Assembly: GCA_951406725.2 (NCBI GenBank)
Contig: OX597814.1
Location: 121,768,001-121,832,000 of the forward strand
DNA from: Octopus vulgaris
Lineage: Eukaryota
Direction of reading: 5' to 3'
DNA: 64,000 nt
Shown: piece by piece, positions 1-64,000 of the stretch
Numbering within the stretch: the stretch's first letter is position 1
Layout of the letters: every line of letters starts with the position of its first letter
Position numbers and translations under genes: made by a program
The notes under the pieces: model-generated
Seen by the model: only the letters and a program-made list of their open reading frames with translations
The model's database searches: none
What the model was told of the DNA's origin: nothing

Positions 1-155
1 TTAACAACCGATGTTAGTGTGTTTGCGTCCCCGTAACTTAGCGGTTCGACAAAAGCGATCGATTGCATAAGTACCAGGCTTAAATAAATAAGTCCTGGGA
101 TCGATTTCTTAGACCAGCATGGCCGCAGTTAACCGACTAAAACATAAAGAAAAAA
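1..155 (+). mobile_element. 3' part of tRNA-derived SINE family A
   Basis: acaaccgatg...cgtccccgtaacttagcggttcg...ccagcatggccgcagt matches the 3' half of the full copies at 53159 and 37590. Confidence 0.85.
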
Positions 156-202
156 AGTATTTATTGCTAGAAATGTTTCATAATATTAGTAAAAAGACTT
201 AC

Positions 203-400
203 CTGTTTGATGGCTTTCACAATTTTGTCCCCCAGCACCCACGACACCAAAGGGTAGGGTGTGCAGTGGACACTATTGGTATTATTCCACAGCCTACCCC
301 TTCCACTAGCGCCTGAAAATACGTTCGAATCGTCGCGGTACATTATCTCCAAAGCGCTTAAAAGAGTACTAATGCTGTCGAATATCGCTACTTCATCATA
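203..400 (-). CDS. GluA: AMPA-type glutamate receptor, ATD exon (5th of 5 in window), 198 nt, phase 0/0
   Basis: tcttcag|TAT...AAACAG|gtaagt. Translates YDEVAIFDSISTLLSALEIMYRDDSNVFSGASGRGRLWNNTNSVHCTPYPLVSWVLGDKIVKAIKQ, which aligns by eye to GluA2 YTSALTYDAV...[23 protein letters not shown], including the second ATD disulfide Cys. Confidence 0.93.
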
Positions 401-455
401 CTGAAGAAAAACAACAAAGCAAAATGTTATTACATCAATGTACATATACATAGGC

Positions 456-690
456 ATCACACACACGTACGCACACACACACTCATACACTCACAAACAC
501 ACAACACACATACACTGACACACACGCACACACACTCACGAAGACACGCACATACGTTCACACACACTCACAAATACACGCACACAAATACACGCGCACA
601 CACTCACAAAAACATACCTACACACACATACACTCACACTCACATACACAAACACGCACACTCACACACAATTAACTCACACACACATCA
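456..690. repeat. degenerate (CA)n microsatellite
   Basis: CA-rich run seen directly. Confidence 0.9.
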
Positions 691-1573
691 AGAAAGAATT
701 CTTAAACTAAAATCCATTATATTTAGAAATCTTTACAAAGTAGTAAACGCTACTACGCGTTTTTGAAAAGCTGTACACAGCGAAAGCGCTTACGCACAAT
801 TAGAAAATGTCCATGCAATAGGTTCGCCTCACTTCTTAAACATTTCTTTGATATAATTACCAATTCTTAATTTACGAAAGTTTTTGTTTTACGAATGCTG
901 AAATTGTATCAAGCATTCTTTGGAATATCTTTTTTAATATGTGTACATGTACGTGTGTATTATATACACACATATATGTACATTCATACACATACGCATA
1001 AAAATGTTGGTTAGGACAGAACGCATTGGATAACAGATGAATGTACATTAATTACAACAGAAAAGAACTCTATGATTGGATTATATCATGGTTAAATATG
1101 ACTTATTTATATATTTATTTTGCAGTATTTTCCCAGGGATGTTTCACAGATATATATAACATTAGTATAAACTGATGTGGTCGTTTGAGGCTTGGAATAT
1201 ACGTTTTCCCTCTCTCTCCCTCAATCCTTTCCTCACCCCTCTCACATCCACACCACAACATTCACCATCTCTATATTATATAGATTCTAACCCAGCTGTC
1301 CCAGTTTTTCGGTAACTGACACAGCTAAAGGATTCCATGACGGCTGGTTTATTGCCCTATCGCCACGACTGATCATCCTGGACAATTCACTGGATTATCA
1401 TTATATTGCTTCACTTTTTAGGTCTTGGATATTTTCCCATCTTTTGATAATACTTAGACAATGTTTTAAAACGACTTATATGTAACAAGCAAAACAGCTG
1501 GTTGTAAAATCTGAAGAAGAGATCAGAGTAGTAACTATACTTGTTAAGTAGAGTCAATCGCCACATCAGAGTA

Positions 1574-2042
1574 ACTGTTCCATGGTACTACTAGTTAACC
1601 TCAAGCAGATCTTACGCCAGCTGGTTATCGGTGCGAGGCTGCACCCTTTATATACAATATATATTGCTAACAGTGGGGAACGAACACCTACCATCCTCTA
1701 GCAGACAACAGGATCGCGCGACTGACTGAGTTTCGAGCAGGTTTGCTCATTCCCAACTAGCTATTTTCCTTATTGCAAATCAGTGACCGATGGTCCCCTT
1801 GTTTACAATATATTGCTAGCTGGAGCAGACCTTGACTCTGGCGACTGAAGTGTTCGCGACTGAAGATGAGCCAACCAGGTCGAAACTGAGTCTGTCTCGC
1901 GATCCAGTTGTCTGCTAGAGGATGCTAGGGGTTCACTCCTCCTGCTACCAATATATATTGTATATAAAGGGTACAGCGCCGCACCTATAACCAGCTGGCG
2001 GAATATCTGCCTAGGGTTAAACTAGTAGTAACACGGAACAGT
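1574..2042. mobile_element. fold-back/hairpin element (about 175-bp imperfect inverted arms) with hammerhead-like motif
   Basis: 1574-1750 is the imperfect reverse complement of 1866-2042. Homologous to the element at 11524-11953. Confidence 0.8.
1854..1902 (+). ncRNA. putative type I hammerhead ribozyme
   Basis: tcgcga-CTGAAGA-t-gagcc aacca ggtc-GAAAC tgagtct GTC-tcgcga: 6-bp stem I, CUGAnGA and GAAA core, GUC site, imperfect stem II. Confidence 0.5.
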
Positions 2043-2284
2043 CAATTTAACTTATATATATAAATACAGATATTTAAAACAACGTAGCAAAGACTGAATT
2101 CTAAATGTACAAAAATAGAATTGTTAAAATATTACCAGACCAATCAATCAAGTACTGAAATGGATTCAATCAACTACAATAGGAATTTGTGGTCTCTATG
2201 GATTCTGTGGTCTCTATGGATTCTGTGGTCTCTTATATAGTCAACATTTCACAATCTCTGAATTGATATTTGCATTAAGAAATA

Positions 2285-2522
2285 CCTATTTCTTTACTAC
2301 CCACAAGGTGCTAAACACAGAGACGACAAACAAGCGCAGACAAACGGATTATGTCGATTATATCGACCCCAGTGCGTAATTGGTACTTATTCAATCGTCC
2401 CCGAAAGGATGAAAGACAAAGTCGACCTCGGAGGAATTTGAACTCAGAACGTAACGGCAGACGAAATACAGCTACGCATTTCACACGGCGTGCTAACGTT
2501 TCTGCCAGCTCGCCATTTTTCA
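2285..2522 (-). mobile_element. SINE family B (MetaSINE-like core)
   Basis: Reverse complement of ggcgagctggcagaaacgttagc...gtcgactttgtctttcatcctttcgggg. TSD ttgcattaagaaata at 2270-2284 and 2523-2537. Confidence 0.85.
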
Positions 2523-2799
2523 TTGCATTAAGAAATATGGGCTTGTGGTTAAGTCTTCGAGACACATCCCTAAGTTAGTGAGGGAAAATCTGCTACCTGA
2601 ACAACTGCTTGTCGTCTATTCAATATTATCTTAGTCTATACCCTGATAGAACATTCCAGTGTTGTCTCACCATGTACAACCAAAATACCCTGAATCAAGA
2701 CCGCTACTCTTTGCCCCACCCATCCATCCAGCTGCAAGCTAACTCCTGCATGACAGAGGTGATCCCAAAAGATCGTCATTCTGAAAATAAGAAACCAGA

Positions 2800-3000
2800 A
2801 TTATGAAGATGAATGATTGGGAAAAAGAATATAGAATGAGGCCTGGATGTGAACAATATAGGGAAGAGAGAGGAAGAGACGAGTGAAGTAGAAGGGTTTG
2901 AGTGGATGTGGTATGAGACCAGCCAGCCTCGAAGAGCAAAGCATCGGTAGCAGTAAGAAAGGCAATGTGGAGAAACTAGTCTTCCGAGGTACCAAAACAT
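2800..3000 (-). mobile_element. degenerate CR1/Jockey-like LINE ORF2 3' fragment
   Basis: Frameshifted LCSSRLAGLIPHPLKPFYFTRLFLSLPYIVHI resembles LINE ORF2 C-termini. Confidence 0.45.
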
Positions 3001-3375
3001 TCAATTTCCTACTGCACTAAAGTTTACATAGTTTTATTTTACTGTGGAATTATACAACTGACAGCTAACATTACTTACACTTGAAGGGCAAAAGCGAAAC
3101 AGGTTCTGGTTTATCATATATCTGAAATATACTGTGGTATATACATCATAATAATGTCTATAGCGGTATTGAAACAATGGTTTACTGCACAAGGAAGACA
3201 CTTAGTGGGGTTTAGCACGCTTTAGAACAAACACACGACTTTCCACACACGTGAGACATAAAGTGGTTTACTGCGCTATTGAAACATCCAATCGCTTACC
3301 ACACTACTAAATATCACAAAATGTTTTATCGTGCATCATAATTTGATTTTTAAAAGAAATAAACATTTTACTTAC

Positions 3376-3534
3376 TGACAGTTTTTGTCCTGCGCCAGAC
3401 CAAAGGTCTGTACTTAACTGATTCCAATTGTGTTGTAACTGTTTTAATGATGGACTATTTCGATTTACAATTTGGAATCCAGTAATGGTCACTCCTCCGT
3501 AGGTGAAGTTTCTCAAATCAAGTTCTGCAATGCT
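3376..3534 (-). CDS. GluA: AMPA-type glutamate receptor, ATD exon (4th), 159 nt, phase 0/0
   Basis: aaacag|AGC...CTGTCA|gtaagt. SIAELDLRNFTYGGVTITGFQIVNRNSPSLKQLQHNWNQLSTDLWSGAGQKLS matches GluA [24 protein letters not shown]...W..L....PGA. Confidence 0.93.
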
Positions 3535-4509
3535 CTGTTTAAATAGAATGAAAGGTTTAGTTTAGCTTTGTAATCTTTACAATTAAAGTTGTTTTTTGTA
3601 ATTCAGATGTTTCGAGAATTGATGATCAAAGTCAATAAATCACTGATCAAATTTTCAGTTCACATATTCTGTTTCTGATATTGAATCTGACATTTTGATA
3701 CTACGGTCAACTTCATCAACTGTACAGTTACCCAAATAAACATGATATCTATCTTGTTGAAAGTAAACAGAAATTTTTTGATCTATGATCTGTGATTGGT
3801 TTCATGATGGATACGTTTTCACTAATTATGGGTAAAGTTTGATTATTTCAGTTCTTTTAAATCCAAGTTAATTAATATTTTCCACTTTTGGCCTTGGGGA
3901 AAGGCAGGAAATGAATACTCTCCATATATCATTACTAATGCTTTTGGGTTCGTGGGCCTTGTCAAAACGGTATGATGTTTCATTTGAACTTATCAAGGCA
4001 ATATTGAGTTCTACCTTCATAATTCACTCTGCTTTCAAAATAAATCATATATTAGGGCAAGTCTAACGTTTTGTGAGCAAGCATTTCAATGATTTCACTG
4101 TATTTTATTCAGTTGTATATGATATTCATCAAGTTAATGCTATCCTTGGTTGTGATTTAAATCGGAACTAGGCATAACAATATCAATCACATTTTATTAT
4201 ACATATGCCCAAAATACATACATATTTTTATTCCTTTTCCTGGTTCCAGCCAGAGGCTGAGACCATGTTAGAGAATCGCCAAGTCTAATAGGTCGTGTAC
4301 ATTGCTAAGGGCAATATTAGACGTGAAACGAAGAATAACATTCTGACCGCCGACCATAACCAACGACCACATAATATATATATATAGGCGTACATGCTAA
4401 TACAACTAGATAACTGTTAGAGATATGTTGTACGTCATTAACGCTTGAAGTTGCAAGGGTGGTAAAATATCATTTGTACTATTTCAGAGTGTTTGAGTGT
4501 CAATCTTAG

Positions 4510-4720
4510 TGTTTTCCGTGTGCCCAAAGTATGTACCGAGAGTGATAAAAATCAAGCATCCAGTCCACATCATGGCATTTGGAGTGATCACTAGAGATAG
4601 TGATGTTATGCCGCCTTTCTTCTTCCCATACGAACTTAGGCTCAAAATGGTGGCCTACATCAAGGGCTTCGAGGAAGCAGTGTTTGCCTGGATCAAGAGG
4701 GTCGCTGCTGGAAGACTCTA
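4510..4720 (+). mobile_element. Tc1/mariner-superfamily (maT/DD37D-like) transposase fragment
   Basis: PKYVPRVIKIKHPVHIMAFGVITRDSDVMPPFFFP...LRL...AYIK...WIKRVAAGR resembles the catalytic-domain segment upstream of the second Asp. Confidence 0.7.
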
Positions 4721-4961
4721 ATTTATTCTAAAGCGTAAAGTTATTCAATAAAATCACGATTTGCTTGAACCATGGCCTCCAGACGACTTCGGAATCTCTT
4801 GTAGTTATTTGCTTTTTGTTTTTCTTTTCCTTTTTGTTCACCTAACTTCGAGTTGTTCGTACAATGCTAGACAGACATGGTGCCTCGAATTAAGTATCTA
4901 ATTAAACTGAATCTTAATTACTTTATATATATATTTATATATATATGTATATATATGTATA

Positions 4962-5038
<77 letters not shown>

Positions 5039-5039
5039 G

Positions 5040-5074
<35 letters not shown>

Positions 5075-6015
5075 TTAAAATATTTTTAGAAAGGTTCTTT
5101 TTCTACATGAAAAATTTCCCCTTGAACTTTAGATAATAGTTTAAATATGAAGTATCCCGATACAGTAATAGACGGTTTTTATTAACTGAAGAGATAAAGC
5201 TTCGATTTTCATTTCCCGGGAGTTTTGGGGACATTAGATTAGTTTTGAGATTGTCTAATTCATTTTAAAATCTTGATAGAAAATTGTGTTAAATTGGATT
5301 AGGGAAACTGTGTGGACATCAGAAAAAAGATTTTAATTTAGATTTCATTTCTAGTAAGTACAAATTTGAAATATTTTTAAAGGAATAAATAATTTAACGA
5401 GAAAAAGGCAATTTTTAATATAATAGAGAAACTTTTGAATGTAACAAAAAATGTTAAATAAATTCCATAAGTGTAAAATCAATGTTGAATGCCGGCTGCA
5501 GCTGGTCGAATTAGTAGTACGATACACTATTGGCTAAACATAGACTATCCACCACTGCATACCACCACTGTTGGTATCTTCTCAAAAACTGATCACCGAA
5601 TTTTCTTTTCAGCGAGACGTAATTATATGCCAAGGGCAATGATACGCCACCTAGACCATTCAAAAGTGCCAAATATTGTGGCAACACTCATACAAGTGTA
5701 GCTAACACTATGTTCTCTACTTAAAATACATTAATTCTGTGTTCTATGGTATGTGTATTGTATTCCATGTAAAGTTTATAATGTGGTATGAATAGCTGAA
5801 GCAAGATCTGAAATGAGTAATAATTTTCATTAACACCTTCACGTGTTAATATACAACGGACAAAAAAATTGCATGGTGGTCGTAAATAAAGTCACAAATA
5901 TCGTAAAGTCACAAGAAAGAAGCCACGGTCTGTCTGTAGCACTTAGCGTTACTTGCCACTTTCTGGGCCTTCTAGATACCAATACTTCTCTCATATATAA
6001 ATATATATATATATA

Positions 6016-6325
6016 GCGTTGAGCTTACGACCGTGACGTTGTGAGTTCGAATCGCGGACCACGCTGCGTATTGTTTTCTTGAGCAAGACGTTTTATTTCA
6101 CGTTACTCCACCTCACGCACATGTAGAAATGAGTTGCGACGTCACAGGTGCCAAGCTGAATCGGCCTTTGCCTTTCCCTTGAATAACACCGGTGGTGTGG
6201 AGAGGGTGACCGGTATGCATGGGCGACTGCTGGTCTTCCATAAACAACCTTGCCCGGACTAGTGCATGGAAGGGTAACTTTGTAGGTGCATTCCCACGGT
6301 CAGTCATGATCGAAGGGGGTCTCAG
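6016..6325 (+). mobile_element. tRNA-derived SINE family D
   Basis: B-box-like gagttcgaatc followed by ttgagcaagac...tttcacgtt...gtagaaatgagt core; flanked by microsatellites. Confidence 0.65.
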
Positions 6326-6336
6326 TAGTATATATG

Positions 6337-6405
<69 letters not shown>

Positions 6406-6493
6406 TAGGGTAAAATCGTTAATTTAATTATCGATCTTCTCAAGTGGCCAGCATGGGAATAAAAACCTTCAAAGATAATGATTATTATTAAAG

Positions 6494-6782
6494 TTATAAT
6501 TTAGGGTAACTAAGAGATACCACCACGCTGGAAATAGCAGCCAAAACTTGACTCTAAAACCGCATTAACTGTTCATACAACACTAGGAGAGAAGACAAAA
6601 CGACAAGATGAACAAGCAAAAAATTACTGGATAGTTCCATGTAATTCGGTAACTTTTTGCTCGTTCTTCTTGCCCTTTTGTCTTCTCTCCTAGTACTGTA
6701 TGAACATTTAATGTGGTTTTAGAGTCAAGTTTTGGCTGCTATTTCCAGCGTGGAAGTATCTCTTAGATACCCTAAATTATAA
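6494..6782. mobile_element. hairpin MITE (about 135-bp inverted arms)
   Basis: ttataatttagggta...cacgctggaaatagcagccaaaacttgactctaaaac pairs with gttttagagtcaagttttggctgctatttccagcgtg...ccctaaattataa. Half copy at 46375-46520. Confidence 0.85.
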
Positions 6783-7318
6783 TTTGATATATATCTATAT
6801 ATATGTGTGTGTGTGTGTGTATATCTGGGTGTAACAATGGGCATATGTAGGTATATGTGTCTGATTACACGCGTGCATTCCAAAATAAGGAACTTTACGA
6901 CCGTTACCACGGCTTTTACATTTCTGATCCGTGAACGGTAACAAATATTAGAGCCAGTATGACCAGGATAGAAAGATTCAACCGCAAAAATTGCGAAATT
7001 CTTTCATTATACAATTAGGTCTTAATTTGATTCGGTAGGGGGACGGGCATATTCTTGTGTTTATTAAATGATCGGCTTCACATTGTACTTCAAGCATCAT
7101 TACTGACAAAAATGTATTCAAATCTATGCAATGGAAATGTTAATGATTCATAAACGTATAAATCTATAATGTATATATGAAATATATCGAATATAAACAA
7201 ATTCGATTATTTGATGATAAAATTATGCTCATTCTTCATATTTTAACTTTTTGTTGTTTACACCCGTCTATCTGTCTATCTATCTATCAATCTACCTATT
7301 TATCTCTCTCTTTCTCTT

Positions 7319-7369
<51 letters not shown>

Positions 7370-7423
7370 GTCATACGTATGTATGCATATATGTATGAGT
7401 ATATTTGTGTGTGTATGTGTGTT

Positions 7424-7472
<49 letters not shown>

Positions 7473-7927
7473 ATACATACATACATAGATACACACACAT
7501 ACACACAGATATACTCATACATATATGCATACATACGTATGACGAAGCTCATATAGACGCATGAACACCTACATATTTGTCATATTTTCACATACATTTT
7601 TCTTCAGAAATATTTTTGTGTGGCTTCTATACTTATCATATATCTAGGTGTTTTTCTTATCTATATAGCCCAATCATATTCGTCAGTTAATTCCATTTAT
7701 TTCTATTCATCGTTCATCCAGTTGCATCGAAATAAGTAAGATAAATTTTTTTCCATGTTTTATAGTATACATTAGAACAGGTTTTAATTATTCATTGAAC
7801 GCGCATCCTTGTAAATGAATATATGTGTATGGATGCTTGCGTGTGGAAGAGTGTGTATGTGTGCGCGGGAAGGAGTGAGTGTGTGCTTACATATGTGTAA
7901 ATAGATAAGATTCAAAACGTGACTGTG

Positions 7928-8163
7928 AAGGAGGAGGAGGAGGAGGAGGAGGAGGGGAAGGGAAGAAGAAGAAGAAGAAGAAGAAGAAGAAGAAAAAGAA
8001 GGAGGAGGAGGAGAAGAAGAAGAAGAAGAAGAAGAAGAAGAAGAAGAAGAAGAAGAAGAAGAAGAAGAAGAAGAAGAAGAAGAAGAAGAAGAAGAAGAAG
8101 AAGAAGAAGAAGAAGAAGAAGAAGAAGAAGAAGAAGAAGAAGAAGAAGAAGAAGAAGAAGAAG
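7928..8163. repeat. (GGA)n/(GAA)n trinucleotide tract
   Basis: Seen directly; source of the poly-R/poly-L ORFs. Confidence 0.95.
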
Positions 8164-8359
8164 ATTACATATTTTCAATATTTTTTTATGTTTCCAGGAA
8201 TTTTCAACAAACTTTTTTTTTTGTAAATTCATCGCTTTCATCATTTTTTAATGTATATTTTAGTTAATATTGATGTGAAAAGTGGAAGATGCACATTTTA
8301 AGATGAAATACTCAATATCCTTGAGTGGGAATATCTATTTAATCGCTGATGGCACAACA

Positions 8360-8535
8360 CTCGTTAACAATCTTCTGTTTGTTTTCGTGATACCGTGGAG
8401 GACAGGTTCGAAATTTCTCCAAGACATCTGATGAAGGCTGGGGGGTATATCAGCCGAAACGTTGTATTAACAACAAACAAGACGAGGACAAATATCCGTC
8501 GAATGTAAATAACGTAAATGATGTAAATAAGAATC
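8360..8535 (+). mobile_element. Penelope-type pLTR remnant with degenerate minimal hammerhead
   Basis: CTGATGA-aggctg gggggtatat cagcc-GAAACGTT at 8428-8463. Confidence 0.55.
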
Positions 8536-9014
8536 TTCAGAAGATTATCATTTATGTATATGGTGAGTTCTTCCATATCATAGGAAGTTTCCCTCATTAT
8601 TTCAGTGGACATACTGTTACGATCTCCTCTTTATAGTTAGTGGGAGACCTAAATGTTTGTATAGGTTCATCTCTCATCGAAATAATTTTATCTCCTATTT
8701 CAATCAACGCCACATTGTATATAGCATCAGTGAAACCAATATCTCGGACAGGATTACTCAACTGAACTTGGAGTTTGAAATCTTCAGCTAGATCATTTCC
8801 GAGATTATTCCACAGTTCAACAGGATTACGTACTTCGCAAATTTTTGAGAATGATAGCAAAAAGACCTCTGAAACTCTTTGGTGATTTTATATTAAAGCT
8901 TCTTTCAGTGTTGCTTCCCTTGAAACAGAATAAGACTTCTTCTACAGATTTGCTGTCTATACTTTCATTTTGCCGGACAAAAAGAAAAGAGAATTTCAAT
9001 TTTATATATATAGA
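8536..9014 (-). mobile_element. internally deleted Helitron (5' end plus RepHel fragment)
   Basis: 5' TCTATATATATAAAATTGAAATTCTC at 9014. CEVRNPVELWNNLGNDLAEDF...IYNVALIEI and EIMRETSYDMEEL match the RepHel region preceding the PIF1 helicase. Confidence 0.75.
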
Positions 9015-9115
9015 TAGATAAATATAATATGCATATTATGCTATAGCAAAATTGCCTGTCAAAGATGTATCTCCATTTAGTATGATATATATATAATAAA
9101 GGTAAAATTAGATTA

Positions 9116-9940
9116 GGCCGGCTTATGGGATTACCCTGGCTTTCACGTCCATAAGGCGATTAGCTTTACAAGATTATCGTCAGACCTCAAACCTTTTGGC
9201 CTATGGCCTCTCTACAAAATGGATGAGGAAAAGACGTCGTTACTTTGTTAACGATGAGAGATTGTTTCCCTTTGGCTGCCAATCGTAAACGACCCTGTTA
9301 TCGTGTGGATCCCAGTAAGCCAGCAGGAATTTCCTGAAGTGCAAGCATGGTCCAAAGACATCCATTCTGGAGATATAGATTTTTCCCGGATACGGGGAAT
9401 CCATTAGTATCCTCACCCGTTCAGCTATGCACAGTCTACAACACATGGTTCTGTTTGTGTAGGCGCTTGGATTTTCTAGGTTTCCTCATTATATTACGTG
9501 TGGAATTCTATCGTCCTTCAGTTGCCATACATTCCTGGAAGGACGACAGAATTTCACACGTAATATCATGGAGAATCCTAGAAAAACTAGGTCCCTACAT
9601 ACATGGGACCAAGCGTTATAAATTGAGCATAGCTGAACAGGCGAGGATACTAACGGACTCCCTGTATCCGGGGAACATCCATATCTCCAGAACAGAGGTC
9701 TTCGGACCATGATTGCACTTCAGGAAATTCCTGCTGGCCTCCTGGGACCCACACGATAACAGGGTCATTTACGATTGTCAGCCAAAGGGAAACGACGTCT
9801 TTCCCCCATCCATTTTCTTGAGAGGTCACTTGCTAGAGCGACCATAGGCTAACAGGATTGAGATCTGCCAATACGCCGTAACGCTAAGCGCCTTATGGAC
9901 ATGAAAGCCAAGGTAATAGGGTAATCTCACAAACCGGACC
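9116..9940. repeat. 825-bp imperfect palindrome / fold-back element
   Basis: 9116-9520 is the reverse complement of 9535-9940 at roughly 80% identity (by eye); loop about 13 nt. Confidence 0.9.
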
Positions 9941-10942
9941 ATTATAATATACTGGTCTATTATTCAGAGTGTGCTTCTATTTCGGATTTATGTTTTACCG
10001 ACGGTATATATATATATATATATCGCTTTCAATACTGAAAAATACATATTGCTTAGCACCTAAATCTCTTCTCTGCAAACTAGCCTACCATGAAGTCTCA
10101 TCTTCCATTTTGCAACAAATGACAGTCCCTGAGAAACAAAAGTTCGATCGGTCGATTTTATGAGCCTCACCTATTTGTTTCTAACTGTTAACTGTAAAGT
10201 AATTTGCACTTTCGCCACTCAGGTATTTAGCTCGTAAATTAGTGAAATTTAATTGACAATCTCGGCAAACTTTACAAGAGTCCGCAAGAGTCATTTTCTT
10301 TCATTAAAAATCAAATCATTAACAATGAAGTAAAACAATAGATAAATGAATAAAACAAAACGAAAAAAAGAAAATAAATATAAAAATCCATTATGTTTTA
10401 AAACGAACAATAACTAATATTATTCATGCATTTTATAAAATCATTTACTAAAGGTTTCTTCAAGCTTGTAAATCTTTAAAATTCGATAAAGTAACCCTCA
10501 ACTTTTGACAGCTCACATCAGAGCAATTTACAGCAAGTGAAAATTATCGCTGATGCTCTCATGAAATGCTAAATTGTTTTTGCATTATTACACCAATTTA
10601 CTTTATTTAAATGAAGTTGTATTTCAGGCGAACGTTGAAGCTAACTTTTAGTAGTAGTAGAAGCAGTAATTTTTGCTGTTGATGTTGTTACTGCTGATGG
10701 TGTTGTTAATTCATTTTAATTTTAATTTTTTTCGTTTTATTTATTTCTTTCACTATGGCAGATTCGACAACCTGTCTAATGCAGCTTCTTTCGCCAGCCA
10801 AGTGGGTTGTGGATGTCAAAATATGATTCGAATAGACGGGATTTGAAGAAAGAGCGAAATTAAGACGAAAATGTAATGCTTGTTATAGAGCTAACTATAA
10901 TACACAACCGTGTAGAATGTATATGAAAGTCTTTCTACTCAC

Positions 10943-10996
10943 CAACCCACCGAGAATATAATGGTAATGGTCTTTGTTCATTCCGACATCCATAAT
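10943..10996 (-). CDS. GluA: AMPA-type glutamate receptor, short ATD exon (3rd), 54 nt, phase 0/0
   Basis: ttttgcag|ATT...GGGTTG|gtgagt. IMDVGMNKDHYHYILGGL matches GluA VITIGKHVKGYHYIIANL. Not in the ORF track. Confidence 0.9.
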
Positions 10997-11214
10997 CTGC
11001 AAAAGAAAATAAATAAATTACCAAATTTAAATAAAGCTGACGTCTGTCAATTCTATTTCTTTTTTTTTTTTTCTTTTTAACATTTCAGGAATTTCAATTA
11101 AGTATTTAAATAGTTTCCAATTCTGCTAATCTTTTAAAATTTAAAATCTTAACAACACTGAAATTGCAACTGTTTTAATAAGAAATGCTTTACAAATGCT
11201 ATGTTTACATGCAT

Positions 11215-11512
<298 letters not shown>

Positions 11513-11523
11513 CAAGTAACGTT

Positions 11524-11953
11524 GGTAGCCACTTTAATATGGCTGTCCATTCGAGCGGAATCTGCTGCAACTTTTTAACCCCAAGAGGACATCTCCTCTA
11601 GCTGATTAACAATGCTCAGCTGCATCTCTTAGAGAGATTTTAGAATTAACATTTTTGCTTGTTGCAGAATAGGCGACTCTGTGTTAGTTTGAAATATATA
11701 AATTGGGAGCAGACGCGAGCTGCTACCATCTCTAGAAGGTGGGGTGTCCAATACTTAGGAGTGGCAGAAATAGCCCGAAAACAGGACTGGCCTACTGGTC
11801 CCCTCGCTAGCAGATGGTAGGGGTACACTCCCCTGCTCCCAATTATATCGGGTGCAGTTGTGCATCGTTAACCAGCTAGAGGAGATGACCTCTTGGGGTT
11901 AAAAAATCGTAGTGGAGTCAGCTGGAACGGTCAGCCACTTTAAAGTGGCTACT
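11524..11953. mobile_element. fold-back element related to 1574-2042
   Basis: Outer arms 11524-11625 / 11851-11953, inner arms 11701-11739 / 11801-11844. Shares ctag..gatg.taggggt.cactcc..tgct.ccaat and taaccagct...gggttaaa with 1915-2021. Confidence 0.7.
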
Positions 11954-12059
11954 ACCATTGTTTGTCAGTACAACTACTGCGTTGATCTCTTAGAGAGATT
12001 TTGGAATAGAACTACCATTTTTCTTTGTGCGTGTGTGTGTGTGTGTTTACATACATACA

Positions 12060-12119
<60 letters not shown>

Positions 12120-12689
12120 CTAGCAGAGATACCCGGCGTTGCCCGTGTTACATACAATTGAGGAATCAGACTTTTCTGTTATATTTTCTCTAATGAACTG
12201 GAATATCTACGTTTCGAATTTTATCAAAATTGCATATGAGGGATATTTCCCTCTTTACACACCCCAAACAAATTGTAATCGTGCCACATATATCCCATAC
12301 TACTGATTTCTATGCGCATATTCCAAAATTCCAGTCTTACTGAACCTGTTAACAAGATTTTGCTCCTAAAAAATGAAGGTCATGGAGCTCTAAAATGTTA
12401 GAGCTAAGGCCCCTGTTGGGGGTGGGCATCTTAATGTCAACCAGAGAAGTTGAATTGTTGAGAATCTTGTTAACTTGTGTCTTATATATATTGTTTGAAT
12501 TTCTTTGAAATAGGAAATATATGTTCACTGGGTTTGTAAAAGAGAGCAAAGCTACAGGAAACCAAAAGACGAATGATCACGATAAGCAGTCAGTTACCCT
12601 ACCGTAATCGTTACCACTCCCAATATAGGATTTCTCACCATCCAGGTGACAGGCACAGTCGTAAGATGCATTACGAATCTATAGCAATT

Positions 12690-13650
12690 GCCTGGCTGGT
12701 CGTAATGTCATACTTTCTTGTTGACGTATTTTCTTGTCTTTCCATTTCTCCTCTCTCTCTATGTCACTCTTTGTATTTCCTCTTTTATGGAACGTCGCCA
12801 ATCTCCACGGTTGCTGGCAACTGCTTCCCAGTTGGTAATATTGATGTTGCAGGCATTCATGTCCCTTTTGCAAACATCCTTGTATCGTAAGAACTGTTTC
12901 CCCCAGATCTAGTGCCCCTAGCAAGCTCTCCGTAGAGTATGTCCTTGGGGATTCTGCCATCTTCCATACGGCTAACATGTCCAAGCCATCTCATACGCCT
13001 TTGTGTGAGGAGTGCAAACATGCTTGGTATTCCTGCTTGCTTGAGGACATCTTTGTTGGGGACATGATTCTGCCATTTGATGCGAAGTATTTTCCGGAGG
13101 CAGCGCAGGTGAAAGATATTTAGGCGATGCTCTTGGCGTGAGTATGGCGTCCAAGTCTCACTTCCATACAGTAGAGTGCTAAGTACACATGCCTAGTAAA
13201 TCTTCATTTTTGTGGTCTTCGTCAGCTTATTGTTGTCCCATGCCCGTTTGGATATTTGGGCCATCACAGCAGCTGCCTTGCCAATGTGTATATTGAGCTC
13301 AGCATCAAGGGATAGGGTGTAGGTGAAGGTAGAGCTAAGATAGGTAAACGTCTCCCCCTCCTGTAGTCTGTGGTCTCCAATATGTATGTTTGGGATGTCC
13401 GATGTAGCCTGACCCATGATGTTGGTCTTCTTGAGGCTGATAACTAAGCCAAAGTCGCTACATGCTTGCTCAAAACAGTTGATGAGCCTTTGTAGGGCTT
13501 CTTCTGTGTGTGATACCAGAGCGGCATCATTAGCAAATAGCACCTCCTTGATCAGGACGCTTCTGATTTTGGTCTTGACATGCAGACGCGAGAGATTGAA
13601 CAGTTTCCCGTCACTTCTACTGTGCAGAAACACTCTATCATCTGATATCT
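12690..13650 (-). mobile_element. RTE-clade (BovB-like) LINE reverse-transcriptase fragment, pseudogenised
   Basis: RSDGKLFNLSRLHVKTK...LFANDAAL (FADD mutated to FAND)...FGLVISLKKT...FTYLSS...KMKIY*, then frameshifted LRWLGHV-type 3' region. Confidence 0.88.
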
Positions 13651-14691
13651 GAAACTAGACTATATATTATTCATATAGAAATACACTAAGAGGCTTCCAA
13701 ATAGGAAAGCGTTGCGCTAGAAAGAGCAGTAGAAATCTCAAGACCACAAAAAAGGATAAATTCACGAAATGAATGAAAATTAAAAACGTTTACCATCTCA
13801 ACTATTTCCCAGACCGCGGTTTCTAACTATTTCCAGCAAAAAATATTCGCTAAAGGCCAGTTTTCTTCAGTGGGACAGCCTTTAGATTTCAGACATACAG
13901 ACCGCCAGAAATACACTAAGAGGCTTCCAAATCGGAAAGCGTTGTGCTAGAAAGAGCAATTATGTATTTCTATATGAATAATATATAGTCTAATGACTAA
14001 TTCGTTTTTTGTGCTAGGCCTCTGATAATAATAATTTATCATTACCCTATTTTATTATGTTTAAATATTGTTTGATAAATTTGTTCGAAATTTTTACCGG
14101 CATCCTCTCTATCGCCGGGTATAATCTGCGTCTGCGCAGTGGTTTGAAAAGTTAGGATTTACAAACCGTTAGTTCTACATGTGGATCCACCGGTGTTTGT
14201 AATCGATGGTAACATGTGCGATGAATTTGCGATTATCTTCTATTTTACGGAGAAATTGGAAGCCCCGAATGTAAGCCACCACTTTATGCATAATTCAATA
14301 TTTATAGTTCTCTATTTCTAACTGAAATTCTGTCCTCAATAATTATAGATATCTATTTCAAAATGTAATTCTTGTTCTTCTCGTTCAGCTTATAACTATA
14401 ACACGCATTTTTGTCTAGCTTTTTTTCTCCAGCGTTCACCACTCCACCTCGTTAGGGTTAAACAGCCCTTACCGAATCTTTTCACTGTTTTTGTTAGCAG
14501 CTTTGACGTTCCACGTATCTCAAATTTTATTTAATTTGCTTTGGGAGAGCAATTACTTTGACGAAGACGCATCTCGTTGCAATGCTCGCAATGCGGAGTA
14601 GGTAAAACTGCCAACAATTGAGAAAGGTTTGTTTTTTTTATACTGCCTTCGCGCTATAGTTGTCTATATATAATTGAAATTCTCTTTCTTT

Positions 14692-14767
14692 CAAGCCAAG
14701 CCAAGCCAAGCCAAGCCAAGCCAAGCCAGGCCAAGCCAAGCCAAGTCAAGCCAAGTCAAGCCAAGCC
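14692..14767. repeat. (CCAAG)n pentanucleotide repeat
   Basis: About 15 copies seen directly. Confidence 0.95.
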
Positions 14768-14790
14768 CTTTGTTACAGTGATACCAATGC

Positions 14791-15498
14791 CATAGCGGGC
14801 TCTGGTCGCCATAGCGTCGACTGTGGGCCGGTGGCTATGTACAGTCGCCTCGATATCGCCCAGAGCGAGCTCTGGTTGCCATAGCGTCGACTGTGGGCCG
14901 GTGGCTATGTACAGTCGCCTCGATATCGCCCAGAGCGAGCTCTGGTTGCCATAGCGTCGACTGTGGGCCGGTGGCTGTGTACAGTCACATCGATGTCACC
15001 CAGAGCGAGCTCTGGTCGCCATAGCGTCGACTGTGGGCCGGTGGCTGTGTACAGTCGCCTCGATGTCGCCTAGAGCGAGCTCTGGTCGCCATAGCGTCGA
15101 CTGTGGGCCGGTGGCTGTGTACAGTCGCCTCGATGTCGCCTAGAGCGAGCTCTGGTCGCCATAGCGTCGACTGTGGGCCGGTGGCTGTGTACAGTCGCCT
15201 CGATGTCGCCCAGAGCGAGCTCTGGTCGACATAGCGTCAACTGTGGGCCGATGGCTGTGTACAGTCGCCTCGATGTTGCCTAGAGCGAGCTCTGGTCGCC
15301 ATAGCGTCGACTGTGGGCCGGTGGATGTGTACAGTCGCCTCGATGTCGCCCAGAGCGAGCTCTGGTTGCCATAGCGTCGACTGTGGGCCGATGGCTGTGT
15401 ACAGTCGCCTCGATGTCGCCTAGAGCGAGCTCTGGTCGCCATAGCGTCGACTGTGGACCGGTGGCTGTGTACAGTCGCCTCGATGCCGCCCAGAGCGA
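14791..15498. repeat. GC-rich 70-bp minisatellite, 10 full copies plus a partial
   Basis: Unit cagagcgagctctggtcgccatagcgtcgactgtgggccggtggctgtgtacagtcgcctcgatgtcgcc starts at 14791, 14861, ... 15421, 15491. Confidence 0.97.
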
Positions 15499-15763
15499 AG
15501 TTTGAATGAAATTGGTTGTGTAGGTCTCAAGTTTTGGGGATTCACACAGACAAACACATTCTCAGTGTTATATATATAGATATATGTGTATGTATATACA
15601 TATACATATACGTACTTATAAAAACACACACATGCATTGAATTGAATAGAATGAATTGTGAAGAGCACTCAATGCATGTAGTAGGGTAATGTTTTATTGA
15701 AATTTACATTGTATCTCATTGACTTGAGTTTTATACCAGGGAGATCTTCAAGCGAGAACTCTT

Positions 15764-17133
15764 TCGGTTGTTTATACATTTTTGTCAACGTTGATGTGAT
15801 CTCTTGCTTATGACTTTTCGGTTGTGTGCATTTTGTGTTTATGCCTGTTTGTTATTTTTCTGTGATTCAATTGTAATTTTTTTCTTCTAACGAGACATAT
15901 TTTTAACTTACTTATACATTCTACATTAATTATTGTATTGATGACTGTTTTTGTTAGAGCTTTTTGTTAGTTTTTCAATTGTTAGGGTATTTTCACAATG
16001 TTTCTGAGTTAGCTTCCCTGAAACAAATTATGTGTTCCGTTAGGAAATATTCTGTTGTGGTTCTCATTGCTTGTGTATATTTCAAAGGGAGCATGCTTTG
16101 GCAAGTTTCATTTTTGTGTGTATGTGTACAAGTGTACAGGTGGTTATGCACGAGTGATTGTTTTCTGACGTAAATACTGTTCATGTGTGTATCAAGTTGA
16201 TTGGTTATGGCTAGTATAGTAAGTCATGAACCTGTATGAAAATATATGCATGTATGAGTGTGTGTGTGCGCGCGTGTGTGTGTATATATGTACTTACACA
16301 TACGAGTTCCTAAGCCTGGGTAGAAGAAAATGCAGGAAAATCAATTAATTTTTATTTTATTCAACATATTCACAAACTTATTCTAGCGGCCCTTTATTTT
16401 TTTTTAAGCCCTGTAAAAGAACTCGGGAAGTTGAACTGCCAATTAGGCCTTTCACGATAGCCTTCAAGCTTGGAATTTTACAGCACACCCTTGTATATGT
16501 ATGTGTGTACGAATATTATTATTTGTAAACAACGTGGAAAGGACGTGCACAACAAATGGCGTACGACATATTGTTTATTACTCTGAGCTTTCGCTACTCG
16601 ACTTTCACGCTTCATGAGCTTCAGGTGTCGATGTTTTTAGACCTTTCAAACTAGATTTGGTATACAATAACTATTTTTGTGTGTAGCTATACTTTTTTTT
16701 TAGTGAGAATATTTCTTTTGTTTTTTTAGTCTTTTATTTATATTTTCATTTGTGTAATTAAGTATTTCATGCGAGAGAGATATAAAATGATAGTGGGGAG
16801 AATGAGTTTGTGTTTGCGTGAATCTGTATTTAATTTGTTTAATTTGAAAGGTAGAGTGTGAATGTTTCTAATTTACCGTTTCATTTTCCATATATTTCGA
16901 CTTTTGTGTATATGTACGAATCATGGACAGCATACAACTGATGCATTAAAATGTTGCCGGCCTTTAACAATCAGACACTCCAGAAAAAAAAAACTATTTT
17001 ATTCACTATATAGGATTACTTATATAGGAATCATCCCTCGAACCAACACCAGCGGAATTGAACCCACACTTTACAAGGAACAACTGAGATGTTTAAGAAA
17101 TATCATGCGCCCGTCTGACTCATGCAGAAACTC

Positions 17134-17178
<45 letters not shown>

Positions 17179-19174
17179 CACACACGTACATGTAACCAGA
17201 TTACAATTTTAAAAAATACACTACAAATTTGAGAGATTTATCTAATATGAAGATTCTTGTCAGCATTACAGACAATGACAGCAAGTTACTTGAACATCAA
17301 TGACTACAACTTAAGGTCTGCTAGTGATATTCAAAATAAAATAAATTATTCACAAACCTTAATTACTTTCTCCTTAATTACTGAATGTATAACACGATCG
17401 TTTTATTAATGCTGGTAACTATCGGTTGTTTATACATTTTTGTCAACGTTGATGTGATCTCCTGCTTATGACTTTTCGGTTGTGTGCATTCTGTGTTTAT
17501 GCCTGTTTGTTATTTTTCTGTGATTCAATTGTAATTTTTTTTCTTCTAACGAGACATATTTTTAATTTACTTATACATTCTACATTAATTATTGTATTGA
17601 TGACTGTTTTTGTTAGAGCTTTTTGTTAGTTTTTCAATTGTTAGGGTATTTTCACAATGTTTCTGAGTTAGCTTCCCGAAACAAATTATGTGTTCCGTTA
17701 GGAAATATTCTGTTGTGGTTCTCATTGCTTGTGTATATTTCAAAGGGAGCATGCTTTGGCAAGTTTCATTTTTGTGTGTATGTGTGCAAGTGTACAGGTG
17801 GTTATGCACGAGTGATTGTTTTCTGACGTAAATACTGTTCATGTGTGTATCAAGTTGATTGGTTATAGCTAGAATACTAAGTCATGAACCTGTATGAAAA
17901 TATATGTATGTATGAGTGTGATTGTGTGCGCGCGCGCGCGCGTACTGTGTGTATATGTACTTACACATACGAGTTCCTAAGCCTGGGTAGAAGAAAATGC
18001 AGGAAAATCAATTAATTTTTATTTTATTCAACATATTCACAAACTTATTTTAGCGGCCCTTTATTTTTTTTTAAGCTCTGTAAAAGAACTCGGGAAGTTG
18101 GACTGCCAATCAGGCCTTTCACGATAGCCTTCAAGCTTGGAATTTTACAGCACACCCTTGTATATGTATGTGTACGAATATTATTATTTGTAAACATACG
18201 TGGAAAGGACGTGCACAACAAATGGCGTACGACATATTGTTTATTACTCTGAGCTTTCGCTACTTGACTCTCACGCTTCATGAGCTTCAGGTGTCGATGT
18301 TTTTAGACCTTTCAAACTAGATTTGGTATACAATAACTATTTTTGTGTGTAGCTATACTTTTTTTTTAGTGAGAATATTTCTTTTGTTTTTTTAGTCTGT
18401 TAGTTATATTTTCATTTGTGTAATTAAGTATTTCATGCGAGAGAGATATAAAATGATAGTGGGGAGAATGAGTTTGTGTTTGCGTGAATCTGTATTTAAT
18501 TTGTTTAATTTGAAAGGTAGAGTGTGAATGTTTCTAATCTACCGTTTCATTTTCCATATATTTCGACTTTTGTGTATATGTACGAATCATGGACAGCATA
18601 CAACTGATGCATTAAAATGTTGCATACTGAACACTAATTCTCCAAGCCAGCACTAGCATTGCGAAGGGAAAAAAAACATGCAAAGATCATTTCCAGCACA
18701 TGCAGAATCGGTGCAAGAATACCAGTGCAAGAAAACTGTAAAAGGTTGCATGTGCCGCCGCTTAATCATAACCAATGATAAAACGGTTATACACTACAAC
18801 GGAAAAGAAGCGAACACACAAAGAATAGTGCACGCTGTATGAAAAATCTCCGGGAACAACCAAACGCAACTATGAATGCACAAATGCCCCATGTCGGCAT
18901 GTAGAAGCCGAATCAGTTTGCACGCACACACACAGCCACAATTTCTGTCTCAGGGTTCATAATCACAGTGCACATCACTACAAATTTGAGAGATTTATCT
19001 AATATGAAGATTCTTGTCAGCATTACAGACAATGACAGCAAGTTACTTGAACATCAATGACTACAACGAAGTATCGATATCTGTTGTTCTCGATATTTAT
19101 TCACAAACCTTAATTACTTTCTCCTTAATTACTGAATGTATAACACGATCGTTTTATTAATGCTGGTAACTATC
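15764..19174 (+). repeat. local tandem duplication A-X-B / A'-Y-B'
   Basis: 15764-16957 matches 17422-18623 and 17219-17423 matches 18976-19174; the middles are unrelated. Confidence 0.92.
16300..16495. mobile_element. mariner-type MITE remnant (second copy 17968-18162)
   Basis: tacgagttcctaagcc...ttttacagcacacccttgta, TA-bounded, degenerate TIR. Confidence 0.45.
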
Positions 19175-19233
19175 CAGCTTTATACACTATAACCTAAAAG
19201 CGTTTAACAACAGACATATTTTTCACGTGACAT

Positions 19234-19278
<45 letters not shown>

Positions 19279-19679
19279 GAGAAGAGGACAACACCTCTGT
19301 TTCCAAGATTTGACGATACCTTGCTATTCAAAAATAATAAAATCATTGTGTATCACAAAATATTACTATATTATCAAAGAAACCAATAGCTTTGGCAATT
19401 AATTATTCGCACCATTCTGAAGAAAAATGTATAACAACTAAATAATAAGATATCATATGAATTCAAAGACAAAGGGAGAGGCAATTATGCGTACGTTTTT
19501 ATAAATATCGCTAATAAGCAAAAACTGTTACTGGAGTTTCTTTCACATCATGGTTAAGAGGTTGAATGAAAGACAAAATGTTTATAATGAAATGATATTT
19601 GATTTCTTGAAGAAAAAAAATATAATCATCTCATTTGTATGTAGAGAGAAGCGAAATGTATTTCTAGTTAAATAGAACG

Positions 19680-19866
19680 GGACAAACAAAGACAGACAAA
19701 GGGATTACATCGACCCCAGTGCGTAATTGGTACTTTACTTATCGACTCCTAAAGGATGAAAGGCAAAGTAGTCCTCGGCGGAATTTGAACTCAGAACGTA
19801 ACGGCAAATGAAATACTGCTAAGCATTTCGCCCAGCGCGCCAACGTTTCTGCCAGCTCGCCGCCAT
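19680..19866 (-). mobile_element. SINE family B
   Basis: aaaggatgaaaggcaaagt...gaatttgaactcagaacgt...ctgccagctcgccgcc. Confidence 0.85.
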
Positions 19867-22800
19867 TTTCCGCCATTTTCGTTCAAAAATTCATCAGAGA
19901 ATTTTAAGTATGACAAATGAAATCGTATATTTAAAGTGAAAGAAGACACGAAGGTTTGAATTTGCAAATTCGAATTTCGATACAGAAGAAAATGTTTTTA
20001 AATTTTTAAAACCCAGAGCGTATAAGGTGAAAATAAATAGTTAATCATAATTTCCAAAATTTAATTTCTTAGAAATCCCCAAAGTTGTTGAATCGCCTAT
20101 AGAGAAGACGAAGCTTTCCAAAATGTGTAATATGAACTGAAGACAAAAATAAACGTTGCGATCATTGCAACATAAATTAGATCAAATATCGAATGTGACT
20201 CTCATGTGTTGTCTGAAATGAACCTTTCTGAAGACTGCGTTAATGTTTTAATATTTTAGACTATTAACCTTTCAGAAAGCCATCTGTTAGATTTGTTTCA
20301 TCCTGTGCTTCTATCTTACAGCGTGTCTGTTAATTACAGACATAAGCCATATATTCTGATGGTACCTATTCATGACTTTGATCTATGGAAACAGCATCAG
20401 ATCAAAGCCACAATTATTGACATTTCGGTGAACAGACTGATATTATCGCCACAATCAGTTACAAGAATCTAAGGTGCTAAGAAGTATATATTCGCTTGAC
20501 GTAGCCTTTATGTGGTCATTCGATTAGATAGAAATAGTAGCCAAACCCCCTGTGTCATATATTTCTGATATTAATGATGGACAAATTTAAACAAATTTAC
20601 AAATTAATAGGTATGTCATCTTTGGAACACTCTCTCTCCATTATTAGTTTTTGTTATTGGTTCTCAGCGCTTTGTGCGATCGAAGTGTGTTCTGTTATGA
20701 CATTTGGTGTGGCTTGAGCGTGGAAAAAAATTAGAGTACATCTCTCTTTAGATCTGACCACAAGTGATTTCTTCAGGAAAGCCAGCAAGAGAAAGAAGCG
20801 ATAGACGGGAGAAGAATCGACAACAGGCTGGACTATATTTCAATTACGTGCCCCCGAAAGAGATGGAATACAAAGTTAACCTCAGGATACATAGAACCGG
20901 AATGAATACTGCAAGACACTCTAACAAACATTCCATCGCCTCTGCCAATTCGCTTCTTAAAAGTTACTTCTCTGTAGTACGATGTAACTTCTAAGGCCGT
21001 TTACATAAATTTCTTCGGTCAAGATCCACCTAGAGCTAAACCATAACGGCGTATTTCCTGGAGAGCTGAATTCTTAGTCCGATAAGTAAACGGTTGAATT
21101 TCGATAAGGTAAAGGAAGTTGTTTCAGAGATGAAATAAATCGACTTAGCTTTACCTACTTGATGATGGTTATTTCTAATACTAACAAAATGGGGAGGGGC
21201 TACTCTCAATTAATCAAACAGAGTACTCGACTATTGTTTATTTTAAGTATTCCTGAAGCATGAACGGAGGGAAAAAAAGACTTATCGACTCCGTTGGGAT
21301 TTGAGTTCTGAACATGAAGAGACGCATCCACGTACGAAAAAGCAATAACTCTGTCACTGCCGATTCTGTCGCACCACTAGTCATTAATAATATCATTATT
21401 TTTAATTGTTTGGAACCTTTACAACTTCATTTTATGAAGTAGTAGACTGAGATTGAGAAATTGGGTTGGCGTTGGACATAGAAAAACAAATTAAATAAGT
21501 GGTTTACGATATCTAGTCCACTATATCACTTTATCTAAATTTAGAATAGGTTAGGCTACATGCTCTTTCAGAAATTAAATGAGAAGAATCAGCGTCATAC
21601 ATTGAGAGACTTGTCTCCGTGTTTCAGTACATGGGTTGTAAGTGAACGATGTTCTCAACAAATCCCTGTGGAACATGAAAATAAATAAATCAACTTTTTG
21701 CTTCAAATAATGTTCATATCGTAGCCTGTTTAACTGCGAAATTTCATTGTATTAAGTGATCTCTCATCTTCGCTTCCCTTTTAGCTTTACTGAATTTTAC
21801 ATTGTTTTGTAGCTTTTTTTGTTTTTGCCTTTTTATATTTGATCTGAACTTCGCCACATTTTATAAGACTGCTCTTATGGATACATTCTCTACATATATA
21901 TTATACTAGCTTTAAATAAATATTAAATATATAGATGGACATTAAAAAAATATTCCAGACAAAATGAGTTCCTTTTTTAAAAGAAACGAAAATATATCTA
22001 GATCGATTCTTCTTCGAGTAATTCAGTGCCAAAATTGGTGCCAAAATGATATTAATGTGTCTGCAATGCGAAGAAATAGAAAAATAAATTCCGTATTTTT
22101 TCTACCTTTTTGTAGTAAGTTTTTATTACCTCTAGACAATTTTGTTTCGCAGTGATGTTTACTTTATTACTACATAGTAACAACAACAACTATAATAATA
22201 ATAATAATGTTTTCTTTGATAATAATGATAATAGTTTCATTTATTTGCCACCAGGGCCCATTCATTCGTATAAAACTGTGTTACAAGATGGTTACAGAAA
22301 GCGTGGAGATGTACGCAATTATATAGAAGCCAGGTGGGGACATCAGACAATGTATACAGACGTATTAAAAGACCGATTCAAATAATTACAGATCAGATAC
22401 CAAGAATAGACATATGTGCGTGTGTCTATGTGTGTATATATGCATATATCTGCCTGAATATATATATACATTATATGTATATATCTAATGGAGTCGTACA
22501 TATACCCATATAATATGTAACCGGAACATTACAACTCTATTCTCTCTCACTATCATACATTCTTTCTTTCTTCCCTCCTCTCTCCCTCCCTCTCTCCCCC
22601 CTCTCTCTCTCTCTGAAGAAGAAAAAGAGAACTTATATCACACACTACACCTCATACCAGACATTCTTTAACATAATGAAATAGATAGTAACTCATACCT
22701 ATTGTTGCCGCTTACAAAAAACACCGCGCAAAAGAAAAGAAAAAGTTTGAGCGAGAGAAGGAGAGAACGTTTCGTTTCTCTGATGCAAGTGTATCGTCTG

Positions 22801-24223
22801 GGCTTTCTGTATCAGTGTCTAACAATATTTCTCATATGGAAGGCAAAATGATACTCTACCTTCCCAGCCGAATGCCACAGCGGGCCATCGACGTAGACAC
22901 TGAAGTTTTACTGCGGCAGTAGTTATTTCGCTCACCCCTAAAATATTGAACAAAGTATCGCTTCAATGTTGCATACATCTACTTGCAATAGAGTTGTACT
23001 ATTTTCTTTCCGACAAAGATGGAGCTTGGACTATATTCCTGCTGTACACCCCTTCCATTCAAGCTTTCGATTCAACGTGACTTAGAACATATACTGACTT
23101 CGAGCACATACTCTCATTCTGATGATGCAAACTTTAAATTTTTTATTGTAGAAATTGCTGAAAGCCAATTTCGTTGTTAGCTCGTTGGTAGTCAAGCATT
23201 TTCTAAACACTTCTTCTAATTTGTTCACTAGCGCCTTCTCCAAACTATTTTTTCTATTGTTACGTCTTTGCTAAATCCTATCGATTTTTCTCTAATCATT
23301 CTTGTTGCTTGCTCCGCCACTTGTTGATTGCTCCGCCAACTTCCGCGTTACTATTTCGTAACCCGGACACAGTAGTCATTTTACACCCATTTCGATGCGT
23401 TCTTCTTCCAGTAACCCAGCCCTATCTGGGTTGACCGTGCAGAAAGCAAACTAGTGATCTGTGTAACCGACTGATTCGTTATTTTTTATATTTTAGTCTG
23501 ACTGCTGGTCAATAAATGTGCAGTTAACATACTAGATCAATGACCCAATCTGGCTTATCTTTGTTCATACTGGAACATATGGCAAACTCAGTTGGTACAT
23601 GTCATACAGTTGGAAGAGTTTAATCAGTAAATTCAACGCAATTCCAGTTTGCATCACAAATCCCAATCCAATCTCAAGCTAGTACAAAAATCGGGGCTGT
23701 TCCCATGTAGGCTTTTAATCGCATAAAGAACTAATGCTACCTTTCCAACAATCGGAGCTTACATGACCATATCTGCAGACAGCACATTTCTTGTCGTTCA
23801 TATTTAGCACTACTGACTTATCGTCCAGATTCATAATACTCACATGACTTGGGAACAACTATGAAATGAATCATTGAGCAAAGATTTCAGGTCTCTATAA
23901 AAGAAGGGTATCCATCAGCATTATTAGATGACAGCAAATTATGCATATAGTTGTGGAGGTTGGGTGAGAGTATCGTGTGGAAAATATCATGAGCTCCGAT
24001 ACAGACGGGCGTCTTAAGGTTACGGTGATTGCATTTAAAGCAGTCCTATTTTTAATCAGAAGAACTCGGCGTTTCTTCGTGATATACATGTACATGCATA
24101 TGTATATATATATATATGTATATGTTTTGACATATGAGTGTGTGTGTGTGTGCATATGTATGTTTATATGTATGTGTGTATTCACATGTATACATATATA
24201 TGTATATGTATGTGTGTGTGTAT

Positions 24224-24458
<235 letters not shown>

Positions 24459-24996
24459 AGTACTCCGTTAGAAATAGTAATTTTCAATCGCTTGTACTCT
24501 TCAAAGTGCATTTTCGCCATTAATATAGTTGTACAGCATTATAGCATGAAGATGCTCTCACACACGTATACACGTGTAAATATGTGTGTGTGTGCGTATG
24601 TGCACGCGTGAGTGTGTGTGTGTATGTGAAGTCACTTTATAGCAATATGTAATTGTGATTTCCTTCTAATTCCCATGATGATAATAATAGCCAGAGCAGT
24701 ATCATGTTTTGTGTTCTAAGTGTGATTTTTTTACTTCCTGAAAAGAGATGTTTTCGTCAGTGGGGATTTAGTGGTTTTGACTAATAACATCAAAGATGTT
24801 ATTTTGTTTCAACCCTCATTCATATATCCCAAGAGTCTGTTGAATTTTTCATTTACTATCACTTTTTTTTTTCGGCATTAGTTAGTGTTTTATTTCTTTG
24901 CTAAAAATTATATGGTTTACAACATGTTACAAGTTAGTAAGCATTTTCATATCGGTTTAGTTTAGAATGATCACAGAATAGTTATAGTGAAATCAT

Positions 24997-25312
24997 TTTT
25001 TGTTCTTTTTTTGTGCGCTTTTCAAGCCTAGCCAGGCTCATGGGCCCGGTTTCCCGGTTTCTGTGGCGTATGTGTTCTCCTCAGCTGGACGGGACGCCAG
25101 TCCATCGCAGCGTTACTCAAGAAACAGGGAGAAAGAGTGAGAGAAAGTTGGGGCGGAAGAGTACAACAGGGGGCGCCACCATCCCCTGCCGGAGCTTTGT
25201 GGAGCTTTAGGTGTTTTCGCTCAAGAACATACACAACGCCCGGTCTGGGAATCGAAACAGCGATCCTCCGGCCGTGAGTCCGTTGCTCTAATCACTGGGC
25301 CATTGCGACTCC
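24997..25312 (-). mobile_element. tRNA-derived SINE family C, tail type 1 (octopus OR-type)
   Basis: tRNA-like head ggag.cgcaatggcccagtgattag...tttcgattcccagaccgggcg. 13-bp TSD atagtgaaatcat at 24984 and 25313. Confidence 0.85.
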
Positions 25313-26244
25313 ATAGTGAAATCATACTTAATAGTTATAACAAATTGGCAGAGTCAATAGAGTGGCAGAATGACTTATTTCCTCCTGTTCTGAGATAAAA
25401 TCCCGCCAAGACTGATATTATTCGACATCATTTCCAGAACGATAAATAAAGCAACACTGAGTTGTTGTTGTTGTTGTTGTTGTTGTTGTTCTTCTTCTTC
25501 TTCTTCTTCTTCTTCTTCTTCTTCTTCTTCTTCTTCTTCTTCTTCTTCTTCTTCTTCTTTCAATCTCTTGCTCTGGTGTACGATCGACGAAATTCCTTGT
25601 GATGAGACCACTAAAGTATTCAGCTCCATCAGTTTTAATATATCCAAAGTATGACATCTTTCACGACTGACAGAGAGAGGCCTTAGAAATCAAACCAGGA
25701 GTTGTAGGACCAAGAAAAGATGGAACAGGGGAGCATGCTTTAAAAAATATAGCTGCAAAATAATAATTCTATTGGGGTGACGACTTCCAAATATTTTTGG
25801 AAATTTACATCCAGTTGCAAGAGCTAATTATCTTGGACAGCGGAAAAAAGTCATATCCTTCGCATGGCTTTTTGAGTGTAATACAAAACTAATGATAAAA
25901 ACAAAGGCAATACATTCTTCTGATGTTAGCATTGATCGACCAAAAGATAAGGGCCATAAATCTGTGAATAAGTTCAAGGGTTGATTCGTGACAAGTAAAA
26001 TGTACAGAAAATTAAACTTCTGATGCAGGAAAAGATTTGGAGAATGTTGACAAATAGTCTTATGATATTTATGCGATGGACTTTCTGAAATTATTTCGCA
26101 TTATAATTCAAATGTTATTCAATTACAATAATAATAAATATGTAAACTCAATAAATACGTAATAAACTATTAAATAATATTTTCACGTGGTGAACTCGAT
26201 TGACCTTCGATAAAAAATATTTTTGTTATGTATCTTTGCATCAA

Positions 26245-26306
<62 letters not shown>

Positions 26307-26313
26307 ATAATAA

Positions 26314-26368
<55 letters not shown>

Positions 26369-26469
26369 TATTGTTGGTGTTCTTGTGGTTCTTATTTCTG
26401 GCGGCGTTGTAGCGTTCGTACTCGTTGCATATTATTGTATTAGAAATAGGAATATGATTAAGTATGAAG

Positions 26470-26516
<47 letters not shown>

Positions 26517-26704
26517 AGGTACTCTTGTTGAGAATACAGCTTTAAAATAGCGCAAATATGTCATTGCATTCTGCACAACAACCTGATGGGATTAGCTTCA
26601 ACAAATGTCACAAGCCTTCACCGTCAGCATTGACATGACTATTGACAATGGAGATTTCAGCCACAAAAAGCAGCAGCAGCAGCAGTAGTAGTAGTAGCAG
26701 CAGC

Positions 26705-26750
<46 letters not shown>
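26245..26750. repeat. (TAG)n / (CTA)n / (CAG,TAG)n trinucleotide cluster
   Basis: TAG 26245-26368, CTA 26470-26515, CAG/TAG 26670-26750. Confidence 0.95.
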
Positions 26751-26751
<1 letters not shown>

Positions 26752-26811
26752 GTGTTGCTGCTGTGGTTGTGGTTGCTGCTGCTACTGTTGCTCTTGTACC
26801 TACAGCACAGT

Positions 26812-27178
26812 GTGGAGGTGCAATGGCCCAGTGGTTAGAGCTGCGGATTCGCGGTCGTAGGATCGCGGTTTCGATTCCCAGACCGAGCGTTGTGAGTGTT
26901 TATTGAGCGAAAACACATAAAGCCCCACGAAGTTCCGGCGGGGGTTGGTGGCGAACCCTGCTGTACTCTTTCGCCACAACTTTCTCTCTGTCTTCCTGTT
27001 TCTGTTGTACCTGTATTTCAAAAGGCCAGCCTTGTCACACTGAATCTACCCGAGAACTAAGTTAAGGATACACATGTCTGTGGAGTGTTCAACCTCTCGC
27101 ACGTTAATTTCACGAGCAGGCTGTTCTGTTGATCTGATCAACTGGAACTCTCGTCTTTACAACTGACGGAGTGTCACA
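26812..27178 (+). mobile_element. SINE family C, tail type 2
   Basis: Head gtggaggtgcaatggcccagtggttag...ggtttcgattcccagacc shared with 24997-25312; different 3' part. Confidence 0.85.
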
Positions 27179-27425
27179 GTACTAATATCATTACTTAAGC
27201 TTATACATTACCGGTCTTAGCCACTGAATTGTGACCATCCTGGGGCACCGCTTTCATAGAAAATTAGACAAACAGCCAGAATCTACTATTTGCAGACATC
27301 TCACCTTGCTCAAATCTATTCAAAAGTCAGTTATTCTTTTCTACTCTAGGCACAGGGCTCGAAATTTTTGAGGAGGAGGTCAGTCGATTAGATCTACCTC
27401 AGTACGCAACTGGTATTTAATTTAT

Positions 27426-27653
27426 TGGCGAGCTGGCAGATACGTTAGCGCGCCGGGCGAAATGCTTAGCAGTATTTCGTCTGCCGCTACGTTCTGAGTT
27501 CAAATTTCGCCGAGGTCGACTTTGCCTTTCATCCTTTCGGGGTCGATTAAATAAGTACCAGTTACGCACTGGGGTCGATATAATCGACTTAATCCGTTTG
27601 TCTGTCCTTGTTTGTCCCCTCTGTGTGTAGCCCCTTGTGGGTAGTAAATAAAT
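27426..27653 (+). mobile_element. SINE family B nested in an antisense family B copy
   Basis: TSD tggtatttaatttat at 27411-27425 and 27654-27668; host fragment about 27335-27678. Confidence 0.85.
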
Positions 27654-27677
27654 TGGTATTTAATTTATCGACTTCGA

Positions 27678-28470
27678 AGATATCACCAACATCATAAGTA
27701 GTTGACCGAAAATGTCATCACAGTATAATCTGCCGATGAGGCACGATGTTGTAGCTTAGGATACTGAATAACGAGATACGTCGGAAAGATAACCTCAGGG
27801 ACAAAAAAATAAGAACCCACTGTAGGGTGGAAGCCATAGCCACTCACAATAAAAAGGAGTACTGATGGAATGTCCCAGTGATAACCTCAATAAAATGTAA
27901 ACACAATAGAACTAACATAATGATTTGGGATAAAGAAGCGAAACTGTGTATAGTTGTGGAAATCAGTTGCCAGCGGCTGTTGACATAATTCTAAAGATCT
28001 GTGTAAAAGAGAATACCTACGCTGAACTTTTGAGAAATTTGCAGCTACCTTATCCAGATTATAAGTTCAGGCTTGTACCTGTAATTACCGTGGCAGTGGA
28101 ATACGTAACACACTACCTAAATACCAATCATGAGAAATTAGGCTTCTCAAACTAAAAAGGAGAAAGCTGATTCGAAGACTACAGATCCAATCCATCACTG
28201 GAACTGTAAATATCTGTAAAACTTACCAGAAGTTTATCATTTAAGTATATATGAGCATGTTTAGATACGTAATTGTATACATGAGAATACGTTTATAAAA
28301 CATACAAATTTGCACATAGATACATACATACATACATACATACATACATACATACATACATACATACATACATACATACATGCAAAAATACTCAGTCGAT
28401 GTTGAAATTCCAATGAAGGAGCCTTGGATCTAGCTTAGAAACTTGTTCTTTCTCTATTGACAAGAAATCT
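27678..28470 (+). mobile_element. RLE-type (R2/R4/NeSL/Hero group) non-LTR retrotransposon 3' fragment
   Basis: EDITNIISS..KMS...PMRHDVVA and IMIWDKEAKLCIVVEISCP...KENTYAELLRNLQLPYPDYKFRLVPVI resemble the CCHC plus PD-(D/E)xK endonuclease region. 3' UTR contains (CATA)n. Confidence 0.75.
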
Positions 28471-29548
28471 TCAGTATTCAGTAGAAAGCATTCCCTCAGC
28501 TATCACACCGTAGAATGGATTCGAACCCTAAACCACATGACTACGAAGTAAATTTAACTATTCCTGCATAATGTCTTTTTTATGTATTTATTTCTATCGG
28601 TCAAAAGTGATTCCGTTTTAAAAAAAATATGTTCGATATTTTCCAACACTTTTTGTCAATCAATTGAAATCTATAGCCCAAGGAAGCCATAATTGTACAT
28701 CAAAGGGCACCATCGCCTTTCTCTCTGTCCATTCCTAAATGTTGCTCAACCATTTGCTTTTATGATCTTCCTATGCCTCTCCAACCGGGGATTTTCCATG
28801 CATGACTATATTCAATAGAGATCGGATGTCATGGTGTCAAATCACATGACTAAACTACTTCATTTTACGCCTTTTAACAAATCACTGAAGAGTTTCGTGC
28901 TTAGCAGCTTTCCCAACATTTTTTCCTTAATACTCTCATCATTTCGCTGTTCTGTACATAGAATCTCAGTATCTTTCATTTCAAAAGCATTTTCTATACA
29001 ATCAATTAATTTCATTTTATTTTTTTTATTATTATTTCTTTAATTCATTTTTACGTTTGAAGATTAATCTACACGTATCAGTGTATAAGTTAATGTGTGC
29101 ATGTGTCATATGTGAGAGGCTCATAGAATGCATACATAATTAAATATCTTTTTTTTCTTCTTTACTTGACAGTTGAAATGAATCAACGGAGATGCTACTA
29201 CGTGGTATTTGACGTCCAAATGATAGCAACAATTTTCGCTCAAATCTCACTTTACCATTTAAAAGAAGTTACAGATGCAGCGTTTCTGAAAATAAGATGG
29301 AATAGTCAAGGCTGGAACAACTTTTGGTTATACATCTCTGCTCAATCAAATGTGATAAAAGCCAAAAATGGATTCTTCACCTCTATTGAATATAATTATA
29401 AATTAAATATTAACCAAAATATATATTGTAATGATGTTGTCTGAAAATATAGGACAGACCAGCACAGGATTGTTCTTTTTCTGACAGGATTGTTCTCCTT
29501 CTACGCATATTCTGCATTATAAATATTACTAAAAAAATACATATTTAC

Positions 29549-29742
29549 CTTGTGAAGAAGGCGCCGGTAAGCTGACGTTGATGACATCACGACGACTATA
29601 TTACGAGTGGCTCCCTCTAGTTGATCGAGCTGTCGTAACATTTTATGTGTGTTTTCTATGTCATCAACACGACGTACCACAACCTCAAGTGGGTCTGACG
29701 AATTATTGAAAGAGTCGTAGATATGTTGAAGATGAATTAAAC
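29549..29742 (-). CDS. GluA: AMPA-type glutamate receptor, ATD exon (2nd), 194 nt, phase 1/0
   Basis: attctcag|GT TTA...CAC AAG|gtaaat. (G)LIHLQHIYDSFNNSSDPLEVVVRRVDDIENTHKMLRQLDQLEGATRNIVVVMSSTSAYRRLLHK completes the split Gly codon of the previous exon and corresponds to GluA GLSTLQAVLD...RRVILDC. Not in the ORF track. Confidence 0.9.
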
Positions 29743-29789
29743 CTGAGAATAGATAACAACAGAAAAATTATATTTAAAATATTACCAGC

Positions 29790-30520
29790 AGTAACAAAAG
29801 AGATAATGAAATATTTAAAAGTATTCCAAATTCAAGAAATCCCAAAATTAGATGAATTAAGAACAAATGCAGAAAAGAACTAAATGCATGAAAATCCTAA
29901 CTAAAAATGCACTCTTAAATAATCTTACCATCAAATGGCAGGAAAAGTTACTTCATGGTAAATATCCAGAGAGATTTAACAATTCTGAAGTTGATAAAAC
30001 TCTTACCCATCAGTGGTTAGCATCCTCTGGCTTAAAATTACAGATATATGGCTTAAAATTACAGATATATGTTTAAAAAAACACATCCTCAATCCATCGA
30101 GCATACCGTCTGTAGTTAAGGCGTTATACCCTCAGAATATTTCAAAAGGCATGATAAAGCTGCGCAATATATCGACTGGTTTAATTTACAAGTACCGGAA
30201 CGTGCCCCTTCATAGATGATTACCTCAATTACCAGGGAATCCAAAAGTGGAAGAAACTCAGAAGATAGTACTTTTGGACTCCACTTAAATCTTACGAAAA
30301 ATAATACTATTTATATAACTTCAAAACAATCTTTTTACACATATCAAAAGCGCAATTTCTAAAACAATACCTCTTACGAACCCAAAGTGGACAATTATAG
30401 CACAAATCCTGCCCATACTACATTCTTCACCCACAACATGACCGTTATCAACTATCATAGTCATAATGACAACTGGAAATTATAACATGGTGTCTCTTGA
30501 GGTTTCTGGGTGAGACATGG
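29790..30520 (+). mobile_element. RLE-type (R4/Dong-like) LINE fragment
   Basis: IKWQEKLLHGKYPERFNNSEVDKTLTHQWLASSGLK is the typical post-RT motif W..K.LHG.Y...VD......WL....LK. Confidence 0.7.
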
Positions 30521-31592
30521 ATTCACTCATACAAACACGAAGTCAAGTCCAACATCACAATACTAATTCTTTCTACTATACGCACAAGGCCTGAAAGTTT
30601 GTGGAGAGGATGTTAGTCGGTTACAGCGGCGATCCCATTGTTTAAAAGGTATTTATTCCTTCGACCTTGAAAGTATGAAAGTCAAAGGTGACCTCGGCGG
30701 AAATAGTAATTCTTTATTTTTTTCCCCTAAATCTCATTCATTCACAGAAAAAGAATGTTAGGATTTTACAAATCCGTTGGAGTAAACAAAATGGATAAGA
30801 TAAAAATGAAATGGAAAGCAAAGACGTTATAAAATATACAGACATTAACAAAATTATTCAAAATTAATAAGTGATTATATGAGAATATGGATGTAATTTA
30901 AAGAAACAAGAAAACAATGGGATAGCCGAGCATCACACGGGTGAGAAACCAGGAACTAGTGTTGGTCAGATTATCCCATATCCTTATTCTCCTGTCACTG
31001 CAAAATGCGCATGAGCATTTCCAATGTAGAGCAGGACTAAAAGCATTCAACGGCATTTCTGATATGACAGACCGTTGATGTCAATTATATGGCAGACCGT
31101 TGATGTAATCTTCAACTACATTTTATCATTTGACTATCTCACTCCTCCTTCCCACACATCACATCATCAACATTACTCTACAAAACACACGCCCTTTGGT
31201 GCCAATACCACGTTACTTCCTTTCAAAACTTTAAAAAAAACTTCCATTTTGTGAAGAGCGTTCTTCATATCATTTACACGTCTTTTGCTTTGATTCATTG
31301 GTTTGCTTTTGACTTGGTTATATGTTTAATGTCGCCGAAATATTTTCAAACCTGTCTATCCTCTACACGCCTCTCATCGTCATCAAATGGCAGGGTAATA
31401 TTTCTGGAAGAGAGGAACACTCTGTTCTTCTCTGGTTGTTTGTAGCGGAGTCAGCTTCCTGATAAGATTACATGTTGTCGTTTCTTGGGAACTGTGGCGG
31501 GCCGAGTCTTTTTGCTATCTCCACAGTTGCGGCCGGTAGTGTTTTCTAAATAATGGATTCTACGTTTGATGCTTATTGATTATTCACCTTGC

Positions 31593-31671
<79 letters not shown>

Positions 31672-32821
31672 AACGGACGCACACAAACACACACAAACAC
31701 TCTTTCACTCTCGCTCTTCTCCCTTTCATTCCCAGCTCCTGAGAACAGAATACCCACAAGTGTCTCTTCTTTCCCTTATATAACAGATGGATCTATTGAT
31801 TTAAGGATCATAATGGACTGCCAGATCAGTGCCACAATAGTTAAGGCGAGCCAAGGGTCAATGCTTAACCCGATGTGCTACATTTTAACGCTTTATTGCT
31901 TTTTACCCATATATCGCGGCACGATCCTGTGGGCAGGTGTGTAGAAACATTAACTAAGCTTGTCAACTCACCACATCTTCAGTTTCGAAGACCAGGCAAT
32001 CAATCTTGTATATCCTACCTTTGTATATGAAAATTACATCATCCAACACAAGATCTACGTCTACCCTTCATTGCATTTTGACGGTACTCTATAAAGTCAT
32101 TTGCTTTCCAAGTGACGGATGTACACCGTCTTTCGAAATGCATACCACTTTTCTTTTTTAACTTGCTTCGATAAAATCGGTAGCGCAAGAGAGCAGAATT
32201 TCTTGTGATATAAATCTGTTTCAGTCTTTCTTTGTCAGAAAAACGCCCCTTATTCATAATTTCTTCTTAGCTTGTTGACATTAACAAAGCTGTTTTCGTC
32301 ATTGTCTGCGATGCGAAAATTATTCGACTGCTACTAACGTCAGTCTCTATATTACACATTTGTTTCCTTGTGTTTGTCTGTAATTTCTGAGATGGCAATG
32401 TCTGCGCTGTGTTTGTAATTGCACCTGTTCGTTTAAATGTTACAATTCGTTCTCTTTGTTTGTCACTTTTTAAAACAGACTCTGTTTATAGCTTCATAAT
32501 TTTCATCAATTTTTTTCTCTCGGAAAACTTCGGAGGCGTGATCGTTGTTACCTCTTTTCTTGGTATCAACGCTCATCGTTATTTCAAACGGAGAAGCGAT
32601 ATTTTTTTTTTAATCCATATAAATAAATATTTTGTACAGCAAATAAATGTTTGAAAGAGAAATAGTTTTGTCTACAGTGAATCAACAGCACAGACATTTG
32701 AAAGTTCCAGAAGCTCGCTGTTTCTATAAAAACCCGGAAAAGAAAAGCTTTCTTTCTCCCACTAAATAAAATTTGGACTCATTCGCTAAGAGTGAAGTAG
32801 GTTCGATATCATCTAAAGCGA

Positions 32822-33296
32822 AAAAGAAGAAGAAGAAGAAGAAGAAGAAGAAGAAGAAGAAGGGGAGGAGGAGGAGGGGAAGGGGAAGGAGGAGGAGGGG
32901 AAGGAGGAAGAGCAGGGGAAGGAGCAGGAGGAGGGGAGGGGAGGGGCAGGAGGAGGAAATGAGGAGGACGAGGAGGAGGACGATGAGAAGGAGGAGTAGG
33001 GGAAGAGGCAAAGAAGAAGAAGACGAAGAAGGAGAAGGAGAAGAAGAAGGAGAAGAAGGAGGAGGAGAAGAAGAAGAAGAAGAAGAAGAAGAAGAAGGAG
33101 AAGGAGAAGAAGGAGAAGAAGGAGAAGGAGAAGAAGGAGAAGAAGAAGGAGGAGAAGAAGAAGAAGAAGAAGAAGGAGAAGAAGGAGAAGAAGAAGTAGA
33201 AGTAGAAGAAGTAGAAGTAGAAGAAGAAGAAGAAGAAGAAGAAGAAGAAGAAGAAGAAGAAGAAGAAGAAGAAGAAGAAAAAGAAGAAGAAGAAGA
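32822..33296. repeat. about 475-bp purine-rich (GAA/GGA)n tract
   Basis: Seen directly; source of the K/R/E-rich ORF. Confidence 0.95.
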
Positions 33297-34243
33297 TTTA
33301 CGCCGTTGTCGTTCACCCTTTCAAAAATACAGCTAAAATTTTGCTCAATTCATATTCAAACGTCAGCAAATAAAATGAAGCATTACAAAATTTCGTACTA
33401 AATTCACCGAAGAACCGGAGACATGGCTAGAATGTTGTCGATAATATATCTTGGTGATAAGGGCTGACTTTGTACTAAAATGACAGCATAAACAACAGTA
33501 ATTTGAACACTGAACTGGAAAGACAACTAATATCAAAGCAACGTTTGTTAAAACAACCAGTACAAACTGTAATTAATGAACTAGAGAGATTGTTGAAACT
33601 TAAGAAGATAAGGAACTAATTCAAAAATAATTGGAACACCTTACTAATAAGACAAGAGCCTTACGTTACAATCAAAGTTATCTGTCTGCAGTAAATAAAA
33701 GAATCTAGTGTCAATAATTCCAAGTGAAGAACGAATTATCAAAGCAAGTATTGTGTATGGATTTATCTTGTGTCTCTTATCTTGTACCATAAGCTATTGT
33801 TTGTTTCTGAGGTTGTCGACGCCGTCATCATTGTTGCTTTTTGGTGTCGTTGTTTAACTGCAGATCAGTTTCTCTTGGTCAGAAATGGGATCGCCGGCAT
33901 TTCACCTTTATGAACCTGTCTTTTGTTCTGGGCATTGTAGTATACACTAGATAACATTAACTAATCTATCCTCATTTAAGAAGTCGATGGAAACGCCGCC
34001 GCTATATACGTCAGTTTAACAAAGACAATGGCTTGAAGTTCCTCTTTTTAACTTATATTTCTAGAACTAAAGTTATCTTTACACACACACGCACATATAC
34101 ACACATACACAATTTTGTCTTCTGGTAACTGATGTAATATGTATATATATATATGCATAAATGTGAGTGAGTGTGTGTGTGCGTGGTACATATAATTATA
34201 GATATATGCAGGTATGTACATATGTATACGTTTTAGTGTGTGA

Positions 34244-34640
34244 GTGGCTGTGTGGCTGTGTGGTAAGTAGCTTGCTTTCTAACCATATGGTTCCGGGTTC
34301 AGTTCCACTGCGTGGCACTTTGGGCAAGTGTCTTCTACTATAGCTTCGGGCCGACCAAAGCCTTGTGAGTGGATTTGGTAGACGGAAACTGAAAGAAGCC
34401 CTCGTATATATGTATATGTATATATATGTTTGTGTGTGTTTGCATGTCTGAGTTTGTCCCCCCAATATCGCTAGACAACCGATGCTAGTGTGTTTACGTC
34501 CCCGTAACTTAGCAGTTCGACAAAAGAGACCGATAGAATAAGTACTAGGCTTACAAAGCTCTTGGGCGATTTGCTCGACTAAAGGCCGTGCTCCAGCAAG
34601 ATCGCAGTCAAATGACTGAAGCAAGTAAAATAGTAAAAGA
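34244..34640 (+). mobile_element. SINE family A
   Basis: gtggctgtgtggtaag (A box)...gggttcagttcc (B box)...ttgggcaagtgtcttctac, internal TA/TG microsatellite, aagtaaaa tail. Confidence 0.9.
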
Positions 34641-35005
34641 CTTTATGTATGTGTTTTTGAGCGAGTATGCGTAATAGATATATACATGTGTGTTTGTGTG
34701 TGTGTCTGTGTGTGTTTTCAAAACTATCAGCGCCAAGCATTGATTAGGAATACGCGAAATTTAAGTTAGGGAAAATATATTTGTGGCATATTTCAACTTT
34801 TAAAGGCAAATTCACTGCAGCTGCTATGGAGAAATATATTCTCTCTTATGATAAAAGGTGTAAAAACATTAAATGTGCCCAGTGTTGGCCTCTATTGGAT
34901 TCTAGGACGCAGCGTTTCTGTCACTTTAAGCGTTCCTCAGTTGAAAATAACGAACAGTGGTGACTCTAAGAAGATGTAAAACCGTAGCTTTAACTAAAAC
35001 ACAGT

Positions 35006-35039
<34 letters not shown>

Positions 35040-35499
35040 CGGCGACTAGACATCAATATCACAATGAATTAGACTCCGTAAAAACTACCTACGAATTACG
35101 CGGGGATTGTTAAGTAGGGTAACAGATTAAGTCGCTTATTAGGAACAGTTCACACTCTTACAGGCTTGCAATAGCTTCCTTTAATTATACTGGAAAAATG
35201 TTGGTCGACAGAAAACTGAAGATAACCTCCATGATATTGTATGGATAAATTATATCTGAATGATCTACCTAACTGTCAAGCGAACATCTTAACTATATAT
35301 TAATATTTGTGAACTTTCCTTACCTACTCAACAATTCCTACACCGTATTCTTAACCACGTGACCATACAGTATATTCTTGGTCTTGTGTTGCATTTGTTT
35401 GCTTCACAGTAGATTGTTTTGGAAGTAATTTAATCTTTACACATATCAGAGTTCTTTAAATTTAATATTCTCCCACTTTTCATAAAGTAAATAGAATTA

Positions 35500-36085
35500 G
35501 TTCGTTAGATTTTACTTTTGACTCAAATAAATTCTGTTATTTTCCACTAGAAAAAGTAACCCTTATTTTTATCTCAACGGCTTTCACTTACCTTTGACTT
35601 GACTAATCTTTCTTTTGCTCAGGAATTCACAACTTAACTTTATCTTTGATTCAGCAATCTTCCCTATCTTTCACTCAACAACCTTTCCTTAAGTTTCATT
35701 AAGCCAATACCCGTTAAATTTCACTCAACAAATTCCCCTTAAAGTTATCGTAACAATCTTCACTTGACTTTGATTCAACAACTTTCTGTTATCTTCGATT
35801 CGGTAATCCTCCACTGCTCCTTATCTCATACTGAACAACCTTTCCTTCATCTTTACTAAACAAATAGCCATTTACTTTTCCATCAACACACTCCCCTTTT
35901 ATTTGACTCAATAAATTCAATTCTTATCTCTAATTCAAATACCCCTTATCTCCGATTCAATATCTTCGCCTTACCTTTGACCTAACATTCAGACCCTTTT
36001 GGCTTAACAGCTTTCAGTTCTCTTTGACAGAGCAAACTGCCGTTAGCATTGACACAATAACCTTCTCTTAACGTTAACTTAACAA
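35500..36085. repeat. highly degenerate about 25-bp minisatellite
   Basis: Recurrent ttatctttgactcaacaaccttccc-like units at about 25-nt spacing. Confidence 0.7.
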
Positions 36086-36359
36086 CAAACAAAATCAATC
36101 AATGTATCTCAATCGTCTTGTGATCATGAAATTGTCGATATTTCACATTTCTTTAAAAAGAAATTAAAATCGGTACATATTTAACTAAGAGAGATTGTAA
36201 ATAAGAGAAAAAGGCAAAACAAAGTAAAAACGAATCCTTTAATCTCCAAAAGATTATTTTATGGCGCTTAATGAAACAGAAAACTAAAAGACGAACTTTA
36301 TGCAAAGGAATTAACACATTAATTATTCACCACAGATGTAGAGTTAAATGATCTTATAA

Positions 36360-36794
36360 TTATACATAAACATATGTATACATGTATACATATATCCATG
36401 TATACATATATCCATGTATACATATATACAAACATACATAGTAATGCATACATGCATACATATATATATATATACATACATGCATACGTGCATGCAGACA
36501 TACATACAAAACTACATGCATACACACATACATACATATATATATATATACATATATACATGCATACATACATACATACATACATTCATGCATACAAACA
36601 TATATACATACATGCAGACATATAAGCATACATACATAATACATACATACATGCATTCATATATACATACCCACATATACATACATGCATACATTCATGT
36701 ATACATACATACATACATACATACATACATACATACATACATACATACATACATACATACATACATACATACATACATACATACATACATACAT
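36360..36794. repeat. (CATA)n-type microsatellite
   Basis: Seen directly. Confidence 0.95.
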
Positions 36795-37051
36795 TGGCTA
36801 CAACCCAATTTCGATTAATACCATGGTTTGATTGTTCGCTTAAATATGACCAGAATGGACGTGGTTTTTCAATTCTGCTAGGGATTTACACTGTTTTGTA
36901 CTGATATAGCTATGTTGGGTGCATCTTGCAATAAGTCTTAACAAATTGTTTTCCTGACGTTCACTTCTACATTACATTCGCTCTACTTTTTAAAACATAT
37001 TCTTTTCTATAACCACTGCAATTAGAGATGCAGTACAACACATAGTTAACA

Positions 37052-37355
37052 GGCGTGGCTGTGTGGTAAGAAGTTTGCATTCACATGGTCCGGGTTCAGT
37101 CCTACTAGGTAGCACCTTGGGCTAGTGTCATCAACTATAGCCTCGGAGGACCAAATCCTCGTGAATGGATTTGGCAGACGGAAACTGAACGAAATTTGTC
37201 ATGTGTCACCTCTTGACACCGGTGTGGATGTGTTTATGTTCCTGTAATTTAGTGGTTCGTCAATGGAGTACGATAGAATAAAAAGAAGTGAGTCAGTTCA
37301 TTTATTCGACTCAAATTTTTTCAAGGCGGTCAAATGACTGAAAAAGTGAAAGCTA
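37052..37355 (+). mobile_element. degraded SINE family A
   Basis: ggcgtggctgtgtggtaagaag...gggttcagtcc...gacggaaactgaa...caaatgactgaa. Confidence 0.75.
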
Positions 37356-37589
37356 AATAAATACTCTGTCTGCGTGGCTCCTCAGATGACTTCTAAGGTC
37401 TGCCTTACCTAGACAGACACCTAGACACACACGTAAAACGTTAAAATAGATCGTGCCCCTAAAAACACAAGGAAGTTCACTTACTTACATATATACATGC
37501 GAGTAGTGTAAATAACTGAGCGTATGTATATGTGTACTGTAGTTAGGTGTGTAGTAAAGAATATATAACGTGAAGTGTGTTTGTGTGAT

Positions 37590-37734
37590 AAGAAACTCGC
37601 TTCCAAATCACATCGTCCTGAGTTCAGTCCCATTGCGTGGCACTTTGGGCAAGTGTCTTCTACTATAGCCTCGGGTCGACCAAAGCCCTGTGAGTGGATT
37701 TAGTAAACAGAAACTGAAAGAAGCCCGTCGTATA

Positions 37735-37773
<39 letters not shown>

Positions 37774-38011
37774 GTATATGTGTGTGTATATGTTTGTGTG
37801 CCTGCGTGTGCCCCCCCCCCCCTCAACATCGCTTGACAACCGATGCTGGTGTGTTTACGTCCCCGTAACTTAACGGTTCGGCAAAAGAGACCGATAGAAT
37901 AAGTACTAAGCTTACAAAGAATAAGTCCTGGGGTCGATTTGCTCGACCAAAGGCGGTGCTCCAGCATGGCCACAGTCAAATGACGGAAACAAGAAAAAGA
38001 GTAAAAGAGTA
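37590..38011 (+). mobile_element. SINE family A abutting the GluA splice donor
   Basis: Near-full copy whose aaagagtaaaagagta tail ends immediately before acttac (donor GTAAGT on the minus strand). Confidence 0.9.
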
Positions 38012-38017
38012 ACTTAC

Positions 38018-38266
38018 CATCATCTGAATCGAAAATGTAGAAAATTCGCCTCCACCGATAGAAGTTGATCAGCTCTGTGATGGCTGGCATATAGGACGGG
38101 CTCATATGTATCTCAAATGGATAACTTGGCAGTTGATGTCTTGTAGCTACATTCAGAACGAATACGGGTAGATGCAAAGCATTACTATATGCTTGAACAA
38201 CATGATGGGAAATTGGGTTGTTTAGTATAAAAAGTGCGAAAATACCCATAGCCGACTGAGAGCAAA
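38018..38266 (-). CDS. GluA: AMPA-type glutamate receptor, ATD exon (1st in window), 249 nt, phase 1/1
   Basis: ctttccag|TT TGC...GAT GAT G|gtaagt. CSQSAMGIFALF...YSNALHLPVF...PFEIHMSPSYMPAITELINFYRWRRIFYIFDSDD(G) matches GluA CSQFSRGVYAIFG...LHVSF...PFVIQMRP..LIEYYQWDKFAYLYDSDRG. Confidence 0.95.
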
Positions 38267-38419
38267 CTGGAAAGAGAATTAAAATAGAGAAATTAGATTA
38301 ATACTGGGAAATAATTTATATTATGAATGTATACATCAATAAACATTTCAAATTTCTCTGCAATATAAAAATGTGCTGTAATGTAAAGATAAATACATAT
38401 ATACATACATATATATATA

Positions 38420-38800
38420 TCCTTATGGTCCACAAGGTCTACACATAGAGGGGACAAACAAGGACCAGCAACTGCGTAAGTGGTGCTTATTTAAACGACC
38501 CCGAAAGAATGAAAGGCAAAGTCAACCTCGGTGGAATTTGAACTCAGAACGTAACGGCAGAAGAAATATCTATTTCTTTACTGCCCACAAGGGGCTACAC
38601 ACAGAGGGGACAAACAAGGACAGACAAACGAATTAAGTCGATTATATCGAACCCAATGCGTAGCTGGTATTTATTTAATCGACCCCGAAAATATGAAAGG
38701 CAAAGTCGACCATGGCAGAATTTGAACTCAGAACGTAGCGGCAGACGAAATACCGCTAAGCATTTCGCCCAGCCTGCTAACTATTCTGACAGCTCGCCGC
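38420..38800 (-). mobile_element. SINE family B tandem dimer
   Basis: gaaaggcaaagtc.acc...gaatttgaactcagaacgta occurs twice (about 38511 and 38695). Confidence 0.85.
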
Positions 38801-39608
38801 CCTTAAAGAAGAATGTAAATAGGCACGAGTATTACTGAGTGAGTAAAAAGCTTCGAGATCGGTTCTGCTGAGCGGTACCGTGGGCAAGTGTTTGTTATTA
38901 TAACCTCTGTCCGACAAACGTCTTACATTCTAATTTGATAGACGGAAACTGTGTAGAAATCCGTATATAAATAAATATATGTTTTATTTGTGTTTTCCCC
39001 CACCGAGAGGTGTTGGTTTGTTTACATGTCTGTAACTTTGGGATTCGGCAAAAGAAACTAGTAACTTAAATGCCAGATTTTAGAAAAAGCACAAATTGCT
39101 TAAATCTCCGTTTGTGCCAAAATAATGTAATTCATTAGTAAAGCTAGTGACACATCTACTGACCAACTAACATTTTCACCAATCTATTTTGTTTCGTAAA
39201 CCCTTAAAAAAAATACAAGCCTAAGACCTGCAGCTGACACACCAAAACGAACACACCTGATTAGAAATTCTACTTGCATGACTGAATTCTGAACATTAAA
39301 ATAATTCCAAATTTAATCAATAAAATCTTCCATCACCACCAACCCTAAAACTTAATTAACAATGAACAGTGCTCCACTTACCCCAGAAAATTTTAATTTA
39401 GCAGAAACTATATAAAGCCAAGATGAACTCGAACGTAACGGTAACTGCTTATGGTTCAGCGAGCCGAAACTTCGAAGTTACAATCGATAATATTCTTGCT
39501 AAAGAATAATAAATAAGTACCAAAAGTACTGAGTAATCTTTCAGTTTAAGGTATAATATTCTATCATAACTTGACATAAAAAAAATCGTTAATGTCTGTT
39601 TGAATGTA

Positions 39609-40107
39609 CAGTAATCCCTCGACATATCGCGGTTCATTTATCGCGGTTCACCTATCGCGGTTTATTAATTAAGGTTACGTCGATTCCTCCGTGGTGTTGT
39701 TTTGCATTTATAATAAAATGAATATACACAAATTATAAAAATAAAATAAATATAAGCAATAATAAATCTCTGAGCGAGGTATAAACCGCAGCTGCACAAC
39801 ATTGTGAAGTATATTTGCCACATAAATGTGGCTAACCACTAAGGTTGGATGCTGCTGTAGCTTGTATATCCAGGAGGACACCTCATCCAGCTGGCTATTG
39901 ACACACTTTCTGTGCCCTATCAGTATTTTCAAAGGGAACCCATCTTTCCCATGGTCAACCTGTATGATACACACGGACTCGAGTTTCTGGGCATTGACCC
40001 GTCATCAGCGTATATATATACAGTACAGTGCTGTTTCTACTTCGCGGACTTTCTCCTCTTGCGGGTTTTTTGGGAAAGTCGCACCAGCGATAGTCAAGGG
40101 ATTACTG
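39609..40107. mobile_element. Tigger/pogo-like MITE with TA TSD
   Basis: ta|CAGTAATCCCTCGACATATCGC ... GCGATAGTCAAGGGATTACTG|ta. Confidence 0.85.
39968..40016 (-). ncRNA. minimal type I hammerhead ribozyme (canonical core)
   Basis: tatatacg-CTGATGA-c gggt caat gccc a-GAAACTCGAGTC-cgtgtgta: 8-bp stem I, palindromic stem III ACTCGAGT, GUC site. Confidence 0.75.
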
Positions 40108-41290
40108 TATACTTATAATATAAACACGATCAAACTTGAATTTCTTGAGTGGCCTTCGTCAGAGACTCTGACAAAGCCTACTAAGCCAAAGTCATGGTCG
40201 AACATTATCAATAATTTTGTAAATATGTGTGTGTGTTTGTGTGTTTGTGTGTATTATGTTTTCGGGTGAAAATTTATTTTGAAATAAAGATTTACTCAGT
40301 TTATGATGTTCTTTAGTCACAGGATCTCAAATTCCAGTAAATCTATAAACAAAACTCCATAATCAAAGCCGTAACTAATTCAGTAAAATATAGTTAGGTA
40401 TGTATTAGTTTTACTTCTTGAATATATAAACTGATTGGAGGAGAGCTTTATCTGCTCTTTGTAGCATATCAGGCAAGTCTGCAGCAGCTCACTTATCGGT
40501 TGCATCTCTCAATTATTAGCTGAGTCATAGAAAAGGTTACAAAAGCAGAGAAAACTTTACACGAAAATTAGATTGGGTCGACGAGAACTAACGAACGCCG
40601 CATAATGGCGCCCGTCTCACAATTTTATTAAGATATCGTTAATGAATTTGGTCTTGATCATTTTGATGTTCCTCAGTACAAGAGCCAAAATATGCATCAG
40701 CCAGCAATGTGGAAGTTTGGTTGGGTTGCGGTAGAATGGATTGCTAATGGCTTATGTGATAACAGGCAGCAACAATGTTGATGAAAACTAAATGAAAATA
40801 ATCATGATAAATTAATTCGATATTTTTTCTGTTTTTTTTTTTTTAACGAAAACTAGGTCTCCCTCAACACCCGCTATCTTGAATTAAAATGGAAATATGG
40901 AATAGTCAGAGAGGCGCCCATAAATTAGTTGGCAGAATTTAGTACTACACATGCTCGCACGCGCCAACACATACGCACCTGCGCACAAGGATACATGCAT
41001 ACACATATAAATGTGTGCGTGTATGTATGTGTGCATGTGTGTGCGTCTGCATACATGCTTCCAATCATTATTACATAAGGGTATGTATTAATATGCTCTC
41101 TATCTATATATATATAGAGAGAGAGAGAGTGAGAGAGAGAGTATTATTATTATCATTAATATTATCATTTATATATATATGTATATCTATATATACATAA
41201 ACATAGATATCTATACATATATATATATATATATCTGTGTGTGTGTATGTGTGTGTGTGTGTATACATAGAAATAGAGAGAAGGGGATAT

Positions 41291-41341
<51 letters not shown>

Positions 41342-42757
41342 TAGAGAAAGTGGTATATAGAGAGAGAAGGTGAGAATATATGTGTGTTTGTGTGGTGTGC
41401 ATATGGAAGTATATATGATTATGTACATGTGTGTATTTTTATGCATTTATCACAAGTGCATTTATATGTGCATGTACAGATATACATACGTACAAACACG
41501 TATACTTATTTGCATACGAATAAACACACATATACTTAAGTGCATACGGATGTTACACTCACAGAGTTAATAACGCAGCTTTGTAGCCACAGTAACGTGT
41601 TCACACGTAGCATACTTATAGCGTTTGCATAAAAAGAAACACGCACACATATACACACACGAGCACAAAATTATATGTATAAAAAAATTATGCACGAGGA
41701 CATCGTTATAACATACACAGTTAAACGTAAGATATTGTGTATTTAAAAGCAAGAGGACAGTTTCAAATAACTTGAGTATAAACCAACTATCATTCATACA
41801 TACATAAATAAACGCACGTACGCCCACACGCACGCACGCTCATACAAACACACACACACATGTATAATCTCTACGTGTTTTCCCCAATTGCAAGTGCATT
41901 TAATTAGAGCCAATTCATGCATGACTTTTAATGGAATATTTTTCAATGTCAGATTTTAAGATGGCTTTAAATTTAACAGTTTACCGAAAGAATATATTTT
42001 GAGTTGGGAAATCTCTACGTGATTAGAGCCAAGGATTTCGATCATAAAAATGCGTTTGCATTTCACATGTATTTTAATAGAATAATTAACAGGCTTAACA
42101 AGCTCAATAAATCTAGAAAAGCTGCGCGGAGGACGTCCAAAATGGTAGACAATCATGTTAGCATAGCCACAAAATATTCCCGAAGAGATTTCTATTTGCT
42201 CGCTCTGCTCGATAGGCATAATAGCTAAATCTCCATTTAGGCAATAAACAGAATATATATACAGGATAATCTTGGCAAGAACACCTTTAATTTAAGTATA
42301 AATCTGTCTAGTCGAGAACAACAAGAGTATACATACAACAATAACGGCAGACACAATATACACTGAATTTTTAATACGCGATATATTAACTGGAGGCCAA
42401 CTGACATCTTTGAAGCGTCATGTTAATGGTGAGTGTTATATTATATTCCAGTGTTGAGTTTCAGTAACTGTCAAGAGTATACCCTTCAAAACATTGTCCC
42501 CTGTCATGTCTATTTAAATTGAATATATTGCAAGAAGATAATATATTTAGCGACTGCATGTGATCCAATAGGATTTGTTCTAAAATCTCATTTAGATAAT
42601 ACAATATTATTGCGTCAAGTAATAGACAGCATTTATGAACGGTTTCTTACAAGATACAATATTTGTGAGCAGTTTGTTTGATATTGGATTCTAGTTTCAT
42701 TCTAGACCTTCGAATATATGCATATGTGTGTGTGTGTGTATGCATGTATATATATAA

Positions 42758-42819
<62 letters not shown>

Positions 42820-42821
<2 letters not shown>

Positions 42822-42965
42822 TTTATTTAAAAGCAGCAGAAATATAACAAACTCTGAGTAACAGCTTTTGTTATATTACTGCTGCCTTTAAATAAAGCAT
42901 ATTACTCTACCTCTTGTAATTGAGTACTCTTTTTTCCACCTTGTTTCACATTTATGTGCTTACTC

Positions 42966-43029
<64 letters not shown>

Positions 43030-43172
43030 TTTATTTAAAAGCAGCAGATATCTAACAAACTCTGAGTAACAGCTTTTGTTATATTTCTGCTGCTTTTAAA
43101 TAAAGCATATTACTCTACCTCTAGTAATTGAGTACTCTTTTTCCACCTTCTTTCACATTTATGTGCTTACTC

Positions 43173-43177
<5 letters not shown>
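42820..43177. mobile_element. two tandem deletion derivatives of the 46673-46908 element in (TA)n
   Basis: 42820-42969 and 43028-43177 are near-identical and reverse-complement homologous to 46673-46908, lacking the palindrome centre. Confidence 0.85.
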
Positions 43178-43240
<63 letters not shown>

Positions 43241-43362
43241 TACAATTTTACCATTAATAAACAAAAAATATAGTTACAACTACTTTGGTATATATGTAAA
43301 TAAATGTATTTTGAACATTTACGAGTTTTTGAAATTTAAGTGCATTTTCAGCAACACATTTT

Positions 43363-43429
<67 letters not shown>

Positions 43430-43838
43430 ACAATTTAATAAATAAAACAAATGCATACATACATACATATATTTTATTTAATTCATTTTGCAGGAAGGAT
43501 TGCTTCGGCCGGATCGTGTTCTGCCCTTACCTTCGAAACACGCATGGAGTCGAAACAGAAGCAGCTGAAGAAGGGGAATATTCTTTGTATCGCTTGTCTT
43601 ATACTGTTTTTTCGTTGTTAAAAAAAAGTCCGTTTCCTTGTTTTGTTTTTATGTTTTCATTTCTCGTTGTGTTCTACGTTTATTTGTGGGGTCCTGCACC
43701 CATATATGCATGTATATATACATATAGATGTAGGTATGTATATATATCTACGTATGTATGCATATGTTTTATTTATTAAATTGTTATTATATGATTGAAT
43801 GCTCGCGTCGTTTTCTTTTTCTACTTCTCCAAGTAAGT

Positions 43839-43882
<44 letters not shown>

Positions 43883-46042
43883 CATAAATATATTTTCATA
43901 CACACACACACACACACACATCTATATATATATATATATATATCAAACAATTTCCCAGTTGTTTTGTGATTAATGTTGTTCCTAATTAGCGCCAGACGAA
44001 GACAAGTGCATAAACAACAAGCAGGTGTATTAGTTTGACGCTCGGGGAAATGAAAGTCTTTTATGTTTCGGGCCTACGCTCTTCAACACAAAAGAGTAAG
44101 ATATGTGTGTATGTGTCTGTATCCATGCATACATACATATGTACGTCTGTGTGTATGTATGTGTATGTCTGTGTTTTATGTCTGTGTATGTCAGTCTCTG
44201 TGTCTCTGCGCATCGGTGTCTATGTCTAGTATAGTATAAAATAATTTGAAGACTGAAGGGCTAAAGAAAGGGTAGAGTAATAAATTCATTTCATCTTTGA
44301 AGAACTTTGTATAAATTTGTTCTTATAAAAATATTGATATAAGACAGTGATTTTCTTCTATGCTTAAAACTCAGATCGGCTTTCACAGATTTTGTGAAAG
44401 TCTCTCCAACACCGTCTAACATCAAAAAGTCTACCGTTGATTAGAACTTCTTATCTTCTTTGGAGAGTTATTAAAAACGAATTCCTTCACATCTCTCTTT
44501 AAGTTTGAAACTTAAGTTGATGTTTGATAAAAGCTGTCTAAAGTGTGATTGAGATTCCATATAACGATATTTTATAATGCTGGCCTATTATTATGAATGT
44601 ATAATGTGTCAGTTCCTTTACTTGCTATTCTGAACAAAGAAATATCAAAGAAATCACATGATTTGATTGTTTAAAAGATGAATTGTTCTCTAAGACATTC
44701 TCTCATGAAAACTCAACAATTCACCTTTATGACAATATGAATATATATATATTTTATTAACGTATATTGCATTGGCTCGACCATTCCTTCAGAACTCAGT
44801 GTCATATTTGTAATATAATACATAAATCGTAAAAGTCTAACTAGAATGTTCCAGTTCTGCGAGGAAGTCTTTATTAATATTTATTGCTGCAAACGACTTG
44901 CAATACAAAGGTCGTTATTATGAGGAAAGTTTTACAATAGTCGCATGGCAATAAGAATATCGATAGTTTAGAAGCGATCGATTGAAAAGTCAAAATAGTT
45001 TTATAAGATTACAGAATAGAAATTAACGGTAACTACGATATGATTTACGAAATGTCATTAAGAGGATTATGTGTTAGATTTTACAGCATGTTTTGAAGAT
45101 TTCTAGTGCACAACAAACTGCTTGAAAACGGATTAAAGTAAAGATCGGAAAGAAGGATCAAATGGGGGCGGGTGGTTGAAAGAGATGTGAAATAATGTTG
45201 AGGGTCTTGCAACGTTGAATTCAACGATGTGAGATCCAATGAGTAAGCGTGTAGGCAGACTCTTGGTCTTGTAGAAATTGCAGTATAATCCCCTTCAAAT
45301 CAAAATTTAGCGACGTATGAATGGAAACGGCGCATCAGATAATGTACTCATAATTTTCTTCTAAGTGAAATAGAATATAGTCAAGGTTAGGACACCGTGA
45401 AACGTGGATATGCTCAAGACAACAAAACAACAGTAAATTAACGAAGAACTGAGCAAAAGTACTGATTTCTAGAATTATGTAAAATCTGCAAGAATGCACT
45501 AAAAGAGATGTTACCTGCTGTTTGGAATAAAGTTAAATTAATTTGATTAATCAGTGGGTAATATAATTAATTTTCAACAGTGTCTTGTTGAAAAGTTGGT
45601 GGAAACACTACAAAATGTCAGTAAGTTAAATAAGATGTAATTGAATATTTAACAGACGCAATGCAGTATTATTTTCTAAATGAAAAAAAAATAATAATAA
45701 TAATAATGAAGTCAACTCAACTCAAGCTATCGCAGTGCAGAGGAATCGAGTAAAGAAATCACAGAAATATTTATAAAATGTTATTATGTTTTTTTCTCCT
45801 TTTATTCAACATATCGAAGTTTTAATGTACTCAGTCGCTGATAGTGGAAATAGCACACACACACACACACACGTATGCACATATATGTACTTACCTATAA
45901 ACTAACACATACATACGGTTATGAATAAATACATGTATTTATAAACAGACGCACTTACATACTTATATATATATATATATATACAAACATTATAAATAGA
46001 AAGATAGATAGATAGATAGACAGATACATACATACATACATA

Positions 46043-46073
<31 letters not shown>

Positions 46074-46576
46074 CATACATACATACATACATACATACAT
46101 ACATACATACATAGAAATCATCTATACGCATTGAACAAAATCACAGATGTGATGAAAAGAAGATTTGTTGGAAGAAAGAAGGGAAAAAAATAGAGGCAAG
46201 CAATTACTGCTGAGTTTACAGGCTTTAGTAATAAGTTTCTTTGAAAATACAAATCATAGCAGGGTTGCGTGCGTGAGTGAGTGTATGTTTATTTATTTGT
46301 GACAGAGGTATGCATGTATATGCATATACATACATACATACACAAATGTACATACATACTTATATATATATATGTTATAATTTACGTTATCTAAGAGATA
46401 CCACTACGCTGGAAATAGCAGTCAAAACTTGACTCTAAAACCACATTAAATGCTCATACAGTACCAGGAGAGAAGACAAAGAGACAAAATAAACTAGTAA
46501 AAAAATTACTGGATAATTCCAGATCCCGGATTTCTGACTCTGCATCAGTGGAATACACTAAGATAGTGCATAAATG

Positions 46577-46666
<90 letters not shown>

Positions 46667-46672
46667 CATATA

Positions 46673-46908
46673 TACCGGAGTAAACACATAAATGTGAAAC
46701 AAGTTAGAAAAAAGATTACTCAAATACCAGGGGTAGAGTAATATGGTTTATTTAAAAGCAGCAGAAATTCAACAAAACCTGTTACTCGGAGTTTCACGTT
46801 CCCGTTCGTCGGACTGTTTTGCGCGCTTTTTAACAAAACTGTCCGACGAACGGGAACGTGAAACTCCGAGTAACAGGTTTTGTTGAATTTTTGCTGCTTT
46901 TAAATAAA
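46673..46908. mobile_element. (TA)n-embedded palindromic element with variant hammerheads on both strands
   Basis: Arms 46747-46820 / 46835-46908. Each arm reads CCGACGA-acgggaacgt-GAAACTCCGAGTA-acag on its own strand. Confidence 0.8.
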
Positions 46909-46963
<55 letters not shown>

Positions 46964-47624
46964 ACATACGATATATTTACATATACGAACGTATCCATAA
47001 ATATGATGTATGTATCTATACACACACACAGACACACACATGCACGTGTGCGATACCGAACAGAAAGAAGCATTTTTCGAATATAGAGCATAAGCAGTTT
47101 ATGTAATTCTCTCCACAGGAACCGATATTGGTTGAAAACTTAATGCCTCATCAAACGTAACTGTTTGTAGCATGCTTTAACTTCGAATCTGCCGTTTAAA
47201 TTTGAGGTATTTGACAACAGGCAAAAAGCGCGCAATGCGTGGTATTTCGGTTCGTCAGCACAAATTTCGCCGTGGGGAAGAGTCGTTATTACAATGAAGT
47301 TACTGCTATAAGATGATGCTTGATAGCAAATCACAAAATGTGGTCCAGTTTGTGCGGTTGTTATAGAGAGCAATAATGAGGATAAGGTCGCAGATCTCAT
47401 TGAATCATTTAAACCGGACAAGAAGAAAAGCACAAATTCCTGGTAATCTGAATTATCATGAATGTTCAGGCAATGGATAGATATATGATCTTAATAAAAA
47501 GTCTTCAAAAATTTTGCTTTAGACATAATGCTTATCACGTTTCTAATCATAGTCAACTTCTTGATTTTTGCCTTATAACCCGAGTTAGGCATCTCTGCGC
47601 AACACAATGAGTAAATCGTATATC

Positions 47625-48000
47625 TTCTTGCTTACGAACTACATAGTTCCGGGTTCAGTCCCACTGCGTGGCACCTTGGGCAAGTGTCTTCTACTATAGC
47701 CTCCGGCAGACCAAAGCCATGTGAGTTGATTTGGTAGACCGAAACTGAAAGAAGCCCGTCGTATATATGTATATATACATATGTATGTGCATGTATATGT
47801 TTGTGTGTCTGTGGTTGTCATCCCAACATCGTTTGACAACCGATGCTGGTATGTTTACGTTCGGCAAAAGAGACCGATAGAATAAGTACTAGGTTTACAA
47901 AGAATATGTCCTGGGGTCGATGTGCTCGACTAAAGGCGGTGCTCCAGCATGACCACAGTCAAATGACTGAAACAAGTAAACGTGTAAAAGAGTAAAAGAG
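47625..48000 (+). mobile_element. SINE family A
   Basis: ccgggttcagtcccactgcgtggcaccttgggcaagtg...aaaagagtaaaagag. Confidence 0.9.
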
Positions 48001-48793
48001 CCTTACCCCTAATGGAAACCTAAACCAGAATTTTGTTCCCAAATAAAGATATTGTGGTCGGAGCTGCAGCCCAAAACAGAATTTAGAGAAATTTGTTTTT
48101 ACTGATTATGTAGTGCATGCGGAGTGTGTGTGTGTGTGTGTGTGTTTGTGTGTTTGCGCGCGTGTGTGTGTGCATGCATCTGTGTATGTATGTGAGTGTG
48201 TCTGTGTGAATGAGGGTGCGCGTGCGTAAATGAGATGTTTATCTGCTTTTTGGTATAACTTGCCACCATGCTAGAGCACCACCTCGAACGTTTTTAGTCG
48301 CATAATTCGACCGCAGTACTTATTGTAACCGTCTCTTTTGCCGAAATGCTAAGTTACGGTGACGTAAATAACCTATCATCGGTTATCAAGTGGTGGTGGT
48401 GTTGGTGATGTTGGGGGATGCGGTAGTGACAAAAACATACACAAAGACACACAACATTAGTAGAATGGGGGTCAAATCCGTATTACAGTTTAGGAAAGGG
48501 TCTGTTCCTTTCTATATCAATATAACAATATCCTATTTCTTGGATCAGAGTTGAGAGGAATCCAGAATTGTCTGATTGGTGAAAGCATTGATTAATGGAA
48601 AACTGTCACGCGTAAGGATGAAGATGGGGGTGGGGGAAATGCTAAGCAATCATAGGAAAGCGTCAAATCTGAATTCAGAAAGTTACATTTTATTGTTTAT
48701 TTATGATTCGAACCTGATATTTTCGAATTTATGATTCGAAACTAATCATACCGTATGCTAATTACATACAGAGATATCGGAAACAAATATGAG

Positions 48794-48828
<35 letters not shown>

Positions 48829-49129
48829 GGCGCATTATGATCTGGGATATAAGAAGTTCGATTGTCAATCACGTGGCCTGGGCTCCTTCTCAATGAGCTG
48901 ACCTTAGGCTCATATCCAGGTTTAGAAACCCACAAGATAGATTCAAAAGGCGCAGTCCTTGCCACACCTAATGATGTGCTGATTCTGCTGGGAATTGGAT
49001 TAAAGTGATATGCATCAGTATAACGCTTAGCCAATCGCATGCTAATTTAGTGAGCATGTATATACACACACTTACGCACACGCGCACACACACACACACA
49101 CACACACACAAGTATGTTCAATATATGTA

Positions 49130-49695
49130 TTGGGTTGTCCGGAAAGTTCATGCCGATTTTTAAAGGAAAGAAAAAGGTCAATAAATACTTGCTATTACAT
49201 TTTTAATCAACCAAACATGAACCATTTTGTTCCACAATGCGTCTCCATCTTTCCTTTAACTTGAAAATACCCTCTTCCCAGAATTGAGGTGGTTTCTTGG
49301 CAAATAATTTATCAAGGTATCTTTTTACGTCATCCAAGGAATTGAAATTCTTACCATTAAGACTATTCTGCAGAGACCAGAGTAAGTGGAAATTCGAAGG
49401 AGCAATATTTGGTGAATATGGAGGGTGGAGTACCACATTCCAGCCGAGCTGCAGCAATTTTTGTCTGGTTCCCAAAGCATCAAGTGCCGAAAATGAACTT
49501 TCTCATCTTCCATTTTAAAGGGTTACAGAATTAATACAGGTTATAGGAACATAAACCTTCTTCCACGAAAAGATAGCTTAAACCCTGTTCTAAATGGAGG
49601 TGTAGTCAAATCCTATTTTATGGACTCAACCATGTTCTAAAATAAGTCGAAAGGTAAGCTACTATAAATTGGCACGAACTTTCCGGACAACCCAA
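49130..49695 (-). mobile_element. internally deleted mariner (mellifera-like), TA TSD
   Basis: About 30-bp TIRs TTGGGTTGTCCGGAAAGTTCRTGCCRATTT. N-terminal MEDEKVHFRHLML is fused to C-terminal LGWNVVLHPPYSPNIAPSNFHL (YSPDLAPSD degenerate). Confidence 0.95.
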
Positions 49696-49740
49696 TATAT
49701 ATATATTAAAAGTTCATATATCTCCATACACATACAAGCA

Positions 49741-49799
<59 letters not shown>

Positions 49800-50258
49800 G
49801 TGTATAGTTAACTGTGCGAGAATTTATAATGTTACGAGAATAAAAGTATATACCAAATGCTGACTATATTAAAAACTCTAGCAAATGCATGTAGTTACAT
49901 AATTTTTCTATTTATGTTCGGTCTGTACATATGCGCTTGCAAGTTCGCCTATGGGTATGCGTGTCTGTGTTTCTGTGTGTGTTTCAAATGATACGGCCAA
50001 TTATTTCATAGTTCAACAATTTTGTATTTTCTAAAAATCTAAATCAGAAAATCGATAGGAATGAATAATAAAAACATTCGCAATAGATGCCACAAATGAG
50101 AACAGGAATCAGTGTAAAACTAACAGGAAATGTTCATTGGGCTTTTGTTATGTTCTTGGGGCATAGGAAATAGAAATCATGTAGCGGATATATTCTCAAC
50201 GTGGGTTGTGAATATTAATACTCTGACTAACATCCATATATATATATATATTTATATA

Positions 50259-50318
<60 letters not shown>

Positions 50319-50425
50319 CATACATATATATATACATATATATATATTTATTTATATATACATATATATATATATTTATATATACATATATATTTATATA
50401 TATTTATATATACATATATATATAT

Positions 50426-50528
<103 letters not shown>

Positions 50529-51134
50529 GTACGTGCCTACACGTACGCTTATATGTTTATGTATGTATCCGTGTGTACCGAGAGGTAACAGGTTATGGAG
50601 AATATATTCATCTATAATGTAACCGGAGATTAGTATTCAATAGTGTGGTTTGAATAGTGAAATTTTCAATTTAAGTTCACTGCCAATAAAGTGCCGTGCT
50701 TCTCGCGAAACGTACTGTAGGCACAACCTATTGTGTGTGTGTGAGTTTGTTTATGAATGAGTGTGTCTTTGTGTGTGTGTGTGTGTGTGTGTATGTATAC
50801 GTGTTAGGTGAATAACTTGCCAAGTTGGTGTGATTTAATCGTGACTGATAATTAAAAAGGCATATATCTTAATAACTATTTTTGCATAAATTAATATAAG
50901 TTGATACATGCCTATAACAAACACACATATTTCTTCAACCTGTGTTTTATGTGTACACATGATTTTGGGTGTGTGTGTTTGTGTGCGTGTGCGTGTATGT
51001 GGGTATTTAATATATAAACATATAAAGGAATTTGTAGTGTTCAAGGCAAATTTGGCCAGATATCAATTTAAATATACATTGTATATTAAATTGTTTAAAA
51101 AGGCGGTTTGCAAGCAGAAACGTTAGTGCACCAA

Positions 51135-51750
51135 GGCGGCGAGCTGGCGGAAACGTTAGTACGCCGGGCGAAATGCGTAGCCGTATTGCGTCTACCGTTA
51201 CGTTTTGAGTTCTGAGTTCAAATTCCGCCGAGGTCAACTTTGCCTTTCATCCTTTCGGGGTCGATTAATTAAGAACCAGTTACGCACTGGGGTCAATATA
51301 ATCGACTGAATCCCTTTGTCTGTCCTTGTTTGTCCTCTCTGTGTTTAGCCCCTTGTGGGTAGTAAAGAAATTGGTATTTCATCTGCCGCTACGTTCTGAG
51401 TTCAAATTCCGCCGAGGTCGACTTTGCATTTCATCTTTTCGGGGTCGATAAATTAAGTACCGGTTACGCACTGAGGTCGATGTAATCTACTTAATCCGTT
51501 TGTCTGTCCTTGTTTGTCCCCTCTATGTTTAGCCCCTTGTACGCAATAAAGAAATAAGAAACGTTAGCACGCCGGGCGAAATGCTTAGCGGTATTTCGTC
51601 TGTTGTTACGTTCTGAGTTCAAATTCTGCCGAAGTCGACTTTGCCTTTTGGGGTCGATAAATTAAGTACTAGTTACATACTGGGGTCGATCTAAACGACT
51701 GGCCCCCTCCCCCAAAATTTCATGCCTTGTGCCTAGAGTAGAAAAGAATA
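51135..51750 (+). mobile_element. SINE family B tandem trimer, followed by an antisense copy at 51752-51965
   Basis: Three consecutive acgttctgagttcaaattccgccgaggtcgactttgcc units. Confidence 0.9.
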
Positions 51751-53158
51751 ATGGTTTCAAATTTTGGCAGAAAGTCCACAATTTAGGGGTGGTGTAAATT
51801 GATTACATATACCCCAGTGTTTGACTGGTACATACTTTAGCGACTCCGAAAGTACGAAATGCAAAGTGGAACTCAGCGGAATTTGGACTCAAAACATAAA
51901 GACGGATGAAATGCCGCTAAGCATTTTGTTCGGCGCGGCAAGTGTTCTGCTAGCTCGTTACCTTATGCAGGATAAAATATCCTAATCGCATTTATTTAGG
52001 TAGCAATGATGCAAGATATTATTGCCCGTGTAGTAGCACAAAGAAAAACAGACACCATGTATTTAATACTCCACTGCAGAAGACAGAGCTGTGACGAATA
52101 TTCACAAGTAATCTTTGTGAGTTATTAATCGGGAACATCATTTCTACGCGGTCAATAAATTTTGAGGTCGTCTGAGTTATTTTTCTTCTTATAGAATAAG
52201 AGTTTTAATATGGTTCATTGATTAAGAAGCGATGGTAAGATGGGCGCATGTTTTCTTTAGTCGATTTTTATATCAGATACCTCAATGAAAATCAACAACC
52301 CTTGAAAGTAGAGTAGGTCGACTTACTTGAGACTCAGCTTTTAGCAATTCTTTAGTAAATCTATTGAATTCTAAGGTTCAATTAAGAAGTGGAAAATTTT
52401 ACATTCATGTAATATTCATTTCCAAGACAATTAGGAACGAAAATAAAGCGAAGCGGCAATACAAGGGAGTAAGCCAAGGTCCCTTGAGCTCGTGAATCTA
52501 ACTCAAACCGACAGTGATCATGTTATTGTTACATAAATATAAGACCATTTAGATTAAACCATGTATTAAACAAATCTTGTTTCTACATCGTATTGTACAA
52601 AGAAAGCAAAAACAAATTAACAAGGAGTCTTACGTTTCTAATAGATGAAGAACAACCGGAAGTTAAACATGACCAGCTAGGTGATATCGATGCAGTTATG
52701 GAGAAGCCACAATTTCCGATATCATTCTGTATGTAATCGAACTTTCTCAAAGAGCCACTGTTCAATTAATGAATATTTACTGTTATTGGGCGATCTCCAA
52801 AATTTCCAAAATAAATCGGTAGTTTTGCTTGTACAACTCGTCTCTAGATGTGAGGACACCGGATTGTAGCTGGACTCATGAATTTGTCAGTCGTTAATTA
52901 CACTGACAACTAATTAGAATTTACATCACATCGTAGAGAGGGAAGGGCCTTCATTTAGAAAGCGGTTCATGTCGTTTTTTTCCCTTCCCGTTTCTTATTG
53001 TGACTGTGTATGTTAATGACTTGGCAGGAAAATGGAGCTGCATTTCTTAATTCTTTATATTTAGATTTTTCTTTCTATGCACGAGTTCAAACTTCATTGC
53101 GAAAACAACTTTTGCTTTCAGCACTTGAACACACAGGAATCAATAAAAAATGTACCAG

Positions 53159-53323
53159 TAGGCGCAGGAGTGGCTGTGTGGTAAATAGCTTGCTAACCAA
53201 CCACATGGTTCGGGGTTCAGTCCCACTGCGTGGCACCTTGGGCAACTGTCTTCTGCTATAGTCCCGGGCCGACCAATGCCTTGTGAGTGGATTTGGTAGA
53301 CAGAAACTGAAAGAAACCTGTCG

Positions 53324-53416
<93 letters not shown>

Positions 53417-53637
53417 TTGTGTGTCTGTGTTTTTCCCCGTAGCATTGCTTGACAACCGATGCTGATGTGTTTACGTCCCCGTCACTTAGCGGTTCGGCAA
53501 AGGAGACCGATAGAATAAGTACTGGGCTTACAAAGAATAAATCCCGGGGTCGATTTGCTCGACTAAAGGCGGTGCTCCAGCATGGCCGCAGTCAAATGAC
53601 TGAATCAAGTAAAAAAGTAAAAGAGTAAAAAGAGAGT
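53159..53637 (+). mobile_element. full-length SINE family A
   Basis: aggcgcaggagtggctgtgtggtaa head, B box ggttcagtccc, internal (TA)n(TG)n, (aaagagta)n tail. Confidence 0.92.
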
Positions 53638-53956
53638 AATTGTCTCGTAATGATTATATAAATTAGACATACATCTCAGATATTGGTATTGCTTCTAGAA
53701 GAATGTCACAAACACGTGCACAACCGAGGTAGAGTGAATTCGAATCGAAGCAACTTCAAAGTTTCTCGATTAAACTGCTTTAAGAACACCCAGAACTGAA
53801 GGCCTTCTGTAACACAAGAACACCACAGCTCTCAAATAAACTAAAATTTAATAACTTTAGTGTTTGTCAAAATCCAATGTACGTATAGTTTGATGAGGAA
53901 TGTAGAAACTATATAAACTGTGTAAACTCAAAATACAGCAAATATACACCAAATAT

Positions 53957-54272
53957 TTCTTATTTATGCGCCCTTTTCAACCCTAGCCAAGCTCATGGGC
54001 CCGGTTTCTCGGTTTCTGTGGTGTATGTGTGCCCCCCCCCCCCTGGATGGGAGGCTAGTCAATCGCAGTGTTACTCAAGAAACAGGAATAAAGAGTGAGA
54101 GAAATTTGGGGCGAAAGAATACAACAGGAGTCGCCACCAACCCCTGCCGGAGCCTCGTGGAGCTTTAGATGTTTTCGCTCAATAAACATACACAACGCCC
54201 GGTCTGGGAATCAAAACCGCGATGCTCCGACAGCGAGTCCGCTACCCTAACTACTAGGCCATTGCGTCTCCA
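53957..54272 (-). mobile_element. SINE family C, tail type 1
   Basis: Homologous to 24997-25312; TSD acaccaaatat. Confidence 0.85.
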
Positions 54273-55007
54273 CACCAAATATACTATCCTGTAAGTTAAA
54301 CTTCATTTAATCCTTTAATAAAGTTTCAGTAAAACTATTTCCACATCCACACATATAGATATATGTAGGATTAAGGAATCTGTATTTCTAACATTGTCCA
54401 GTTAATACATTTATCAACATATAAAACTGATTTATCACTTTCTAGCTGCGGTGCAATCCTTCATCAATCATACAGATCTGTTGAAGGTGCCAACAAGAAG
54501 AGACAACAGGGATATCTAAGTGAATTTATAAATTGAATAGTAATATCCATCAAATTCCAGTGAACGTATCGAGCGATGTGGTGGATTCACCTGAAATGTT
54601 TGAAGACATGCATTCTCCATTCCCTTCTGGTCAAGCTCTCAACACCTTATTTCAGTACTTCTTGAGGGGAAGAGGAATGTAGTAGAGATGCTGATAAGAC
54701 AGTAATCGCTCGATTTCGCTCCTGAGGTTTAATTTATGGATTAAATAGTAACGTTTTGAAACGATGTCCAGGCATGCTTAAGAAAACAATATCTTATCGT
54801 TTTCTTTTGTTTGTTCTTTTTGTGTATATTATATTAGTTTGTTATGTTATTGTAACGATAATGATGATCGGTCACATATAAGTATTTAATCCTGCAATTA
54901 AAGTTGCCTGGTCCTGAAATGGTTCGATGTTTATAGTGTTTTTGTTATTGTCGTTGCTGATGTTGGTGGTGATAGATAGACAGACAGACAGAAATACAGA
55001 CAGTAGT

Positions 55008-55435
<428 letters not shown>

Positions 55436-55547
55436 CGATGTGATGGACAATTTTAAATTATAGTAGTAGAGCTATTTTAAAATAAAGAGGTTTCCTCTTT
55501 CTGCAATATTACGCCAAAGTATATATAATGCGCATATGTGTCATGAT

Positions 55548-55616
<69 letters not shown>

Positions 55617-55620
<4 letters not shown>

Positions 55621-55800
55621 TAATCCAAACAAGAAAACACAAAAAAACACAACAACGCGAAGACGTGGAACAAATATAGTATTATTGGACGCTCCGGAAA
55701 GAAGGGAAGAAGGAGGGTTTAACGTTTCGAGCGGAGCTCTTCGTCGGAAACATAGGAGAAGGAAAGATCCCGAGAAGGGAAGACAGAGGAAATACATGCA
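55617..55800 (-). mobile_element. Penelope-type short element next to (TA)n with CCGACGA-core hammerhead motif
   Basis: Minus strand gttt-CCGACGA-a gagc tcc gctc-GAAACGTT-aaac at 55717-55751. Confidence 0.65.
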
Positions 55801-56645
55801 TACACACATTTTCACTTCTCTATGGCAATGTTAGGGTTTATATTTATCTGCTACATACTCGGTGCTGCTGTCACTAACAAAACATCGCGTGTTTTCGTCA
55901 TCTATTTTGCAACCGTTCATCCATTTGTTCTTCAGAATGTCTTGCAGAATTAAGAATGTTTTGCCCCAAATGGATCGATTATATGTAGCATATGGAATTA
56001 TGTCGCTACTTTTTATTTCTCCATGGTTAAAAATCTCATTATAACCAAGCATGCTTGTAAATATCGTACAGTCCCAATGGTAACCGATATAAAGCCTTAA
56101 GTTTATTTTGTATTCTTCAGATGTAGAAATTACTTCACTCATCTATGCATATCATCGTTCTATGGCATCTATTAAAGGAAATTCATGTAAAAGACAAAAT
56201 GCATGTATGAATGTGTGTGTGTGCGTATGACTATTATTTATGATAGCATTCATCTATTTATCTACTAATTTATACATTCCAAGATTCTGCCGAGGTCGAC
56301 CTCCCCTTTCATTCTTTCACGGTCGATAAAATAAATACCAGTTGGGTTCAGGAGTCGGTGTAATTGACTAGACCCCCTCTTCTGACCTTGTTGACCTCGT
56401 AACAAAATGTAAAACCAATACTTAATAGTCAGAATAAGAAAACAGATAAGTTAAAACACATTTCACTTGATTAATTCGTAATACAATAAACACAAGTTTT
56501 ACATCATTCTAAATGGAAACTTTTTTACTCCTTTTCGTGTTTCAGCATGTAAGATCTGGCCATGCTGTGACACCACCGTTGTAAAATATTGGGAAAAATT
56601 TAACAAAGCGGATACAAAAGAGCATACATATATACACACTCACAC

Positions 56646-56722
<77 letters not shown>

Positions 56723-56819
56723 GCATATATATATACATATATATTCATATATATATATATGACTTGAATTGAACCGATTTCAGCTCATGAGTCCTCGCCA
56801 TGTTGGGGCACTGCCATTT

Positions 56820-57119
56820 GGCGTTGCTACATAACGTTAACTTCATTTTGGAACTTGACATTTGGTGCATGAGGGAGTTTGAGGCCGCTACCTTCATTTG
56901 CATTTCTTGTTGTGAAGTTGGTTCATCTGGGACTCATGACATTAAGAGATCAAGTTTCGTCTTGAGGACACCTACATCCATCCCGTGCAGGTCTCTCTTG
57001 TCCTTTGGGAGGCTACTGAAGAACTGTAGTCCTTTAAATCCCAGGCCGTTCCAACTTGTCTTATATTTTGATGGCAAACCTGGAACCATTGGCACTATGC
57101 AATGGAGCCCTGTTCTAGC

Positions 57120-57120
<1 letters not shown>
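56820..57120 (-). mobile_element. CR1/L2-like LINE ORF2 3' end
   Basis: GLQFFSSLPKDKRDLHGMDVGVLKTKLDLLMS.VPDEP...ASNSL C-terminal motif. Confidence 0.75.
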
Positions 57121-57189
<69 letters not shown>

Positions 57190-57565
57190 CATTCTTATAG
57201 ATACAAAGTGCTAAGATATTCTACATAAACATGTCGTATAACTGCATTACGATTATTCCGGTACAAATACATTTTTATATTTTCAACATTTTATGAACGT
57301 ATCAACACAATGATACTACAAATAAACTCCATAGTACTGTTATGATCAAAGAATGTTTATACCACTCTGGGTTGCTTATATATTTAGATATCTTGAAATC
57401 TAACACAAATACATACATGTAACAATATTTATATTTCATGTGTTTTATTTTTCCGTTTTCCATTGAATTATTTTTTTTAAATAAAAATTATTTAGATTAG
57501 TTATTTTTCTTCTAAGACAGATTGATAATTTCATAAGCTATTACATTTTTTTAACAACAGTCACC

Positions 57566-57604
57566 CTTCTTCGTCTTCTTCTTCTTCTTCTTCTTCTTCT
57601 TCTT

Positions 57605-57699
<95 letters not shown>

Positions 57700-58216
57700 T
57701 TTCACTGTCTCCTTTCACCTCCTCCTTCTTATGTTTCTCTTCTTTCTCAACATCCTCTTCTTTTTCTTCTTCCTCGCTATCATTATCATCATCTTTTCTT
57801 CTTCTTCTTCTTCTTCTTCTTCTTCTTCTTCTTCTTCTTCTTCTTCTTCTTCTTCTTTTCACTGTCTCCTTTCAACTCCTACGTCTTTTTTTCTCTTTCT
57901 TCTCATCCTCCTCTTCCTTCTTTCTTTCCTCGCTATCATCACCATCATCATCATAATCATCCTTTTCTTCTTCACCCTCTTCATATTCTTCTAATTCTTC
58001 TTCTACTTCTTCTTTCTCCTCTTTTCGCTCTTAGACACTTATCACCAACCTCATATTCATCATCATTCTCTTCTTTTTCTTTTTCATCTTCTTCTTCTTC
58101 TTCCTCTTCATTTCACTGTCTCCGTTCACCTCCTACTACTTATTTTTCTCTTCTTTCTCATCATCCTCTCCTTTCTCCTCCTTCCTCGATATCATCATCT
58201 TCATCATCATCACCAC

Positions 58217-58267
<51 letters not shown>

Positions 58268-58345
58268 TTTCTTCTTCCTCATCCTCCACTGAACTCCAAT
58301 CTCACCCTCCTCCTCCTCGTCATCATTGTCGTCATCCTCATTATT
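57566..58345. repeat. compound (TTC)n(TTA)n(TCA)n region with a triplicated tttcactgtctcc unit
   Basis: Unit recurs at about 57700, 57857 and 58111. Confidence 0.85.
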
Positions 58346-58389
58346 ATCGCACTCAAGCTATTGCATATTCATTTAGTCAGAAAAGGTTC

Positions 58390-58790
58390 TATCTTGAAGT
58401 TTAGTCATAAACAAGTCTAGCAATTTTCCGCAGATCAACAAAGCTTTCCTCAATTCCAGTATAATTCAGTCTCTTAGGGACCAACTTTTGCGTTGTGCTA
58501 AACGTACCAATTGCCACAGAGACAGCATCTAGCTTTGTGGTCTTTAATCTCTTCCGCTCTCTAGTGATATCCAAATATTTCTTAATTTTCTTAATATAAT
58601 CCATTCAACTATCGCATAGGATTGTAAAGTGAACGATTTTACATTGTTCCTTCTTTCAGCCTTCTCTGATCGTAATTAGTTTCTTCAATTCAGTTGTATG
58701 TTCAATCTCCATGGGAAAATCCCATAAAATCTCATAGTTATTATTCACCTCGACTGCTTCCCACTCGCGCGCATACCACTTTTCGGTTGA
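58390..58790 (-). mobile_element. RLE-type LINE 3' fragment
   Basis: KIKKYLDITRERKRL...VSVAIGTFST...KRL..TGI...RKIARL resembles EKIEKYxDLxxE...PIVIGALG. Confidence 0.65.
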
Positions 58791-60404
58791 TTCAGACTAA
58801 GAGACCAAACCGAAATTATTATTTCTTTCTAAGATGGGAACAAGACCTGAAATTTGGGAGCGGAATGTAGTCGATACATCGACTTCAGTAACTGCAGAGT
58901 ACTTGTTTTATCGTCTTCGAAATAATGAAAAGCAATGTCGACCTTGGCCATATTTGAACGTAAAGACAGATCAAATGCTCTTATATATTCTGTCCGACAT
59001 GCTTAACAATATGTCGTTTGCAGTTACGTTCTGGGTTCAAATTGCGCCGTGATTCACTTTACGCTTCATCCTTTAGAGGCTGATAAGATAAGCACCAAGT
59101 GAGCAGTTGGGATGATCTACTTGACGTACACCTCCCCTTCAAATGCTGGCGTTATGTCAACATTTCAAAACCGTATTATTAATCGATAATGAGTTATTCA
59201 TATATGTTTTCAAATTGTTCTTCAAAGCTTTAGATTCTAACAGATGTCCGTTTCACGAAAAAATAACTTTGAGGTATTCATATTCACATTACGCCATAAT
59301 AGAGTTTGAGAACAGTTGTTAGTTTTTGAATAATTATATATTTTTCTCTCTTTACATATTTTGATATTCCTCTTCAAATTTAACGTGCTGATAGATGACG
59401 CGCGCTTTTGAAAGAATAATATCAAACAGAGAAAAGATGCTTCTAAACAGAAACAAACAAAATATAGAACAGTTTAATGACCACACAAATATACAAATTG
59501 TAAAAAACGAAAACAAATAATAACATTTCAGTAAATACACGTAACGTTAAAAGACGTTTGACAATAACAATACCTTATACTTACTTGATTCAAGAAATAT
59601 GTGATGTATACAAAAATAATCTTATCGTTCCCCAGTTTACACAAAAAAGGTATTCTCTTCACACAACCCACTCAGGGAAAGGATAAATGCATGGGAGAAC
59701 TTACCCACGCGTTTATCCCTACAACAGAAGGGCAACAGCGTTGCAGGATGTAGCACTAAGTGCTTGAGAATTGAGTAAAATAACTCTTTTTCCCTAGCGC
59801 AAGGGTTTCTCTCTGTTCCTTCCAGGAAACAACTGCAGACAGCTGTTGCAGATTGGTTGGGCAACATCTCTCTTATACACATCGATAAATCGAATGGTGC
59901 TATATACATCATCTTCAAAACAGGAAACAGGTGAAAGCACAAGTAATGCGATTCCCACCCGTCTCTACACTATTTCTACAAAGTTTGCAGACGAAACAGA
60001 AAGGTCAGTATCCTGAGCAGCGGTTACTGATCAATCTCATCATACATTCTGGGAAGGTAGTTAGTGCTGATGAGACATTTGGGTATATTAGCTCTGACGA
60101 AGATCACATGGTTATACACATCTTTATGTCCCTGTAACACTCCAAAACAACGTCAGAGTTAAGAAGGCTTGGAATCGGAGCGTCTTGGACAGAAAGTCCA
60201 GTTTTTATATTAGTGGCCGTAAAAGCTATTTAAGTTTTGCGCAGAAGTTTGAGAAGAAGAAAAACAACACCAGCTACAAATCACGAAGCTTCTGCTATTG
60301 CTAAGGGTGGGAGTACATGGGTATCACGACCATTAATCCTTGGGTTCAATTCTCAGATATTCTGCTGTTGAGTACGGTACATTTCATTTTTTTTTTTTGC
60401 TTTG

Positions 60405-60574
60405 TTTCAGCTGAAATGAGGAACAATCGACCGCTAGAATAGCTTTCTATTCCGGGGGACAAGATTGCATAGGGCTGAGGTGTCTAGGTCTCTTCGTGAC
60501 TAACAGATACCAAGGCTACTAATGGAAGCAGGCCCTAACTACAAGGTCATACTCATTCGAGTGACCACTATGTG

Positions 60575-60614
<40 letters not shown>

Positions 60615-61690
60615 TATGTGTGTGAAGAGATTTAGAGAGAGAGAGAGACGGGGGCAATCCTATGCTAGGGTATACTCTACAATCACTGAAATACACACAC
60701 ATACACACATACACACACATTCACACATACACACACATGTGTATACTTACTCTCCTTCTTCTCTTCTCTGCCTTCTCTTAGAGACTATTCATGCATTCTT
60801 CAGCTTTCTCGCTCTCTTTATCTCTTTCTGTCCAGGAGTCAGTTGAAATGACACTTACAAAAAAAAAAAAAAAAGAAAAAGAAAAACAAATACTTACTGG
60901 CACTGCTAAGGTTATAGGCATCAGAAGTATCGATTATATCAACAGTTTCTTGAATTATCATATGATTGGCTTTCACGTTGGTTCGCATGGCATAGCGAAT
61001 AGCTGTGGTCAGTGAATCGGTGTCGAATATACCACCTGTATAACAGAAGGGAGTTTAATATTAGGTTTGAAAGATAACCTAAAATTAAAAGTCTATGAAT
61101 AGAAAAGAAATTACAAGAGTAGAGGAGAAAATATAACAGGCATATTTTGAAATATGTTTTTTTTTTAAACAGCGTTATTCGGAATATAGAGAATTTAAAA
61201 TGCATGCAATATGTAAGTTATTGGGAATTCTAGGAATGATAAGTATAAAGCTGCAGACGAACTGCATGGGCAAAACAATATTTTTGCACATATTTATGCA
61301 CAGAGTTCTTGATAAATTAATATTTTTCTTCTTTTTCATCGGTGCCGTCAAACATTTGGCAAAGAGTACTGTATGATACTTATTTTCATTTTACTCTACT
61401 TCGCTTCAGGTGAAATTGAGGAGCAATCGCCCGCTAGAGTAGCTTTCTATCCTTACAGCTGTCAAAACATTGATGTTCCCGGGGGACAAGATTGCATAGG
61501 GCTGAGAAGGTGTCTAGGTCTCTGCGTGACTAAGTGACACCGAAGCTACTAATGGAAGCAGCCCCCTAGCTACAAAGTCATACACTCATTCGAGTGACCA
61601 CTATGTGCATGTGTGTCTCTGTGTGTGAAGAGATTAAGAGAGAGACGGGGCCTCCTATCCTAGGGAATATTCTCATAGCACTGAAACACG
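60405..61690 (+). repeat. dispersed direct duplication of about 280 bp (60405-60695 vs 61405-61690)
   Basis: Shared ccgggggacaagattgcatagggctgag...gctactaatggaagcag...cattcgagtgaccactatgtgcatgtg. Confidence 0.9.
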
Positions 61691-62929
61691 AACCTTGTCT
61701 TTTAGGGTTTGATTATTTAAAACAACTTAGCTTTTTTATATAGGACCTAGGGTGACTTTTGGGGGAGAATTATTTTGGTATTTATTAGTGTTCTGGAAAG
61801 AAAATAGTACGACAAAGCAGTGCAAATATATTTCATCGGTTGCCTAAGACTTTTTTAATAGTTCAATGAAAATGTATTATCTTGGGTGACTGTGACTGTA
61901 CATCAAGGGACACAATTTCATTTCATCTTCGCCGTTCATCAGTTAACTTTTCTATTTTCTTCCCTGTCCATTCCTTGATATTGCACTCCATTAACTCTTA
62001 CGTGGTCTTTTAACAGGATTTTGTCCAAACATGGCTATATTCAGCAGTTGTGGAATGTACAGCGTCGTGGTTACATAGCCAAACATCTATATTTTTCTTC
62101 TTTTGCGAAACAAAAGAGATTTTTTCTTACCAACAATTTCTTTTCTGTATATGAAAGGCGAAAAAACTTTCTATAAGATTTCATTTCGCATGGAAGAATT
62201 TTCCTTCCATTTAACATCAAACATCCATAGTTATCACCCACAAAGTGCAGTTGAACGATTGCTATGATTAATGCAGTCTTCTTTTTCTTATTGTTGTTGT
62301 TTGTTTTTTATCACTTCCAACAATGTCTAATTTTGCTAAAACTACCATCGCTGCTTCAATGCGATGTTATTCCTCTTACTTTGATCTCGAATCTTTTGTT
62401 GTTCTTATCAAATATTTAAATTCCTCAACAAGTTTTTGTGTCTGCCCTGCTATTCTAATTGAATTAATGATCACCTTTTTCGTTTTACTCATTAGCATTA
62501 CTTTGCATATTTTTTTACATTTACTACCATTCCATATCTTCCTGAATTTTCACCAAGACGTGTTGTTTCATTTCTAAGTTTTTCTTCATTAAGTCCTATT
62601 AAATCAATTATCGACAGCTGAGGAAAATTCTATTATCCCGTACTTAATAAGTCTGCTTTCGTTTCATGATAACGATAATATTAACAATTGCTTCTAATTA
62701 AGGAAGTAGGCCAACAGCTTCGGGAGGCTGAGAGTTAGTCGATACTATCACCTTAACGTTTGATTGGCGCTTCATCTTATCACCCCTGAAAGGATGAAAC
62801 TTAAATTTAGCCATAGTGGGATCTGAACTCACTTCATAAAGACTGGATCAACTAGCAGTCATATTAACAATTCTTTCAACTGTAATCCCACAGTCTCGAA
62901 ATTTTAACGATTATCACTTTTAACGATTA

Positions 62930-63120
62930 TTTTCTATGATAGGCACAAAGCCTGAAATTTGTAGGGAAGGGTGATAGTTGGTTATGTCGACAGGTACTTG
63001 TTTCATCGACCCTGAAAGGATGAACGTTAAAGTTCGAACTTGGTGGCATTTGAACTCAGAACGTAAAGACTGACGAAATGCCGCTAAGCGTTCCAACGAT
63101 CTTGTCAGCTCGCTGCCTTA
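62930..63120 (-). mobile_element. degraded SINE family B (second degraded copy about 62690-62850)
   Basis: cgaccctgaaaggatgaa...tttgaactcagaacgtaaagactgacgaaatgccgctaagc. Confidence 0.7.
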
Positions 63121-64000
63121 AAGATTATGTTAATAGTAAAATCTAAGAAGCAAAAAAAGACTACTCGGTAGGTGGAAATATGAGGATGAAATAAATACCA
63201 GTCATATGTAGATCAGTTGGAACGATGACAACTCTCATATCTTTGGCGCTTTGCTCAATGTAGAAGTCAATGATAACACAGGCAAAATACCACAGTAGTG
63301 AGAGGATTGTTTTCATTCCAACTAGTCCATAATACTGAACAGGTGCTTATTTTTTTGCTTATTTTACTGACCTCCCTCACATGGCCAGATTGGAGTACGG
63401 CACAAAATGGGGCGTGACTAAATACCGCAAATCATTTTGTACTTAGTTTCTGTGGTGTGTTTTACTACAACAACAAAATTCAGTACAAATTCAACACAAA
63501 TCAGAGAGCTCTAAGGATCTATTAAGTTGACCACACATATATTATATTCAAAAATGTACATTACAAGATCTAGTTTCCTTCTTTTTTGCTTCAAAATACT
63601 TTATCAGTTGCCAGTCACTGAACTTCTTTTACTAAGCTCAAGATCTACATACGGATAGTGCTAACTTATTTGGCTATAATTCTATTATGCCTACGTTAAC
63701 TCAGTGGGAATCTGAGAGAGGATAAGTGGGTTAATTACACAATATATACCACATAACACTCTATGGTAAGTCTTAGATACGCACTATTTTTTCTCTAATT
63801 ACTTCCTCCCCACTAAATACGATAACTTACTTTCCCTGGTGTAGCATTCTTATCGTATCTCTCCTCCCAGAATCAACAACAAACATTTTACAATAAACAC
63901 TTTTCGGTCCTAGGAACGGAAGGCCCTGAAACTTGGAGTTCAAGCTGAAGAACGGTACTGATAAATGAATATTATGAAAAATAAAAAGGTAGCATCCGTG

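Follow-up and report, generated by a model that had tools for sequence, protein, structure and literature searches.

The window, by which we mean the whole 64,000-nt stretch of Octopus vulgaris DNA that was analysed, contains a near-perfect hairpin at about 46746-46909; with its tail, the whole element occupies 46675-46909 and is set in (TA)n. In folding against shuffled sequence the hairpin reached -136 kcal/mol (z = -20.5; 0 of 200 shuffles equally stable), and its two arms are mismatched at 2 of 71 positions. A preliminary description of this DNA had correctly placed (TA)n on both sides, and the palindrome that it reported was recovered, except that 46675-46745 lies outside it as a tail on one arm. 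The element and related features, assigned to a Penelope-like retrotransposon (PLE), are as follows:

46580-46674, no strand: (TA)n target, left (repeat annotation)
46675-46745, minus: PLE tail of 71 nt, on one arm only and outside the palindrome (comparison with copies and intact elements)
46746-46821, minus: tail-bearing arm, the 3' pLTR end with a hammerhead; C3 at 46812, predicted cut 46783/46782
46822-46827, no strand: junction filler of 5-6 nt between the arms; other copies do not have this filler
46828-46909, plus: tail-less inverted arm with a hammerhead; C3 at 46843, U4C, GUA at 46870-46872
46863-46871, plus: stem III, self-complementary (ACUC-N-GAGU), through which two hammerheads are predicted to pair
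46910-46961, no strand: (TA)n target, right (repeat annotation)
42820-42972, plus: shorter stub of the same PLE family in (TA)n, turning near stem III, catalytic core absent
43028-43179, plus: second core-less stub of the same PLE family, adjoining the first (sequence comparison)
55617-55790, minus: (TA)n-flanked copy of a second family, a textbook minimal hammerhead; C3 at 55747

The minus strand of the window is the sense strand of the element, and the plus-strand hammerhead belongs to the inverted arm. In intact elements the 71-nt tail has the hammerhead region on one side and the ORF start on the other. The tail-bearing arm is 5'-truncated 9 nt upstream of C3; compared over 151 nt, it shares 88.7% identity with the pLTR that a young intact family carries. 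The tail-less plus-strand arm begins 15 nt upstream of C3 and stops at AATAAAG.

Elsewhere in the window, an exon-like frame at about 37983-38297 (minus) resembles AMPA-type glutamate receptors in their N-terminal domain (Pfam ANF_receptor, E 4.5e-7; GluA2, E 1.5e-8). As the element lies about 8.4 kb upstream of this frame on the same strand, it may sit in an intron, where it could form a long double-stranded pre-mRNA hairpin, a possible editing substrate. Other repeats included a GC-rich tandem array at 14790-15498 (70 bp, 10 copies, 94% matches), a LINE-type reverse transcriptase fragment at 13193-13654 (minus; Pfam RVT_1, E 2.4e-5) and a common SINE-like repeat in a 184-bp tandem duplicate at 51209-51555. 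A hammerhead-like relic of another repeat family was present at 44030-44095 (minus), with a changed core (read as A6 to U); a similar motif was seen in locus L193.

The plus-strand core CCGACGA occupies 46843-46849 and is followed by a 3-bp stem II (acg/GGAA/cgt), by GAAA at 46860-46863 and then by ACUCCGAGU; the cleavage triplet is GUA at 46870-46872. The same core, stems (including stem I as drawn earlier) and triplet were found as in the type I hammerhead with a C4 core that had been described at plus 46832-46884, with GUA ending at 46872. The type I features C3, G5, A6, G8, A9, G12, A13, A14, A15.1, U16.1 and H17 were present together with three helices; U at position 4 was absent, C4 standing in its place. 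The minus-strand copy, described earlier as a mirror hammerhead with one stem I mismatch, carries the same motif with C3 at 46812, and its mismatch was confirmed at 46815. Truncation of the arm has removed the outer 5' strand of its stem I, and the mismatch is no family trait: among the 30 closest copies, the window alone has it on this arm.

The hammerhead fold of a single monomer was not its minimum-energy fold, with a probability of 3e-4 on the plus and 1e-6 on the minus strand. Within the full hairpin the probability was 4e-57 and 3e-59 for the two strands, which bears out the earlier statement that the hairpin competes with both ribozyme folds. On either strand the complement is transcribed before the ribozyme, so both folds are predicted to be blocked in the window copy, and the models make hammerhead cleavage by this copy unlikely. 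For the parent RNA, in which cleavage by the C4 hammerhead is uncertain, pairing of two molecules was considered. The stem III palindrome was calculated at -7.8 kcal/mol as a duplex between two copies vs. +2.1 kcal/mol as a monomer hairpin, and this predicted dimer pairing fits the dimer type known for PLE hammerheads. The centre base of stem III is C, A or T depending on the subfamily, and the 10.1-11.1 pair is A-U, A-G, A-A or A-C; because position 11.1 varies in this way (T, G, A, C), the third stem II pair is not kept. An Rfam scan of 44-50 kb returned no hammerhead family among 30 matches with E up to 1, the matches being hairpin-driven, miRNA-like and sub-threshold only. This agrees with the earlier expectation that standard motif searches would miss the non-canonical core, as does the use of CUGANGA descriptors in PMC8557442 and PMC3088659.

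The motif is abundant. A 24-mer around the core had 2072 exact matches in the 2.8-Gb genome and its reversed control had 0, and with the tetraloop base and position 11.1 freed, a genome-wide core search of the kind proposed in the preliminary description gave 4038 matches with C4 vs. 4275 with U4.

The parent element was traced through the sequence upstream of single copies, which led into endonuclease- and RT-like frames. Locus L157 has an ORF end, 3' UTR, CCGACGA hammerhead and tail all on one strand, and in both L157 and L159, which belong to the old subfamily, EN or RT sequence lies upstream of the CCGACGA hammerhead on the same strand. Loci L163 and L164 show a tail-less inverted arm ahead of a decayed ORF. 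A protein search revealed a young sister family with many open 727-aa frames and 77-78% identity over a 222-aa RT piece. All eight of its fetched regions (L187-L194) have a pLTR that matches the arm of the window, at 89-90% identity over 148 nt where the tail is present, together with partial tandems and inverted arms. The hammerhead of this family has the canonical CTGATGA (CUGAUGA) core, but its stem II has a mismatched A-A pair at its base. Continuity of longer copies with RT/endonuclease sequence, and the match to the pLTR of the young family with its 727-aa ORF, supply the connection to an autonomous Penelope-like element that had been sought.

The 727-aa protein carries RWK at 53, DKT (in place of DKG) at 129, and CxCX5C, CxxC and CxH at 578, 683 and 711; the last three motifs also occur in old-subfamily loci L159 and L163, and the decayed old-subfamily copy L164 reads GWK for RWK. 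Pfam gave no direct match on this protein. Many of its 1760 homologues match PF26215, the full-length ones carry PF26215 and one also PF01541, and a weak similarity to another PLE protein was found (E 1e-6). Insertion in (TA)n and a hammerhead near the 3' end were found in the window copies and in the young intact family alike. These motifs define the Hydra clade, whose targets are (TA)n (PMC8557442), and the assignment to this clade rests on the motifs and the homologues at the level of sequence. The repeat unit, about 3.35 kb, is above the usual <3 kb. Neptune and Naiad assignments were dropped, the Hydra motifs being decisive. The identity of the element as a Hydra-clade PLE stub is well supported.

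A second young PLE family (L037 and others) was also encountered, with 781-aa open frames and GIY-YIG above the cut-off. Its protein is ~22% identical to the Hydra-type protein, and L037 had no core match to the hammerhead pattern. A genome search with Pfam GIY-YIG returned mostly this 781-aa family, and the element of the window occurred in 1 of 30 loci, as an unrelated insert.

The arrangement of the arms was examined in a sample drawn without regard to the core, namely the first 90 of 7408 matches to the tail motif, which after removal of one duplicate represented 89 insertions. A tailed arm was called in 79 of them (no call at 10 of the 90 sites) and an opposite arm in 50, and 49 of these 50 opposite arms were tail-less. 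Both arms bore the core in 24 of the 89 insertions; many of the others keep it on one arm or none. Facing pairs of cores numbered 7 among the first 100 of the 24-mer matches (spaced 43-77 bp, most matches being single) and 30 among the first 100 U4 matches (29 bp to 5.4 kb, which is also the overall range), and the turn points vary. The insertion marks of EN+ PLEs were all present: an inverted 5'-truncated copy, partial tandems and a tail at one end only. Inverted truncated copies and a one-sided tail are reported as general for such elements (PMC8557442; PMC3846280). The palindrome very probably consists of head-to-head, 5'-truncated pLTR ends of a Hydra-clade PLE in (TA)n, its two hammerheads being copies of a single inherited motif, which the hairpin is predicted to block in both strands. 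Judged from sequence comparison, hammerheads of both polarities appear as a by-product of inverted, 5'-truncated insertion.

A different origin, in a non-autonomous retrozyme- or MITE-like family for which the palindrome is the unit of spread and both polarities self-cleave as in Avsunviroidae, was weighed against these data. The 30 closest copies are 91-100% identical and agree in layout over all 236 nt, the turn being similar in many of them, and retrozymes have been proposed to derive from PLE pLTRs (10.64898/2026.07.22.740005). However, those 30 copies had been selected by similarity to the query and are not alike in their junctions, the sequence is continuous with a PLE ORF, and the continuous series of spacings contradicts a fixed unit. 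Two core searches, each considered over its first 100 listed matches, showed no units of 150-450 bp in head-to-tail tandem; neighbours on the same strand and within 7 kb numbered 0 in the first 100 24-mer matches and 3, at 3.35 kb, in the first 100 U4 matches. A viroid-like role is further opposed by the two hammerheads being one sequence and by the complement being transcribed first, with the fold blocked on either strand. We regard such a family as very improbable. From the preliminary description, membership of a family stands, and the family is a high-copy one (2072 matches), while a separate non-coding retrozyme family is not supported, the arms being PLE pLTR; the likeness to the facing hammerheads of Avsunviroidae was not upheld, as a single sequence is duplicated, core spacing is as variable as given above and many insertions have one core or none.

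Arm 5' ends were positioned relative to C3 by local alignment to four natural copies, with an uncertainty of 2-3 nt. Of 129 ends, 37 fell at -17..-14, 2 at -18/-19 and 12 at positions upstream of these. Arms stopped at a rate per nt of 0.27 at -17..-14, 0.034 at -13..-1 and 0.007 at -60..-20, and the rate fell ~40-fold just beyond -17. At the cleavage site (+28..+32) it was 0.007 per nt (4 arms), and no peak at the cut site, as a footprint of cleavage, was seen among the 129 arms. This wall coincides with A-16 in old-subfamily arms and, following a 1-nt indel, with A-17 in those of the young subfamily, and the A is that of a conserved YYANWYY-like motif, which we take to resemble the initiator consensus. 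The arms of the window itself end at -15 and -9. Arms joined directly to TA also stop at -16/-17 (L208, L215), and CTAG microhomology in young subfamilies accounts for part of the -14 peak. At 244 sites the turn lies inside or just after the core; among 50 of these that were listed, 4 turned at the cut site and 19 at stem III.

The pile-up of arm ends upstream of the core, with none at the cleavage site, suggests that the RNA has a fixed start and that the template had not been cleaved. In the mechanism we propose, RNA of the element would start at the initiator-like A, 16-17 nt before the core, and the RT-endonuclease would nick both strands of the TA run. Copying would begin inside the RNA at two points, which lie 66 and 137 nt beyond C3, each cDNA extending towards the RNA 5' end, and the two cDNAs would be joined by microhomology or filler. 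The template RNA would be copied uncut, and the hammerhead of the parent RNA would work, if at all, as a weak dimer through its palindromic stem III; such a role could explain why U4C was tolerated through several amplification waves. We infer that most stubs were copied from uncut RNA starting at the wall A, which fits the internal pLTR promoter of Penelope (PMC2377424) and the in vitro reaction of a PLE protein, in which both target strands are extended, two internal RNA start sites bound the tail and hammerhead cleavage is not needed (PMC11167929). Against the RNA-start reading, short motifs such as this initiator-like one occur commonly in AT-rich DNA. Taken together, the RNA start and the two-arm mechanism are modestly favoured.

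Alternatively, the same parent could have produced the inverted arm by self-priming (fold-back), perhaps on an antisense template, with the peak of arm ends reflecting short palindromes or RT stalling. Self-priming has already been proposed for head-to-head PLE palindromes (PMC3846280), and turns do favour short palindromes, namely CTAG at -14 and stem III (the 19 of 50 listed core-internal turns). Against this, arms often end at unequal positions with filler between them (the window; L303), the TA-joined arms L208 and L215 end at -16/-17 as well, and the stopping rate falls ~40-fold just past -17. Moreover, fold-back of a single strand does not alone yield one tailed and one tail-less arm (49 of 50). 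We consider fold-back or stalling the less likely account, though worth keeping in view. In the literature searched, no report was found of arm ends marking an RNA start. Under the two-site copying of uncut RNA, the wall is a testable prediction for the PLE RNA start, and genomic copies support the in vitro result of an uncut template; the wall thereby bears on how PLE inverted repeats form and on what PLE hammerheads do.

The C4 core is not confined to decayed copies. The first 100 of the 2072 24-mer matches comprised 86 CCGACGA, 7 CTGACGA, 6 CCGATGA and 1 CTGATGA, C4 being present in 92 of 100, and this spread is attributed to CpG decay of a CCGACGA master; such decay also accounts for the stray U4 copies of the old family (of these 100 matches, 8 have U4 and 7 have U7). 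It does not account for the C4/U4 split in the young family, where 17 of 17 tailed arms read CTGATGA. U4C is the master state in older subfamilies and in one very young subfamily: mean pairwise distances within C4 subfamilies were 7.7% (n=6), 3.4% (n=7), 3.0% (n=5) and 1.1% (n=6). The C4 class of the window gave 3.2% (n=20), a figure biased low by selection, and the U4 family 1.3% (n=17). In the young family with ORFs the core has probably reverted to the canonical U4, an order drawn from unrooted distances. Surrounding regions of intact young copies carry U4 in 8 of 8 cases, and an intact ORF with a C4 core was not found in these eight regions; long copies of C4 young subfamilies reach ORF sequence within 1.5 kb in 4 of 30 cases. 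A second, unrelated minimal-hammerhead family, to which the copy at 55617-55790 belongs, also has CCGACGA, with 12,417 exact 24-mer matches (75 C4 and 25 U4 among the first 100 listed), and many of its copies begin at a fixed TGTGACC end; the search for an element from which this family derives found none.

The C4 hammerhead might be catalytically dead in all subfamilies, the region being kept only as promoter and protein-binding sequence. The original U4C variant was reportedly described by Ambros and Flores in 1998, in peach latent mosaic viroid. The U4C change is stated to lower in vitro activity considerably, yet viroid infectivity was kept in vivo (PMC3088659), so that this precedent speaks for a dead ribozyme in the first respect and against it in the second. 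Loss of activity is also suggested by the variable 10.1-11.1 pair, by the lack of an excess of arm ends at the cleavage site and by the helices of 15 diverse arms: 80% of cells were paired and 3 pairs had changed on both sides, but 207 of 500 shuffles scored as high, so that stem covariation, a check named in the preliminary description, was not significant. Conversely, C3, A6, G8, A9, G12, A13 and A14 were invariant in the same 15 arms, a partly circular result given that the arms were partly selected by core, and the free positions are those that a dimeric hammerhead leaves free (N7, the tetraloop N and the stem III centre). The old and young masters share 87% identity in the pLTR vs. 76% in the ORF, and the youngest ORF-bearing family has U4. 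A dead C4 hammerhead is a real possibility, though somewhat less likely than not.

The widest reading, that the mirror stubs are a fossil RNA map, made by uncut, two-site copying, and that the U4C ribozyme, the majority form in two unrelated families, is deliberately weak, is put forward tentatively. If it is true, C4-core hammerheads form a large animal class missed by CUGANGA searches. No hammerhead with a C4 core, from PLEs or from octopus, was reported in the literature searched, although Lunse et al., on PLE hammerhead variants, may cover such cases. Descriptors for animal hammerheads are best written to accept C as well as U at position 4. The many intact frames of the young family, together with the natural C4 and U4 versions of the ribozyme, offer a ready comparison.

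The element itself is ordinary, and mirrored hammerheads of this kind are already on record, including a case from the Hydra clade. Pairs of motifs, one on each strand, had been noted for PLE hammerheads (PMC4209133), and Penelope-13_HM has a hammerhead on both strands that comes from an inverted truncated copy (PMC8557442 supplement). The window family resembles the Hydra clade of Craig et al. (2021, PMC8557442) in RWK, DKT, the CxCX5C linker, CxxC, CxH and (TA)n targets, as well as in its 3' pLTR hammerhead, palindromic stem III and inverted 5'-truncated copy. The closest likeness is to Hydra-2_aMil, whose hammerhead has stem I ctgt/acag and stem III actc-N-gagt (same supplement), both identical in the window family. 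It differs from the clade in its stem II of 2-3 bp with a GNAA loop, in a tail of 71 nt vs. 30-40 and in being mostly C4; all Hydra hammerheads listed in PMC8557442 have U4, but these were found with a U4 descriptor. As its hammerhead is unlike the one given there for Hydra-1_Obim (also written Hydra-1_oBim), the two are distinct families.

With PLE hammerheads described earlier, the window family shares a palindromic stem III of low stability, a predicted activity as a dimer, truncated copies in the thousands and dual opposite-strand motifs, which in the earlier cases lie 100-700 bp apart; unlike those, it has neither the G10.1-C11.1 pair nor the extra base after A9. The viroid U4C hammerhead cited in Perreault et al. 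(2011, PMC3088659) has the same core change, there as a single viroid variant vs. the master state of several genomic subfamilies here. Animal non-LTR retrozymes (PMC7229834; 10.64898/2026.07.22.740005) are likewise type I, non-coding and PLE-related, but are described as head-to-tail tandems of 150-450 bp with circular RNA, whereas the window holds a head-to-head stub continuous with a PLE ORF. Finally, Avsunviroidae carry two distinct hammerheads, one per polarity, whereas the arms of the window are copies of one sequence, differing at only 2 of 71 positions.
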